64,000 nt of DNA from an uncultured Chloroflexia bacterium (GTDB taxonomy: Bacteria > Chloroflexota > Limnocylindria > Limnocylindrales > CSP1-4). Position 1 is the first letter of the stretch, and every line of letters starts with the position of its first letter. The position numbers and the translations under genes were made by a program. The stretch is taken from positions 569,782 through 633,781 of the forward strand of contig CAWEAL010000003.1 of the NCBI GenBank assembly GCA_963807035.1, in the 5' to 3' direction. The notes beneath the pieces were generated by a model. That model made no database searches. It had not been told where the DNA came from and saw only the letters and a program-made list of their open reading frames with translations. Shown in pieces: positions 1-64,000 of this stretch.

Positions 1-1670
1 GGGTCGACGATGGCGTTGATCTTCAGCACGATCCGGGCCTTCCGGCCGGCCTCGGCATGGCCGATCTCCCGGTCGATGAGCTCGATCACCCGCGTCCGCA
101 TCCCGTGGGGGGCGACGATCAGCCGCCGGAACGAGCGCTGGCGGGAGAGCCCGGTCAGGACGTTGAACAGCTCGGTCACGTCGGCGCCGATCTCGGGCCG
201 GCAGGTCAGCAGGCCGATGTCGACGTACAGGCGGGCCGTCTTCGGGTTGTAGTTGCCGGTCCCGATGTGGACGTAGCGCCGGAGCAGGTTGCCTTCGCGG
301 CGGACGACGAGGGCGACCTTCGAGTGGGTCTTCAGCCCGACCAGGCCGTACACGACGTGGGCGCCGGCCCGCTCGAGATGGCGGGCCCAGACGATGTTCT
401 GCTCCTCGTCGAAGCGGGCCTTGATCTCGACCAGGACGACGACCTGCTTGCCCCGCTCGGCCGCCCGGATCAGGTCGCGCACGATCGGCGAATCACCGGA
501 GGTCCGGTACAGGGTCTGCTTGATCGTCAGGACGTCGGGGTCGCCGGCCGCCTGGGCGATGAACCGCTCGGTCGATGCGGCGAACGATTCGTACGGGTGG
601 TGGAGCAGGATGTCGCCGGCCCGGATCGCGGCGAAGACGTCGACGGGCTCGTCCTCGTCGGACGGAACCAGCCGCGGCGGCGTGACCGGCGTCCAGCTGG
701 GACGCTGCAGGTCGGGCAGGTCGAGCTCGGCGATCTGGCTCAGGCCGGTGAGGTCGAGCATCCCGCTGATGTCGTAGGCGTCGTCCTCGGTCAAGCCGAT
801 TCCGTTGAGAAGGAGGCGCCGGGTACTGACCGGCATGCTCCGCTCGACCTCGAGCCGGACCGCCTCGCCGAAGCGCCGCCGGCGGAGCTCCTCCTCGATC
901 GCCATCAGCAGGTCGTCGGCCTCGTCCTCCTCGATCGCCAGGTCGGCGTTGCGGGTCACCCGGAAAAGGTGGGCCTCGACGATGTCGAGCCCGGTGAACA
1001 GCGTGTCGAGGTTGCTGGCGATCACCTGGTCGAGCAGGACGAAGGTGGTCGGATCGATCTCCATCAGCCGGGGCAGCACGGGCGGAACCTTGACCCGGGC
1101 GAAGCGACGCTCGCCCGTCTCCGGATCGCGCAACCCGACCGCGATCGACAGGCTCAGGGTGGAGATGTACGGGAATGGATGGCCCGGGTCGACGGCCAGC
1201 GGCGTGAGGACCGGAAAGACCTCCTCGATGAACCGCTCGCGCAGCCGCGCGTGGTGCTCCGGGACCGTGGCGTAGTCGACGATTCGGACGTCCGACTCGG
1301 CCAGCCTGGCCCGGATCCGGGCGTACAGGGCGCCCTGTTCCTCGACCAGCGCCTGGACCCGCGGCCGGATCGCCGTCAGCTGTTCCTCGGGGCTTCGTCC
1401 GTCGGGCGAGCTGCGGACGGCCGACGCCGCGAGTTGCTGGCGGAGGCCGGCGACCCGGACCTGGAAGAACTCATCGAGGTTCGAGGCGAAGATCGCCAGG
1501 AACTTGACCCGCTCGAGGATGGGGTTGCGCTCGTCATTCGCTTCGTGCAGGACCCGCGAGTTGAAATCCAGCCAGGACAGCTCCCGGTTGAGATAGGGCA
1601 GGCCCGGTCCACTGGTGGACCGGCGCGCCCGGGGTGCGCGAGCGACCCGCTCGGGTCGGACGGCAGTCAT
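1..1670 (-). CDS. ppk1: Polyphosphate kinase 1 (3' end runs off the window)
   Basis: My reverse-strand translation from ATG 1670 gives MTAVRPERV...LPYLNRELSWLDFNSRVL...FASNLDEFFQVRV...HHPYESF...IKQTLYRT...ARFDEEQNI...YVHIGTGNYNPKTARLY. Absent from the ORF track because its stop lies outside the window. Confidence 0.97.
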   Translation of the reverse strand, partial: MTAVRPERVARAPRARRSTSGPGLPYLNRELSWLDFNSRVLHEANDERNPILERVKFLAIFASNLDEFFQVRVAGLRQQLAASAVRSSPDGRSPEEQLTAIRPRVQALVEEQGALYARIRARLAESDVRIVDYATVPEHHARLRERFIEEVFPVLTPLAVDPGHPFPYISTLSLSIAVGLRDPETGERRFARVKVPPVLPRLMEIDPTTFVLLDQVIASNLDTLFTGLDIVEAHLFRVTRNADLAIEEDEADDLLMAIEEELRRRRFGEAVRLEVERSMPVSTRRLLLNGIGLTEDDAYDISGMLDLTGLSQIAELDLPDLQRPSWTPVTPPRLVPSDEDEPVDVFAAIRAGDILLHHPYESFAASTERFIAQAAGDPDVLTIKQTLYRTSGDSPIVRDLIRAAERGKQVVVLVEIKARFDEEQNIVWARHLERAGAHVVYGLVGLKTHSKVALVVRREGNLLRRYVHIGTGNYNPKTARLYVDIGLLTCRPEIGADVTELFNVLTGLSRQRSFRRLIVAPHGMRTRVIELIDREIGHAEAGRKARIVLKINAIVD

Positions 1671-1782
1671 CGGTGGAGCGTCTCCTGGAAGGGCGGGTGA
1701 CCGAACGAGCCGGCCCAGCGGGCCGGCCGGGCAAGCGTAGCACGGCCCTCGAGCACCTCTGGAACCACCCGGAGGTCACACC

Positions 1783-2154
1783 TCAGACGTGGTCCCCGGG
1801 CTGGGCCAGACCTTCCGCCAGGTAGCGCCGGTTGCCTGTCGCGGGCTGGAGGTAGACCCGCATCCGTTGGCCGGACGAGGGGTCGACGAAAACCTCGTTC
1901 GTCGGCCGGAACCCGATCGGCACGGACCCGGCGGGCTCGCCGCCGCCCGGCCCGGCCGGCTCGTTGCGGGCCTCGGCCGGGCCGGACCGGTAGCGCAGCC
2001 GCTCGTAGAGCATCGCGATCAGGATCCCGCCGCCGATCGTCACAGTGACCAGTCCCAGGAAGCGCTCCCCATCGGTGACCGCCTCCGAGAGTCCGACCAG
2101 AACGATGATCGCGCCGGCAAAGGCGAGCACGAGCCGGGCGGCGACGAGCATCAT
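1783..2154 (-). CDS. Small membrane protein, two predicted TM helices plus a C-terminal soluble domain
   Basis: 3' part of ORF 1783..2574 from MMLVAARL: two hydrophobic segments, then FRPTNEVFVDPSSGQRMRVY. Starts 6 nt after the YbjQ stop. Confidence 0.7.
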   Translation of the reverse strand: MMLVAARLVLAFAGAIIVLVGLSEAVTDGERFLGLVTVTIGGGILIAMLYERLRYRSGPAEARNEPAGPGGGEPAGSVPIGFRPTNEVFVDPSSGQRMRVYLQPATGNRRYLAEGLAQPGDHV

Positions 2155-2159
2155 CGGGG

Positions 2160-2504
2160 CTATTCGCTCCCGGCCGGGGCGGCCGTGTCGGGTACGAGCA
2201 CGACGGCCGTCCCGTAGGCCACGATCTCGGACATCGTCTGGCCGATCTCGGAGCTGTCGAAGCGCATCGAGAGCACCCCGTTGGCGCCCATCATCGTGGC
2301 GTTCTCGACCATCCGGTCGATCGCCTGGCGGCGGGTGTCCTCGAGCAGACTGGTGTACTCGTGGATCTCGCCCCCGACGAGCGAGCGCAGCCCGGCCGCG
2401 AGGTTGCCGGCCAGGCCCCGGCTGCGCACGACGAGCCCGAAGACGTGGCCCTTCGTCTCGGCGACCCGGTAGCCGCCGACGGTCGGAGTGGTGGCGATGA
2501 TCAC
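2160..2504 (-). CDS. YbjQ / UPF0145 family protein
   Basis: IIATTPTVGGYRV...LRSLVGGEIHEYTSLLEDTRRQAIDRM...GANGVLSMRFD...EIVAYGTAV; GTG start overlaps the upstream TGA (GTGA). Confidence 0.92.
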   Translation of the reverse strand: MIIATTPTVGGYRVAETKGHVFGLVVRSRGLAGNLAAGLRSLVGGEIHEYTSLLEDTRRQAIDRMVENATMMGANGVLSMRFDSSEIGQTMSEIVAYGTAVVLVPDTAAPAGSE

Positions 2505-2962
2505 GAGGGACCTCCCGGGCTGCTGACCGGCCGGCCGGCCGGCGGGGTGGGCTGGCGATCGGTGGGGCCAGCATGGTCGGCGTGGCCTGGACCGGCCACG
2601 GCCGGCCGGCCCTCGACGATCCGTCGGTTCGTGCACTCGGTGCACGGGCACATTGCCCGCAGGCTCGTGAACGTATAGAAGCCGGTGTGGTGGCCGTCGG
2701 CCCAGGTCGGGGCCAGTGCGTACTGGCCGACGAGGCTGACGTCGACGAGTCGGACCTGGTCGGGCGTCAGGGTCGGCGCCGAGTCGAGCCAGCCGGGTAG
2801 GCCCGCCTCGCCCCGGCAATAGGCGCAGGGGCACAGCCAGCGCAGGGTCACGGCCGGGAACGTGGTCGAATGCCCGTCGCGCCAGCCGATCTGCAGCGTG
2901 CCGGCCGCCCGGTCGGCGTGGATCGTCGCCGGGTTCGTTGCATCAGCCTGCGGGTCGCCCAT
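2501..2962 (-). CDS. DUF971 / GBBH-like N-terminal domain protein
   Basis: LQIGWRDGHS...LRWLCPCAYC...VGQYAL..TWADGHHTGFYTF signature; ATG 2962 preceded by TACCAT-N6. Confidence 0.88.
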   Translation of the reverse strand: MGDPQADATNPATIHADRAAGTLQIGWRDGHSTTFPAVTLRWLCPCAYCRGEAGLPGWLDSAPTLTPDQVRLVDVSLVGQYALAPTWADGHHTGFYTFTSLRAMCPCTECTNRRIVEGRPAVAGPGHADHAGPTDRQPTPPAGRPVSSPGGPS

Positions 2963-3082
2963 GTCGCGATGGTACCGCGCCCGCCGGTCAACCTCATCCG
3001 ACGTCACGGCCGTCGGGGTCGAGGACTCGACCGGGACCTCCGTACCGGCCCGGCGTCCGGCCACCTGTGCGATCCTCCGGCC

Positions 3083-4000
3083 ATGACCCTCGACATCGAC
3101 GGCCTGTCGAAGCGCTATGGCCGGGTCGTGGCCCTGGACCAGGTGAGCTTCCGGGTCGAGCCCGGCCAGGTCTTCGGATTCCTCGGACCGAACGGGGCCG
3201 GCAAGACGACCGTGATGCGGATCGTCCTGGACGTGCTGCGGGCCGATGCCGGCACGGTCAGCTGGCGCGGCCGGTCGAACACGGAGCTCGCCCGGGGCAC
3301 CTTCGGCTACCTGCCCGAGGAGCGGGGCCTCTACCCCCGGATGCGGGTCCTTGACCAGCTCGTCTTCTTCGCCGGCCTCCACGGCGTCCCGAGCGCGACC
3401 GCCCGGCGGGCAGCGCTCGGCTGGCTGGAGCGCTTCCGGGTCCCCGAGCTGGCCGACCGGCGGGCCGACGAGCTGAGCAAGGGCAACCAGCAGAAGGTCC
3501 AGTTCATCGCCGCGATCCTGCACGACCCCGAAGTGGTCTTGATGGACGAGCCGTTCACCGGGCTCGACCCGGTCAACGTGGCGCTCCTCCGGGACGCCTT
3601 CGTCGAGCTTGCCGCCCGCGGCCGGACGCTCGTCTTCTCGACTCACCAGATGGAGATGGTCGAGGCTCTGGCGAGCTCGATCGCGATCATCGATCGCGGG
3701 CGGATGCTGGCGGTCGGCTCGACCCGCGAGGTCCGCCGCCGGGCGGGCCGGTCGGTGGTCCGGCTGGCCGTCGAAGGGGATCGCGAGCTGGCCTGGACGA
3801 CCGGCCTGCCCGGCGTTCGGATGGTCCGGCCGGGCGCGGAGGTGAGCGAGCTCAGCCTCCAGCCGGGAACCGATCCGCAGTCGATCCTGCACGCGGCGCT
3901 CGCCCGCGGGGCGGTCGTCAGCTGCTTCGAGGTCACCGATCCGTCGCTCGAGGAGGTCTTCATCGAGATCGTCGGGCGGCCGGTGGCGTCCGCGGCATGA
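3083..4000 (+). CDS. ABC exporter ATP-binding subunit (NatA/YhaQ-like)
   Basis: Walker A GPNGAGKT, GYLPEERGLY, signature LSKGNQQK, Walker B VVLMDEP, C-terminal PSLEEVFI. Confidence 0.95.
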   Translation: MTLDIDGLSKRYGRVVALDQVSFRVEPGQVFGFLGPNGAGKTTVMRIVLDVLRADAGTVSWRGRSNTELARGTFGYLPEERGLYPRMRVLDQLVFFAGLHGVPSATARRAALGWLERFRVPELADRRADELSKGNQQKVQFIAAILHDPEVVLMDEPFTGLDPVNVALLRDAFVELAARGRTLVFSTHQMEMVEALASSIAIIDRGRMLAVGSTREVRRRAGRSVVRLAVEGDRELAWTTGLPGVRMVRPGAEVSELSLQPGTDPQSILHAALARGAVVSCFEVTDPSLEEVFIEIVGRPVASAA

Positions 4001-5328
4001 GCGGACAGCGCGACGGGCGGCTGTTCCCCAACGCCCTGCTGGTCGCCCGCCGGGAGTACGTCGAGAAGCTGCGCAGCCGAGCCTTCGCGGTCGCCACCCT
4101 GGTCCTCGTCCTCGTCGCCATCGCCGCCGCCCTGATCCCGATCGGCCTGCGGGCGCTCGATCGCGGCAGCGTCACCCGGCTGGGCGTCGTATCGGCCGAT
4201 CCGAACGTGACGGCCGAGGTGGTCGGCCTCGTCTCGGGCTATCTCAACCCGGTCCCGTCCGGGGTGGACCCGGCCACGGTCCGGCCGCACTACGTCCTGT
4301 CGGTCCAGCCCAGCCTCGCGAGCGGCCTGGAGGCCGTGCAGGCTGGCCGGCTCGACAGCGTCCTCGAAGTGACAATCCTGCCCGAGGGCGGCCTCGACTT
4401 CACCTTCCACGGGGACGATGGTCCGACGAGTCCGACGATCCAGCGCCTCCAGGTCGCGACCTTCGGGGCCGCCGTTGTCGAATACTCCCAGGCGCTCACC
4501 CATGCGGCCTCGGGACCCGGCTTTCACCTGCCCTCGTTCCAGGTCGAGGCGACCAGCCGCGGCTCGACCGCCGGCCCGATCGACCCCGGCGTGACCGGCA
4601 GCCGGACCCTGCTCGCGTCGGTCCTGATCGTGCTGATCTTCCTGACCCTCACGATCTACGGGATGTGGGTCGCGACGAGCGTGGCGACCGAGAAGACCAG
4701 CCGGGTGATGGAGCTCCTGATCAGCGCCGCAACCCCCCGTCAGCTGCTCGTCGGCAAGGTCGTCGGGGTCGGGGGGGCCGGCCTGACCCAGTACCTGGCG
4801 ATCCTCGTGCCGGCCTCGATCGTGCTCGTCCTTCAGGATCCGATCGCCACGGCACTGATCGGCCCGGCCGACCCGGGTGACGCGCCGCTGGTCGGCCTGA
4901 CCCTGCCGATCCTGCTCGCCTTCGGCTCGTTCTTCATCCTCGGCTTCCTGCTGTATGCGTTCGTGTACGCCGCGGCGGGCTCGCTGGTCAGCCGGCCCGA
5001 GGACATCCAGCAGCTCGCCCTGCCCCTCAGCTTCGTATCGATGGCCGGCTACTTCGCAGCGATCTTCGGGATGACCTCGATCAACTCGACGCCGATCGCG
5101 ATCCTGTCGTACGTGCCATTCCTGAGCCCGTACGTGATGCTCGCCCGGGTGATGCTCGGCCAGGTCGAAGGCTGGGAGATCGGCCTGTCGCTCGTCCTGC
5201 TGATCGTGTCGATCGGGTTGTGCGCCTGGCTGGCCGCCCGGATCTATGCGGCCGGCGTGCTCCTGTACGGCCAGCGGCCGGGGCTCCGGACGTTCCTGCG
5301 GGTGGCGATCCGGCCGCACGGCACCTGA
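3997..5328 (+). CDS. ABC-2 exporter permease (NatB/YhaP-like)
   Basis: ARREY N-terminus, VATEKTSRVMELL motif, about six TM segments; ATGA overlap with the ATPase gene. Confidence 0.92.
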   Translation: MSGQRDGRLFPNALLVARREYVEKLRSRAFAVATLVLVLVAIAAALIPIGLRALDRGSVTRLGVVSADPNVTAEVVGLVSGYLNPVPSGVDPATVRPHYVLSVQPSLASGLEAVQAGRLDSVLEVTILPEGGLDFTFHGDDGPTSPTIQRLQVATFGAAVVEYSQALTHAASGPGFHLPSFQVEATSRGSTAGPIDPGVTGSRTLLASVLIVLIFLTLTIYGMWVATSVATEKTSRVMELLISAATPRQLLVGKVVGVGGAGLTQYLAILVPASIVLVLQDPIATALIGPADPGDAPLVGLTLPILLAFGSFFILGFLLYAFVYAAAGSLVSRPEDIQQLALPLSFVSMAGYFAAIFGMTSINSTPIAILSYVPFLSPYVMLARVMLGQVEGWEIGLSLVLLIVSIGLCAWLAARIYAAGVLLYGQRPGLRTFLRVAIRPHGT

Positions 5329-5338
5329 GCCCGGGCGG

Positions 5339-6103
5339 CTACGCGGGCGGATCCTCGAACGGCAGGCGCCGGATCAGGGCGAGGATCGGGTTGCTCTCCA
5401 GCCTGCCCGCGCCGGTTGCCGGGATGGCCCGCTCGCCTGGCCCACCGGCCACGGCCGTGGCGTCGGGCCCGACGTCGATCAGGCGCCACAGCCGGCTTGT
5501 GACACCGGCCAGGTACGGGCTGCGGCGATCACGGGCGAGCACCCAGCCGATCCCCTGGGTCGCGGCGGCCGCGCACAGCGCCCGACCCTCGCCGGCGATC
5601 ATCGGGACGAGCACGGTCGAGGGGGATGGGCTGAGCAGCCGGGCGAGCCGCGACCGGCGGCGCTCGAGCGGCTCGGCGACGAGCGAGCGGCCGTCGAGGG
5701 CGAGGAGGTCGTACACCAGGAAGGCCAGCCCGGGACCATTCCGGCCTTCCAGGCGATCGGCCAGGCCGGCCTCGTCGAGCCGGCCGGCATCGTCGACCGC
5801 GACGAGCGTGCCGTCGAGCAGGGCGGCCCGACCACCGAGGTGATCCGCCAGGTCGGCGATCTCGGGCACCCGCCCGGTCAGGACTTCGCCATCGGCGCTC
5901 ACCAGGCGAACCGCCGGCGCGCCGCCCGGAGCGGCCGGATCACGGCCGACATAGGCCAGGGCGCGCTCGCCGCCCCACCACGGCTCGAACAGCGTGTCCG
6001 GATCGTCGAACGGTCCGTCGGCCGGCTGGGCCGTCATCGGCCGAACTGGAGCCGGCCAGGCGGTGGGGTCCGGCTCGAGGCGAAGCGAGAGCTGATCGGC
6101 CAT
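5339..6103 (-). CDS. ATP-dependent DNA ligase (LigD/LigC) adenylation-domain-like protein, catalytic motifs degenerate
   Basis: Motif order kept: PVRPM, FEPWWGGERAL (KxDG position), RLVS, PEI, LDGTLV, FLVYDLLALDG, PLERRRSRL, SPYLAG..SRLW. The catalytic Lys is absent. Confidence 0.75.
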   Translation of the reverse strand: MADQLSLRLEPDPTAWPAPVRPMTAQPADGPFDDPDTLFEPWWGGERALAYVGRDPAAPGGAPAVRLVSADGEVLTGRVPEIADLADHLGGRAALLDGTLVAVDDAGRLDEAGLADRLEGRNGPGLAFLVYDLLALDGRSLVAEPLERRRSRLARLLSPSPSTVLVPMIAGEGRALCAAAATQGIGWVLARDRRSPYLAGVTSRLWRLIDVGPDATAVAGGPGERAIPATGAGRLESNPILALIRRLPFEDPPA

Positions 6104-6132
6104 CAACTCGATGGTAGCGGTAGACTCGGCGG

Positions 6133-8333
6133 ATGGCGCGAATACCTCGACCCGACGACATGTACGGCTTTCGGATCCCGACCGACCCGCACCTGTCGCC
6201 CGACGGCGCGCGGGTCGCGTTCACGGTTCAGACCGTGGCCCCGACCCGGGACGGCTATCGCCACGCGATCTGGTCGGCCCCGTTCGATGGCTCCGTCCCG
6301 GCCGCCCCGCTGACGATCGGCCACCAGCACGACACCCGGCCGCGCTTCCGGCCGGACGGCCGGGTCCTGGCGTTCCTCTCGGATCGGCGGCTCGCGGTCG
6401 AGGAGGAGCCGGCGGCGGCCAAGGACCGCGAGGATGCCGTCCAGGTCCACCTCCTGCCGCTCGACGGACCCGGTGAGGCCCGCCGCCTGACCAACCTGCC
6501 GCGCGGCGTCGCGGACTACGCGTGGTCGCCCGATGGCGCCCGGCTGGCGGTCGTCAGCTCGTCGCTCGGCACGACCGTGGCCGAGGACCGGCGCCGCCGT
6601 GGCCTCCCTGCGAAGTCACCCGGCCCCGGCGAGCCCCCGGCCTCGGACATCCACTACCTCGATCGGCTGCGTTCGCAGTCGAACGGTGCCGGCTGGGTCT
6701 ACCACCAGGTCAGCCGGCTGTGGGTCGTCGATGTCCCTTCAGGCGCCGCCCGTCTCGTCCATTCAGGCAGGATCCCGGTCGGGGAGCCGGCCTGGTCGCC
6801 GGACGGCACCCGGATCGCGTTCAGCGCAGACCGCGGCCGGGACAACGACCTGGGCTTCAACAGCGACGTGTGGGTCGTCGATGCCGGCGGCGGCCGGGCG
6901 GTCCGGGTCACCGGAGGCGCCGGTCGCCCTGCCGGTCGGGCGGTCTTCGGCGCACCGGCCTGGCTCCCCGGCGGGACGCGCCTGGCGGTCCTCGGTCATC
7001 GCTATGGCGGGGGCAGCGGCAGCCGGGCCGATGTCTGGCTGTTCGCCGCGGACGGCTCGGAAGCCGGGCCGCGCGACGGCCGGAATCTGACCGCCGACGC
7101 CGACCTGGTGATCGACTCGGCGATGGGCAGCGACGTCACGATCGGCGAGGCGAACCGGATCGAGGTCGCGCCGGACGGGGGCTCGATCTACTTCAGCGCC
7201 CCGGTCGAGGGCTCGTTCGAGCTCTGGCGGGTGCCGGTCGAGGGGGGCCGGGCTGAGAAGCTCACGAGCGGCCGCCACTACTACTCATCGTTCGCAACCG
7301 CCGCCGGCCCGCGCGGGACGGTCCGGATCGCGGCGATCCTGTCCGATCCGGTGACGCTGCCCGAGGTCGCCGTCCTCGAGCTGCCGGCCGGCCGGTCCAG
7401 GGCAACTCTCGACAGCAGGCCGGTCAGCGAGCTGAACCAGGAGACCGCCGAGGAGGTCCGCCTCGTCGCGCCCGAGTCCCGCTGGAACGAGGTCGATGGG
7501 CGCCGGATCCAGGGCTGGTACTACCCGCCCAATCCGCTGGCCGACCGCGCTCCCGAGCCGAAATCCGGAACAGCGGCCCGGCCCGGCGGCCCGTCGCCCC
7601 TCGTCGTCGAGATCCACGGCGGCCCGCACACCCTCTACGGCTGGACGCCCGTTCTGGGAGTGGCAGCTGCTGGCCGCCGCCGGGATGGGCGTGTTCGCCG
7701 CGAATCCACGCGGGTCACAGGGCTACGGCGAGGCCTTCAACGGGGCCAACTTCCGGGATTGGGGCCCCGGCCCGATGCGCGACATCATGGCCGGCGTCGA
7801 CAGCCTGGTCGCCGACGGACCTCGCCGACCCCGAGCGGCTGGGGGTGACCGGCGGTTCGTACGGCGGGTATCTCACGAGCTGGATCGTCGGCCACACCGA
7901 TCGTTTCCGGGCCGCCGTCACCTGCCGCTCCGTGAACGACCTGACCAGCCAGATGTCGACCGGTGACATTGCCGGCCCGTCGTTCGGCCGGATCGAGTTC
8001 GGGGTCGCCCCGTGGGAGGATCCCGAGCTCTATCGCGAGCATTCGCCGCTGACCTACGCCGGCCGGATCCGGACGCCACTGCTGATCCAGCACTCCGAGC
8101 GCGACCTGCGCACGACGATCGGCCAGGCCGAGGAGCTGTTCACGGTCCTGCGCTCGCTCCGCCGGCCGGTCCGGCTGATGCGGGTGCCCGACGAGATCGC
8201 ACGAGCTGACCCGCTCCGGCACGCCCTTCCGGCGGGTCGAGAACCAGCCCAGATCTGCGCCTGGTTCGAGCACTTCCTGGTCGGGGGCCGGCGGCGCCTG
8301 CCGGCCCTGCCGCGGGTCCGGGCCGGGCGGTAG
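6133..8333 (+). CDS. S9 family prolyl oligopeptidase / acylaminoacyl peptidase (frameshifted in assembly)
   Basis: PD40-like WSPDG repeats, IHGGPH, NPRGSQGYG, nucleophile GGSYGG, HSERD. Pieces lie in ORFs 6133, 7496 and 7845 with indels near 7650, 7820, 8200 and 8250. Confidence 0.9.
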
Positions 8334-8364
8334 GCGAGCCGGTGACCCCGATCGGGCTCCGCCG

Positions 8365-9353
8365 GTGACGACGGTCCCACGCCCGGCCGACTCGAGGGCC
8401 CAGGATCGGGCCAACGAGCTGATCCGCTCCTTCGACGCCCGGGCCGGCTCGCTCGGCAGCCTCCTCGGCCGGGTGACCGCCGGTCGACCAGGTCGGCGTG
8501 GACGAGCGCGTCGACGCGCTCAAGCGCCGCTCGATCAAGACGACCGCCAAGCTGTGGGCGCTCGACCTGGCGATCCGGATGATCGACCTGACCACGCTCG
8601 AGGGTAAGGACACCCCGGGCAAGGTCCGCGCGCTGTGCGCCAAGGCGATCCGGCCCCAGCCCGGCGATCCGACGATCCCCCACGTCGCCGCGATCTGCGT
8701 CTATCCGGCGCTCGTACGCCGAGGCGAAGGACGCCCTGGCAACGTCCGGGGTGCGTGTCGCGAGCGTCGCGACCGGCTTCCCGTCGGGCCAGACGTTCCT
8801 CGACGTGAAGCTCGCCGAGACCGCGCCAGGCGGTCGAGGCGGGGGCCGACGAGATCGACATGGTCATCGACCGGGGCGCCTTCCTGGCCGGCGACTACGC
8901 CACCGTCTTCGACGAGATCGTCGCGGTCAAGGAGGCCTGCGGCGACGGCGCACCTCAAGGTGATCCTCGAGACCGGCGAGCTCGAGACCTACGACAACGT
9001 GCGCCGGGCGAGCGTCCTGGCGATGGCCGCCGGGGCCGACTTCATCAAGACCTCGACCGGCAAGGTCGACCCCGGCCGCGACGCTGCCGGTCACGCTGGT
9101 CATGCTCGAGGCGATCCGCGACTTCGAGCGGGCGACGGGCCGGGCGGTGGGCATGAAGCCGGCCGGCGGGATCCGCACGGCCAAGGAAGCGATCCAGTAC
9201 CTGGTCGTGCTGTACGAAACGCTCGGTCCGCGCTGGATGACCCCCGAGCGCTTCCGCTTCGGCGCCTCGAGCCTGCTGAACGACGTCCTGATGCAGATCG
9301 AGAAGCAGCGCACCGGCCGATACCAGGGTCCCGACCACTTCAGCCTGGACTGA
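8365..9353 (+). CDS. deoC: Deoxyribose-phosphate aldolase (frameshifted in assembly)
   Basis: MIDLTTLEGKDTPGKV, VASVATGFPSGQ, DEIDMVIDRGAF, HLKVILETGEL, ADFIKTSTGK, GMKPAGGIR, RFGASSLL spread across frames. Confidence 0.92.
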
Positions 9354-9987
9354 CGGCCGGATCCCGGGCGGCGCCTCGCATGCGCGGTGGTCGCCGTGCT
9401 CCGCGCCGCGGCCCTGTTGACGACGGCACGCTCGGCGGGCGGCTCCGTTGTCACCCCTGGCGATACGTCGGATGGTCGAGCCGTCGGAGGCACCGGACTT
9501 GGGACGAATGTCGCTGCTGGACGCGGTGCGGCTGAGACCGACCGATTCGGCTACCGCTGCGGGAGGGACCACCCTCCGTTCGCGCACGAGTGGCCCGTTC
9601 CGAGCCGTGACGGTGGGCAGAACAGGCGTCCGCTTCGGCCCAGTGCGTCTGCCAGCGACATTCCGACGATCTTTCCTGGATCCAATGCCGGGCCACACTG
9701 CCGCAGAGCCGTACCGTGCGGCGGCCTCGGCCGGCGTCCAGAGACGGATGACCGATCCGAGTACCCAACGGCTCCAGGTCCCGAACTTGCTCGAACCCGT
9801 GACGAGCTGGCGCGGCCGTCTTGAGGGTCGTCTCAGAGGTTCCGGACGCGATCGCCAGACGCGATCGAATACGCGAAACGTTGCGCCCCAAGCTCCTCCA
9901 GCCCTCAATTCCTCGGTGAGATCGTCCCAGGCGACAAGCCGCCTGGCGAGCCCTCGCCGGCGGCGTGGGCGCTCGCCCCGCCGAGCC

Positions 9988-10755
9988 TCAGGCGCGTGCC
10001 CGGCGCGATTCGCGGTACCACGGGATCGCCAGGCGTTCGGCGAGCCCGACCAGCAGCCACAGGACCAGCGTCAGGACCGCCGTCACCAGGATCGCCCCGA
10101 AGACGAGGTCCGTCCTGAACAGGTTCTTGCTCAGGATGATCCAGATCCCCAGGCCGTTCACCGCGCCGACCTGCTCGCCGAAGATCGCTCCGATCACGGC
10201 ATACGTCACCGCGATCCGCAGGCCGGTGAAGAACGACGGCAGGGCGCCCGGCAGGCGCAGCTTGACCAGGACCTGGAGGCGGCTCGCGCCCATCGTCTGG
10301 AGCAGGCTGGCCGCGTCGCTCGGCGTTCCGGCCAGGCCGTCGAGGAGGGCCACCGTCACCGGGAAGAACGTGACCAGGACGACGACGAGGACCTTGGGCA
10401 CGAGCCCCAGCCCGAACCAGATCACGAGCAGGGGAGCGACCGCCACGATCGGGATTGTCTGGCTGGCGACGAGGAGCGGGTAGACCGCTCGCCGGACCCA
10501 GCCGATCGAATCCATCACCAGCGCCGTCGCGACTGCGAAGACGACCGAGACGCTGAAGCCGACGACCGTCTCGAGCAGGGTCGTCAGGGCGTGCTCGGCG
10601 GCGACGGCCCGGGCATCCCACAGGGCGCCCAGGATCCGGCTCGGCGCAGGCAGGACGATCGGATCGATCGCCAGCGCCCGGGCGAGCAGCTCCCAGATGG
10701 CCACGATCGCGGCCACGATCAGGACGCTCGGCGATCCCCGGCGCAGGGCGTTCAC
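9988..10755 (-). CDS. ABC transporter permease, thiamine/HMP precursor (ThiX-like)
   Basis: LPAPSRI, SQTIPIVAVAPLL, MGASRLQVL..LRLPGALPSFF (EAA loop), GAIFGE; downstream of an NMT1-type SBP and a TPP riboswitch. Confidence 0.88.
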   Translation of the reverse strand: MNALRRGSPSVLIVAAIVAIWELLARALAIDPIVLPAPSRILGALWDARAVAAEHALTTLLETVVGFSVSVVFAVATALVMDSIGWVRRAVYPLLVASQTIPIVAVAPLLVIWFGLGLVPKVLVVVLVTFFPVTVALLDGLAGTPSDAASLLQTMGASRLQVLVKLRLPGALPSFFTGLRIAVTYAVIGAIFGEQVGAVNGLGIWIILSKNLFRTDLVFGAILVTAVLTLVLWLLVGLAERLAIPWYRESRRARA

Positions 10756-10768
10756 GGCAGGCGCGTCC

Positions 10769-11890
10769 TCACGGCAGGTAGGCGTTCGTGAAGTAGGTCG
10801 AGAAGTCGGGCCGGGTCGTGAGCGGCTTGCCATCCGGGCCGGCCAGGACGCCCAGGTCGTAGAGGTAGCCGGAGGATGCATTCCAGGTCGCGAGCGTCTG
10901 CGGCCCGACGACCCCGGCGGCGTCGACGTACAGCTTCTGGGCCGCCAGGAAGTCTGCACTGTCGCGAGGCAGGGCCGGGTTCGCGTCGAAGACGCCCGGA
11001 TTGGCCGCGATCAGCTCGTTCGCGGCGGTCGCCGGATCGCTGGCCGCGAGCTGGAAGCCGCGCACCGTCGCCGCCAGGAATCGGCGGGCGACGTCGCCGT
11101 TGGCGGCCAGCCAGGCGTTGTTGCAGACGAGCACGACGGCGTACTCGTCGGGCAGCCCGTAGTCGGTGAAGGCGAACGTCCGGAGGGCGATCCCGCGCTC
11201 CTTGGCCTCGATCGCCTCCCACGCGCTGAAGGTGATCGCCATGTCGGCTTTGCCCGCGTACAGCGCTTCATAGGCAGCCGTGTCGAGGGTCACCGTGGTG
11301 AAGACGCCCTTGCCGCCGTCCGCCTTGATCACAGCGCTCAGGAGCGGACCCTCCTGGGGCGAGCCAAACCCTGCATAGACCTTGCCGTCCATGTCGCGTG
11401 GCCTGGTGATCGGTCCGCTGGCGAGCACCGCGATCTCGCTGGCCATGTGCTGCAGGATCGCCATCACCGACTGCTCCTTCTCCCCGGCGGCGATCGCGAA
11501 GGTGGCGCCTTCCTCGGTGCTGATCCCGCAGTCGGCCTGACCGGCCCCGACGAGCGTCTCGGGATTGGCGCTCGCGTAGGGGATCAGCTTCAGATCGATC
11601 GCCTGCTGGGCATACCAACCGTTGTACTGGGCGACGTAGAAGCCGGTGTGGTTCGTGTTCGGGGTCCAATCCAGGGCGAGCGTCACCGTGGCGGTCGCCG
11701 GGAGGGGCGTGGCCGATCGCGAGGCGGGGGCCGAGGCGGGCCCCGGGGCCGAGGCCGCGCCGGAGGGTTGGGAGGGCGGGACGCTCGGGCCGATCGTCGG
11801 CGTCGGGCTCGTCGAGCTGCTCGCGCAGCCGCTGGCGACGAGTGCGGTGACCGCGGCGACGGACGCGAGCCGGCGGAGGTTGACTGGCAT
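10769..11890 (-). CDS. NMT1/THI5-like ABC substrate-binding lipoprotein (ThiY-like)
   Basis: Lipobox-like VASGC, Pro/Ser/Ala linker, LDWTPNTNHTGFYVA signature, C-terminal FTNAYLP. Confidence 0.9.
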   Translation of the reverse strand: MPVNLRRLASVAAVTALVASGCASSSTSPTPTIGPSVPPSQPSGAASAPGPASAPASRSATPLPATATVTLALDWTPNTNHTGFYVAQYNGWYAQQAIDLKLIPYASANPETLVGAGQADCGISTEEGATFAIAAGEKEQSVMAILQHMASEIAVLASGPITRPRDMDGKVYAGFGSPQEGPLLSAVIKADGGKGVFTTVTLDTAAYEALYAGKADMAITFSAWEAIEAKERGIALRTFAFTDYGLPDEYAVVLVCNNAWLAANGDVARRFLAATVRGFQLAASDPATAANELIAANPGVFDANPALPRDSADFLAAQKLYVDAAGVVGPQTLATWNASSGYLYDLGVLAGPDGKPLTTRPDFSTYFTNAYLP

Positions 11891-11961
11891 GTGACCGTGA
11901 CTCCACGACATGAGACGACGAACGCCACCCCCGGGCGGTGGGGACGGCGTCGAGTCGACGG

Positions 11962-12056
11962 TCTGCCTGCTCCCTACGCCGGTACGAGCCGGTTCAGGTT
12001 CGGCGGGTCTGTGGTCGGGCCACACTCTCAGCGCGTTCGGCGCTCCCCGGAGGCGT
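11962..12056 (-). ncRNA. TPP riboswitch
   Basis: Minus strand reads GCCUCCGGGGAGCGCC..GCGCUGAGAG...AGACCCGCCGAACCUGAACCGGCUCGUACCGGCGUAGGGAGC, containing the canonical UGAGA, GACCC, AACCUGA and GCGUAGGGA elements upstream of a ThiY-like gene. A TAAGAT -10-like box sits at 12071-12076. Confidence 0.95.
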
Positions 12057-12378
12057 ATGCAATTGGCCCGATCTTACACGTGCCGGCCATTCGTGCCATT
12101 CGACGGCCGCCGATGGTCGGGGCCAGCCGGCTGGATCTGCACGCGGTGAAGACATCCGGCGAATCGGCGGCCCAGGCTCGTCATTCCCCTGCACTCTGTG
12201 AAGGAAGGCGACGAGACCGGTCCAGATCACGACGATCCTCTTCGGGTCGTGCAGAGATGGAGCGGGGTGGATCCCCCACGCGCCCGAATCGCGTCGGGTG
12301 TCTGCATCAGCCGAAGACCCAGCCCGACGTCGCTGCTGGCGGCCGGAACCCGGCAGGGGTGATGCCATAATGGGTGCG

Positions 12379-13963
12379 ATGGCCACCGAGACGAAGCCGA
12401 GCACGCCCGCGGCCGGCGCCCCGACTCCGGGAACGGCCGGCACGCCGGTCCCTGCCGCGACTGGCGGGCCCGCCGGCCACCACGCCCCGAACAGCTGGGG
12501 CCTCGGTGATGGCCAGGCGATCCCCTGGGAGTACGCCCCGGCGCCCGAGTCGCGCGAGATCGTCACGATCCGCGACGCGCTACGGCCTGATGATCGGCGG
12601 CAAGGAAGTTGCCGCCTCGGATGGGGCCACATTCACGACGATCGACCCGGCCACCGAGGAGCCGCTGGCCGAGATCGCCCGGGCCACCGAGGCTGACGTC
12701 GACACGGCGGTCCGCGCCGCACGCCAGGCCCAGTCGAAGACCTGGGGCAAGCTGCCCGGCCGGGAGCGCGCCAAGTACCTGTTCCGGATCGCCCGACTCC
12801 TCCAGGAGCGGCGCGCGAGTTCGCCGTCCTGGAGATCGATCGACTCGGGCAAGCCGATCAAGGAGTCGCGCGACGTCGACGTGCCGCTGGCGGCCGCCCA
12901 CTTCTGGTACTACGCGGGCTGGGCCGACAAGCTCGACTACGCCTTTCCGGGTCGCGTCGCCCGGCCACTCGGGGTCGCCGCCCAGGTGATCCCCTGGAAC
13001 TTCCCGCTGCTGATGCTCGCCTGGAAGATCGCCCCGGCACTGGCGGCCGGCAACACGGTCGTCCTCAAGCCGGCCAGCACCACGCCGCTCACGGCGCTCC
13101 TCTTCGCCGACCTCTGCCGGCAGGCCGACCTGCCGCCGGGCGTGGTCAACATCGTCACCGGACCGGGCGAGATCGGGATGGCCCTCGTGACCCACCCCGA
13201 CGTGGACAAGGTCGCCTTCACCGGTTCGACCGCGGTCGGCCGGAAGATCGCCCAGGGCATCGCCGGCCAGGGCAAGGCGCTGACCCTCGAGCTCGGCGGC
13301 AAGGCCGCCAACATCGTCTTCGACGACGCGCCGCTCGACCAGGCCGTCGAGGGGATCGTCAACGGGATCTACTTCAACCAGGGCGAGGTGTGCTGCGCCG
13401 GCAGCCGCCTGCTCGTCCAGGAGTCGATCGCCGAGCTGCTGATCGCCAAGCTCAAGGACCGCCTGTCGACGATCCGGGTCGGCGATCCGCTCGACAAGAA
13501 CACCGACGTCGGGGCGATCAACAGCAGGGCCCAGCTCGACAAGATCAGCGAGCTCGTGGCCTCCGGGGTGGCCGAGGGCGCCGACCTGTACCAGCCCGCC
13601 TGCGAGCTGCCTGAGCGCGGCTACTTCTTCCGGCCGACCCTGTTCACCAACGTGGCCCAGAGCCACCGGATCGCCCGCGAGGAGATCTTCGGCCCGGTCC
13701 TGTCGATCCTCACCTTCCGGACCCCGGACGAGGCCGTCGAGAAGGCCAACAACACTCCCTACGGCCTGTCGGCCGGGGTCTGGACCGACAAGGGCTCACG
13801 GATCCTGATGATGGCCCGCCGGATGCGGGCCGGCGTCGTGTGGGCGAACACGTTCAACAAGTTCGACCCGACCTCGCCCTTCGGCGGCTACAAGGAGTCG
13901 GGCTACGGCCGCGAGGGCGGCCTCCACGGCCTGCAGGCCTACGTCCGCCTCGAGGACCGCTGA
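12379..13963 (+). CDS. Aldehyde dehydrogenase, deoC-associated type (indels near 12578 and 12810-12835)
   Basis: WEYAPAPES N-terminus, PWNFPL, LKPA, FTGST, ELGGK, catalytic FNQGEVCCAG, EEIFGPV, PFGGYKESG. Confidence 0.93.
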
Positions 13964-14872
13964 ATGCCGAGCGTGCGCCTCGGCCGGAGCGACCGGATCG
14001 ACGTCCGCAAGACGTACAAGCTGTACGTCGGCGGCGCATTCCCGCGCTCCGAGTCCGGTCGAACGTACCTGGTCAGCACCCCCAAGGGCGAGGAGCTCGC
14101 GAACGCGAGTCGCGCCTCGCGCAAGGACCTTCGCGATGCCGTCCGCGCGGCACGCAAGGCCTTCGAGCCGTGGGCTGCCCGAACGGCAATGAACCGTGGC
14201 CAGGTCCTGTACCGGGTCGCCGAGCTGATGGAGGGACGGCGCGACCAGTTCGTCACCGAGGTGGCCGCGGCCGAAGGCCTGTCGAGCCGCCGGGCGGCCA
14301 GGCTCGTCGACCAGGCGATCGACCGCTGGGTCTGGTACGCCGGCTGGGCCGACAAGATCGCCCAGGTCCTGGGCTCGTCGAACCCGGTGGCGGCCCCCTA
14401 CTTCAACTTCACGATCCCGGAGCCGACCGGGGTGGTCGGCCTCGTCGCGCCGGAGTCGAGCTCGCTGCTCGGCCTGGTCAGCCGGCTCGCCCCGGTGCTC
14501 GTCTCGGGGAACGTCGCCGTCGTCCTCGCTTCGGAGACCCGGCCGCTCCCGGCCGTGACCCTCGGCGAGGTCCTGGAAACGAGCGACGTACCGGGCGGCG
14601 TGGTCAACCTGCTGACCGGCCTGAAGCGGGAGCTCGTCCCCGTCCTGGCCGCCCACGTGGATGTCGACGCGGTCGACACCTGGGGCGTGGCCGAGGACAC
14701 CCAGGCCGCCGTCGAAGTCTCCGCCGCCGAGTCGATCAAGCGGATCGCCCGCCGGCCGCGGGGAGTGGCGGACGCGGCCTTCGACTGGAGCGACGACCGC
14801 GCCGCCCAGCGTCCCGAGTGGATCGCCGCCTTCCTCGAGATGAAGACGGTCTGGCATCCGATCGGCGCCTGA
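13964..14872 (+). CDS. Truncated ALDH-like partner protein with no catalytic domain
   Basis: RIDVRKTYKLYVGGAFPRSESGR, WVWYAGWADK, EPTGVV, GGVVNLLTG, KTVWHPIGA; lacks ELGG and the catalytic Cys region; abuts the ALDH stop. Confidence 0.88.
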   Translation: MPSVRLGRSDRIDVRKTYKLYVGGAFPRSESGRTYLVSTPKGEELANASRASRKDLRDAVRAARKAFEPWAARTAMNRGQVLYRVAELMEGRRDQFVTEVAAAEGLSSRRAARLVDQAIDRWVWYAGWADKIAQVLGSSNPVAAPYFNFTIPEPTGVVGLVAPESSSLLGLVSRLAPVLVSGNVAVVLASETRPLPAVTLGEVLETSDVPGGVVNLLTGLKRELVPVLAAHVDVDAVDTWGVAEDTQAAVEVSAAESIKRIARRPRGVADAAFDWSDDRAAQRPEWIAAFLEMKTVWHPIGA

Positions 14873-14944
14873 GCGGACGCGTCGCTTGCGCGATCCGGAC
14901 CGACCCCGCCGACCAGCCCACTGATTCGACCGAGCCAGCTCGCG

Positions 14945-15448
14945 ATGCCGGTACCGCGACCCGCCCGGCCGCCCGACCTCCTCGAGCGGCTGACCTACAT
15001 CCAGGCACCGCCTCGGGCCGTCTGGACCACGCTCCATGATCCGGCCGCCCAGGACACCCTGTTCCCGGAGCTCCAGCTCGGCTCGCCCGCGCCGAGCTGG
15101 CCCGCGGCGGGGGCGACCCGCCCGGCCCGGCTGCGCCTCGGCCTGCTGGCCGCCCACGTCCGGCTGGAGAGCCTCGAGGCGCGCCCCGACGCCCGGTTCC
15201 AGCTGATCCTGGTCGGCGACGGGATCCGGCTCCAGCGGGGCTGGTACCTGGACGAGGTCGCCGGCGGAACCCGGGTGGCCGCGACGGCCGGGCTGACCAC
15301 GACCGGCCGCTGGACGGTGCTCCTGATCGGTCTCGGACGTGGCTCGGCGGCAAGCGTGATCGAGACCCACCTGCGGATCCTCAAGGAGATGGCCGAGGGA
15401 GCCCGGTCGATGCCCGAACCCGCCCGGCCCACGAGCGGGCGGCCCTGA
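14945..15448 (+). CDS. SRPBCC-fold family protein
   Basis: YIQAPPRAVW N-terminal pattern, GGTRV strand, C-terminal helix LRILKEMAE. Confidence 0.6.
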   Translation: MPVPRPARPPDLLERLTYIQAPPRAVWTTLHDPAAQDTLFPELQLGSPAPSWPAAGATRPARLRLGLLAAHVRLESLEARPDARFQLILVGDGIRLQRGWYLDEVAGGTRVAATAGLTTTGRWTVLLIGLGRGSAASVIETHLRILKEMAEGARSMPEPARPTSGRP

Positions 15449-16468
15449 TTGCCCCCTGCGATCATCCTGCTGCTCCTGGTTGCAGCGGTCCTCCACGCGA
15501 CCTGGAACGTCCTGCTCAAGACGGCCAGCGACCCACTCAGAACGGCCGGCCGGGGGATGCTCGTCGGGGCCGGCTTCCTGGTGCCGATCGCCACCGCGGG
15601 TTGGCTGCTGACCGGCCGGCCGGCGATCCCCGATCCAGCCTGGCGCCTGGCGGTCCTGTCGGGCGTCTTCGAGGCGGCCTATTTCGTGTTCCTGTCGGCG
15701 GCCTACCGGCGGGGCGACCTGTCGCTCGTCTACCCGATCGCGCGGGGCACCGCACCGGTCCTGTCGGTCGCCGCCGGCGTGCTGATCCTGGGTGAGCGGC
15801 TCGGGCTCCCGGGCTGGATCGGCGTCGGCCTCCTGCTCATCGGCATCCTGTCGCTCCAGCGCCCGTGGGCGGTCTTCCGGCGGAGCAGCACGATGCCCCG
15901 TCACCTGCGCGAGGCGGCCGTCTTCGCCCTGCTGACCGGGGTGACGATCACGTCCTACTCGGCCGTCGACACCGAAGGCGCCCGCCTGATCGACCCGCTC
16001 TTCTACGCGGCACTCCTGTGGACGTTCACAACGATCTTCCTGCTCGGCTGGATCGGTCTTGTCGCCGGTCGCGACCGACGACGGGCGGCGGCGTTCGGCC
16101 CGACCGTTGGCGCCGAGGCGGCCCTGCCCCTCACGGCAGACGCCGGGCCGTCCGATCGGGCTCGCCCGGAGCGCGACGTCCGTCCGCCGGCCGACCCGGG
16201 TTCGATCGGGCGGCTCCTCGGCCGGCCCTGGCTGCGTGCCGGGATCGGCGGCCTGATCACCGTGGCCGCCTACCTGTTCGTCCTGGTTGCCTACCGCTAC
16301 GCGCCGCTCACCGCGGTCGCGCCGCTGCGCGAGTCGGCGATCGTGATCATCAGCGGCTGGGGTTCCTTCCGCCTCAAGGAAGCGAGCAGCCGGCGCGACG
16401 CGGCGACCCGGATATCCGTCGCGTCGCTGATCGTGATCGGCGCCGTCCTGCTCGCGGCCGAAGGCTGA
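15449..16468 (+). CDS. EamA/DMT family transporter
   Basis: AVLHATWN, AYRRGDLSLVYPIARG, YSAVD, APLRES; about ten TM segments. Confidence 0.9.
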   Translation: MPPAIILLLLVAAVLHATWNVLLKTASDPLRTAGRGMLVGAGFLVPIATAGWLLTGRPAIPDPAWRLAVLSGVFEAAYFVFLSAAYRRGDLSLVYPIARGTAPVLSVAAGVLILGERLGLPGWIGVGLLLIGILSLQRPWAVFRRSSTMPRHLREAAVFALLTGVTITSYSAVDTEGARLIDPLFYAALLWTFTTIFLLGWIGLVAGRDRRRAAAFGPTVGAEAALPLTADAGPSDRARPERDVRPPADPGSIGRLLGRPWLRAGIGGLITVAAYLFVLVAYRYAPLTAVAPLRESAIVIISGWGSFRLKEASSRRDAATRISVASLIVIGAVLLAAEG

Positions 16469-16495
16469 GGCCCAGGCCGGTTCAGCCCGTCGGGC

Positions 16496-19408
16496 TCAGC
16501 GGAAGTAGCCGGTCACGTCGAGGATCAGCTGGGTCGTCTTCCCGGTCGGGGCCTTGTAGACGAACGAGGCGTCACCGCTCGAGTCCAGCGGGCCGAAGAC
16601 GCCGTTCGCCCGGTTGTCGCCGGCCGGGAAGTTCAGGGTGGAGGTCGTCGGGCTGGTCGTCGGGTCGGGCGTCATTGCGACGAAGCCGGCCGAGGTCTGG
16701 CCGGTCACGGTCAGGTTGCCGGTGACCGCGCCGGCATCGGCGGGCACGCCCCAGTGGGCACCGATCGACAGGGTTCGCGCGACGCTGGCCGAAAAGGCAC
16801 CGGTCAGTCCGGAGTTGGCCACGCCCGTCCTGGTGTCCATCACCCGGCCCGGGTTGAGCGGGTAGTAGCTCAACCCACCGGTCAGGCCGGGTCCGAAGTA
16901 GCCGGTGATGTCGAGCACGACGTCGGTGCTCGCCCCGGCCACGGCGACGTACACGATCGAGAGCTGGCCGCTCGTGTTCAGCCGGGCGGCGAAGCCGTTC
17001 GCCCGGTTGTCGCCGACGGGGAAGTTCAGGTTCGAGGACCCTGGCGTGCCCGGCGGGGGGTCGGGGCTGATCGAGAGATAGCCCGCCCGGGTCTGGTTCG
17101 TCACGGTCAGGTTGCCGGTGATCGCCGTGGCCGTGGTCGGGATCGTCACGCCGTCGCCGATCGTGAACGTCTGGGGCACGCCGGCCAGGAACTTCGCCGG
17201 CAGATCGCCCGGCTGGCCGGTGCCGGAGCGCGAGTCGAGGGCACGGAACGGGGGAATCGGCAGGTACGTCGCCTGGCCCGCGCCGGTCACGAAATAGCCG
17301 GTCACGTCGAACACGAGATCGGTCGTCTTGCCGCTGACGGCCTTGTACACGGCGGACAGCCGGCCCTGGGCGCTGAGCGGGATCGTCACGTTGTTCGCCC
17401 GGTTGTCGCCGACCGGGAAGTTCAGGGTCGACGAGCCCGGCGTGTTCGTCGGGTCGGGCGTGAGCGCGACATAGCCGGCAGCGGTCTGGCGGGTCACGGT
17501 CAGGTTGCCGGTGACCGCGACCGCGTTCGCTGGGATCGGGCCCAGGCCGGCGACCTGGAACGTTCGGGCGACGTTCGCGCTGAATTTGCCGGCCAGGCTC
17601 GACAGGCCCGAGCCATCCCGGCTGTCGACGATCCGGACCGGGCCGATCGCGACGTACGTCGCGGCGGCGGTCGTGCCGAGCTGGTCGACGAAGGTCGTCC
17701 AGCCGGCGGCGCCGCTCGAGGCGTTCGCCTGCCAGACGGCCGCCCCGACCTGGGAATCCTGGCCCAGCCCGAGGTAGGCGCCCCACGAGGCGCCGGCATA
17801 GGTGCTCGTGCCAGCCGCCAGCCGGACCGGCGGGCTGATCGTGTTGGCGGCGTCGCCCCGGCGCTGGTACTGCTGATAGGACGATACGTAGTTCGAGCCG
17901 CTCGAGCCGGACTGCGAGTAGACGATGTCGAGGGTGCCGTCGCCGGCCAGGCCGATCCCCGGCAGGTAGCTGTCGAAGCCGCTCCTGGCCAGCAGGAAGT
18001 CCTGGCCGGCGGTCGGCTCGGTCGAGGGCGAGTCGGTCGTGGCGACCTGGGTCAGCCGGACGCAGTCACGCTGGCTGGTGTCGCCGCTCGGGGTGCACGG
18101 ATAGGTCGTCGCCCAGGTCAGCCGACCGGCCTGCCACAGGGCGTCCTGGGTGAATCCATCGACGCCGTTGGCGATCGTGGCCGGCGAGCCGGGCTGGTGC
18201 GGGTCGGCCGGGTTCCCGAACGGGGCCACGATCCCGTCGTTGGTCAGGTCCCAGCTGCCGGCGACGCTTACCGGGAGCGTCTTCGTCGTCGTCCCGGTGA
18301 AGGCGGTGACGATCACGTCGCCGACGGCATCGACGTTCAGCTCCGGGTCGACCGCCGTTGCCCGGGCGACCACATACAGGGTCGGGCTCGTGGCCGGGAC
18401 CTGGCTGGCAGCCCGCGTCCCGTAGGTGAGCGGGCCGCTGGCACCGGACGTGGCAAATTCGGTCGCGATCGGGCTGCTCGCATCGTTGGCCAGGAGATCC
18501 GACCAGTTGGCGATCAGCACGTCCCCGGCGTAGGGAGCGAGCGTGGCCGGGGCAGCGCACGAGCCGTCGCCCGAACCGCCGTCGCCCTGGGTCATCGCGG
18601 CCAGGTTGTCTGACAGGGCGAGCTTGTCGGTCGATGTCCCGATCGACGGGTCCTGGGGCACCCTGTCGTTGTACCGCCAGAAGAACAGGTTCCACCTGCC
18701 GGTCGGATCGTTCGTCACCGAGACGGCCAGGTCGAGGTAGCCGTGGCCGTACTCGACCGGGCCGCCGGGATCGGATGGATCGGGGTTGCAGTCCCAGCTC
18801 GTTTCGGTCGCGACGAACCGGCCGTGCAGGCTGTCGTAGATGACCCGCGGCTGGGCGTCGAAGAAGCCCGAAGGCAGGACGAAGAAGCTCGGGATCGGGA
18901 TGTCGGCGGCCTGCGGGGTCCCGCTCCGGTCGGTGATCCGCATCACCATGTTCGCGACCTGGACGACCTGCTCGGGGCCGACCGCGATCGTCGAATTGGC
19001 GGGCTCGCTGCCGGCCTTCGGCTGGTCGCTCTCGGCCAGCCCGGTGAAGCCTGCCTGGTGGTTGTCGGGAGCGCCGCTGGAGGTGGCCGGGACCGGGCTC
19101 GGTGCGGCGAACGGCCGGATCGTGGCGGCATCCGGGTGACCGGCCCCGGCAACCGGCCGGGTCGTCGTGCCGCCGGCCCGTCCACCGCTCGGCCGGGCGG
19201 CCAGGATCCGATGTTCCGAGGGCGTGCCCGTCGCGTAGCGCTGCCCGGCGGGGGTCCCGAGGAGGGTCCAGGGCGACGTCCCGGCGGCGGCGATCGAGCG
19301 CGGCGCGGGCGTCGCCGTCGTGGCCAGCGCGGGCCCCGGGCTGATCGGTCCGAGCAGCGCTGCCATGACGACCAGGCCGATCAGCCGGCCGGTCCTGTGC
19401 TGGTTCAT
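16496..19408 (-). CDS. Large secreted/surface protein with three C-terminal repeats of about 125 aa
   Basis: Signal-peptide-like MNQHRTGRLIGLVVMAALLG after a GAGGAG SD; Thr/Ser/Gly-rich; three repeats PxRxxD[ST]R...LNFPxGDNRAN...D[VI]TGYF. Confidence 0.85.
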   Translation of the reverse strand: MNQHRTGRLIGLVVMAALLGPISPGPALATTATPAPRSIAAAGTSPWTLLGTPAGQRYATGTPSEHRILAARPSGGRAGGTTTRPVAGAGHPDAATIRPFAAPSPVPATSSGAPDNHQAGFTGLAESDQPKAGSEPANSTIAVGPEQVVQVANMVMRITDRSGTPQAADIPIPSFFVLPSGFFDAQPRVIYDSLHGRFVATETSWDCNPDPSDPGGPVEYGHGYLDLAVSVTNDPTGRWNLFFWRYNDRVPQDPSIGTSTDKLALSDNLAAMTQGDGGSGDGSCAAPATLAPYAGDVLIANWSDLLANDASSPIATEFATSGASGPLTYGTRAASQVPATSPTLYVVARATAVDPELNVDAVGDVIVTAFTGTTTKTLPVSVAGSWDLTNDGIVAPFGNPADPHQPGSPATIANGVDGFTQDALWQAGRLTWATTYPCTPSGDTSQRDCVRLTQVATTDSPSTEPTAGQDFLLARSGFDSYLPGIGLAGDGTLDIVYSQSGSSGSNYVSSYQQYQRRGDAANTISPPVRLAAGTSTYAGASWGAYLGLGQDSQVGAAVWQANASSGAAGWTTFVDQLGTTAAATYVAIGPVRIVDSRDGSGLSSLAGKFSANVARTFQVAGLGPIPANAVAVTGNLTVTRQTAAGYVALTPDPTNTPGSSTLNFPVGDNRANNVTIPLSAQGRLSAVYKAVSGKTTDLVFDVTGYFVTGAGQATYLPIPPFRALDSRSGTGQPGDLPAKFLAGVPQTFTIGDGVTIPTTATAITGNLTVTNQTRAGYLSISPDPPPGTPGSSNLNFPVGDNRANGFAARLNTSGQLSIVYVAVAGASTDVVLDITGYFGPGLTGGLSYYPLNPGRVMDTRTGVANSGLTGAFSASVARTLSIGAHWGVPADAGAVTGNLTVTGQTSAGFVAMTPDPTTSPTTSTLNFPAGDNRANGVFGPLDSSGDASFVYKAPTGKTTQLILDVTGYFR
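16499..17660 (-). repeat. Three intragenic domain repeats (about 390 bp period)
   Basis: Near-identical DNA TTCGCCCGGTTGTCGCCG..[C]GGGAAGTTCAGG recurs near 16605, 16998 and 17394; GTCACGGTCAGGTTGCCGGTGA also recurs three times. Confidence 0.9.
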
Positions 19409-19595
19409 CGGCTCCTCTCGCCCCCGGTCGCGGCGTCGTGCCGCGGCCCAGCCTACCAGCCGAATTGCGATCCGGCTGGTAGGTCCGGCCCTTCCCAGCG
19501 GCCGGGATACGGCCGGGGTGGGCGCCGGCCGCAGCCGCCCGGCTACGATGGGGGCCGACAGGTGCGCTCGAGGGGCGCCGCTCACGGGAGGTTCG

Positions 19596-21011
19596 ATGGA
19601 GCTCTGGGGTGGCCGCTTCCGGGAGTCGAGCGACGCACGGATGGCCGATTTCACGCGCTCGATCGAGCTCGACTCGGCCCTTGCCGACGACGACCTCGCC
19701 GGCTCGATCGCCCATGTCCACGGGCTGGCCCGGGCGGGCCTTCTGAGCGAAGACGAGGCGGCCGGCCTGGTCGTCGGCCTGGACGGCCTGCGCCGGGAGC
19801 TGGCGGCCGGGACGATCACCTGGGATCCGGCGCTTGAGGACGTTCACCTGAACCTCGAGGCCGCCCTGGCGGCCCGGATCGGTCCGCTGGCCGGCAAGCT
19901 CCATACCGGCCGCTCGCGCAACGACCAGGTCGCGACCGACCTGCGCCTGTGGGCCCGCCGGGCGGCGGCCGGCCTGGACGATGCCCTGCTGGCGATGGAG
20001 CGCGCCCTCGTCGGCCTGGCCGAGCGGGAGGGCGACGCGATCCTGCCCGGCACGACCCATATCCAGCCGGCCCAGCCGGTCCTGCTCGGTCACCACCTGC
20101 TGGCCTATGTCGAGATGCTCGAGCGCGACCGGGGCCGCCTGTCCGATGCGCGCCGCCGGCTGAACGAGTCGCCGCTCGGCTCGGGAGCCCTGGCCGGGGC
20201 CGGCTATCCGATCGACCGGGCGGCGACCGCCACCGAGCTCGGCTTCGAACGGGCCAGCGCGAACTCGCTCGATGCGGTCAGCGACCGCGACTTCGTGGTC
20301 GAGATCCTGGCCGCCGTCGCCCTCGGCATGGTCCACCTGAGCCGGCTGGCGGAGGAGCTGACCTGGTGGTCGAACCCGCGCTTCGGCTTCGTCCGGCTGT
20401 CCGACGCATTCTCGACCGGCAGCTCGATGATGCCCAACAAGAAGAACCCCGATCCGGCCGAGCTGGTCCGCGGCCGGGCCGGCCGGGTGATCGGGGCGCT
20501 GGCCGGGATGCTCGCCTTGCTCAAGGGCCTGCCGCTCGCCTACCAGCGCGACCTCCAGGAGGACAAGGCGCCGCTGTTCGAGAGCGTCGCGACCTACGCC
20601 GCCTCGCTCGGAATCATGGCCGGCGTGCTCGACGGGCTGGCGGTCGACCGGGACCGGATGCGGTCCGCCGCCGACGAGGGCTTCATCACGGCCACGGCGC
20701 TCGCCGATGCCCTGGTCCGGCGGGGTGTGCCGTTCCGGGTGGCCCACCACGTCGTCGGCCGCATGGTGGGGGCTGCCGAGGCCGCCTCGACCGGTCTGGC
20801 GGGCCTCGACGACGCCGCGCTCCGGGCGGCGCTGGCGGATGCCGGCGATCCGGTGGCCGCGGCCCTGTCGAGCGAGCCGGGCCTGCCCGACGCGCTCCGG
20901 GCGGCCGCCTCGGTCGAGGCCGCCCTGGCGTCCTGCGACGTGATCGGCGGGACCGCTCCGGGGCGGGTGCGGACCGCGATCGAGGCGGCCCGCCAGCGGC
21001 TCGGCGGATGA
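19596..21011 (+). CDS. argH: Argininosuccinate lyase
   Basis: [56 protein letters not shown]; GGAGG SD. Confidence 0.97.
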
Positions 21012-22105
21012 CCGGGGCGGCGCTCGATCCGGACGTGATCCGGCGTGCCCCGAAGGTCCTCCTGCATGACCACCTCGATGGCGGCCTCCGGCCGGCGACG
21101 ATCATCGAGCTGGCCGCCGACCAGGGCTATCGCGGCCTGCCGTCGACGGACCCGGCCGAGCTCGCGGCCTGGTTCCGCCGGGGCGCCGACCAGAAATCGC
21201 TCGAGCTGTACCTCGAGACCTTCGAGCACACGCTGGCCGTGCTGCAGAGCCGCGACGCCCTGGTCCGGGTCGCCGCGGAGTGCGCCGAGGACCTGGCGGC
21301 CGACGGGGTGGTCTACGCCGAGGTCCGCTATGCCCCCGAGCTCTCGACCCGGGCCGGGTTGAGCCTCGACGAGGTGGTCGAGGCGATCCTTGAGGGCTTT
21401 CGGATCGGTGCGGCCCGAACGTCCGGCCGGCCGATCGTGATCCGCTTCCTGGCCACCGCGATGCGCCAAGCGGACCGGGCCACCGAGATCGCCGAGCTCG
21501 CCCTGCGCCATCGCGATGCCGGGGTCGTCGGCTTCGATATCGCGGGACCCGAGGCGGGCTACCCGCCGGGCCGCTTCGCCGAGGTCTTCGGACGGCTGGT
21601 CCACGCCAGCTTCCACCTGACCCTCCATGCCGGAGAGGGCTACGGCCTGCCATCGATCCGGGAGGCCCTCGACCTCGGCGCCGAGCGGCTCGGCCACGGC
21701 GTCCGGATCGTCGACGACATCCGGGTCGATCGGACCGGTGCGATCGAGCTTGGCCGGCTGGCGGCCTACGTCCGCGACCGGCGGATCCCGCTCGAGCTGT
21801 GCCCGACCTCGAACGTCCATACGGGGGCCGCCGCGTCGATCGAGACGCACCCGATCGACCTGCTCCGTCGCCTGCGCTTCCGGGTGACGGTCAACACCGA
21901 CAACCGGTTGATGAGCGACGTCTCGCTCACGAGCGAGCTGGCCGCCCTCGATGCCGCGTTCGGCCTCGGCCTCGACGAGATCGAGTGGTTGACCCTGAAC
22001 GCGATGAAGAGCGCCTTCCTGCCGTTCGACGAGCGGCTCGCCCTGATCATCCGGACGATCAAGCCGGGTTTCGCCGCCCTCCGCCGGGAGCTGGCCGCTG
22101 GCTGA
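21008..22105 (+). CDS. add: Adenosine deaminase
   Basis: [50 protein letters not shown]; ATGA overlap with argH. Confidence 0.95.
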
Positions 22106-22127
22106 CCGTCTCGCGGCCGGGCGGGCC

Positions 22128-23417
22128 TCAGCCGCCGGCGACTGCCCCGGCCGGGTCGGCGATCGTCGTCGGCAGGTGCTCCAGGAGCGGCTCGGTCCAC
22201 GACCAGGCGGCCCCGTGGAACTTGCCGACGGCGCCGTGGCGGGCCGCCTCGACCCGGAGCGGCAGCCCGAAGATCTCGATGAAGCCGACCGCGCTGGCAT
22301 GATCGAACGCGTCGTCGGCCTCGTAGGTGGCCAGGCTCCGGTCGTACAGGGAGAGCGGCGAGCGCCGCCCGGCGAGGACCGCGCTGCCGTGGTCGAGCCG
22401 GATCCGGACCTCGCCGGTGACGACCCGCTGGGACGATGCGACGTAGCCGCGCAGGTCGCGGTGGAGGGCGCTGAACCACAGGCCGTCGTAGGTCAGCCGG
22501 GCCAGCTCATCCGCCACGAGCCGGTTGAACCGGAGGGTGTCCTTGGACAGGGCCAGACCCTCGAGGGCCCGGTGGGCCGCGTGCAGGACGGTGGCCGCCG
22601 GCGCCTCGTAGATCTCGCGGCTCTTGATCCCGACCAGGCGATCCTCGACGTGGTCGATCCGGCCGACGCCGTGGGCCCCGGCCAGGGCATGGAGCCGCTC
22701 GACCAGCTCGAGCGGCTGCAGCCGGTCGCCATCCAGGGCGACCGGGACGCCGCCCTCGAAGCCGACGGTGACCTCGACAGGTTCGGGCGCGCCAGCCGGT
22801 GCCACGGTCCACTCGAAGACGTCGGCCGGCGGCGCAACCCAGGGGTCCTCCAGGACGCCGGTCTCGATCGAGCGGCCCCACAGGTTGACGTCGATCGAGT
22901 AGGGCGACGATTTCGTGATCGGGATCTCGATCCCCCGCTCGTGCGCGTAGTCGATCTCCTGCTCGCGCGACAGGCCCATCCCGACCCGCATCGGGGCGAC
23001 GACCTCGAGGCCCGGATTCAGGGCATGGACGGCGACGTCGAAGCGGACCTGGTCGTTGCCCTTGCCGGTGCAGCCGTGGGCGACCGCGTCGGCGCCCTCC
23101 CGGGCGGCGACCTCGCACAGCAGCTGGGCGATCAGCGGGCGGGCCAGGGCGGTGGCCAGGGGGTAGGCCCCCTGGTACAGGGCGTTGGCCTGGAGGTGCG
23201 GCCAGACGAAGTCGGTCACGAACCGCTCCCGGGCGTCCACGACGTAGGTCCGGCTTGCCCCGGCGCTCATCGCCCGGCGCTCCACGCCCGGCCGCAGCGA
23301 GCCGCCGCCGACGTCGACCGTCAGGGTCACCACTTCGACCCCGAACTGCTCACGCAGCCAGGCGACCGCGACCGACGTGTCGAGCCCGCCCGAGTAGGCG
23401 AGGACGACCTTCTTCAT
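22128..23417 (-). CDS. argG: Argininosuccinate synthase
   Basis: KKVVLAYSGGLDTS, AHGCTGKGNDQVRF, YSIDVNLWGRSIE, GIKSREIYEAP. Confidence 0.98.
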   Translation of the reverse strand: MKKVVLAYSGGLDTSVAVAWLREQFGVEVVTLTVDVGGGSLRPGVERRAMSAGASRTYVVDARERFVTDFVWPHLQANALYQGAYPLATALARPLIAQLLCEVAAREGADAVAHGCTGKGNDQVRFDVAVHALNPGLEVVAPMRVGMGLSREQEIDYAHERGIEIPITKSSPYSIDVNLWGRSIETGVLEDPWVAPPADVFEWTVAPAGAPEPVEVTVGFEGGVPVALDGDRLQPLELVERLHALAGAHGVGRIDHVEDRLVGIKSREIYEAPAATVLHAAHRALEGLALSKDTLRFNRLVADELARLTYDGLWFSALHRDLRGYVASSQRVVTGEVRIRLDHGSAVLAGRRSPLSLYDRSLATYEADDAFDHASAVGFIEIFGLPLRVEAARHGAVGKFHGAAWSWTEPLLEHLPTTIADPAGAVAGG

Positions 23418-23932
23418 GGAGCAACCTCCGCGCTGGATTGGGCCTGGATCGCCTCGAAGCGCTCCAGCCACGCCTCGAGGCGGGCCACGTCGGCGAACAG
23501 GACGAGGAGGGTATTGTCGCCCGCCAGGGTCCCCTCCTGCTCGGCCAGGGTCGATTCGTCGATCGCCTGGGCGATCGTGCCGGCCGTCCCGGGGGTGCCG
23601 GTCAGGAGCAGGATCAGGCCGCTCCGGCCGATCCGGACGGGGATGTCGGCCAGGATCCGCCGGAGGCGGTCGTCGGAGACAACCCGAGCGGCGGCCCGGG
23701 GTGCCAGGTCGTCGGCCGAGACGTACACGTGGCGCTCGCCTCGGGCGACCTTGACCAGACCGAGCTCGGCGACGTCCCGGCTGACCGTGGCCTGGGTGAC
23801 CACGTGGCCCCGCTCCAGGAGGGCTCCGGCCAGCTCGGCCTGGCTGCCGATCGGACGGCCGGCGACGATCTCGCGGATCGCTCGGCGGCGCTCGGCGGCG
23901 CCGGCGTCCAGGGTGAGCCGTCGGCCGTTCAT
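23414..23932 (-). CDS. argR: Arginine repressor
   Basis: SQAELAGAL, TQATVSRD, PGTA, GTLAGDNT. Confidence 0.95.
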   Translation of the reverse strand: MNGRRLTLDAGAAERRRAIREIVAGRPIGSQAELAGALLERGHVVTQATVSRDVAELGLVKVARGERHVYVSADDLAPRAAARVVSDDRLRRILADIPVRIGRSGLILLLTGTPGTAGTIAQAIDESTLAEQEGTLAGDNTLLVLFADVARLEAWLERFEAIQAQSSAEVAP

Positions 23933-24722
23933 CAGGCGGCCCCGGCGGCGGTCGAGCGGGCGGCGGTCAGGCGGGTCCCGAAGGTCGGGTCGTCGAGGGC
24001 CCGGCGGAGGGCGTCGCGGGCCGAGCCGTCGGCAATGATCGCCTCGGCGCCGTCCCAGCCGAGGGCGGCCAGGGCTGCCCGGACCTTGGGGATCATCCCG
24101 CCCTCGATCACGCCGCCGGCGATCAGCTCCTCCGCCTCGCCCGAGGTGAGCGACTCGAGGCGCCGGCCGTCCGCGTCGCGGATCCCGTCGACGTCGGTCA
24201 GCAGGACGAGCTGGCGCGCACCGAGCCCGGCGGCGATCCCGGCCGCGGCGTCGTCGGCGTTGACGTTGCAGACGATGCCCGTCCTCGTCCCGGGCGAGCG
24301 GCGCCACGACCGGGACCTGGCCACCGACGAGGACCGCGTCGAGGAGGTCGCGGCGCAGGCCGACGACGTGGGCCACGAGGCCCATCCCCGGGACCCGCTC
24401 GGCGATGAGCAGGCCGCCGTCCACGCCCGACAGGCCGACCGCGTCGACGCCGACATCGCGCAGCGCCGGCGACCAGCTCGCTGTTGACCACGCCGCGCAG
24501 GACGGCCGCGGCCACCTCGAGGGCGGCCGCGTCGGTCACCCGCAGGCCGCCCTCGAAGCGGCTGGGCACGCCCAGTCGCTCGAGCCACTCCGTGATCCGC
24601 TTGCCGCCACCGTGGACGAGCACGACCGGCCGCCGCCGGGCGACCGCGGCGATCTCGACGAGGACCTGCTGCTGGTCGGCGATCGTCGTGCCGCCCAGCT
24701 TGACGACGAGGATCTCGCTCAT
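23932..24722 (-). CDS. argB: Acetylglutamate kinase (frameshifted in assembly)
   Basis: VVKLGG, VHGGG, GLRVTD, NVNADD, LLTDVDG, GGMIPKV. Confidence 0.93.
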
Positions 24723-24732
24723 CGGGTCCGGC

Positions 24733-26145
24733 TCACGTCGTGTACTCCGCGTTCTCGATCACGTACTGCCTCGGTGAGGTCGCAGCCGAACGCCTCGCCG
24801 CTGCCCGGGCCCAGGCCCAGGTCGAGCCGGATGAGGATCTCGGGTGCCGCCATCGTGGCCCGAGTCGCCGCCCGGTCGAACGCCAGCGGCCCGCCGGCCG
24901 CGCCGTCGAAGACGAGCTGGCCCGCGATCGCGATCCGGAGCCGGGCGGGATCGAGCGTGACGGGTCGGCCGGCTCGGGCGGCGGCCTCCGTCTCGGTCAG
25001 ACCGGCCGCCTCGAGGACCGCGGCGTCGGCTGCTCGGCGCGTTGCCCGCCGCCGCCGCGATCCGGCCCCAGTTCGGGTCGCGCGCCGTGGGCGGCCGCCT
25101 TGACCAGAGAGCTGGCGACGACCGCACGGGCGACGGCCCGGGCGTCGGCGATCGTCGAGCGCCCCGGACACCTGGCAGGTGATCAGGGTGGTCGCACCCT
25201 CGCCGTCGGCGGCCTGCTGGCGGGCGAGGTCGCGGGCGACCGCCTCGATCGCTCGCCCGAGCCGGCGGCGCGGCGTCCGAGCCGGCCCGAACCGGAGCGG
25301 CACCGGCCGCCGCCCGAGGCGAGCAGGAAGACGGTGTCGTTCGTGCTCGTGTCGCCGTCCACGGTCAGCTGGTCCCAGGTCCGGGCCGCGGCCGGCCGGA
25401 GGAGGTCACGCAGCAGGCTGGGCTCGATCGCTGCGTCGGTCAGGACGACCGACAGCATCGTCGCCATCCGGGGGTGGATCATCCCGACGCCCTTGGCGAA
25501 GCCGCTCACGGTGACCGAACGAACGGCGAATCCGTCCGCGTCGGGCAGGGCGATCTCGGTGGACGCCATCTTCGTGCGCGAGTCGGTCGTGCGCAGGGCG
25601 ACGGCGACGGCCTCGAACGCCTCGGCCGAGGCGGCCAGCATCGGCACGAGCGGCGACCAGGCCCGCCTCGATCGCGGCCAGGGGCAGGCGGGTGCCGATG
25701 ACGCCGGTCGACAGGTGGAGCGTCCGATCCGACGGCGACGCCGGGGCAGCCGCCAGCAGTCGGGCGATCGCCGCCTGGTCCGCCTCGCCCGGCGGCGCCG
25801 GTGGCGGCGTTGGCGCAGCCGGACGTGGCGACGATCGCCTCGCGCCCAGCCGTAACGCTCCGCCGCCGGCCGGGGCGCTCGCGGCAGGTGCTCGCGGCTG
25901 AGACGGACGGGCGCGGCCGCGAAGGGGTTGCTGGGTGAAGACGGCGGCCGCGGCCGCCGGGCCGCCGGTCGTCCGCGATGACGGCCAGGTCCGGCCGCCC
26001 GCTGGCCTTGATCCCGGACGCCATGCCGCCCGCGGCAGAAGCCGGGCGGCAGCACGCGCCCGGCGCTCGACCTCGGGCAGGTCGGCCGCGAACCGGGCGA
26101 GCGGTGCGCTCGACACGCCGGACCGGGCGCCGGTCGTGCGGTCAT
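24733..26145 (-). CDS. argJ: Bifunctional ornithine acetyltransferase (many indels)
   Basis: GIKASGRPDLA, SGCANAATG, STGVIG, TTDS, AKGVGMIHPRMATML, VDGDTSTND, DGEGAT, DPNWGRI, C-terminal YTT. Confidence 0.92.
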
Positions 26146-27315
26146 GGCGCGAGCGGGAGCTGCTGCAGGCCCGTCGTCTCGTCCAGGCCGTGCGACGACG
26201 TTGAACGCCTGGACCGCCTGCCCGGCTGCGCCCTTGACCAGGTTGTCGAGGACCGCCAGGACGAGGACCCGCGCCGGTGCGCGGGTCGTCACGCGACGTG
26301 GACCCGGACCTCGTTGCTGCCCGGTCACGTGCTTCGTCGCCGGCGGCTCGGCCGACGACCCGGACGAACGGCTCGTCGCGCGTAGGCGTCGGCGTAGAGC
26401 TGCGTCGAGCTCGGCCTGGTCGACCGGGCGGGTCGGCCGGACGTGGCACGCGGCCAGGATGCCCCGGGTCATCGGGATGAGGTGGGGCAGGAAGTCGACC
26501 GGGCCGGGACGGGCGCGGCGCGCCGGGCCGCCGGGCGTGCCCGGGGCGGCGGTCTCGTCCGGGCCGGCGCGTGCGCCGGCAGCGGCGAGGGCGATCTCCT
26601 GCTCGATCTCGGCGACGTGGCGGTGGCCACCGATCCCGTAGGCCCGGACGCTCTCGTTGACCTCGCCGAACATGCAGCTCGGGCTTCGGGTCGCGGCCGG
26701 CACCCGAGACGCCGCTCTTGGCGTCGACGACGACGTCGCCGATCAGGCCGGCGCGGGCGAGCGGGGCGAGGGCCAGGATCGTCGCCGTCGGCGTAGCAGC
26801 CGGGCGAGCCGACGATCCGCGGCTCCCGGCCGGCGAGGGCCGCCAGCTCGGCCCGGTGGAGCTCCGGCAGGCCGTAGACGGCCTGGGCAAGGAGGTCGGG
26901 CCGGCGGTGCTCGAAGCGGTACCAGCGCGGGTAGTCGGCCGGGTCGCGGAGGCGGAAGTCCGGTCCGAGGTCGATCGACCGTGGCGCCGCCGGCGACGAT
27001 GCCGGGACCCGCTCGAGCGGCGGCTCCGTGGGGCAGCGCCAGGAAGACGGCGTCGGCCACCGGCATCGCCGTCGTCGACGTCGAGGCGGCTGGCGGCAAG
27101 GTGGGGGTGGATCGGTCTCGATCGGGTTCGCGCTCCGCCCTCGCCCGACGAGACCGACGATGCTCCACGGCCGGATGCCGAGCCAGGATGCGGACCAGCT
27201 CGGCACCGACGTAGCCGGTGGCACCGACGATCGCGACGCGGATTCGCCGGGCCGATGCGTCCTGCCGGCGATCCGCCCTGATCGAGGTCTCCGTTGTCTC
27301 GAGGCCTGCGCTCAC
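26142..27315 (-). CDS. argC: N-acetyl-gamma-glutamyl-phosphate reductase (many indels)
   Basis: VAIVGATGYVG, FLALPHG, DFRL, YGLPEL, PGCY, SGVSGAG, HRHVAEI, PHLIPMTRGI, DNLVKGAAGQAVQ. Confidence 0.93.
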
Positions 27316-27387
27316 CGGCGCACGCCGCCCCTCGCGGTGGGCTGCCTCGTACCGAGTCCGATCTCGGGGTGGATCGCCGTCATGACG

Positions 27388-27421
27388 TGCATGACTATAC
27401 ATGTCCACGCATAGTCATGCA
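27388..27421. promoter_or_regulatory. Tandem ARG boxes (ArgR operator) upstream of argC
   Basis: TGCATGACTATACA (27388-27401) and CGCATAGTCATGCA (27408-27421), 20 bp apart, match TGCAT-N4-ATGCA; argR is in the operon. Confidence 0.88.
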
Positions 27422-27473
27422 ACGCACGGGCCGGCAGTCGAAGACCGAGCCGCTTCGGCTGGCCGGGCCGGGA

Positions 27474-27977
27474 CTAGGTCCTCTCGCGCCGGGCGATCAG
27501 GTCCGGCCGGCGCCAGGGACCGGTCACGATCACCTCGGCGATCTCGTCGAGCGGATCGCCGCCCGTCCGGACCACGCGGTAGCCGTGGTGGATCTCGGTG
27601 TCGCCGGCCGCCAGCATCGCGTTGATCGGGCAGTATTTGGTGGCCGACAGCTCAATCGAGCGCCGGACCGCGGCGGCATCGATCGTGGGGCCCTCGAGCT
27701 CGTGGATCAGGTCGATCCGGGTGAAGACCTGGGGGTAGCCTTCGCGCTGGTCGCCCCGGACGTGGACCTCGTAGCGGTCGAAGCCCTGGCGCTTCTTGGC
27801 CAGGATCGAGACCACGTCCATGGCCGAACAGGCGGCGAGGGCGGCGAGGAGGGTGTCGACCGGGCTCGCCGCGGTCCGGCCCTCGCCGCTGTCGAAGTGG
27901 ACCGCGAAGCCGCCCCCGGCAGTCGCCCCGAAATGCATCCCGGCTTCGTGCCGAACGACGACGTTCTTGACCGTCAT
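27474..27977 (-). CDS. OsmC/YhfA family protein
   Basis: [24 protein letters not shown] and SATKYCPI (two Cys). Confidence 0.9.
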
Positions 27978-30030
27978 GCCACCGATTCTCCCTCGGGCTG
28001 ATCGCCCAGGAACTGCTCGTGGTAGAGCCGCGCGTAGAGGCCGCCCTGGGCGAGCAGCTCGCGATGCGTGCCGCGCTCCACGATCCGGCCGCGCTCGAAG
28101 ACCAGGATCAGGTCCGCCCGCAGGATCGTCGACAGGCGGTGGGCGATCGCGATCGTCGTGCGGCCCTCCATCAGGCGCTCGAGCGCCGCCTGGATCAGCC
28201 GCTCGCGAGACCGTGTCGAGCGCGGACGTCGCCTCGTCGAGGATCAGGATCCGCGGGTCCTTGAGCAGGACCCGGGCGATCGCGATCCGCTGCTTCTCGC
28301 CGCCCGAGAGCTTGTAGCCGCGCTCGCCGACGATCGTGTCGTAGCCCGTCGGGCAGCTCCGCGATCCGGTCGTGGATCGCCGCCGCGCGCGGCCGCCGCC
28401 TCCAGCTCCGCGTCGGTCGCGTCCGGCCGGGCGTAGCAGCAGGTTGTCGCGGATCGAGGCGTGGAACAGGTACGTCTCCTGGGTGACGAAGCCGATCGAT
28501 CCGCCCAGCGACGCCAGCGCTGATCCGCCGGACGTCGACGCCGTCGATCTCCACCGCGCCCCGCGTCGACGTCGTACAGCCGCGGGATGAGGTAGGTGGT
28601 CGTGGTCTTGCCCGCGCCGGACGGGCCGACGAGCGCGACCAGCTCGCCCGGGCCGCGCCTCGAAGACGATGTCCTCGAGGCCGAACGGCGACGGCGGGCG
28701 GGATCGGCGCGGCACCGCGCCGGACCGTCGACTCGGCGGCATCGGTCGGCCTCGGCGCCTCGGCGTCGACTCGTCCGCGCTCGCCGGCGCCGACCAGCGG
28801 CGACCGGCCGGCTCCGCCGGGTAGCGGAACGAGACGTCGCTCGAACGCGACCGTCGCCGCGCGACCGTCGCGCGGCTCGAGCGTCGACCGCGTCCGGCGC
28901 GTCGGCGATCTCCGGGTCGAGGTCGAGGTACTCGAAGATCCGGTCGAACAGGGCGAGCGAGCCCTGGATCTCCACCTGGACGTTGAGCAGCTGGCCCAGC
29001 GGGAAGAAGAGCCGGCTCTGGAGCGTCGTGAAGGCCACGATGTCGCCGGCCGTCGGGCGCGCTCGGGTCGCCGTTGATCGGCCAGCGACGCCCGCCAGCC
29101 AGTACACGAACGCCGGGCGTGATCGCTGAAGATCGTGCCGATGATCATGAAGAACCAGCGGCCGACCATCGCCTGGCGGATCTGGAGGCCGCGCGAGCTC
29201 CCGGTTCAGGCCGCGGAACCGGGCGACCGACGGCTGCCTGCTGCGCCGAACGTCTTGGCCAGCAGGATCCCGCTGACGCTGAGAGCGTCTCCTCGGTCGA
29301 CCGCGGTCATGTCGGCCAGCGCGCTTCTGGGTCTCGCTGCTGACCGTCGCGCCGGACCTTGCCGACCCGGTAGGTGAGGTACAGGAAGAACGGCAGGATG
29401 CCCGAGCGAGAGGAGCGTCAGCCGCCAGTCGATGCAGGACCATCGCGACCATCGTGCGAGATCGCGACCGCGACGTTGGCGTGATCGAGGCTGCGCCGTG
29501 TCGGTGACGACCGCCTGGACGCCGCCGACGTCGTTCGCCAGGCGGCTCTGGATCTCGCCGGTCCGGGTCTCGGTGAAGAACCGCAGCGGCATCCGCTGGA
29601 GGTGGGCGTAGAGCGCGTTGCGCAGGTCCTGCATCACGTTCTGGCCGATGACGTTGTTGAGGTAGCGTCTGGCCGACGCCGATCAGCCCGGACACGATCG
29701 GGAGCGACGATCATCAGCCCGACGTACAGGTTCAGCCGGTCGAAGTTGCCGGCCGACGATGACGTCGTCGATGAGCAGCTTGAGCAGGAGCGGGTTGACG
29801 AGGCCGATGCAGGCTGGTCGCGAGGATCGCGACCAGCACGACCACGACCTGGGCCCGGTACGGCCGGAAGAAGGCGGCGATCCGGCGGACCGTCCGGCCG
29901 CGCCGCTCCGGGGCACGCGCGCGAAGTCGTCGCGGGCGGCGTCAGGCGGCCGTCCGCCGCCGCCGCGACCGGTGCCGGCGCCGCTGCCACGCAAGCTCGG
30001 ATCGGCCGCCGCCGCGGTCGCCTGCGTCAC
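27974..30030 (-). CDS. ABC transporter fused permease/ATPase (many indels; start approximate)
   Basis: [65 protein letters not shown]. Confidence 0.88.
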
Positions 30031-30043
30031 CGGGGCGCGACGC

Positions 30044-31138
30044 CTAGCCGGCCAGCGCTGGCGTGGTCGCGCTGCGGCGACCGCGGCCTCGCCTCGAGCC
30101 AGCGCTCGGCGTCGATCGCCGCCCGTGCAGCCGTCGCCGGCCGCGGTGATCGCCTGGCGGTAGCGGTGGTCGTGCACGTCGCCGGCGATGAACACGCCCT
30201 CGATCCGGCTGACCGTGTGCTCGTCGCGCACGACGAGGTAGCCCTTCTCGTCGACGTCGAGCCAGTCCCGGAACACGTCGGTGTTGGGCTTGTGGCCGAT
30301 GGCGATGAACAGGCCCTCGATCGGGCAGCTCGCGCTCGCTCGCCGGTCGCGCGTGTCGCGCAGGCGCAGCCCCTCGACCTTGGCGTCGCCCAGGACCTCG
30401 TCGATCGCGGTGTTCGTGTGGACCTCGATCTTGGGGTTGCCGTACGCCCGGTCGATCATGATCTTCGACTGGCCCGGAAGCCGTCGCGCCGGTGGAGCAG
30501 GTGGACCTTGCGTGGCGAAGCGGGTGAGGTAGTTGGCCTCCTCCATCGCGGTGTCGCCGCCGCCGACCACGGCGATCTCGCGGTCGCGGAAGAAGAAGCC
30601 GTCGCAGGTGGCGCAGGCGCGACACGCCGCGGCCGCGCAGCCGCTGTCTCGCTCTCGAGGTCGAGCCACAGCGCCGAGGCGCCGGTGGCGATGATGAGCG
30701 CCTCGGCCGCGGTACTCGACGCCGCGCGCCCAGACCCGGAACGGGCGGCCGGAGAGGTCGACGCGGTCGACGTCGACGTCGACGATGCGCGTGCCGAAGC
30801 GCTCCGCCTGGGCGCGGAAGCGGCCCATCAGCTCGGGCCCGTCGATGCCCGTCGGGGAAGCCCGGGTAGTTCTCGATCGTCGCTCGTGAGCATCAGCTGG
30901 CCGCCGGGCGTCGAGCCCGCCGAGGACGATCGGGCTCGAGGTTGGCGCGCGCGGCGTAGATGGCGGCGGTCAGGCCGGCCGGGCCCGGAGCCGATGATCA
31001 GGACCTTCGCCTCGACCGGGGCGTCGCCCGATCCGGCGTCGGCCTGGGTCAGGCCGGCCGATGGCTCGGGCGCCGAACGCGATCGGGGTACGTGAACGAG
31101 ATCGGCGAGCTCGGCCCGCCGGACTGGTCGTCTGTCAT
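30044..31138 (-). CDS. trxB: Thioredoxin reductase (many indels)
   Basis: IIGSGPAGLTAAIY, GGQL, ENYPGF, CATCDGFFF, VGGGDTAMEEA, FIAIGHKPN, AGDVHDHRYRQAITAAG. Confidence 0.95.
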
Positions 31139-31191
31139 CGCCTCATCCTACCATTCCCTTGATACTCCCAGGGAGTATCGCCGAGCCGCGC

Positions 31192-32092
31192 TCACAGGGC
31201 CCGGATCCGGGGGATCACGTCGCGCCCGATCAGCTCCAGCCGGTCGAGGTCGTCGACGGCCTGGAGGCTGATGATCACGTGCTGCGCCCCGGCGTCGGCC
31301 AGCTCGCCGAACGATTCCACGAGCTGGCTCGGGGTGCGCGTCCCGCCCGCTCCGTCGGCGCTGATCCGAACGTCCTGGAGGGTGGTCCGCTCGATCTCGT
31401 CGTACGGCCGGCCGATCTGCTCGCAGTGGGCGCGCAGGACGGCGAACTTGTGGGCGAGGCGGCGGGCCGTCGCCGAAGACGTTGGCGGCGTCGCCGTACT
31501 GGGCGACCAGGCGCAGCGTCTTCTTCTCGCCGCCGCCGCCGATCATGATCGGCGGGTGTGGCCGGGACAGGACCTGGGGCGAGTTGAGCAACCGGGCGGC
31601 CTGGTAGTGGCGTCCGCTGAAGGCCGCCTCGGTGCCGCGCGCGACCGGTCCACATGGCATGGGCGACCTGGAGCGTCTCCTCGAGCATCTCGAAGCGCTC
31701 GCCGAGCGGCGGCATCGGGAAGCCCAGTGCCCGGCTCTCGTCCTCGTTCCAGGCGGCACCGATGCCCAGCCAGGCCCGCCCGCCCGACAGGACGTCGAGG
31801 GTCGTGGCCGCCTTCACCCACAGCCCGGCCGTCCGGTAGTGGATCGCCGCCGACCATCAGCCCGAGTCGAGCTCGGCGGGTCAGGGCGGCCAGGAAGCCG
31901 AGGGCGGTCCAGCCCTCGAGCATCGGGTCGGTCGACCGGACCGACGCCCCGGATCTGGAAGAAGTGGTCCATCACCCAGATCGAATCGAAGCCGACCTCG
32001 TCGGCGGTCCGGGCGATCCGGGCGAGGGTCGGGCCGATCTGGGCTGGGCCTCCCGGCCAGGTGAACGAGTCGATCTGGAGGCCGATCTTCAC
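31192..32092 (-). CDS. LLM-class F420-dependent oxidoreductase (indels)
   Basis: MKIGLQ, GFDSIWVMDHFFQI, MLEGWTAL, TTLDVLSGGRAWLGIGAAW, IMIGGGGEKKTLRLVA. Confidence 0.9.
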
Positions 32093-32164
32093 GAATGGGC
32101 TCCGTGGGCTACGTCCGGGGCGACCTGGCGACCGCCGAGCCGAAAGGGTAGCGTGGTGCCCAAC

Positions 32165-32974
32165 CTAGCGGAAGAGATCCCACTCGGGCGGAATGAGCGC
32201 GTCCCGGATCGTGGCCTCACCGCGCACCGGCCGGGCGCCCCGGACGATCGCGGCCGGCCGGCCGGCGATCTTGCCCAGGGTCAGCTCGGCGGCGCTGGCG
32301 ATCTCGTCGGCGACGGCCCGGACAGTCGAGCTCATCGTCCGGCCGTCGGCGTCCACGCTGCCGCGCAGGTCTTCGAGGGGCAGCAGGCCCGACACCCCGA
32401 TCGCGACGTCGACGATCCCCCAGCGCCAGGGCCGGCCGAAGCTGTCGGAGATCACGACCGGCAGATCGACCCCCAGCCGATCCCGCAGCGACGAACGGAT
32501 TTCCGCCGCGGAGCGGTCCGGGTCGGCCGGCAGCAAGGTGACGATCGAGCCGCTGGCCGGTCCGACGTTCGATGCGTCGATGCCGCCGTTGGCGCACACG
32601 AAGCCGTGGCTGGTCTCGGTGATCAGCACCCCGTTCGCCATCCGGACCACCCGGCGCGCCTCGCGCAGAACGACCTCGACCTGGCGGGCGTCACGCTGCC
32701 AGCGTTCCGCGAAGGCGACCGCCTCCGGCCGCGGTTCGACCCGGGTCAGGTCGACGATCGCGTTCTCGGCCTTGGACACGACCTTCTGGGTGACGACGAG
32801 GACGTCGTCGTCCCGGAGCGGAGCGACGGCCGGCTCGGCCGCCAGCAGCCGCTCGATCGCGGCACCGACCTGGCCGGCGAGGTCGGCGCCCGGCCGGACC
32901 TCGGGGATGCCCTCGAGGGCGAAAACGGTGAGCCGGCCCGCCTCCGGTGGACGATCGGCGGCCTCAGCCGGCAT
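32165..32974 (-). CDS. cofE: F420-0:gamma-glutamyl ligase
   Basis: GIPEVRPG, VVTQKVVSKAE, CANGGIDASN, LLPADPD, SDSFGRPWRWG, AVADEIASAA. Confidence 0.95.
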   Translation of the reverse strand: MPAEAADRPPEAGRLTVFALEGIPEVRPGADLAGQVGAAIERLLAAEPAVAPLRDDDVLVVTQKVVSKAENAIVDLTRVEPRPEAVAFAERWQRDARQVEVVLREARRVVRMANGVLITETSHGFVCANGGIDASNVGPASGSIVTLLPADPDRSAAEIRSSLRDRLGVDLPVVISDSFGRPWRWGIVDVAIGVSGLLPLEDLRGSVDADGRTMSSTVRAVADEIASAAELTLGKIAGRPAAIVRGARPVRGEATIRDALIPPEWDLFR

Positions 32975-33635
32975 GGGCCGGGTCGAGGAGGCCGAGCTCT
33001 TCGGCCAGGGTCAGGTCGGCCGGGAGGTCGAGGTCGAGCGACAGTGGCCCATCTAGCTCGAGGCTGAGCGCCCCGGTGGCGCGAGCGGCCGCCTGGTGGG
33101 CAAGCCGGCTGTCGGTCCCGAAGGCGAACGGGATGGCATCGGGCGGACTCAACAGGAGCGCGTTCGTGCCCATCCCGTGACGATCGGGGACGACCATGAC
33201 CAGCGCCCGCCCAGGGGCGACCGCCGCGGCGGCCGTCGCCACGATCTCGTGGATCGCAGCCGGACTGACCGAGGGCAGGTCACCGGCCAGCACGAGGAGC
33301 GCGCTCGCTCCGCTCCCGATCGCCCATCCGGCCGCCTGGCCGAGCGCTTCGTTCAGGCCGACGCCGGCCTGCTCGATCGGCGTAGCACCGGCGCTGCGGG
33401 CCAGCCCGAGTACGACCGGATCCGGGCTGATCACGACCACCTTCTCGATCGCCGGGACGTCGAGAGCGGCCCGAACCGTCCGCTCGAGGAGCAACCGCAC
33501 GAGGTCCTGGCGTTCCTCGGCGTCGAGCCAGCCGCCCAGGCGGGTCTTCGAGCCCTCGAGGCTGTTGACCGGGATCACGGCGATCAGCCGGGCGAGGTCG
33601 GCAGACCGACCCGGCCCGGTGGCTGGCCGGGTCAT
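32964..33635 (-). CDS. cofC: 2-phospho-L-lactate/PEP guanylyltransferase (CofC/FbiD)
   Basis: VIPV..SKTRL, GLNEAL, GDLP, PDRHGMGTNAL, FGTDS..AH, DLDLPADL. Confidence 0.92.
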   Translation of the reverse strand: MTRPATGPGRSADLARLIAVIPVNSLEGSKTRLGGWLDAEERQDLVRLLLERTVRAALDVPAIEKVVVISPDPVVLGLARSAGATPIEQAGVGLNEALGQAAGWAIGSGASALLVLAGDLPSVSPAAIHEIVATAAAAVAPGRALVMVVPDRHGMGTNALLLSPPDAIPFAFGTDSRLAHQAAARATGALSLELDGPLSLDLDLPADLTLAEELGLLDPAHAG

Positions 33636-34615
33636 CGGCCGATGCCCATCGCCGGCCGCTCCCGGCCGGAAGCGGCGGCGAAGGCGAGCACCTCGGCCGC
33701 GACCCGCGCCCGGCTCGCGTCGTCAACCATCAGCGTGTCGGTCACCAGCGTGCGCAGGCCGAGCCGCTCGATCTCGGGCACGAGGCGGGCATCGACCGGG
33801 TCGAGGACGAAGCCGGTTGCCAGCCCGGCATACAGCCGGGCGACCCCGAGGGCCGTGGCCTCGTGGCCCAGGGAGGCCAGCATCCGGTCGGCCGGACCTT
33901 TCAGGGCGTGGCCGCCGATGATCCCCGAAAGGGCGACGACCGGCGCGCCCGTCGTGCGTGCGGCCTCGATTGCGCCGCGCAGGCCGGGCACGGCCAGGAT
34001 CGGCCCGATCGACACGATCGGGTTCGACGGGGCGATGATGATCGCGTCGGCGCCGGCCAGGGCGGCCAGCACCTGGCTCGTCGGGTGCGCCCGCTCGATG
34101 CCCCGCCAGCGCACCTCGAGGACCTCCGGTTCCTGGCGGCGATGGACGAAATACTCCTGGAAGTCGATCCAGCCGTCCGGCGTGCGGATCTCCGTCCGGA
34201 CCGGCTCGTCGGACATCGGCAGGATCGTCGCCGTGATGCCGAGGGATCGCTGGAGGCCGAGGTTGGCGGCGGTCAGGCCGGCCCCGGCCCGCAGCCGGGC
34301 GGTCCGCACGATGTGGGCGGCCAGGTCGCGATCGCCCAGGCCGAACCAGGTGTCCTCGCCGTACACGCCAAGCTGGGCCATCGCGACCGACGTATCCCCG
34401 GCGATCCCCCAGCCCAACGGGCCCTCGATGCCGGCCAGGGTGTACAGGACGGTGTCGTGGTCGGGGCAGACCAGCAGGCCGTGCCGTTCGAGATCATCGG
34501 CGGTGTTGACCGCGACCGTCAGGCCCGGCCCCACGACCGCCTGGAGGCCGTGCGCCAGGCGAGCCCCGCCGACCCCGCCGGCGAGCTCGACCACCCGCTC
34601 CGGAACGGGGCTCAC
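33632..34615 (-). CDS. cofD: 2-phospho-L-lactate transferase (CofD/FbiA)
   Basis: LAGGVGGA, VNTADD, CPDHDTVLY, WFGLGDRDLA, LPMSD, FQEYFV, PSNPIVSI, KGPADRM. Confidence 0.96.
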   Translation of the reverse strand: MSPVPERVVELAGGVGGARLAHGLQAVVGPGLTVAVNTADDLERHGLLVCPDHDTVLYTLAGIEGPLGWGIAGDTSVAMAQLGVYGEDTWFGLGDRDLAAHIVRTARLRAGAGLTAANLGLQRSLGITATILPMSDEPVRTEIRTPDGWIDFQEYFVHRRQEPEVLEVRWRGIERAHPTSQVLAALAGADAIIIAPSNPIVSIGPILAVPGLRGAIEAARTTGAPVVALSGIIGGHALKGPADRMLASLGHEATALGVARLYAGLATGFVLDPVDARLVPEIERLGLRTLVTDTLMVDDASRARVAAEVLAFAAASGRERPAMGIGR

Positions 34616-35556
34616 CGGAGCGCGTCGAGGGCCGCCCGGACCTCGCCGATCCGCTCGATCGTCTCTTGGTCGTACGGGGCGGGCATCCGGACGACCACCT
34701 CGACCATGCCCAGGTCGCGATAGGGCTTCAGGCGGTCGGCGACCTGGCCGGGCGATCCGAGCAGGATCGGTGCGCCGGTCAGCTCGGTCAGCCCGTTGTG
34801 GGCGAGCAGGGCGGCCAGCGCCCGGCCGGCTTCGGCCGGGTCGTCGCGAATGACGATGGGGAAGCTCACGGTCCGCTCGATCGTCGCCGGATTTCGCTCG
34901 ACATCGGCGCAGTGGCGGTCCAGGATCGCGTTCCTGGCCGCGAACTCCTCGATCGTCCCGCTCGTGTTCCATGCGTCGCCGTAACGGGCAACCGTGCGCA
35001 GCGTCTTGCGCGGCCCGGAGCCCCCGATCAGGATCGGCAGGCGGGCCTGGACGGGGGCCGGCGCGTGGGCCGCCTGGTGGAAGCGGTAGTAGCGCCCAGA
35101 GTGGTCGATCGTCTCGCCGTCGAGCAGGCGCCGGATCAGGCCGACCGCCTCGTCGAGCCGGTCGAGTCGCTCACCGAAGCCCGCTCCGAAATCGAGCCCG
35201 TGGGCCTCGTGCTCCCGTTCGAACCACGCTCCTCCGATCGCCAGGATCGCCCGGCCGGCGCTGATGTGGTCGAGGGTGACGGCCAGCTTGGCCGTGTGAC
35301 CGGGATTGCGGAACGTGTTGGCGCCGACCATCAGCCCGATCCGGATCCGGGCCGTCAGGGCCGCCCAGGCCGCCAGGACCGCCCAGCCCTCGAAGATCGG
35401 CTGGCGCCAGGGACCCTGGATCGCCATCAGGTGATCCCAGGTGTAGACGGCATCCCAGCCGGCCCGCTCGGCGTCGAGCGCGACGGCTCGCAGGCCGGGC
35501 CAGCCGGTCGCCTGCGACCATGGCTGCGCCCCGAAGCGCATGCTGGCCACGCTCAT
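34612..35556 (-). CDS. LLM-class (probably F420-dependent) oxidoreductase
   Basis: WDHL, FEGW, NTFRNP, TLDHISAGR, IGGSGPRKTLRTVA. Confidence 0.9.
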   Translation of the reverse strand: MSVASMRFGAQPWSQATGWPGLRAVALDAERAGWDAVYTWDHLMAIQGPWRQPIFEGWAVLAAWAALTARIRIGLMVGANTFRNPGHTAKLAVTLDHISAGRAILAIGGAWFEREHEAHGLDFGAGFGERLDRLDEAVGLIRRLLDGETIDHSGRYYRFHQAAHAPAPVQARLPILIGGSGPRKTLRTVARYGDAWNTSGTIEEFAARNAILDRHCADVERNPATIERTVSFPIVIRDDPAEAGRALAALLAHNGLTELTGAPILLGSPGQVADRLKPYRDLGMVEVVVRMPAPYDQETIERIGEVRAALDALR

Positions 35557-35996
35557 TCCTCGTAGTGGAGCTTGGCGGAAGCGAGCGGCAGCCGGAAGCT
35601 GGTCCTCGTCTGTCGAGCGAAACGATCCCGGATCATCGCCTCGGCCCGGGCCGGCTCGTCGGCGTGGTAGCGCCGGGCCATCGCCGCGATGTCGGCCAGG
35701 CCGCGGGCCGGGTCCTCGACGACCTCGACCGTTCCGCGGACCGACAGCCAGCGGTAGCCGTCTTCCACCGTCACGCTGACCCGCGGATCGCGGCGCAGGT
35801 TGGCTGGCCAGGCCCGGCCGTCGGCGCTGTTCAGGACGAGCGTGTCGGCGTCGATCAGGTACCAGGCGACCGCCTGGAACGGGCCGCCGTCGGCCCCGAC
35901 GCTGGCGATCGTCGCAAAGCGGAGGCCGTCGGCCAGGAACCGGCGGGCGCGCTCGATCGTCTCGAGGTCGGCCGACGGGGCGCTGGGCTGGGCCAT
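35553..35996 (-). CDS. PPOX-class F420-dependent enzyme
   Basis: ATIASVGADGGP, AWY, NLRRDPRVSVTV, WLSVRG; first gene of the F420 cluster. Confidence 0.85.
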   Translation of the reverse strand: MAQPSAPSADLETIERARRFLADGLRFATIASVGADGGPFQAVAWYLIDADTLVLNSADGRAWPANLRRDPRVSVTVEDGYRWLSVRGTVEVVEDPARGLADIAAMARRYHADEPARAEAMIRDRFARQTRTSFRLPLASAKLHYEE

Positions 35997-36079
35997 CTCC
36001 GGATGGTAGTCGAAGCCACGATCGACGGCGGCCGGTCGTTCAGGGCCGAATCCGGGGCACGATGTCAAACTGCCGGAAC

Positions 36080-37090
36080 ATGTCGCGGGACCGCCAGACG
36101 TCGCTCCACCGGGCACTCCTGCCGCTCCGGTTCTTCGTGGGCGGCACGTTCCTCTTTGCCGGCCTCGACAAGCTCCTCGATCCGGCATTCCTGCAGGCGA
36201 GCGGGCCGGGCTCGATCGGCGAGCAGCTGACGACCTACGTCCGGATCTCGCCCCTGTCGCCGCTGATCTCGGCCATCGCCATGCCGGCCCCGCTGCTGGT
36301 CGGGGTGGTCGTCGCCGGGCTCGAGATCGTGGCCGGCCTGGGCGCCCTGACCGGCCTGGCCTACCGGTTGTGCGCGGCGATCGGGGCGGGGCTGGCCACC
36401 ATCTTCTTCCTGACCGCGTCGTGGACGGTCCGGCCGTACTACCTCGGCGCCGATCTGCCGTTCCTGTTCGGCTGGATCACCCTTGGCCTGGCCGGGCACG
36501 GCGGCCTGTACGTCATCGGTGGGGCGATCGAACGGGCCTTCAGCCTGCCGCCCCGACCGCCCGGGCCGGACGGTCCAGGGCCGGCCGACCAGACCCGGCG
36601 TGGCCTGCTCCAGCTGATCGTCCTGGCCGCCGGGTCTTTGAGTGTGGCCGGGATCGCCGGGATGTTGAGCGCGTTTGGCCCGGCGTTCGGATCCGAGCCG
36701 GCGCCGTCGAGCGGCCCGCTGGCAGGGGGGGCGCCGGCTCCCACCCTCGCCCCGGGGGCGACGCTCGGCCCGGGCGTGATCGCCATGGTGGCAACGGTCC
36801 GCGCCCAGCGCTCGACCCGGTTCACCGACCCGGTCAGTGGCGACCCCGCCGTCCTGGTCGACCTTCCCGATGGGACGATCGTGGCCTTCGACGCCGTCTG
36901 CACCCATGCCGGCTGCACGGTCAACTTCGATCGCCTGTCGGGCAACCTGCTGTGCCCCTGCCACGGGGCGATCTTCGACCCGGCCCACGGCGCCCGGGTG
37001 CTCGACGGACCGACCGACCAGCCGCTGGCCTCGCTCCCGATCCGGATCGACCAGCAGACGGGCACGATCAGCCTGGCCGGCCAGAGCTAG
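36080..37090 (+). CDS. DoxX/DoxD-like membrane domain fused to a Rieske [2Fe-2S] domain
   Basis: LLPLRFFVGGTFLFAGLDKL (DoxX), four TMs, TRRGLL plus a further TM, then CTHAGC...CPCHG. Confidence 0.88.
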   Translation: MSRDRQTSLHRALLPLRFFVGGTFLFAGLDKLLDPAFLQASGPGSIGEQLTTYVRISPLSPLISAIAMPAPLLVGVVVAGLEIVAGLGALTGLAYRLCAAIGAGLATIFFLTASWTVRPYYLGADLPFLFGWITLGLAGHGGLYVIGGAIERAFSLPPRPPGPDGPGPADQTRRGLLQLIVLAAGSLSVAGIAGMLSAFGPAFGSEPAPSSGPLAGGAPAPTLAPGATLGPGVIAMVATVRAQRSTRFTDPVSGDPAVLVDLPDGTIVAFDAVCTHAGCTVNFDRLSGNLLCPCHGAIFDPAHGARVLDGPTDQPLASLPIRIDQQTGTISLAGQS

Positions 37091-37115
37091 GCGGCCCCGG
37101 CCGCCGCCTCGGCTC

Positions 37116-38276
37116 TCAGTCCGGCGGCAGAGCGACCGCCCGGCGTGGGCGCGAGGCGCCCCGCGGCCTGCGCTCGAGGGAGCGGGGCCGGCCGGGCTCG
37201 AGGGCCGGGCGGCCGAGGAGATAGCCCTGCCCGAACTCGACGCCGAGGGAGCGCAGTGTCTCGAGCTCCCGGTGGGTCTCGATCCCCTCGGCGATCAAGC
37301 GCGCGTCGATCCGCCGGCCGAACGACACGAACGCCTCGACGAGCGCCTTCTTGGCGTCGTTGGCGGCGCAGCCGTGGACGATCTCGCGATCGATCTTGAT
37401 GATCGTCGGCCGGAGCGCGGCGATCAGGGTGAAGCTGGCATAGCCGGCCCCGGCGTCGTCGACGGCGAACCCGAAGCCGAGCTTTCGGAGCGCCTTCACC
37501 TGGCGCTGGAGGGGAACGGTGTCGAGGACGGCCTGCTGCTCCGTGCACTCGAGGGTGACCTGGCGCGGCTGGATCCCGGCTTCGCGGACCATCCGGGCGA
37601 CCGCCCTCGCCTCGAAATGCGGATCGAGCAGGCTGGCCGGGGTCGTGTTGATCGCGACCGCGAAGCGGATCCCGGCCGGCACCGCGTTGCCGGCGACGAG
37701 GCGGGCGATCCGTTCGAGGGTCAGCCGGACGATGAAGGTGTCCAGCTCGACCGCCCGCCCGGTTGCGATCGCCGCCTCGACGATCGTCGTGATCGAGGCC
37801 GGCTGGTGGGGCAGGTTCGGCCGGAAGAGGCACTCGTATTCGTGGAGCTCGCCATCGGCCAGGTCGACGATCGGCTGGAAGGCGACCTCGTGGGTTCGGA
37901 TCGCGAAGAACAGGTCGAGCAGCTTGGACTGGACGGCCTGGACCGTCTGGCTCATCCCGATCCGGTCGGCGATTCCCGAGAGCTGGACGGCCGCAGTCAA
38001 GGCGTGGAGGTACTTCTCCGACTCGGGCAGCCCCGCATCGACCGATACGATCCCGTAGTCCGGCCCGCCGCTCGGGCCCGCCACCTGCGCGGCGACGAGC
38101 TCGGTCAGCGACTCGGCCGGCGCGATCAGGCAGGCGCCCGAGGCCAGCTCGATCACCCGCCCGTCCGGGACGCGCTCCTGGAGGCGATGGAGGAATCGGG
38201 TGTCGCGTGACCAGATCAGCCGTTCGTCGCCGCGCTGCTGGTTAATGAAGAACCGCACGCCCCGCCCCGGTGACAT
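37116..38276 (-). CDS. EAL-domain c-di-GMP phosphodiesterase (start uncertain)
   Basis: FQPIVDL, YECLFR, AIN, LECTE, AVDDAGAGYAS, IKIDR, IAEGIET, GQGYLLGRP. Confidence 0.9.
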   Translation of the reverse strand: MSPGRGVRFFINQQRGDERLIWSRDTRFLHRLQERVPDGRVIELASGACLIAPAESLTELVAAQVAGPSGGPDYGIVSVDAGLPESEKYLHALTAAVQLSGIADRIGMSQTVQAVQSKLLDLFFAIRTHEVAFQPIVDLADGELHEYECLFRPNLPHQPASITTIVEAAIATGRAVELDTFIVRLTLERIARLVAGNAVPAGIRFAVAINTTPASLLDPHFEARAVARMVREAGIQPRQVTLECTEQQAVLDTVPLQRQVKALRKLGFGFAVDDAGAGYASFTLIAALRPTIIKIDREIVHGCAANDAKKALVEAFVSFGRRIDARLIAEGIETHRELETLRSLGVEFGQGYLLGRPALEPGRPRSLERRPRGASRPRRAVALPPD

Positions 38277-38426
38277 TCTGGCATCGGCCTTCGAATGGCC
38301 GACCCGCGAACCCGCGAGTCCTGCCTATGATGCGCCGGGCCTGCCGCCGCCGCGGTGCGCCAGGGGTACCTGGCGTGCGCCCGACGATCGTACTGGCCCC
38401 GCCCGGTCGGCGGCCGCGCGCGACGC

Positions 38427-39113
38427 TCAGGCGATCCGCTCGCCGGCCCGGATCGGCAGGTCGAGCCGGTTCTCGGGCGGCGCCAGCGGACAGGCCCAGC
38501 GTGGATCGAAGGCGCATGACGGCTGGTAGGCGAAGTTGAAGTCGAGGATCAGGGTGTTCCGGACGGGATCGCCGCCAAGGTCGGCGCTCTTGGCCGTGTC
38601 CAGGAGGTAGCGACCCGCCGGGTAGGTCTCGCGACCACTCGTCGCGTCGCGGAACGGCAGGAACAGGCCGCCGGCATAGCCCTCCATCCAGAACAGCGAC
38701 AGGGTCCGCGGACCACCGTTCGGGAACGGGATCTCGATCGACCCGATCCGGCGGAAGGACAGGCTGTCGGCGCCGCTGTTGGGCAGGCTGAGTGGCGTCC
38801 CAGGCGGGTCGCCACCGAGCGGGTTGGCGAACGCGGCTCCGCCGCCGGGCGGCGAGCCGGCCTCCGGCCGGACGACGACCTCGAAGCGCAGGCTCGGGTC
38901 GGCCGGGAAGTGCCTGGCGCTGAAATTGGCCCGCTCTCCGGCCGGGACGGGGCTCATCGGGTGATCGCGGTAGAGCCGCTCCCGCTCCGACCGCCACACG
39001 GTCAGGGCGGCCGCCGGGTCACCGGCCGCCAACCGGCGGACCTCGGCGTACAGGTCGCTCACCTGCCGCCGCCAGTCGGCGAGTTCGAGCTCGGAGCCCG
39101 GTTCGACGCTCAC
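38427..39113 (-). CDS. DUF1684 family protein
   Basis: LFLPFRDATSGRETYPAGRYL, LDFNFAYQPSCAF, CPLAPPENRL, AGE. Confidence 0.92.
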   Translation of the reverse strand: MSVEPGSELELADWRRQVSDLYAEVRRLAAGDPAAALTVWRSERERLYRDHPMSPVPAGERANFSARHFPADPSLRFEVVVRPEAGSPPGGGAAFANPLGGDPPGTPLSLPNSGADSLSFRRIGSIEIPFPNGGPRTLSLFWMEGYAGGLFLPFRDATSGRETYPAGRYLLDTAKSADLGGDPVRNTLILDFNFAYQPSCAFDPRWACPLAPPENRLDLPIRAGERIA

Positions 39114-39261
39114 CGGCCGAGTATCGACCGTGGCTGATCGTCCGTCCAGCGAGCGCACCCGCGTCGGGCGAGCCTGGTCGGGACCGCCGGGCTAGAATCG
39201 CGGCCCGCGCCGGAACGGGCGGCGTCCCAGGCAACCGCGAACAGCGGACAGCGAGAGGAAC

Positions 39262-40120
39262 GTGAGCGTGGCGGACAGGGCCGAGATCGGGATCTTCGGT
39301 GGCTCGGGCTTCTACTCGCTCCTCGACGATGTCCGCGAGGTGAAGGTCGATACGCCCTACGGCCCTCCATCGGACAGCTTCTTCCTGGCCGAGGTCGGTG
39401 GCCGCCAGGTCGCGTTCCTGCCCCGCCACGGCCGACGCCACACCCTCCCGCCGCACAAGGTCAACTACCGGGCGAACGTGTGGGCGATGAAGGCGCTGGG
39501 GGTCAAGGCCGTGATCAGCCCGTGCGCCGCGGGCTCGCTCCAGCGGGCGGTCGAGCCCGGCCATTTCGTCGTGTGCGACCAGTTCGTCGACCGGACGAGC
39601 GGCCGGGCGGACACCTTCTTCGACGGTCCGATCGTCTAGCCACGTCAGCTCGGCCGAGATCTACGACCCGGAGCTGCGCCGGATCGCGATCGAGGTGATC
39701 CGGGAGCACGGGATCACGGTCCACGAACAGGGCACGGTCGTGGTGATCCAGGGTCCGCGGTTCTCGACGAAGGCCGAGTCGAAGTGGTTCTCGGACGCCG
39801 GCTGGGAGGTGATCAACATGACCCAGTACCCGGAGGCCTACCTGTGCCGGGAGCTCGGGATGGCGGTCGTCAACATCAGCCTGATCACCGACTACGACGC
39901 CGGCGTGCTGGCCGGCACCGAGGCGGTGACCGCCCACGACGTCCTGGCGGTCTTCAACACGAACGCGGCCCGGATCCAGCGGGTCGTCCTCGAGATGGTC
40001 CGTCGCTTCCCGGCCGACCTCGCCAGCCTCGGCGCCGCCGGCAGCCTGAAGTTCACCCGGGGTGACGGCCACGCGGCGTCGGACGAGGACATCCGGATCT
40101 TCGACACCGGGCTGGGCTGA
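39262..40120 (+). CDS. mtnP: S-methyl-5'-thioadenosine phosphorylase (one indel near 39636)
   Basis: GIFGGSGFY, TPYGPPSD, FLPRHG, NYRAN, DQFVDRT, IQGPRFSTKAES, INMTQYPE, TDYD. Confidence 0.92.
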
Positions 40121-40156
40121 CCGCCCGATCGGTCCGTTCGTAGGACAATCGCCCCG

Positions 40157-40630
40157 ATGCGCCCGACCCTGGCCCCCGCCACCGAGCCGACGCACGGCTG
40201 TGTCCGGTGCGGTGCGCCCGTTCCGCTGGCCGACGGGATGTGCGAACGCTGCAACCCCCTGGGCCTGAAGCAGCCTGCTGCGTCGCAGGCGCACGGCACG
40301 GTCGTCCTCGGCATCGTGATCGCGGTGATCGTCCTGTTCGTCCTGGCCAAGGTCTCGATCCAGGGGGTGGGCCCGTTCCGGGGAGAGGTCGCGGACGTGA
40401 TCTCGGCGCCGCCCGGCCTGGCCGTGACCCTCACGGTCACGAACCAGGGCACCGCCGCCGGCAGCACCACCTGCCGGATCTACGACCCGTCGATCCAGGG
40501 GGTCGGCCCGGAGTCGACCTACGCCGACAGCCCACGGATCGATCCCGGCAAGTCGGTCTCGTTCTCGATGCAGGTCAGCACGCTCGGATCGGTGGTCAAG
40601 CCGCTGGCGGTCTCCTGCAGCAACCCGTGA
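40157..40630 (+). CDS. Hypothetical membrane protein with an N-terminal Cys4 ribbon
   Basis: CVRC-x9-CERC, one TM, Ig-like extracellular part with two Cys; GTGA overlap with the IMPase gene. Confidence 0.7.
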   Translation: MRPTLAPATEPTHGCVRCGAPVPLADGMCERCNPLGLKQPAASQAHGTVVLGIVIAVIVLFVLAKVSIQGVGPFRGEVADVISAPPGLAVTLTVTNQGTAAGSTTCRIYDPSIQGVGPESTYADSPRIDPGKSVSFSMQVSTLGSVVKPLAVSCSNP

Positions 40631-41418
40631 CCGCCCACGCCGACGAGCTGGAGGCTGCGATCGAGATCGCCCACGCGGCCGGCCGCCTGCTCGTCGAGCG
40701 CGCGGACCGGATCGAGCAGGTCGCCGCCAAGGGCCCCCGCGACCTCGTGACCGACGTCGATCGCCGGGCGGAGGAGCTGATCCTCGGCCGGCTCCGGGAG
40801 CGCTATCCCGGCGACGGCCTGCTGGCCGAGGAGTCGGGCGCGGCGGAGGCGGCCGGCGGCCCGGGTCAGGATGCCAGGACATGGGTCGTCGATCCGCTCG
40901 ACGGCACGATCAACTACGCCAACGGGATCCCGATCTACTGCGTCTCGATCGCCCTCGTCGTCGATGACCGGCCGGTCGTCGGGGTGGTCCACGACCCCGT
41001 CCGGGGCGAGACGTTCGATGCGACCGCCGACGGCCCGGCCCGGCTCGACGGCCGTCCGATCCGGGCGAGCAGCAAGGACCGCCTGTCAGACTGGGTCGTC
41101 TCGCTGACCCTCGACCCTGGCCGTGCCGCCCAGCGCGGCAACGCGCTGGCCGAGGCGATCCGGGTCCACCGCCGGCTCGGCTCGGCGGCCCTCGCCCTGG
41201 CCTGGGTCGGCTGCGGCCGGTTCGATGCCTTCGCCCAGACCTACAACCTGTCCGCCTGGGATGTCGCGGCCGGCGGGCTCATCGCGGCGCGGGCCGGGGC
41301 CCGCGTCCGGGACCTCGACGACGGCCCGTACGTCGAGCTCGCCCGGGGTTCCCGGCCGTACGGGGTCGTGGCCGCGCCCGAGGCACGCTTCGATCCCTTC
41401 CGGCGGCTCGTCGGCTGA
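40627..41418 (+). CDS. Inositol monophosphatase family protein
   Basis: DLVTDVD, LAEE, WVVDPLDGTINY, GSAAL, WDVAAG. Confidence 0.93.
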   Translation: MTAHADELEAAIEIAHAAGRLLVERADRIEQVAAKGPRDLVTDVDRRAEELILGRLRERYPGDGLLAEESGAAEAAGGPGQDARTWVVDPLDGTINYANGIPIYCVSIALVVDDRPVVGVVHDPVRGETFDATADGPARLDGRPIRASSKDRLSDWVVSLTLDPGRAAQRGNALAEAIRVHRRLGSAALALAWVGCGRFDAFAQTYNLSAWDVAAGGLIAARAGARVRDLDDGPYVELARGSRPYGVVAAPEARFDPFRRLVG

Positions 41419-41434
41419 CCCGGAGCCGGCCGGC

Positions 41435-42319
41435 TCAGGCCTCCGTCCAGCGATGGGGCCGCGCCCGGAGGCGATCGAGGCCGAGCTCGTCGCAGAAGGC
41501 GTGCCAGGCGGCTCGCGGGGTGCCGGCCCAGCGCAGCTCGGAGGGAGCAATCTGCGGGATCGGCGCGTCCGGGCGGAGGCGGGCCAGGGTCCGGTACAGG
41601 AGCACCTCGCGCCAGCGCGCCTGCAGCGTCGCCGCCAGCGACGCGGCGCCGCGGACGGGAACGTCCCAGGCCGCCGCGTCCGCCGGGATCGACTCGAGCG
41701 AGCCGTAACGGGCCAGGACCACCGCGGCCGATCGGGCGCCCCAGCCCGGCAGCCCGGGGTAGCCGTCGGCGGCATCGCCGACGAGGGCCAGCCAGTCGGG
41801 GATCGAGGCCGGCTCGACGCCCCACTTCGTCCGGACGCCGTCCTCGTCGTAGGTGATCCGCCGGCGGCGGTCCCACAACACGACCCGCCCGCCCCGGACG
41901 CACTGGGCGAGGTCCTTGTCCGGCGTGCACACGAGGATCCGGTCGACCTCGTCGAGGCCGGCGAACCGGGCGACCGCCGCCGCGATCGCGTCGTCCGCCT
42001 CGAACTCGACCATCGGCCACGATACGAGCCCGAGCGCCTCGATCGCCCGTTCTGCGATCGGGAATTGGGCGAGCAGCTCGGGCGGCATCCCGGCGTCGGT
42101 CTTGTAGCCGCCGAAGAGATCGTTGCGGAACGAGGCGATCACTCGGTCGGTCGCGCAGCCGACGTGGGTCGCGCCCTCCTCCCGGAGGAGGTAGAGGAGC
42201 TGCTCGACCAGGCCGGCCACGGCCGACAGGGGCCGGCCGCCCCGGCCGAGGACCGGCGGCCTCGGTGCGAAATGGGCCCGGAAGAGCTCGTAGGTTGCGT
42301 CGACGAGATGGAGCTCCAC
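41435..42319 (-). CDS. Stand-alone 5'-3' exonuclease / flap endonuclease
   Basis: LVDATYELFR, SFRNDLF..YK, FEADD, DKDLAQ, LALVGDAADGYPGLPGWG. Confidence 0.92.
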   Translation of the reverse strand: MELHLVDATYELFRAHFAPRPPVLGRGGRPLSAVAGLVEQLLYLLREEGATHVGCATDRVIASFRNDLFGGYKTDAGMPPELLAQFPIAERAIEALGLVSWPMVEFEADDAIAAAVARFAGLDEVDRILVCTPDKDLAQCVRGGRVVLWDRRRRITYDEDGVRTKWGVEPASIPDWLALVGDAADGYPGLPGWGARSAAVVLARYGSLESIPADAAAWDVPVRGAASLAATLQARWREVLLYRTLARLRPDAPIPQIAPSELRWAGTPRAAWHAFCDELGLDRLRARPHRWTEA

Positions 42320-42331
42320 GGGCGTCTGCGA

Positions 42332-42916
42332 TCAGGCCGGCGCGGGCGGCCGGCCGGCCAGCGTGATCGCCTCGATCTCGAGCAGGTCGCGCAGGCGCTC
42401 GAGGTCGGCCTGGAAGACCCGCCCGAGGAGCGGCGCCTGGACGACCGCGGCGAGGTTGGGCAGGATCGGCGGGACGAGGGTCTCGTCCCAGGTGACCCGG
42501 GTCCGTCCACCGTCGAGGGCATCGAGGTGGAAGTGGCCCGTCCCCTGGAAGCGGCCCTCGTGGCGGATCGCGTAGTCGTGGGGCGGCAGGAACTCGGTCA
42601 CCTCGACCGGGTCCTCGACCCCGATGCCCATGATCCGGACCAGGGCGGCGGCGCGGGTTCCGACGCCGACCGGTCCGGGCGTCTCGACCCGGACCCACTT
42701 CAGGTCGACCATCCATTCCGGCTGGCGCTCGATGTTGGCCAGCCGGACCCAGACCTGTTCGATCGGGGCTCCGATCTCGATCGTGCTCCGGATCGGATCG
42801 GGCAGGGCGGCCGGATCGCCGGCTCTGCGCCGGCCACCGAGCCAGCGGTCGACGGCCCAGGCCAGGCCGAGGCCGGCGGCGGCCAGGGCGGCGATCCGGA
42901 CGAGCCAGCGGATCAT
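42332..42916 (-). CDS. SRPBCC family protein with an N-terminal membrane anchor
   Basis: IEIGAPIEQVW, PEW, GVGTR, TRVTW, DLERLR. Confidence 0.82.
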   Translation of the reverse strand: MIRWLVRIAALAAAGLGLAWAVDRWLGGRRRAGDPAALPDPIRSTIEIGAPIEQVWVRLANIERQPEWMVDLKWVRVETPGPVGVGTRAAALVRIMGIGVEDPVEVTEFLPPHDYAIRHEGRFQGTGHFHLDALDGGRTRVTWDETLVPPILPNLAAVVQAPLLGRVFQADLERLRDLLEIEAITLAGRPPAPA

Positions 42917-43536
42917 CGAGCGGCGCCCGGCTCAAGGGCCAGCTCGACACCGGCGGCGGCCATCTCTGCCAATGCCCGCTCGCCATCGCCGGGGGCAAGG
43001 TCGACCGGGCGGATGCCGGCCAGCAGGACCCGGGTCCGATAGCCCAGCCGGACGGCGTCCAGGGCGGTCGCGCGGATGCAATAGTCGGTCGCCAGCCCAG
43101 CGATCGCGACCCGCCTGACACCGGCCGCCCCGAGCAGCCCGTCGAGCTCGGTCGGCGACTCCCGTCCGGATTCGGGGTCGCGCATCGTGAAGCCCGAGTA
43201 GCCATCCTCTCCGGCGCTGCCCTTGCGCACGACCGGGCCGTCGACGAGGAGGCCGGGATGGAGCTCGGCGCCCCACGTGTCCATCACGCAGTGGACCGGC
43301 CAGATCCCGCCGTCGCGGGCGAAATGTGGAGTGGTCGGCGGGTGCCAGTCCTGGGTGTAGACGACGACGGCGCCCGCCCGGCGGGCCGCTCCGACCTGGT
43401 CGTTCACGAACGGGATGATGGCCGCCCCACCCTCGATCGCCAGGCTCCCGCCGGGATCGGCGAAGTCGTTCTGGACATCGATCACCAGGAGGGCGGTGGC
43501 CGGGTCATATGGCGGGTCAGGCGGCTGGCTGGTCAC
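42913..43536 (-). CDS. pncA: Nicotinamidase (isochorismatase family)
   Basis: IDVQNDF, QDWHP, WPVHCV, RKG, YSGF, GLATDYC. Confidence 0.92.
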   Translation of the reverse strand: MTSQPPDPPYDPATALLVIDVQNDFADPGGSLAIEGGAAIIPFVNDQVGAARRAGAVVVYTQDWHPPTTPHFARDGGIWPVHCVMDTWGAELHPGLLVDGPVVRKGSAGEDGYSGFTMRDPESGRESPTELDGLLGAAGVRRVAIAGLATDYCIRATALDAVRLGYRTRVLLAGIRPVDLAPGDGERALAEMAAAGVELALEPGAAR

Positions 43537-43636
43537 CTGGGGAGGCTACCGCAGTCGGCCGAACCAGTCGCGGGCGGCGCGATCGCGACCCACCCCCAAC
43601 CACACGATCAGCCTCGATGGGCTACCCTCCCGGCAG

Positions 43637-46333
43637 ATGTACCTCGACGAGTTCAAGCAGCAGCTGCCCGATCGCGACGAGCGCGAAACTGCCGACTGGC
43701 TCGAGTCGCTCGACCAGGTGGTCGGCGAGGAGGGCGACAACCGCGCCCGGTTCCTGATGTACAAGCTGCTCAAGCGCGCCCGCCAGCTCCGGGTCGGGCT
43801 GCCGCCGCTGACCCAGACCCGCTACATCAACACGATCAGCCCGGAACAGGAGCCGTTCTTCCCGGGCGACGAGGTGATCGAGCATCGGATCCGGCGGATC
43901 GTCCGCTGGAATGCGGTTGCGATGGTCCTCCGGGCGAACAACCGCTTTCCGGGAATCGGCGGTCATCTGTCGACCTACGCCTCGGCGGCCAGCCTGTACG
44001 AGGTCGGTTTCAACCACTTCTTCCGGGGCAAGGACGGCCCGGACGGGGGGTCCGGCGACCAGGTCTTCTACCAGGGCCACGCTGCTCCCGGGATGTACGC
44101 CCGAGCCTTCCTCGAGGGGCGCCTGAGCGCGGACCAGCTCGACCACTTCCGGCGCGAATCGGTCCCCGGGCAGGGCCTGTCGTCCTATCCCCATCCCCGG
44201 TTGATGCCCGACTTCTGGGAGTTCCCGACCGTCTCGATGGGCCTCGGTCCGATCAGCGCGATCTACCAGGCCCGGTTCAACCGCTACCTCGCCAACCGGG
44301 GCCTGGCCGATAGCTCGGGCTCACGAGTCTGGGCCTTCCTGGGTGACGGAGAGATGGACGAGCCCGAATCGCTCGGGGCCCTGTCGCTGGCGGCCCGCGA
44401 TGGCCTCGACAACCTGACCTTCGTCGTCAACTGCAACCTGCAGCGCCTCGACGGGCCGGTGCGAGGCAACGGCAAGATCATCCAGGAGCTCGAGTCGGTC
44501 TTCCGGGGCGCCGGGTGGAACGTGATCAAGGTGATCTGGGCGCGCGAGTGGGACGACCTGCTCGCCCGGGATACCGAGGGCGTCCTCGTCGACAAGATGA
44601 ACGAGACCGTCGACGGCGAGTTCCAGAAGTACTCGGTCGCCGGCGGGGCCTACATTCGCGAGCACTTCTTCGGCCCGGATCCGCGCCTGCGCAAGCTCGT
44701 CGAGCACCTCAGCGACGACGACCTGGCCAAGCTCCGGCGGGGCGGCCACGACTACCGCAAGGTCTACGCGGCCTACAAGGCGGCCACCGAGTTCGGCGAC
44801 GGCCCGACCGCAATCCTGGTCCATACGATCAAGGGCTGGACCCTTGGCCCGGGTGTCGAGGCTCGCAACATCACCCATCAGGCCAAGAAGCTCTCGGAGC
44901 AGGAGCTGCTCGTCTTCCGCGACCGGCTCGAGCTGCCGATCCCGGACGCAAAGCTGAAGGAGGCGCCCTACTACCACCCCGGCCCGAGGTCCGAGGAGGT
45001 CGAGTACCTCAAGGAGCGGCGGGCGGAGCTGGCGGGCTTCCTGCCCCGGCGGGTCGTCCGGGCCCGGCTGTTCAGCGGCGTGTCGCCGACGATCGATGCG
45101 GAGTTCGCGGCCGGCAGCGCGACCCCGGTCAGCACGACGATGGTCTTCGCCCGGCTGCTCCGCAACCTGATCCGTGACCCAGAGCTCGGGCGGCGGATCG
45201 TACCGATCATCCCCGACGAGGCACGCACATTCGGGCTCGACCCCCTGTTCAAGGAGGTCGGCATCTACGCCGCCCACGGCCAGCGCTACGAGCCCGTCGA
45301 CTCGGAGCTGCTGCTGTCCTACCGGGAGTCGAAGGACGGCCAGGTCCTCGAGGAGGGAATCACGGAGTCGGGCTCGATGGCCAGCTTCCAGGCCGCCGGC
45401 ACGGCCTACGCCACCCACGGCCTGGCGATGATCCCGTTCTACATCTACTACTCGATGTTCGGCTTCCAGCGGACCGGCGATCAGACCTGGGCTTTCGCCG
45501 ACGCCCGTGGGCGCGGTTTCATGGTCGGTGCCACCGCGGGTCGCACGACCCTGACGGGGGAGGGCCTCCAGCACGACGACGGCCACTCCCACCTGCTCGC
45601 CTCGACGATCCCGAACATCCGGGCCTACGACCCCGCCTACGCCTACGAGCTGGCCGCCGTGATCCGTGAAGGGATCGAGCGGATGTACGTCCGTGGCGAG
45701 GACGTCTACTACTACATCAGCCTGTACAACGAGAACTACCCGATGGCGCCCAAGCCGGAGGGCGTCGACGAGGGGATCGTCCGGGGCATCTACCGTTTCT
45801 CGGGTCCGCCCGATGCGGTGGCCGGCGATGCGCACGCCCAGCGGGTCCGGCTGGTCGGCAGCGGCTCGATCCTCCAGCAGGTGATCGCTGCCCAGGCGGT
45901 CCTGGCCGATCGTTTCGGGGTGGCCGCCGAGGTCTACAGCGCCCCGTCGTTCCAGCTCCTGCGCCGGGAGGCGCTCGAGGTCGAGCGTTGGAACCGGCTC
46001 CATCCGGACCAGCCGCCACGCGTTCCGTACGTCAGCCAGGTCCTCGGCCCGGACGGTGGGCCGGTCGTGATCGCCACCGACTGGCTGAAGGCGGTGCCCG
46101 ACCTCGTCGCCCGCTGGTTGCCCCACGACTACGTCTCGCTCGGCACCGAAGGATTCGGCCGGAGCGATACCCGCGAGAATCTCCGGGCGCTGTTCGAGAT
46201 CGATCCGCCGGCGATCGCCGCAGCCGTCCTCGCGTCCCTGGCCCGCTGTGGAGGGCTGACCGCGAAGCGAGCCACCAAGGGCATCCGCGAGCTGGGCATC
46301 GACCCCGACAAGCTGGACCCGGCGGCGCTGTAG
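43637..46333 (+). CDS. aceE: Pyruvate dehydrogenase E1, homodimeric type
   Basis: ETADWLES, GGHLSTYAS, YPHPRLMPDFW, GDGEMDE, NCNLQRLDGPV, YSMFGFQR, GEGLQH, GFGRSD. Confidence 0.97.
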   Translation: MYLDEFKQQLPDRDERETADWLESLDQVVGEEGDNRARFLMYKLLKRARQLRVGLPPLTQTRYINTISPEQEPFFPGDEVIEHRIRRIVRWNAVAMVLRANNRFPGIGGHLSTYASAASLYEVGFNHFFRGKDGPDGGSGDQVFYQGHAAPGMYARAFLEGRLSADQLDHFRRESVPGQGLSSYPHPRLMPDFWEFPTVSMGLGPISAIYQARFNRYLANRGLADSSGSRVWAFLGDGEMDEPESLGALSLAARDGLDNLTFVVNCNLQRLDGPVRGNGKIIQELESVFRGAGWNVIKVIWAREWDDLLARDTEGVLVDKMNETVDGEFQKYSVAGGAYIREHFFGPDPRLRKLVEHLSDDDLAKLRRGGHDYRKVYAAYKAATEFGDGPTAILVHTIKGWTLGPGVEARNITHQAKKLSEQELLVFRDRLELPIPDAKLKEAPYYHPGPRSEEVEYLKERRAELAGFLPRRVVRARLFSGVSPTIDAEFAAGSATPVSTTMVFARLLRNLIRDPELGRRIVPIIPDEARTFGLDPLFKEVGIYAAHGQRYEPVDSELLLSYRESKDGQVLEEGITESGSMASFQAAGTAYATHGLAMIPFYIYYSMFGFQRTGDQTWAFADARGRGFMVGATAGRTTLTGEGLQHDDGHSHLLASTIPNIRAYDPAYAYELAAVIREGIERMYVRGEDVYYYISLYNENYPMAPKPEGVDEGIVRGIYRFSGPPDAVAGDAHAQRVRLVGSGSILQQVIAAQAVLADRFGVAAEVYSAPSFQLLRREALEVERWNRLHPDQPPRVPYVSQVLGPDGGPVVIATDWLKAVPDLVARWLPHDYVSLGTEGFGRSDTRENLRALFEIDPPAIAAAVLASLARCGGLTAKRATKGIRELGIDPDKLDPAAL

Positions 46334-46566
46334 CGCTCCGCTGCCGCCCGCCAGGCGCCTGGACGCAGGGTTCGCCGGGGGCAGACGGCGCGGGTTCGTC
46401 GGAATGTCGCCCCCCGACGGCGTTGTGGAGGATCTCGGACCGATCGGCGCCCGCCGCCCGCCGCAGGCCGGCCGAGGGTTACCCGTAGTGCGCCTGCGGC
46501 CGGCATCGGTTCGCCGTCAGCACCGACGGGGGCAACAGCCTCCGGCCGGGCAGGGTCCCGCTCGGC

Positions 46567-47346
46567 CTACCTGATCAGGTAGATCACGCTGACGGTGATC
46601 GTCACGTCGTTTGTGCCGACCTGGATCGGGGTCGCCACCTTGGCCGAATCCGGCGCGGCGCCGGCCGCCCCGTAGTAGACCGGCCCGGGAATCGGCGCGG
46701 ACGTCTCGCTGATCGATGCGACGCCCGCGATCGAGATCCCGGCGGCGGTCGCCAGCGTGTCGGCCTTCGACCGGGCCTCGGCCATCGCGGCCTGCCGGGC
46801 CTGGGACTCCGCCGCGGCCTCATCGCTCACCCGGAAGGTGACGCCGTCGAGCGAGGTCGCCCCGGCGGCCAGCCCGTTGTCGATCGCGTCGCCCAGCTTG
46901 TCCAGGTCGCGGACCGTGACGGTCACGCTGTTCGACATCTGGAAGCCGGTGATCCGCGGCGGGTTCGTGCCGTTCGAGTAGTCGTAGGTCGGCTGGAGCG
47001 AGACGTTCGAGGTCTGGATGTCCTTGTCGTCGATGCCCAGCGCCTTGATCGCGGCGAGGACCTTGGTCATCGCGCTCGCCGCATCGGCCCGGGCGGCCTT
47101 GACCGTCGTGCGGCTGACGAGCACGCCCAGGTGGAGGTCGGCGACGTCGGGCTTGAGGGTGACCGTGCCGGTGCCCGAGACGCTGATCGTGTGCTCAGGG
47201 GTCGTGGCTGTCGGATCGGCCGCCGCGGCAGGGCGCGGACTGAGGGCCGGCATCGAGGTGGCCGCGAGGAAGAGGCTGACCCCGATCCCGGCGGCGATCA
47301 GCCGGGCGCGCGGGCCGGGGGTCGGGATCGTCAGGGTGGTCGACAT
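46567..47346 (-). CDS. SIMPL domain (DUF541) exported protein
   Basis: ISVSGTGTV..PDVA, IQTSNVSLQP, VTVRD, AMAEARSKA; signal peptide. Confidence 0.9.
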   Translation of the reverse strand: MSTTLTIPTPGPRARLIAAGIGVSLFLAATSMPALSPRPAAAADPTATTPEHTISVSGTGTVTLKPDVADLHLGVLVSRTTVKAARADAASAMTKVLAAIKALGIDDKDIQTSNVSLQPTYDYSNGTNPPRITGFQMSNSVTVTVRDLDKLGDAIDNGLAAGATSLDGVTFRVSDEAAAESQARQAAMAEARSKADTLATAAGISIAGVASISETSAPIPGPVYYGAAGAAPDSAKVATPIQVGTNDVTITVSVIYLIR

Positions 47347-47468
47347 CTCGGATGTGCTCCTGTCGGACTGCCGGCGGTGCTGGCCGGTCTGATCCCGAGA
47401 CGGCAGCGCCCGGTGATTGGTTCCCGGGCATGATGGCCCGAACGCCCTTCAAGTCGAGGTTGGCCGCC

Positions 47469-47819
47469 ATGGAAGTCCACCAGCTGAACGACGTCTCCAC
47501 CGCCCGGGCCGCCGCGGGCGAGCCATGGCTGGAGTTCCTCCGCCATCCGGCCCTGAGCGTCGGCCTGTATGTCCTCGACCCGGGCGAGCCCGACCGGCAG
47601 TCGCCGCACACCGAGGACGAGATCTACTACGTCGTCGAAGGCCGCGGCCGGATCACCGTCCGCGACGAGGAGCGGCCGGTCGGACCCGGCGCCGTGATCT
47701 ACGTCGCGACCGCCGCGCCCCACCACTTCCACGACATCGCCGAGCGGCTGACCCTGCTCGTCGTCTTCGCCCCGGCCGAGGGCTCACTCGCGCCCGATCA
47801 GGGCGCCTCGGCCGGCTGA
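47469..47819 (+). CDS. Cupin domain protein
   Basis: QSPHTEDEIYYV..G and PHHFHD cupin motifs. Confidence 0.88.
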   Translation: MEVHQLNDVSTARAAAGEPWLEFLRHPALSVGLYVLDPGEPDRQSPHTEDEIYYVVEGRGRITVRDEERPVGPGAVIYVATAAPHHFHDIAERLTLLVVFAPAEGSLAPDQGASAG

Positions 47820-48541
47820 CCTCCGCCCAGCATCTCGGCCAGGCGGAGGGCGCGCAGGGCGGATGTCCCGTCCGCATCGTGGCGGAAGAAGACGAAGGCA
47901 TCGTCGCCGGCGGCCAGGAACGGCTCGATCCGGGCCGCCCAGCCGGCCAGGGCCGCCTCGTCGTAGGTGGTCCGGCGCAGGCGGAGGTAGAGGAAGCTGC
48001 CGGTCCGACGGACCGTCGGCGGCTCGGCCAGCTCGTCGAGGTCGGTCGCGCACAGGACGGCCCCGATCGACGCCAGCACGGCGAACGTCTCGTCGACGTG
48101 CCACGACGCGTGCTGGAACTCGAACGCCAGCGGGATCTCCCGGGGCCACCGCTCGACGAGCGCAGCCAGCCGGCCGTCATCTCGGCGGATCTCCTCGGGG
48201 ACCCGGAACAGGACGGTCCCCAGCCGCTCCCCGAACCGGCGCAACGGGCCCGTCAGCCAGGGCACGGAGGTGGCCGGATCGACGGCCAGGGCCCGCAGGC
48301 TGCCGCCACGCTGGGCCTTGACCGCGAACCGGAACGAGGGCGGCGTGGCCGCGATCCAGCCGTCGATCGCGGCTCCTGTCGGGCTGCGGTAGAAGGTGTT
48401 GTTCAGCTCGCAGGCCGGCAGGCGCGCGGCGTACGCGCGGAGCAGGTCGCGATCGGGCAGGCCGGCGGGGTAGAAGCGCGGCGACCAGTCGCGATAGGCG
48501 AAGCCGCTCGTCCCGACGAGGAGCCGGCCGGCAGCGGTCAG
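47798..48541 (-). CDS. DUF72 family protein (probable CTG start)
   Basis: In-frame upstream of the listed ORF: LLVGTSGFAYRDW..FYP, ELNNTFYR, FAVKA; then EFQHASW, YLRLR, FVFFRH. Confidence 0.88.
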   Translation of the reverse strand: MTAAGRLLVGTSGFAYRDWSPRFYPAGLPDRDLLRAYAARLPACELNNTFYRSPTGAAIDGWIAATPPSFRFAVKAQRGGSLRALAVDPATSVPWLTGPLRRFGERLGTVLFRVPEEIRRDDGRLAALVERWPREIPLAFEFQHASWHVDETFAVLASIGAVLCATDLDELAEPPTVRRTGSFLYLRLRRTTYDEAALAGWAARIEPFLAAGDDAFVFFRHDADGTSALRALRLAEMLGGGQPAEAP

Positions 48542-48545
48542 GCGG

Positions 48546-49058
48546 CTACTCGGTCGGGGTGCAGACCGGCCTGCCGTCCGCCCGGACGCGCTCGTCGATC
48601 GCCTGGAACGTCGCCGTCAGCACCTCCAGGTCGCCGTCGGGCACGACGTCGAGGAAATACTGGGCGATGCCGTTCAGGTGGGTCCGGGCCGCGGCCCGAA
48701 GACGGGCAAGGCCGGCGTCGGTCAGGACGGCCAGGGCGCCCCGGCCGTCGTCGGTGCAGGTCGAGCGAGTGATCAGGCCGTCCGCCTCGAGCCGGTCGAT
48801 CAGCCGGGTGACGCCGCTCCGGCTGAGGAAGATCCCGGTCGCCAGCTGGTTCATCCGGAGCGATCGGCCGGGCGCCTCGGCGACCTGGAGGAGGGCTGAA
48901 TACTCACCGAGGGTCAGTCCCTGCTCGGAGCGCAGGTCCTCGTCGAGCCGGCGGGTCAGGAGCGCATGGGCGCGCAGGAACGCCCGCCACGTCTCGAGGC
49001 GTGGATCGTGGGCGCTCAGCCTCGCTGGATGCTCCTCTTCGAGCCTGATCGCAGACAT
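48546..49058 (-). CDS. MarR family transcriptional regulator
   Basis: WRAFLRAH, EYSALL, LRMNQLA, SRSGVTRLIDRLE..GL, DGRG, LTDAG. Confidence 0.93.
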   Translation of the reverse strand: MSAIRLEEEHPARLSAHDPRLETWRAFLRAHALLTRRLDEDLRSEQGLTLGEYSALLQVAEAPGRSLRMNQLATGIFLSRSGVTRLIDRLEADGLITRSTCTDDGRGALAVLTDAGLARLRAAARTHLNGIAQYFLDVVPDGDLEVLTATFQAIDERVRADGRPVCTPTE

Positions 49059-49086
49059 GGCGGCATTCTACCCTGAAACGCAACTC

Positions 49087-49100
49087 GTTGACATCGCAAC
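49087..49100. promoter_or_regulatory. Putative MarR operator, GTTG-N6-CAAC
   Basis: GTTGACATCGCAAC, with an overlapping CAACTCGTTG, in an AT-richer patch about 30 bp upstream of marR, over its -35 region. Confidence 0.5.
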
Positions 49101-49200
49101 AATCGAGGCCGCGCCGGATCCGAACCAGCCCTGACCCGCGGCACCAGGATTCGGCGTCCCCTTGGCGCGAGGAGTTGCCCGATACGTCGCAGGGGCTGGG

Positions 49201-49701
49201 CTATGCCTGGCCGATGGCCTCGGTCAGCCAGGGGAGCGGCGTGACGCCGTCATCCTCGTAGGCGTTCGCGAACGACCAGGTGGCGCCGTCGGCCCGGTCG
49301 ACCCAGTCGTTGAACAGCCGCTCGATCGCGTCCATCCCGGCCGACAGGGGCAACGTGAACGAGGAGAGCTCCTGCTCGCGCCCGTCGAGCGTCCCGCCCA
49401 GGGCGACCACCCCGGGCACGAGCTCGGCGTCGACCCGGCCCGCCAAGTCGAGACCGGGATACCAGACCTGGACGCACAGGTTGCCGCCGTGCTCCTCGAC
49501 CTGGTACAGGCTCGACTGGGGGTCGATCACGAAGACGTCGCCCGAGGCCAGGCCGTCGAGGATGCCCGGCGAGGCGAGCAGCCGATAGCGGCCCTCGCCG
49601 AGGATCTCGACCGGGACCTCCTCGAAGACGGGCTGGCCGGAATCCTTGAGGGTCGCCAGGAGGCGGACGGTCGGCTGGTTCGGCCCCGGCGTGCTGGTCA
49701 C
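49201..49701 (-). CDS. DUF4265-like protein
   Basis: EEVPV..LGEGRYRL..SPGILDGLASGDV, GGNLCVQV; GACAAT-N6-GTG start. Confidence 0.72.
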   Translation of the reverse strand: MTSTPGPNQPTVRLLATLKDSGQPVFEEVPVEILGEGRYRLLASPGILDGLASGDVFVIDPQSSLYQVEEHGGNLCVQVWYPGLDLAGRVDAELVPGVVALGGTLDGREQELSSFTLPLSAGMDAIERLFNDWVDRADGATWSFANAYEDDGVTPLPWLTEAIGQA

Positions 49702-49758
49702 AGTTCCATTGTCGTCGATCCGCGGCGGATCGCGCCCGGGGCTGGCTATGCTGCTCGG

Positions 49759-50625
49759 GTGACGCAGCTCGCCGGTTTCGGGGCCCAGAGCATGACCGCG
49801 CCGCTCCGGGACGTGCTCGTGAAGCGACCCGGTCCGGCGTTCGGCCGGGCCTTCGACGACCCGCAGCACGGCTTCCTGCACCCGGTGAACCTGGCCGTCG
49901 CCCAGCGCGAGCACGACGCGTTCGTCGAGCTGCTGGCCAGCCTCGGTCCGACGGTCCACGAGCTCGGCCGGGAGACCGACAGCCCGGACCTCGTCTACCA
50001 GTTCGACCCGCTCCTGGTCACCGATCGGGGCGCGATCCCGCTCCGGGCGGGCAAGCCGAATTGGCGGGGCGAGGAGCTGGTCGTCGAGGCCTGGGTGAAC
50101 GCCCACGGGATCCCGACCTTCGGCCGAATCGAGGGGCCGGCGACGATCGAGGGCGGCGACACGTTCTGGCTGCGCCCCGACCTCCTGTGCGTTGGCCGCA
50201 CGCTGCGCACGAACGACGACGGAGCCGGACAGCTGGCCGGCCTCGTCGGGGGCGATCTCCGGGTCTTCGACCTGCCGTACTGGCGCGGGCCGGCCGAGCT
50301 GGTCCATCTCCTGTCGGTGATCTCACCCGTCGCCGACGACCTCGCCGTCGCCTACCTGCCGCTCCTGCCGGTCGCGCTCTGGCAGCTCCTGGCCGACCTG
50401 GCGATCCGCCTCATCCCGGTCAGCGAAGCCGAGTTCCCGACCCTCGGCTGCAACGTCCTCAGCGTCCGCCCCGGGGTCGTGATCCTGGCCGAGGGCAACC
50501 CGGCGACGGCCGCCGCCCTGGCCAGGGCCGGCTGCGAGGTCTACGAGTACGCCGCGACCGAGATCGGCCTGAACGGATCCGGCGGGCCGACCTGTCTGAC
50601 CCGCCCGCTGCGGCGCGACACGTGA
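49759..50625 (+). CDS. Amidinotransferase superfamily (DDAH/arginine deiminase-like) hydrolase
   Basis: AQREH, IEGGD, RTN, VHLLS, GCN, GGPTCLTRPL. Confidence 0.9.
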   Translation: MTQLAGFGAQSMTAPLRDVLVKRPGPAFGRAFDDPQHGFLHPVNLAVAQREHDAFVELLASLGPTVHELGRETDSPDLVYQFDPLLVTDRGAIPLRAGKPNWRGEELVVEAWVNAHGIPTFGRIEGPATIEGGDTFWLRPDLLCVGRTLRTNDDGAGQLAGLVGGDLRVFDLPYWRGPAELVHLLSVISPVADDLAVAYLPLLPVALWQLLADLAIRLIPVSEAEFPTLGCNVLSVRPGVVILAEGNPATAAALARAGCEVYEYAATEIGLNGSGGPTCLTRPLRRDT

Positions 50626-51902
50626 CCGGCCGGCTCAGTTCCCTCGAGCAGGCGGCGGTCGACTCGATCGACCGCGCCCGGATCGAGCGCGAGCTGCGAG
50701 CGATCCTGGCGATTCCCAGCGTGACCGGCGACGAGGAAGCGGTCCAGGCGGCGATGGCCGGCCTGATGGCGGAATCCGGCCTGCGAGTCGACCAGATCGC
50801 GACCGATCCGGCCGTGCTCGCGGCCGACCGCGACTGGCCGGGCAGCGAGGTCGAACGGACGAGCCTGCCGGTCGTGGTCGGCCGGACCGGGACTCCCGGC
50901 CGGCGGCGGGTCATCGTCCTCGGCCATGTCGACGTCGTCCCGGTCGGCGACGAATCGCTCTGGCAGAGCGGGCCCTGGCAGCCGACGCTCGTCGGCGACC
51001 GGCTCTTCGCCCGGGGCGCGGTCGACATGAAGGGCGGAGTGATCGCCGGCCTGGCCGCGGTCCGGGCCGCCGTCGCGGGAGCCGGTGCGGCGGGTCGCGA
51101 GCTCGACGGCGAGATCCTGTTCGTCAGCGTCCCCTCCGAAGAGGATGGCGGGGCCGGCATGCTGGCCGCGATCCGGGCCGGGGTCCGCGGTGATGCGGCG
51201 GTGATCCCCGAGCCGTCGGGCCTCGAGATCGTCACCGCCCACGCCGGGGCGATCACGTTCCGGCTGACGATCCGGGGCAAGGCGGCCCATGCCTCGAAGC
51301 GCCGGGAGGGTGTCTCGGCGCTCGACAAGCTGACCGTCCTGACCGATGCGCTGGCCGCGGACGAGGCAGCCCGCAACGCGGCGGAGACCCGGCCGCGGAT
51401 GGCGGCCCTCGGCCTGCCCTATCCCACGATCATCGGCAAGGTCCGGGGCGGCGAGTGGGCCTCGACCGTGATCGACTGGATCGTGGCCGACGGCCGCTAC
51501 GGGGTCCGGCTGGGCGACACCTGGCAGCAGGCGGAGGTCGAGCTGCGGTCGGCGATCGCAGCGGCCTGTGCCGCCGATCCGTGGCTGCGCGAGCATCCGG
51601 CGACAGTCGAGATCACCGGCGGCCGGTTCTCGTCGTCCGAGATCGTCGACGACCATCCCTTGCCGGCCGGCCTGGCGACGGCCGTCGCCGACGTCCTGGG
51701 CCGGCGGCCGCAGTTCCTGGCCGAGCCGTACGGTGCCGACATGCGCCTGCTGATCAACGAGGGCGGCACGCCGACGGTGATCTTCGGGCCGGGATCACCC
51801 GACGTCGCGCACGCCCCGAACGAGCAGGTTGCCCTCGCCGACGTGGTCCGCTGCGCTCGTGCCCTGGCCGTCTGGCTCCTGCGCGAGGTCGGCCCGGCCT
51901 GA
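50622..51902 (+). CDS. ArgE/DapE family deacylase (M20)
   Basis: GHVDVVP, ARGAVDMKGG, SEEDGG, PEP, GKAAHA, GADM, GPG..AHAPNE. Confidence 0.92.
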   Translation: MTGRLSSLEQAAVDSIDRARIERELRAILAIPSVTGDEEAVQAAMAGLMAESGLRVDQIATDPAVLAADRDWPGSEVERTSLPVVVGRTGTPGRRRVIVLGHVDVVPVGDESLWQSGPWQPTLVGDRLFARGAVDMKGGVIAGLAAVRAAVAGAGAAGRELDGEILFVSVPSEEDGGAGMLAAIRAGVRGDAAVIPEPSGLEIVTAHAGAITFRLTIRGKAAHASKRREGVSALDKLTVLTDALAADEAARNAAETRPRMAALGLPYPTIIGKVRGGEWASTVIDWIVADGRYGVRLGDTWQQAEVELRSAIAAACAADPWLREHPATVEITGGRFSSSEIVDDHPLPAGLATAVADVLGRRPQFLAEPYGADMRLLINEGGTPTVIFGPGSPDVAHAPNEQVALADVVRCARALAVWLLREVGPA

Positions 51903-51915
51903 CCGGCTGGCCGGG

Positions 51916-53289
51916 TCAGACCGGCGGGAACAGTTCGTCGAGGGCCGCCGCAAAGGCAACCGTGTGGGCGTCGACGTCAGCCTCGGTCGTGGCCGGGCTC
52001 ATCAGGGCCATGTTGTGGAACGGGGTCATCAGCACCCGCCGGTTCATCACGTAGAGGTGCAGGAAGCGCTCGAGATCGGGGTCGCTGGCCGCCCACTGCG
52101 CGGCGCCGTCGCGCGGCGGCTCGGGCAGGAAGTGGTACTCGGCCCGGCAGCCGAGGCGGGTGACGTGCCAAGGCACGCTCCGGGCGTGGATCGCGCCGGC
52201 CACGCCGGCGGTCCAGCGCTCGGCCAGCGGGATCATCCGCGCGAAGGCGGCCTCGGTCAGGACCTCGCCCAGGGTCGCCCGCACGGCGGCCAGCGAGAGC
52301 GCGTAGCCGGCAAGGGTCCCGCCGACCCCTCCGACGTCCGAGTTGTCGATCTCGAGCATCGCGTTGATCCGGTCGCCGAGCTCCTGGCTGAAGCCGTACG
52401 TTCCGACCGGGATCCCGCCGCCGATCGTCTTGCCGATGACCAGGATGTCCGGCTCGAGGCCGAAGGCCCGGGTGTAGCCGCCGGGACCGGCGCAGATCGT
52501 GTGGGTCTCGTCGATGATCAGGAGGGTGCCGTAGCGGCGGGTCAGCTCCCGGACGCCGTCGAGGTAGCCCGGCTCGGGCAGGACGATCCCGATGTTGGTC
52601 AGGGCCGGCTCGATCAGCAGGACGGCCACGTCCCGGTGGGCGAGGGCGGCCTCGAGGGCGGCCAGGTCGTTGTAGGGGACGACCCGGGTGGTGACCGACG
52701 GGTCGACCGGCGGGCCGATGTTGCCCTCCCGCTCGACGACCCGCCCGTCCGGGGCGAGGGTCGCGATCGTCTCGTCGACCGAGCCGTGGTAGCAGAAATC
52801 GTGGACGGCGATCTTCGGCCGGCCGGTGACCATCCGGGCCAGCCGGATCGCGAACCGGTTCGCGTCGGTGGCGGTCAGGGTGAACTGCCAGTACTTCAGG
52901 CCGAACCGGCGCTGGAGCTCCTCGCCGCACCACACCGCATCCTCGGTCGGCAGCATGTGGGTGATCCCCCGGCCGTGGATCTGGCGCTCGACGGCGGCGA
53001 CGGTCGGCGGCGCGCCGTGGCCGGCCATCGCCCCGGTGTCGCCCAGGCAGAAGTCGATATAGTCGTGGCCGTCGACGTCACGGAAATGGGCGCCGGAGGC
53101 GGTCTCCACGAAGAGCGGGAAGCCACCCGCCCACTTGACCATCCAGTTCATCGGCACGCCGGCGAGGAGCGAGCCGGTGGCCCGCTGGAACAGGGCGAAC
53201 GAGCGCGGGTTGTCCTCCCGGAACTGGCGGATCTCGCGATCCATCAGCGCCTGGAGCCGGCCGCGGTCGAGGACCCGGGGTTCGGTCAC
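51916..53289 (-). CDS. Class III PLP aminotransferase (GSA-aminomutase-like)
   Basis: GVPMNWM, DVDGHDYIDF, YHGSVD, IEP, IIDETHT, GKTIGGG, GGTLAG. Confidence 0.9.
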   Translation of the reverse strand: MTEPRVLDRGRLQALMDREIRQFREDNPRSFALFQRATGSLLAGVPMNWMVKWAGGFPLFVETASGAHFRDVDGHDYIDFCLGDTGAMAGHGAPPTVAAVERQIHGRGITHMLPTEDAVWCGEELQRRFGLKYWQFTLTATDANRFAIRLARMVTGRPKIAVHDFCYHGSVDETIATLAPDGRVVEREGNIGPPVDPSVTTRVVPYNDLAALEAALAHRDVAVLLIEPALTNIGIVLPEPGYLDGVRELTRRYGTLLIIDETHTICAGPGGYTRAFGLEPDILVIGKTIGGGIPVGTYGFSQELGDRINAMLEIDNSDVGGVGGTLAGYALSLAAVRATLGEVLTEAAFARMIPLAERWTAGVAGAIHARSVPWHVTRLGCRAEYHFLPEPPRDGAAQWAASDPDLERFLHLYVMNRRVLMTPFHNMALMSPATTEADVDAHTVAFAAALDELFPPV

Positions 53290-53336
53290 CCGGTCATCAT
53301 GCCCGGTCGGGGCGTGTCCCGGTGGGCTGTTCCCGG

Positions 53337-53525
53337 TTAGTTGATCCGGCGATTCAGGCCGCAGATCGGGCAGGTGGCCACGCCGGTCGACGCATCGAGC
53401 CGGAGGAGTGTGGCGCAGCCGTTGGTGGAGCAGAAGAGGGGGTGGGCGGCGGCGGCGCGCCGGCGCAGCCGGCGCATTGCCTGAGCGCGCATCGGCGCGG
53501 CGGCAGTTGAGGAACGGGTGAGCAT
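53337..53525 (-). CDS. Small basic protein with a C-terminal Cys4 zinc-ribbon-like motif
   Basis: MLTRSSTAAAPMRAQAMRRLRRRAAAAHPLFCSTNGC...TCPICGLNRRIN (62 aa); AGGA 9 nt upstream of the ATG; own promoter-like signals. Confidence 0.65.
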   Translation of the reverse strand: MLTRSSTAAAPMRAQAMRRLRRRAAAAHPLFCSTNGCATLLRLDASTGVATCPICGLNRRIN

Positions 53526-53576
53526 CGAGTAACTGATCCTGGTTGTTCTGACCGCTCGAACGAACCCGGGATAGGT

Positions 53577-53669
53577 GGGTCGGAGCGGACCTGGTTGAGT
53601 GCCAGGCGCGTCGCGGGAGCAAAGGTTCTGATGCTCTGACCTGCGACGCCGCTCTGGCGTTGACCCGAC
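53577..53669 (-). ncRNA. Candidate structured leader RNA (family not recognised)
   Basis: Complementary segments 53583-88/53649-54, 53590-94/53602-06 and 53608-14/53643-49, plus crossing pairs 53617-21/53632-36 and 53623-26/53639-42. Confidence 0.5.
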
Positions 53670-53670
53670 T

Positions 53671-53699
53671 AGGATCGCCCGGAACACCCGTTCTGTCAA
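53671..53699 (-). promoter_or_regulatory. Sigma70-type promoter with a LexA (SOS) box in the spacer
   Basis: Minus strand TTGACA-N17-GATCCT; GAAC-ACCC-GTTC at 53682-53693. Confidence 0.7.
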
Positions 53700-53723
53700 A
53701 CGGCCGATGGTCCGGGGTGACGA

Positions 53724-54263
53724 TCACCCGGCGCGGTGGTACCGCTCCATCAGGCGGGTCACGGCCAGGCGGGCGGCCCGCCAGTCTTCCTGGTCGGCCA
53801 GGATGTCCACCTCGGCGGTGCCCCACCGGGCGAGCTGGCTGATCGCCGTCACGACCGCATCATGGAGGAACTGGCGGCCCCGTCCGGCATCGATCACGCC
53901 GGTCACGAGGTAGCGCCGGACGAGCTCGAATGGCGCCCAGCCGTCGCCGACCCGGATCCGGTCGCCGACCCGGAGGGTTTCGAGCCATTCATCGTCCCCG
54001 ACCGGGTATCGCTCGTGCTCGACCAGGTGGTCGGCGATCGGCAGGCGCCGGGCCGGGCCACCGGGCGACGGCAGCAGGCCGTCGTCATCCGCGGTCCGAT
54101 AGCAGACCGGGCACGACGGCAGGCGGGCTTCGGCCGATGGCGCACTGCCGTACGGGATCCCGCACCGCCGGCAGTAGGCCACGGACCGATTGGGCTGGCC
54201 CGCGCCGCACTGGCGGCAGCTCAGGATGGGCGCGCCGGGGGCGGGTCGGGTCAGGCCGAGCAT
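53724..54263 (-). CDS. Hypothetical protein with multiple CxxC motifs
   Basis: CRQC, CRRC, CPVC and HLVEH, then a helical C-terminal domain. Confidence 0.7.
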   Translation of the reverse strand: MLGLTRPAPGAPILSCRQCGAGQPNRSVAYCRRCGIPYGSAPSAEARLPSCPVCYRTADDDGLLPSPGGPARRLPIADHLVEHERYPVGDDEWLETLRVGDRIRVGDGWAPFELVRRYLVTGVIDAGRGRQFLHDAVVTAISQLARWGTAEVDILADQEDWRAARLAVTRLMERYHRAG

Positions 54264-54420
54264 CGCTGGCCGGGGTGGGAATCTGGCACCCACCAATGAT
54301 CGCCGGTCGGTTCCCGCTTGCGAAGACCGCCGGGCGCTCCGTTGGTCCGGGGCGGCTTCGCCGTTCGTCCGGAATGGTGCCCGAGGGCACCGGCGACCGG
54401 GCCTTGGCCAAGCCCGGAGA

Positions 54421-55050
54421 TCAGTCGCCGAAGGGCTCGAGGTGCTCGAGAGGCTCGACCACGGCCGGCGCGACCACGGCCGGCGCGACCACGGCCGGCG
54501 GGAGCCTGGCTCCGTCGGAGCCGCCCGGCTCGGCGTCGGTCGTGAAGCCCCGGATGATCGTCGACTCGGCGCCCGGGAAGAAGAAGCCGAGCTCGAGGTC
54601 GCTCTCGATCTGGTCGACCGTGTAGCGGTTGACCCAGGCCAGCGGGTGATCGTCGACGCCGTCCTCCGGCCGGCCACCGAGACCGATCCGGACTTCGCCG
54701 AGGAGGACGAACGAGCCGCTCGGCCTGGCCAGGGCGCGGGCCGGGTCGAACCCGGGCAGCGTCGGCAGCCGGGCCTCGATGACGTACGGGCCGGCGTGGA
54801 TCCGGACGTCATGCCAGACGGAATGGGCCGGGCCGGACAGCTCGGGCGGCGCCACCACGATCAGGAAGTCATCGATCGCCTGGAGGGTCGTCCCATGAAC
54901 GGCGGTCACGCTGCCGTCAAGACGAGCGAACTGGCCGCCAGCGACCGTCACCCGTTCGACCGACCCGAGCAGGTCACCGAGCCGGCTGTCGGAATCGATC
55001 TCGCCGTGGCGGATGCCCTCGGCGGTGTAGGCCTCGAACCGAATCGTCAT
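54421..55050 (-). CDS. Hypothetical protein
   Basis: 209-aa ORF with globular composition (RLGDLL, LPTLPGFDP, WVNRY). Confidence 0.75.
   Translation of the reverse strand: MTIRFEAYTAEGIRHGEIDSDSRLGDLLGSVERVTVAGGQFARLDGSVTAVHGTTLQAIDDFLIVVAPPELSGPAHSVWHDVRIHAGPYVIEARLPTLPGFDPARALARPSGSFVLLGEVRIGLGGRPEDGVDDHPLAWVNRYTVDQIESDLELGFFFPGAESTIIRGFTTDAEPGGSDGARLPPAVVAPAVVAPAVVEPLEHLEPFGD
54456..54500. repeat. 15-bp tandem repeat x3 (intragenic)
   Basis: CGACCACGGCCGGCG three times exactly; encodes PAVV(A) repeats in the tail of ORF 54421..55050. Confidence 0.95.
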
Positions 55051-55168
55051 GCGACACCCCGATCAGACCGAGGTTGGCACGTTGGGGCGGCTCCGTCCCA
55101 CCGGTTTCCGTACCCGGCCGACCGATCCGTTCGTACCCCCGCCGGCGATCGCGCCCGGGCGGCACGGG

Positions 55169-56005
55169 TCAGTACGGCGGCCAGGGGATCGCCGGCCGCT
55201 CCGGGTCCGGCTGGGGAAACCGGCCCTCGACGATCAGGCGAGCGAGCCGGTCCCGGGTTGCGTCGACCTCCGCCGCCTCGAGCAGGCGGGCGAGGTGGCG
55301 GCCGAGGTCAGCGCCGAGCGCTGCCTGGAGTGCCTGGAGGGTGGCCAGCTCGGCCGGGTCGAACGGCTCGCCGCGCCAGGCCCACAGCACCGTCCGCAGC
55401 TTCGGCTCGTCGGAGAAGCAGACGCCGTGGTCCACGCCGTAGAGGTGCAGCGGCCGGCCGGAATGGTCGACCGGCTCGTCGCCGATCTCGGCCTCCGCGC
55501 CGGCCTCGAAGCCGCCGGCCGCCGGTCCCGGTTCCGGCATCGGGGCGGAATCGGGGCAGGCCGGCAGGATGTGGCCGCCCTTGCGGTCCGTGTTGTTGAC
55601 GACCGCGTCGAAGATCGCCAAGCGGCGGAGCCGCCGGTCGGAGGTCCGGACGAGATCCCAGGAATGGACGGCCGGGTCGGTCGTGACCCACAACTGGACC
55701 ATCCCCGGCCCGAACGGCCCATCCCGCAGGACGGTCGGCGGCACGATCCCCCAGCCGGTCGCGTCGGAGACGAGGGCGGCCGCCACCTCGCGATTGGCGA
55801 GCGTGCCGTCGGGGAAGTCCCATAGCGGCCGCTCGAAACGGACCGGCTTGTAGATCGCGGCCGCCTCGCGGCCGGCCGAGCGGACGACGGCGTACAGGGC
55901 CGCGTTCGAGGAGACCACGAGCCGGCCGTGGACGTCGAGCTCGCCCGAGCGGAGGAGCTCGATGGCGTCGGCACGGTCGAGCCCGGGCAGCCCCGGCAGG
56001 CTCAT
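55169..56005 (-). CDS. SCO1664 family protein (PI3/4-kinase-like)
   Basis: SN, IYKP..ERPLWDFP, REVAA, VPPT, FDAVVNNTDRKGGH, VDHGVCF, KLRTVLW, IPWPP. Confidence 0.92.
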   Translation of the reverse strand: MSLPGLPGLDRADAIELLRSGELDVHGRLVVSSNAALYAVVRSAGREAAAIYKPVRFERPLWDFPDGTLANREVAAALVSDATGWGIVPPTVLRDGPFGPGMVQLWVTTDPAVHSWDLVRTSDRRLRRLAIFDAVVNNTDRKGGHILPACPDSAPMPEPGPAAGGFEAGAEAEIGDEPVDHSGRPLHLYGVDHGVCFSDEPKLRTVLWAWRGEPFDPAELATLQALQAALGADLGRHLARLLEAAEVDATRDRLARLIVEGRFPQPDPERPAIPWPPY

Positions 56006-56009
56006 TGGC

Positions 56010-56582
56010 TCAGTTCAGGTAGGCGTTCGGGCGGACGCAGATGTGGCCCTGCGGGTCGAGCGGCTCGCCGCAGCGCGGGCAGAGCGGGCGGCCGGCGGCC
56101 AGCAGCCGGGCCGCCCTGGCCACGAATGCCCGGACCTCGGCCGGCGAGAGCCGGACCCGGATCAGGTCCGGCCCGTCCGCGTCGTCATCGTCGGCCAGGG
56201 CCGACTCGGCGACGGCCGCATCTTCCTCGTCGTCGTCGCTCAGGGCCGCCGCCTGGACCAGGACCATCCCCCGCCCGCTGTCCCAGCCGATCGTCATCGA
56301 GCCGATCCGGAAGGCCTCGACGAGCGGCTCGCCAAGCGGCTCGTCGTCGATCGGCAGCCCGGCGGCATCGGCCGGGATCCCCTCGATCCCGCGCTCCGCC
56401 AGGGCGTCGAGCAGCGCGGCAAGGTTCGCCGCGAGGACCGCCACCTGGGTCTTCTCGGCTGCGACGCTGACGATCGAGCCGCCCTGGCGCGCCTGCAGGA
56501 AGAACGCCCGGTGGCCGGGCTCGCCGACCGTGCCGGCAACGAACCGGTCGGGCGAATCGAAGGTGGAGATCCGACGGGTCAT
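56010..56582 (-). CDS. DUF3090 family protein
   Basis: RFVAGTVGEPGHRAFFLQA, EKTQV, AGRPLCPRCGEPLDPQGHIC..PN. Confidence 0.92.
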   Translation of the reverse strand: MTRRISTFDSPDRFVAGTVGEPGHRAFFLQARQGGSIVSVAAEKTQVAVLAANLAALLDALAERGIEGIPADAAGLPIDDEPLGEPLVEAFRIGSMTIGWDSGRGMVLVQAAALSDDDEEDAAVAESALADDDDADGPDLIRVRLSPAEVRAFVARAARLLAAGRPLCPRCGEPLDPQGHICVRPNAYLN

Positions 56583-57244
56583 GCGGGTGCCCCTGTGCGA
56601 CGCTTCGTTGGCTTCTTCTTCGGTTCGAGGAGGTCGGTCGGATCGCCGCCCTGGTCGTTCACCCGCAGGACGTATGGTCGCAGGCCGGTGTAGCGGACGG
56701 CGCTCAGGGAGGCCGGGCCGACGACGATCCGCTGGAACTGGTCGAGGTGAAGCCCGAGGGCGTCGGCCAGGATCGCCTTGATCACGTCGGCATGGCTGAC
56801 GATCGCGTAGGTCGCCTCCGGCCCGAGCCGCTCGTTCCAGTCGCGAACGGCGGCGACGGCCCGGGCCTGGGTCTCTCGCAGGGCCTCGCCGCCGGGGAAG
56901 GTCACGGCCGATGGGTGGGCCTGGACGGTCGTCCAGAGCGGGTCCTTGACCAGGGTCTTGAGCAGGCCACCTGTCCACGTTCCGTAGCGGACCTCGCCGA
57001 CCCGATCGTCGACGTGGCGCGCCGGCTGCGGATCCCGGCCGGCGGCGATCGCGTCGGCCGTGTCGAGGCAGCGCTCGAGCGGCGAGCTGACGATCGCCAC
57101 CAGGGAGATCGGCCCGAGGCGGGCGCCGAGGCCTTCGACCTGGCGCAGGCCGCGCTCGTCGAGGTGGACCCCCGGCGTCCAGCCGGTCAGCACCGGCCCG
57201 GTGAGGGCGGTCAAGCCATGGCGAACGAGCAGGACGGTGGTCAC
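56579..57244 (-). CDS. Histidine phosphatase, MSMEG_4193 family
   Basis: LVRHG, SSPLERC, GEVRYGTW, FPGGE, VSHADVIK, LHLDQFQR. Confidence 0.92.
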   Translation of the reverse strand: MTTVLLVRHGLTALTGPVLTGWTPGVHLDERGLRQVEGLGARLGPISLVAIVSSPLERCLDTADAIAAGRDPQPARHVDDRVGEVRYGTWTGGLLKTLVKDPLWTTVQAHPSAVTFPGGEALRETQARAVAAVRDWNERLGPEATYAIVSHADVIKAILADALGLHLDQFQRIVVGPASLSAVRYTGLRPYVLRVNDQGGDPTDLLEPKKKPTKRRTGAPA

Positions 57245-57328
57245 GGGAGACGAATGCTACCCCGGGCCGGGCGAAGCGGCACTCGCCCGGGCGGCCCGGA
57301 GTCCCAGGGCCGGCGGCTATGATCGGCC

Positions 57329-59362
57329 GTGATGGTTGAGCCGGCGAACCGTCCGCGAGCGATCCACCGTGGCCTGTCCGCCTTCGCCCGCCCGGACAGC
57401 GAGGCCGCCTGGCGGCCGGGTCCCGAGCACTTCTCGGAGGCTCGCGTCGCCCGGTTCATCCGGGCCGCCGGCCTCGACGACCTGGAATCCCTCCAGGCGC
57501 GAGCGATCGACGACCCCGGCTGGTTCTGGGGCGCGGCCGCCGACGACATCGGCGTCAACTGGCAGCGCCGGCCGCTGACGATCCTCGATACCGGCGACGG
57601 TCCGGCCCGGGCACGGTGGTGGGGAGGGGGAGCGTTCAACCACGCGGTCGCCTCGACCGAGCCGTGGGCCGCCACCCGGCCGGACGTCGAGGCCCTCGCG
57701 TGGGAGGGCGAGGACGGGGCGATCCGGCGCTACACCTGGGCCGAGCTCGACCGCTCCGTCCGGCTCGCGGCCCGGCGGCTGGCCGGCCTGGGGATCGGGC
57801 GCGCCAGCCGGGTCGGGATCTTCCTGCCGATGCTGCCCGAGACCGTCATCGCGGTCCTCGCGCTCGGCCGGCTGGATGCGATCTTCACGCCGATCTTCAG
57901 CGGCTACGCGGCGCCCGCGGTGGCGGCCCGGCTCGATGCCTTCGAGGCGACCCACCTGATCACCGCGGATGGCTTCCTGCGGCGGGGCGCGGTCGTGCCC
58001 CTCAAGGCGGTCGCCGATGAGGCGGCCGCGCTCGCCCCGACCGTCCGGCGGGTGATCGTCGTCCGGCGCCTGGCTGGCCCGCCGCTCGAGCATGACCCGG
58101 CCCGCCAGGTCACCTGGGACGCAAGTTGGGAGATGGAGCCCGCCGAAGGCCCGGGCCTCGACCAGTCGGACGAAGTGGCGCCGACGGACCCCGAGCTGCC
58201 CTACATGGTGATCTACACCTCGGGCACGACCGGCCGGCCGAAAGGCACCGTCCACGTCCACGGCGGCTTCCCGGTCAAGGCCGCCCAGGACCTCGCCCAC
58301 ACGTTCGACCTGCGGGTCGCCGACGCATTGTGCTGGTTCACCGACCTCGGCTGGATGATGGGGCCATGGGCGATCAGCGGGGCGCTGCTGCTCGGCGCCC
58401 GGCTGGTGATCTACGAAGGCGCGCCCGACTGGCCCGACCCGGGCCGGCTGTGGAGCCTGGTCGCGAGCCACGGGATCACCCACATGGGCGTCAGCCCGAC
58501 GTTGATTCGTTCCCTGCGCGTCCACGGCGAGGATCCGGTCAGGGCCCACGACCGGTCGAGCCTGCGGGTCCTGGGCTCGACCGGGGAGCCATGGAACCCG
58601 GAGCCCTGGCAGTGGCTCTTCTCGGTCGTCGGCGGGAGCCGCCTGCCGATCGTCAACTACAGTGGCGGGACCGAGGTGAGCGGCGGGATCGTCGGCTGCA
58701 GCCTCCTTCGGCCGATCCGGGCGACCTCGTTCAACGGACCGTGCGTAGGGATGGCCGCCGACGTCGTCGATCCGACGGGCGCCCCGGTCCGCGGCGCGGT
58801 CGGCGAGCTGGCGATCCGCCGGCCCTGGCCGGGGATGACCCGGGGCTTCTGGGCCGAGCCGGACGACGAGCGCTACCTCGACGCCTACTGGCGGCGGATC
58901 CCCGGACTGTGGCTCCACGGTGACTTCGCGGCGACCGACGCCGATGGCTACTGGTATATCCACGGGCGCTCCGACGACACCTTGAAGGTGGCCGGCAAGC
59001 GGGTCGGCCCGGCCGAGGTGGAGGCCTGCGCGGTGGCCCACCCGGGCGTCATGGCGGCGGCCGCGATCGGCGTGCCCGACGAGCTCAAGGGTGAGGCGAT
59101 CGTCGTCCTGTGCGTCCCGCGGCCGGGGGTCGTATGGGACCCGACCATCGCCGCAGCGGTGGGCCAGCAGGTCGTCCACGAGCTGGGCAAGCCGGTTCGC
59201 CCCCGGGCGGTCGTGGCCGTCCCGGACCTGCCCCGGACGCGCAGCGGCAAGGTGATGCGGCGGGTCGCCCGGGCAGCCTTCCTCGGCCTCGATCCCGGTG
59301 ACCTGTCGGCCCTCGAGAACCCCGCCTCGGTCGAGGCAATCGAAGCTGCCGGCCGCACCTAG
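57329..59362 (+). CDS. Acetyl-CoA synthetase-like AMP-binding enzyme
   Basis: YTSGTTGRPKG, DLGWMMG, STGEPW, SGGTE, HGD, GRSDD, PRTRSGK. Confidence 0.92.
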   Translation: MMVEPANRPRAIHRGLSAFARPDSEAAWRPGPEHFSEARVARFIRAAGLDDLESLQARAIDDPGWFWGAAADDIGVNWQRRPLTILDTGDGPARARWWGGGAFNHAVASTEPWAATRPDVEALAWEGEDGAIRRYTWAELDRSVRLAARRLAGLGIGRASRVGIFLPMLPETVIAVLALGRLDAIFTPIFSGYAAPAVAARLDAFEATHLITADGFLRRGAVVPLKAVADEAAALAPTVRRVIVVRRLAGPPLEHDPARQVTWDASWEMEPAEGPGLDQSDEVAPTDPELPYMVIYTSGTTGRPKGTVHVHGGFPVKAAQDLAHTFDLRVADALCWFTDLGWMMGPWAISGALLLGARLVIYEGAPDWPDPGRLWSLVASHGITHMGVSPTLIRSLRVHGEDPVRAHDRSSLRVLGSTGEPWNPEPWQWLFSVVGGSRLPIVNYSGGTEVSGGIVGCSLLRPIRATSFNGPCVGMAADVVDPTGAPVRGAVGELAIRRPWPGMTRGFWAEPDDERYLDAYWRRIPGLWLHGDFAATDADGYWYIHGRSDDTLKVAGKRVGPAEVEACAVAHPGVMAAAAIGVPDELKGEAIVVLCVPRPGVVWDPTIAAAVGQQVVHELGKPVRPRAVVAVPDLPRTRSGKVMRRVARAAFLGLDPGDLSALENPASVEAIEAAGRT

Positions 59363-59423
59363 CCGGCAGCGCCTCCGGCGCCCGCGCCGGCCAATCTGGC
59401 GGTCCGGCCGCTATCCTGCGGCC

Positions 59424-60836
59424 ATGGTCCAGCCCGCGGCGATCGATCGGTCCACCGGTGCTGCCTTCCTGCGCGCGGTGAGCGCCACCCTGCCGAACGT
59501 CCAGCTGCTCACCGATCCGCTCGACCTCGAGTCCTATCGACGCGACGAGACGGCCTACCTCGAGCCGCCGCCGCCCCTGGCCGTGGCACTGCCAACCGCG
59601 ACGCCCGAGGTCGCCGGGCTCGTCCGGCTGGCCGCCGAGCATCGCGTCCCGATCGTGCCCCGGGGCGCCGGGAGCGGCCTCAGCGGAGGGGCCACCTCGG
59701 TGGCCGGCGGCCTCACGATCTCGTTCATGCGGATGAACCGGGTTCTCGAGATCGATCGGCAGAACCTCGTCGTCGTCACGCAGCCGGGGGTCCTCAATGC
59801 CGCCCTGAAACGGGCAGTCGCCGCCGAGGGCCTGTTCTATGCGCCCGATCCGGCGAGCACCGAGATCTGCTCGATCGGCGGTAACCTGGGCACGAACGCC
59901 GGCGGCCTGTGCTGCCTGAAATACGGCGTCACCCGCGACGCGGTGGTCGGCCTGGAGATCGTGACGGCGGCCGGCGAGGTCGTCCGGCTCGGCGGGAAGA
60001 CGACCAAGGACGTCGCCGGCTATGGCCTGATCCCGCTGATCGTCGGCTCGCAGGGCACCCTCGCCCTGATCACCGAGGCGACCCTTCGGCTGCGGCCGAC
60101 GCCGCCGCCGAAGGCGACCCTGCTCGCCTTCTTCCCAAGCCTCGTCTCGGCCGGCGACGCGGTCTCGGCGCTGGCTGCCGCCGGGGTCGAGCCGTGCACC
60201 CTCGAGCTGATGGACCGGACGACGATCCGGGCGGTCGACGACGACCACCACCTCGGCCTCGACCGGGATGCCGCGGCGATGCTGATGATCGAGTCGGACC
60301 TGCCCGGGAGCGCGGCAAGGCGTGCCCTCGAGCTGGCCGAGGCGGCCTGCCTCGGAGCCGGCGCCGGCTCGACGATCGTGGCCGCCGACATGGCCGAGGC
60401 TGACATGCTCCGGCAGGCGCGTCGGCTCGCGTTCAACTCGATGGAGCGCCTCGGGGTGGCCCGGATGGAGGACGTCGGCGTGCCCCGCGGCCGGGTTCCC
60501 GAGCTGCTCGCCGAGGTCGAACGCATCGGCCTGGAGCATGGCCTGACGATCGCCACGTTCGGCCACGTCGGGGACGGCAACCTCCATCCGAACATCATCC
60601 TCGAGCGGGACGACCCGGACGGTGAGGCGAAGCTCCGCCGCGCTTGCGACGCTCTCTACCGGGCCGCGATCGCCCTCGGCGGGACGGTCACCGCGGAGCA
60701 CGGTATCGGGGCCTCCCGGCGCGACTACCTCGAGCTCCAGCGGGGAAGCGGCGCGGTCGCCCTGATGCGGGCGGTCAAGGCTGCCCTCGATCCGCTCGGC
60801 ATCCTGAATCCGGGCAAGGTCCTGCCGGACGCCTGA
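59424..60836 (+). CDS. FAD-linked oxidase, GlcD/D-lactate dehydrogenase family
   Basis: PRGAGSGLSGG, YAPDPAS, SIGGN..TNAGG..CLKYG, GSQGTL, GHVGDGNLHP, AEHGIG, LNPGK. Confidence 0.93.
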   Translation: MVQPAAIDRSTGAAFLRAVSATLPNVQLLTDPLDLESYRRDETAYLEPPPPLAVALPTATPEVAGLVRLAAEHRVPIVPRGAGSGLSGGATSVAGGLTISFMRMNRVLEIDRQNLVVVTQPGVLNAALKRAVAAEGLFYAPDPASTEICSIGGNLGTNAGGLCCLKYGVTRDAVVGLEIVTAAGEVVRLGGKTTKDVAGYGLIPLIVGSQGTLALITEATLRLRPTPPPKATLLAFFPSLVSAGDAVSALAAAGVEPCTLELMDRTTIRAVDDDHHLGLDRDAAAMLMIESDLPGSAARRALELAEAACLGAGAGSTIVAADMAEADMLRQARRLAFNSMERLGVARMEDVGVPRGRVPELLAEVERIGLEHGLTIATFGHVGDGNLHPNIILERDDPDGEAKLRRACDALYRAAIALGGTVTAEHGIGASRRDYLELQRGSGAVALMRAVKAALDPLGILNPGKVLPDA

Positions 60837-60869
60837 CGGCGGGCCTGCAGGGGCGCGCGCGGTCGTGCT

Positions 60870-61535
60870 CTACACCCACCAGGTCGCGAGATCGGCCACG
60901 ACGTGGGCGATCGCCGGGGCCGCCACGCTGCCCGAGGAGAGCCGCAACCCGGCCAGCAGGACGCCGACGCCGAGGTCGAGGGGCACGACGTGCCAGCCGT
61001 ACAGCGGGACGTGGATCAGGGCGAAGCCCACGCTCGTGACCAGGATCGCCGTCACGAGCCCGGCCAGTCCATCTCCCGCCGCCCCGGCGGCCGCCTCGAC
61101 TGCGTCGAACAGGGCTCCCCGCAGGACGAGCTCCTCGGCGCTCGCCACGATGATCGTGATCAGCGCCCATGGGCCGAACTCGGCCCGGGGGACGACCTGC
61201 AGGGGCAGCCCCGCCAGGCGGCTCGCCCCGATCGCCAGGCCGACCAGGGCGACCGCGCCGGCCATGCCGATGAGCACGGCACCCGGCCGGATCGGCGCCG
61301 GCCGGCTCCCGGCGGTCCAGGCCAGGCCGGCCAGGGCCAGCCCGAACAGCGCGCCGACGAGGAGCGCCGGGGCGGCCTGCTCGGTCGCCGCCCAGCGGGC
61401 TCCGACGATCGCGGCCAGCCCGACCCCGACCACGATCGGCCGGGCGGGTCCGCTGGTCCAGGTCGCGCGCCGGCTCCGCCGGGCGGCCCCGCTCCGCCCG
61501 GCGCCGGCCGCGACCGTGCCCTCGGTCCGGGTCAT
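60870..61535 (-). CDS. CPBP (Abi/CAAX) intramembrane glutamic endopeptidase
   Basis: AEELVLRG, FALIH, AH motifs; multiple TMs. Confidence 0.88.
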   Translation of the reverse strand: MTRTEGTVAAGAGRSGAARRSRRATWTSGPARPIVVGVGLAAIVGARWAATEQAAPALLVGALFGLALAGLAWTAGSRPAPIRPGAVLIGMAGAVALVGLAIGASRLAGLPLQVVPRAEFGPWALITIIVASAEELVLRGALFDAVEAAAGAAGDGLAGLVTAILVTSVGFALIHVPLYGWHVVPLDLGVGVLLAGLRLSSGSVAAPAIAHVVADLATWWV

Positions 61536-61544
61536 CGACCAGGC

Positions 61545-62945
61545 TCAGCGCGGCAGCGGCACGAACTTGATCGACGCCGTGGCGTACGTCGGCGGCCAGA
61601 CGTAGGCGTACTGCTGGACCGCCTGCCACTGCCAGATCACCGCCGTCGCCCGCAGGTTCTGGCCAACCGACCCGGGTGCGTCGGAGAAGCGCACCCCGGC
61701 CCCGTTCGGCAGGCTGCCGCTCGGCAGGTCGAGGCCGCGTGCGGCGGTCGCGATCGAGGTCGGGCTGATCGACGAGCGGGCCGCCACCGGCAGGACGTCG
61801 TCGAAGAGCACCCAGGCGGCAGAGAAGCCGGACAGGGCCTCTTCGCTCGGTCCGGCGGCCGCCGAAGTCTCGCCGATCGGGCCGACGATCACCGGGGCGC
61901 TGGCGCCCGGCTCGGGACCGTAGCCGGATTCGGAGGAGGAGTAGCTGTCGTCCGGGGCGGTGGAGGGATTGTCCTGGGCCCATGCCGCCGCCAGCCGGTC
62001 GTAGAGGGCCCGGGCGTCCGGATCGAGGGCGCTCGGCTGGAAGCCTCCGGTCGGCCGGTCGGAGGCGAAGATGCCGATCGCATCGGCGCCCAGCTCACCC
62101 GCGAAGTCGGGCGAGCACTCGGCCATCGTCGAGCCGATCAGGGCCTGGACCCTGAGGCCCGCGCCGAGCATCGCCTGGCGAAAGGCGACGCCATCGGCGA
62201 TGTCGGAGGCGAGGATGATCACGGATGGCTTCGCCGCGGCCAGCTCAGCCATCACCCGCGGCCAGTTGGGGTAGCTCAGGTTGTACGTCTGCTCGTCGAC
62301 GATCTGCGTGCCGGCGGCGCGTGCGGTGGCCGTCGCGGCCGCGGCAACCGACTGGGGATAGGGATCGTCGGCGGCCACGATCGCCAGGCGCAACCCGGCC
62401 GGGGTCGTCCCCAGCCGCGGCGCCAGCTGCGCAGCGGCAAAGGTCGCCGAGCTGTTGCCCAGGTTCGACCCGCTGGCACCGACCCGGAACACGAGGGGCA
62501 GGCCACGGCCGGTCAGCTGGTCGGCAACGGCGCCGGCCTCCCAGTAGACCAGGCCGGCCTGGTCGGCAGCCGCCGCGGCCGGGATCGACAGGTCGGACGA
62601 GTAGGCCCCGATCACGGCCGAGACGCCGTCGGAGCGCAGCGAGGCCATCACGCCCGGGGCGGCGTCGCCCGATTCGAGGTCGCGGATGTCGAGGACGACC
62701 CGGCGCCCGCCGATCCCGCCGTCGGCATTGACGAAGTCGGCCGCCAGCTGGACCCCGCGCAGCTCCTGGAGGGCGAGTGGCGCGGCATTGCCGGTGGTCG
62801 GGAAGACCGCCCCGATCCGGATCGGGGCATCGGCGGCCGCGCCCGACCCCGATGCGCCAGGGCTGCCGAGCGGAACCTGGGCCGCACAACCGGCGAGCAG
62901 GAACGCGACGGCGACGACGAGACTGCGACGAACGAGTGACGGCAT
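61545..62945 (-). CDS. LivJ/LivK-type ABC substrate-binding lipoprotein
   Basis: Lipobox LAGC, IRIGAVFPTTG, VNADGGIGGR, VIGAYSS, VFR, VIWQWQ..YVWP. Confidence 0.87.
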   Translation of the reverse strand: MPSLVRRSLVVAVAFLLAGCAAQVPLGSPGASGSGAAADAPIRIGAVFPTTGNAAPLALQELRGVQLAADFVNADGGIGGRRVVLDIRDLESGDAAPGVMASLRSDGVSAVIGAYSSDLSIPAAAAADQAGLVYWEAGAVADQLTGRGLPLVFRVGASGSNLGNSSATFAAAQLAPRLGTTPAGLRLAIVAADDPYPQSVAAAATATARAAGTQIVDEQTYNLSYPNWPRVMAELAAAKPSVIILASDIADGVAFRQAMLGAGLRVQALIGSTMAECSPDFAGELGADAIGIFASDRPTGGFQPSALDPDARALYDRLAAAWAQDNPSTAPDDSYSSSESGYGPEPGASAPVIVGPIGETSAAAGPSEEALSGFSAAWVLFDDVLPVAARSSISPTSIATAARGLDLPSGSLPNGAGVRFSDAPGSVGQNLRATAVIWQWQAVQQYAYVWPPTYATASIKFVPLPR

Positions 62946-62992
62946 GCGAGGCTCTCCCGGTGGCGTTGCTGGCTGAGTGTGCTGCGCCTGGC

Positions 62993-63820
62993 TCATCGGC
63001 GCTTGCGCTTGCCCCGGCCGGCCGGCAGGTCGGCCGGCCCGCGCCGAGCCACCGCCGGGCGCCCCCGAGGCTCCGGCCGGCGCCGGCGGCGGATCAGGAG
63101 GAGGCCCGCGCCCGCCAGGATCGCCGTGACCACGATCGCCAGGGCTGCTGCCTGGCCGAAGCCCAGGCCCGACCCGGCGGCGGCCACGAGGGCGAAGTCG
63201 CCGCTGCCGCCGGTCATCGCGATGAAGAATGCCGGGGTTCCGGACGGGGATGACGCGAGCTGGACCCAGGTTCCCCCGGTGTACTGGGCGAAGACGGCCT
63301 CGCTCGCCGCGTCGGGGGCGCGCAGGACGAGGGTCACGTCGGTCCCCGGCCGGGTCGCGAGCGGCGAACCCGCCTGGTCGGTGACCGCGAACCGGTAGAC
63401 GTTGCCGAGGATCGGGCCGACGGTCGATTCCGCGGGAGCCCGGATCGGGCGGATCGTGACCGTCACCGACGTCGAGCCCGGCACGAGGGCGAAGGCACCC
63501 GGCGCGGCGATCAACTGGGCCTGTGGTGGCGATTCGCCCGTCGCCGCGTTGAACCCGGGACTGGCCCCGTTGACCAGCGATTCGGTGACTGTGGCCGACG
63601 TGGGCGAGCCCGGCTGGCCGGGGGCGGGTTCCACGTAGCGGTACGGCCCGAGGACGGTCAAGCCATCGAACAGGGGCGCGACAACGGGCGAGACGGCCTG
63701 GGTGACGGCGATCAGGATGAGGCCGGCCGCCACCACCGGCCAGGCAGCCCGGCCCGGTCGCCCGGCTCGCGAGGCCGGCCCGGAGGGGCCCGGATCGCGG
63801 TGGATCGTCAGGGGCCTCAA
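62993..63820 (-). CDS. Hypothetical exported protein with a C-terminal TM and Arg cluster (start uncertain)
   Basis: N-terminal hydrophobic segment, Pro/Ser/Thr-rich body, C-terminal TM followed by RRRRR; TTGA overlap with the upstream gene. Confidence 0.7.
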   Translation of the reverse strand: MRPLTIHRDPGPSGPASRAGRPGRAAWPVVAAGLILIAVTQAVSPVVAPLFDGLTVLGPYRYVEPAPGQPGSPTSATVTESLVNGASPGFNAATGESPPQAQLIAAPGAFALVPGSTSVTVTIRPIRAPAESTVGPILGNVYRFAVTDQAGSPLATRPGTDVTLVLRAPDAASEAVFAQYTGGTWVQLASSPSGTPAFFIAMTGGSGDFALVAAAGSGLGFGQAAALAIVVTAILAGAGLLLIRRRRRPEPRGRPAVARRGPADLPAGRGKRKRR

Positions 63821-64000
63821 TGGACCGTGAAGAAGACCTCGGGCGACCAGACCCGGGGATCGAACGGGGCATGATCGGCCGCCACGAACTCGGCCTTCAG
63901 GACGTAGGTGCCGGGATGGATCGGCAGGCTCTGGGTGAGGCCGTAGTTCATCGACACGAGGACGTTGTCGACGTACAGGTGGACATGCCCGGTGGTCGGG
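63817..64000 (-). CDS. 3' end of a protein with GHVHLYVD and ADH motifs (DUF4399-like, putative metal binding)
   Basis: My translation: PTTGHVHLYVDNVLVSMNYG...PGTYVLKAEFVAADHAPFDPRVWSPEVFFTVH*. Confidence 0.6.
   Translation of the reverse strand, partial: PTTGHVHLYVDNVLVSMNYGLTQSLPIHPGTYVLKAEFVAADHAPFDPRVWSPEVFFTVH

Follow-up and report, generated by a model that had tools for sequence, protein, structure and literature searches.

A conserved leader RNA and a family of small, basic, predicted zinc-ribbon proteins in Limnocylindria, placed behind a putative LexA operator in one genus

Limnocylindria are abundant uncultured Chloroflexota of soil and freshwater, and hardly any of their gene regulation is known from experiments. 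One class of LexA operator, GAAC-N4-GTTC, is also used by Dehalococcoides. TisB and DinQ of Escherichia coli are hydrophobic inner-membrane peptides, each with an antisense RNA partner, and SOS division inhibitors either adopt the fold of SulA or have a LysM or membrane segment, and are often encoded next to lexA; to our knowledge, all such inhibitors described so far, except SulA, are membrane proteins. Arginine-rich peptides bind bulged RNA hairpins, and ribosomal-protein leaders autoregulate. LysW, the small zinc-ribbon protein found with LysJ, is an acidic protein that depends on a Glu-rich tail at its C-terminus. PMC3323433, on the history of the motif, places Bacillus subtilis (Firmicutes) and Mycobacterium tuberculosis (Actinobacteria) in the GAAC-N4-GTTC class.

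The window (the whole 64-kb stretch of DNA that was analysed) comes from a soil Chloroflexota bacterium. On its minus strand, judged from sequence comparison, lies a conserved feature that combines a new small-protein family with a new leader RNA and that is under predicted LexA control in this genus. The −35 hexamer TTGACA (53694–53699; a direct reading, TTGAC(A/G) family-wide and invariant in the genus alignment) is followed by a 17-nt spacer (53693–53677) and a −10 hexamer GATCCT (53671–53676) of the form nAnnnT, whose A2 and T6 are retained throughout the family at 17 or 18 nt from the −35. The putative LexA-type operator GAAC-GGGT-GTTC (53682–53693) makes up the first 12 nt of the spacer, directly after the −35 (GAACGGGTGTTC on the minus strand, 53693–53682; GAACACCCGTTC on the plus strand), and is thus placed to occlude the conserved promoter. 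The −10 element lies ~145 nt from the ATG (53525) of a 62-aa ORF, with a predicted 5′ leader of ~139 nt (53526–53664) in between, whose start is put at ~53664 on the basis of the −10 element and the onset of conservation. A Shine-Dalgarno (SD)-like AGGA (53537–53540) is unpaired in the predicted fold, and an A/G-rich block precedes the ATG in all clades. Every position in the layout described by an earlier note, made from the letters of the window alone (TTGACA, 17-nt spacer with box, GATCCT, 62-aa Arg-rich ORF with four Cys), was confirmed.

A simple sigma-70 promoter and terminator scanner returned no sites on either strand between 52800 and 54300, missing the promoter at this locus because GATCCT fails its −10 rule. 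The promoter call is based on the conservation of TTGAC(A/G), a 17/18-nt spacer and nAnnnT in 143/150 distinct loci with enough upstream DNA; across the family this promoter is positioned 170–250 nt 5′ of the start codon. Conservation at the locus starts ~25 nt 5′ of the −35, and the context upstream is variable even within the genus. A 120-aa frame opening at the TTG of the −35 was considered as a gene and rejected, as leader indels in relatives are not multiples of 3, which marks the leader as non-coding.

A lone GAAC-N4-GTTC is no evidence by itself: the window has one copy (0.43 expected; at least one in 35/100 shuffles) and the whole genome (3.06 Mb, 71% GC) has 40, versus ~21 by a base-composition estimate. 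The box at this locus goes beyond chance because of its position in the spacer, the identical layout of the lexA promoter and the conservation of its arms around a variable N4. Homologues of ORF and box, whose absence from relatives the earlier note would have held against its own proposal, are both present in the genus: the peptide was found in 15/15 genomes (85–97% identity) and a perfect box directly follows the −35 in 23/24 genus-level promoters, the 24th (L013) differing from it at a single position. The N4 of the box takes at least seven forms in the genus, and across 23 genus-level promoters the arms are 90–100% conserved, the N4 50–85% and the remaining spacer 50–70%. Conserved arms with a variable N4 are a signature of selection on a dimeric binding site. 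The co-conservation of box and ORF that the note proposed to check stands for the genus, with the motif being that of the lineage, but not beyond it, as a perfect box is present in just 14/119 promoters elsewhere, at the same promoter position. In box-less clades different palindromes (e.g. GGATCGCCGATCT) are found at the same place.

In a quick tree of the neighbouring transaminase (60 rows, leaving out 41/101 representatives without a full-length match or a called promoter), the distribution of the box takes a minimum of five changes to explain, and well-supported branches make four of these unavoidable. These comparisons indicate that several lineages gained or retained the box separately, and that promoter, leader and ORF, a class-wide unit, had long existed before the LexA box. 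LexA control at this locus is in all likelihood real, but a lineage-specific layer on that older unit. Because most of the family is without the box, the basic role of the gene need not concern DNA damage.

A match to LexA_DNA_bind on contig C8, a different contig from that of the small-gene locus, has the box between its −35 and −10 elements. The promoter of this lexA gene reads TTGACA-ATCGAACGTCCGTTCTG-TACCGT, followed by a short leader and SD, and its layout (TTGACAATCGAACGTCCGTTCTGTACCGT), with GAAC-N4-GTTC inside the spacer of a TTGACA promoter, is that of the small-gene locus. Boxes of extended form (ACAGAAC-N4-GTTCGAT) precede a RecA-like (imuA-type) gene and sit at the start of a dnaE2-type polymerase gene, with two further boxes beside a dinB-like gene. 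The region upstream of recA in this genome has half-sites and no perfect box. The comparison with lexA and recA that the earlier note proposed thus agreed in motif and layout for lexA, but failed for recA. In four Limnocylindria genomes with a box-less module, lexA still has TTGACATCGAACGnCCGTTC(G/T)GTATCAT; therefore the motif has not drifted in these genomes, and their module promoters are simply un-boxed. The assembly is 68% complete, with frame breaks: lexA reads over three or more frames and recA is split over two. As recA is frameshifted too, the breaks in lexA are probably assembly indel errors rather than marks of a pseudogene.

Two hairpins are predicted in the leader. Domain 1 (53601–53658, minus strand) is a long hairpin interrupted by a bulged A and a UCA bulge, seen in the fold and represented by helices 1–4 of the covariance model; its terminal loop is variable, at about 10 to 45 nt depending on the clade, and the conserved 3-nt bulge is flanked by G-C pairs. 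Two segments of this domain are near-invariant, AGGUCAGAGC (53642–53633) and GCUCCCGCG (53620–53612), and together with CCGCUCCGG these form the conserved bulge- or loop-flanking segments of the leader. Domain 2 (53552–53588, minus strand) is the hairpin CCGCUC-CGACC...GGUUCG-UUC-GAGCGG. The MFE fold of the window leader (−56 kcal/mol, z = −2.83; 3/200 shuffles as stable) consists of two hairpins with the SD unpaired; leaders of other clades are longer, with a third hairpin just before the SD. Within the genus, mean column identity is 0.927 for leader domains 1 and 2 (67/112 columns invariant), with third positions of the CDS below this at 0.807 (14/63 invariant).

Covariance model R1 was seeded with 37 diverse leaders and a structure written by hand, because RNAalifold on plain MAFFT alignments gave an empty consensus, both for 101 leaders and for the 37-row seed; clade-wise RNAalifold runs yielded partial structures. 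R1 matches 58/100 loci at E ≤ 0.01, with one match per locus, always the leader. In the resulting 58-locus alignment, in which pairing and covariation figures are inflated by fitting to the hand-written structure, 85.9% of cells are paired versus 80.1% in shuffles (0/500 reach it), 16/29 pairs change on both sides, and slid controls pair 37–46%. Helices 5 and 6, in domain 2, are 96.8% and 90.3% paired in this same fitted alignment, with exchanges in the inner stem between GC and AU (17 rows) and between CG and UA (19–20 rows), and between CG and GC at the outermost pair (4 rows). An alignment-free check of the domain 1 flanks, in which some anchors were imprecise, gave −17.2 kcal/mol for cognate versus −14.6 kcal/mol for non-cognate combinations (Mann-Whitney p = 2e-6).

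A second model (R2), applied to the 50 remaining loci, gave six matches at E ≤ 0.01, rising to 15 at E ≤ 0.1; among those with E between 0.1 and 1, seven were off-target, so weak R2 matches are individually unreliable. A covariance-model search found one copy of the leader in this genome. Searches against Rfam 15 gave no leader match in the window (E up to 10) or in five loci of other clades (E up to 0.5), with matches at chance level elsewhere. R1 had no match in 150 other genomes of the phylum, a blank that is uninformative, as the model also missed two genomes of the same taxonomic family that do have the gene (G021 and G024). Neither the scanner nor the predicted fold revealed a terminator or an SD-sequestering helix at the leader. 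By these comparisons the two hairpins of the leader are conserved and show compensatory changes, and the RNA is in no RNA catalogue (Rfam 15); this bears out the structured leader of the earlier note and adds covariation to it.

The ORF (53337–53525, minus strand; ATG at 53525, TAA at 53339–53337) encodes a protein of 62 aa with 10 Arg, one Asp and no Lys, whose four Cys form the pattern C-x4-C ... C-P-I-C; the protein has a net charge of about +9 and a longest hydrophobic run of six residues. An Arg-rich helix (~residues 9–27) and a C-terminal Cys4 zinc ribbon are predicted. Outside the genus, the peptide is present in 7/9 other genomes of the family, each from another genus, at about 50% identity, and at order level matches are doubtful, in 3/16 small-genome relatives. 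Collection scans identified relatives in metagenome contigs (263) and species genomes (211), with Chloroflexota/Limnocylindria as the label of nearly all; a protein atlas search led to hypothetical Chloroflexota clusters, and a profile search of 1.84 billion representatives gave just 98 clusters at E ≤ 0.001. Fourteen residues are invariant in 22 aligned members (M1, R18, R19, R21, R22, C32, T34, N35, G36, C37, C52, I54, C55 and R59), including the RR-x-RR of the helix, and the C-terminus varies among members (N, S, H, D, G).

AlphaFold2 gave a helix at residues 9–27 and three short strands (mean pLDDT 73), with higher values in the ribbon (residues 31–60; pLDDT 82–86), and Foldseek returned generic zinc ribbons only, with E no better than 0.13; these weak fold matches include zinc ribbons of ribosomal proteins and polymerase subunits. 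The invariant C32, C37, C52 and C55 (the predicted metal site), the short strands in the model and the zinc ribbons found as nearest folds point to a zinc-ribbon protein, the helix-plus-ribbon fold being a prediction. No family in Pfam or NCBIfam reaches its cut-off for the locus protein or for other members. The Pfam family N_peptide (arginine-rich peptide of lambda N) gave a sub-threshold match (E = 0.0027) in 1/22 members. An identity as an L32-like ribosomal protein was considered and dropped for want of Pfam support.

On this evidence the ORF is a genuine gene of a narrow, lineage-restricted family of basic, predicted zinc-ribbon proteins, seen almost only in Limnocylindria. The small Cys4 protein of the earlier note is thereby real, a member of a conserved family with four invariant Cys. 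A literature search on LexA and SOS in Chloroflexi, Limnocylindria and Dehalococcoides found no description of the gene or the RNA, and ‘undescribed’, as the note had it, holds within Pfam, NCBIfam, Rfam 15 and the literature searched.

Fifty nt downstream of the small ORF begins a gene for a class-III transaminase of the PRK07046 subfamily (51916–53286, minus strand; NF005453, E = 2.8e-195), at most a possible member of the small-gene unit. Of the 109 loci with at least 1500 nt of downstream sequence, 95 have a transaminase gene following on that strand, and leader and small ORF stay together in the 14/109 without one. At L177 and L138 other DNA lies between small ORF and transaminase, and the leader stays at the small ORF. 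Identity is 70–75% for the transaminase versus ~50% for the small protein. The gap between the two genes has a median of about 110 nt and often contains a GC-rich hairpin and a −10-like CATCAT or GATCAT near the transaminase start, which suggests that the transaminase has its own signals.

The proposed working model is of one transcription unit with a sigma-70-type promoter, TTGACA-17-GATCCT, whose spacer contains a LexA operator. In this genus, LexA would bind the spacer and block RNA polymerase, and DNA damage would release the promoter through RecA-stimulated self-cleavage of LexA; binding of LexA at 53682–53693 and induction by damage are both inferred here from the sequence and its comparison across relatives. 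The transcript would begin near 53664 with the ~139-nt two-hairpin leader, followed by the coding sequence of the 62-aa basic protein. Arg-rich helix and Cys4 ribbon would then bind nucleic acid, with the bulged hairpins of the protein's own leader as the binding site, and this binding would feed back on translation or mRNA stability. We put the chances at somewhat better than even that the product is a LexA-repressed, nucleic-acid-binding small protein, with its own leader as the probable feedback site and LexA control as a lineage-limited addition to an old unit. The weakest link is binding of the protein to its own leader as a feedback site, which is argued by analogy; pointers to it are the invariant RR-x-RR helix, the G-C-flanked 3-nt bulge, the one sub-threshold N-peptide match and the strict linkage of leader and ORF. 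A wider claim, of a class-wide autoregulatory RNA–protein pair in Limnocylindria that several lineages independently wired to LexA, is regarded as rather unlikely. Were it true, the protein would be a new soluble SOS effector acting on RNA or the translation apparatus, and not on DNA repair or the membrane.

Other explanations part from this model at different components of the locus. The most basic objection, that GAAC-N4-GTTC is not a working LexA site here but a palindrome that arose by chance or a binding site for some other regulator, can point to the one site that a window acquires by chance about one third of the time, to base composition as the expected source of about half of the 40 sites in the genome, to the C that follows the right arm at this locus where other sites have T or G, and to the different palindromes that take this place in other clades. 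It does not account for conserved arms around a variable N4 in 23/24 genus-level promoters, for placement identical to that in the lexA promoter or for recurrence at the same promoter position in separate clades, and is considered very improbable. Equally hard to credit is an SOS-induced toxin or cell-cycle checkpoint factor restrained by its long leader in the manner of TisB/DinQ, the comparison drawn in the earlier note. LexA box, small product, long structured 5′ UTR and the gain or retention of the box in several separate lineages would all suit such a factor, but the composition of the protein (10 Arg, 1 Asp, longest hydrophobic run 6) leaves no room for a membrane-spanning or hydrophobic stretch, a conserved antisense promoter or partner RNA did not come to notice (the scanner gave none in 52800–54300), and most of the class has the gene under a strong promoter with no box, which would be odd for a toxin. 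An inhibitor of the lexA-adjacent kind is disfavoured by the location of lexA on another contig. The protein does not look like a toxin, and with no hydrophobic segment, a charge of about +9 and no antisense partner seen, the analogy was abandoned.

The remaining explanations accept the leader as conserved and differ on what it is for. It could be a metabolite riboswitch or cis-regulator for an operon of the PRK07046-type transaminase, with the small protein an accessory and the LexA box a secondary overlay. The presence of that gene downstream on the same strand in most loci (95/109), its better conservation than that of the small protein, and a leader in which stems covary, the terminal loop varies and unpaired nucleotides are conserved are in keeping with this. 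The leader nevertheless always abuts the small ORF, including at loci without a transaminase (14/109) and at those with insertions (L177, L138); the hairpin and CATCAT/GATCAT of the gap suggest separate transaminase signals, neither a terminator nor an SD-sequestering helix was seen that could serve as an expression platform, and two bulged hairpins do not make a multi-stem junction. This explanation is judged improbable. So is one in which the leader has no regulatory role, being a 5′ stabiliser or a separate small RNA, and the protein acts on DNA, RNA polymerase or the ribosome: the free SD of the predicted fold, the stable GC-rich hairpins and the similarly sized zinc ribbons of ribosomal proteins and polymerase subunits that the fold search matched weakly agree with it, but conservation of the bulge- and loop-flanking segments (AGGUCAGAGC, GCUCCCGCG, CCGCUCCGG) far exceeds the needs of stems, and the leader exists as a single genomic copy, always fused to the small ORF. 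The preferred reading remains that of a LexA-repressed small protein with its own leader as probable feedback site.

The locus gives Limnocylindria a clear LexA operator architecture, a new orphan family of small, basic, predicted zinc-ribbon proteins and an uncatalogued structured 5′ leader with covariation support. Patchy occurrence of the putative LexA box on a constant promoter offers a clean natural case of regulon rewiring. If the protein binds the leader, the two would make a compact new RNA–protein recognition module; if it does not, the leader remains a candidate cis-regulatory RNA in need of a ligand or partner.

Set beside the described systems, the locus resembles TisB/IstR-1 and DinQ/AgrB of E. 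coli only in the presence of a LexA box and in a small ORF preceded by a long, structured 5′ UTR; unlike those peptides, the locus protein is predicted to be soluble, with a charge of about +9 and a four-Cys predicted zinc site, and the leader is older than its LexA control. The short hydrophobic membrane peptide that is the hallmark of type I toxin-antitoxin systems is not what the 62-aa ORF encodes, and features of SOS division inhibitors (SulA, YneA, SidA, ChiZ type) are likewise absent, with no Pfam or NCBIfam match and no TM segment. LysW, encoded next to LysJ, offers another likeness, as a zinc-ribbon protein of ~55–60 aa adjoining a class-III aminotransferase; a LysW-type carrier was rejected, as the locus protein is basic, its C-terminus is variable and the transaminase is PRK07046 and not LysJ. 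With lambda N-boxB, Tat-TAR and ribosomal-protein leaders the locus shares an Arg-rich helix and an own-mRNA hairpin with a G-C-flanked 3-nt bulge. It differs in having no homology to any of these, no antitermination context and a zinc ribbon, which the arginine-rich peptides lack, and RNA binding by the locus protein is a prediction by analogy. The closest correspondence is with the GAAC-N4-GTTC LexA regulon. The product matches no described SOS function, the box is patchy among orthologues (14/119 outside the genus) and recA is without a perfect one, but the core palindrome is the same, the operator lies between −35 and −10 as at the genome's own lexA, and the imuA-like and dnaE2 genes here share the box. 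By sequence and placement, the putative operator of this locus is a typical representative of the GAAC-N4-GTTC class of LexA sites.

In related loci whose module promoters lack the LexA-type box (GAAC-N4-GTTC), other palindromes occupy the same position in the spacer, such as GGATCGCCGATCT and GGAATC-N4/5-ATTTC; examples of such box-less spacers come from clade B (L083, L092, L148, L158 and L182) and clade C (L076, L087, L111 and L174), both groups of module loci outside the genus. Judged from these sequences, the presence of different palindromes at one spacer position suggests that different repressors act on a single promoter, according to lineage. The sequence (A)CC(A/T)TCGG(N)C(G), directly upstream of the −35 element (window 53,700–53,722, minus strand), is semi-conserved and common to several clades, though the gene context farther upstream differs; it could be an UP-like element or an activator site. 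A further clade (L109, L112, L165, L169, L176, L178 and L185) encodes a module protein with a C-terminal extension and retains the leader, while its promoter differs (TCGAAC-N4-GCGC-TACACT), with half of a LexA box adjoining a TAnnnT −10 element. In other clades (e.g. L083, L092, L064 and L045), the leaders repeat the motif CCAUCAC or CCAAUCC in the terminal loops of domain 2, the second leader hairpin, and of an extra third hairpin.

On its upstream side the module is bordered by a gene (53,724–54,400, minus strand) whose product carries paired CxxC motifs (CRQCG...CRRCG...CPVC) and has no Pfam or NCBIfam family; its conservation at this position next to the module is limited to the genus. 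On the other side, a GC-rich hairpin lies in the gap (53,287–53,336, minus strand) between the Cys4 ORF and the PRK07046-type transaminase gene, as does a conserved CATGAT/CATCAT; both are also found in related loci. The latter motif lies about 6–7 nt upstream of the GTG/ATG start of the transaminase gene and, from its sequence and position, may be the −10 element of a leaderless transaminase mRNA. In G004, a genome from the same genus, the whole module occurs twice, on different contigs (L010 and L031; 90–94% protein identity to the window); the contamination of this bin is 3%, so the two copies could reflect either a duplication or a mixed bin.

In G000, the source genome of the window (assembly completeness 68%, contamination 0.38%), both lexA (contig C8, L193:4,183–5,072) and recA (contig C6, L201: about 2,040–2,830) lie outside the window and are split over several reading frames. 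These splits are probably indel errors, which makes ORF-based gene calls in this genome unreliable. The region upstream of recA (L201:1,690–2,040) contains no perfect GAAC-N4-GTTC, with half-sites only, e.g. TCGAACGGACGGCC.

Other LexA-type boxes were identified elsewhere in G000, again outside the window. Two of these, 33 nt apart on contig C8 (46,080 and 46,113; L193:1,581 and 1,614), are flanked by a dinB-like (IMS_C) gene on one side and by a 129-aa ORF without a Pfam match on the other. Two more, of the form ACAGAAC-N4-GTTCGATCAT, are located on contig C3 (258,103 and 261,406; L194:1,604 and 4,907), one preceding a RecA-like (imuA-type) gene and the other at the start of a gene for a DnaE2-type polymerase of 1,358 aa. 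By sequence, this arrangement of boxes and genes looks like a LexA-controlled mutagenesis cassette.
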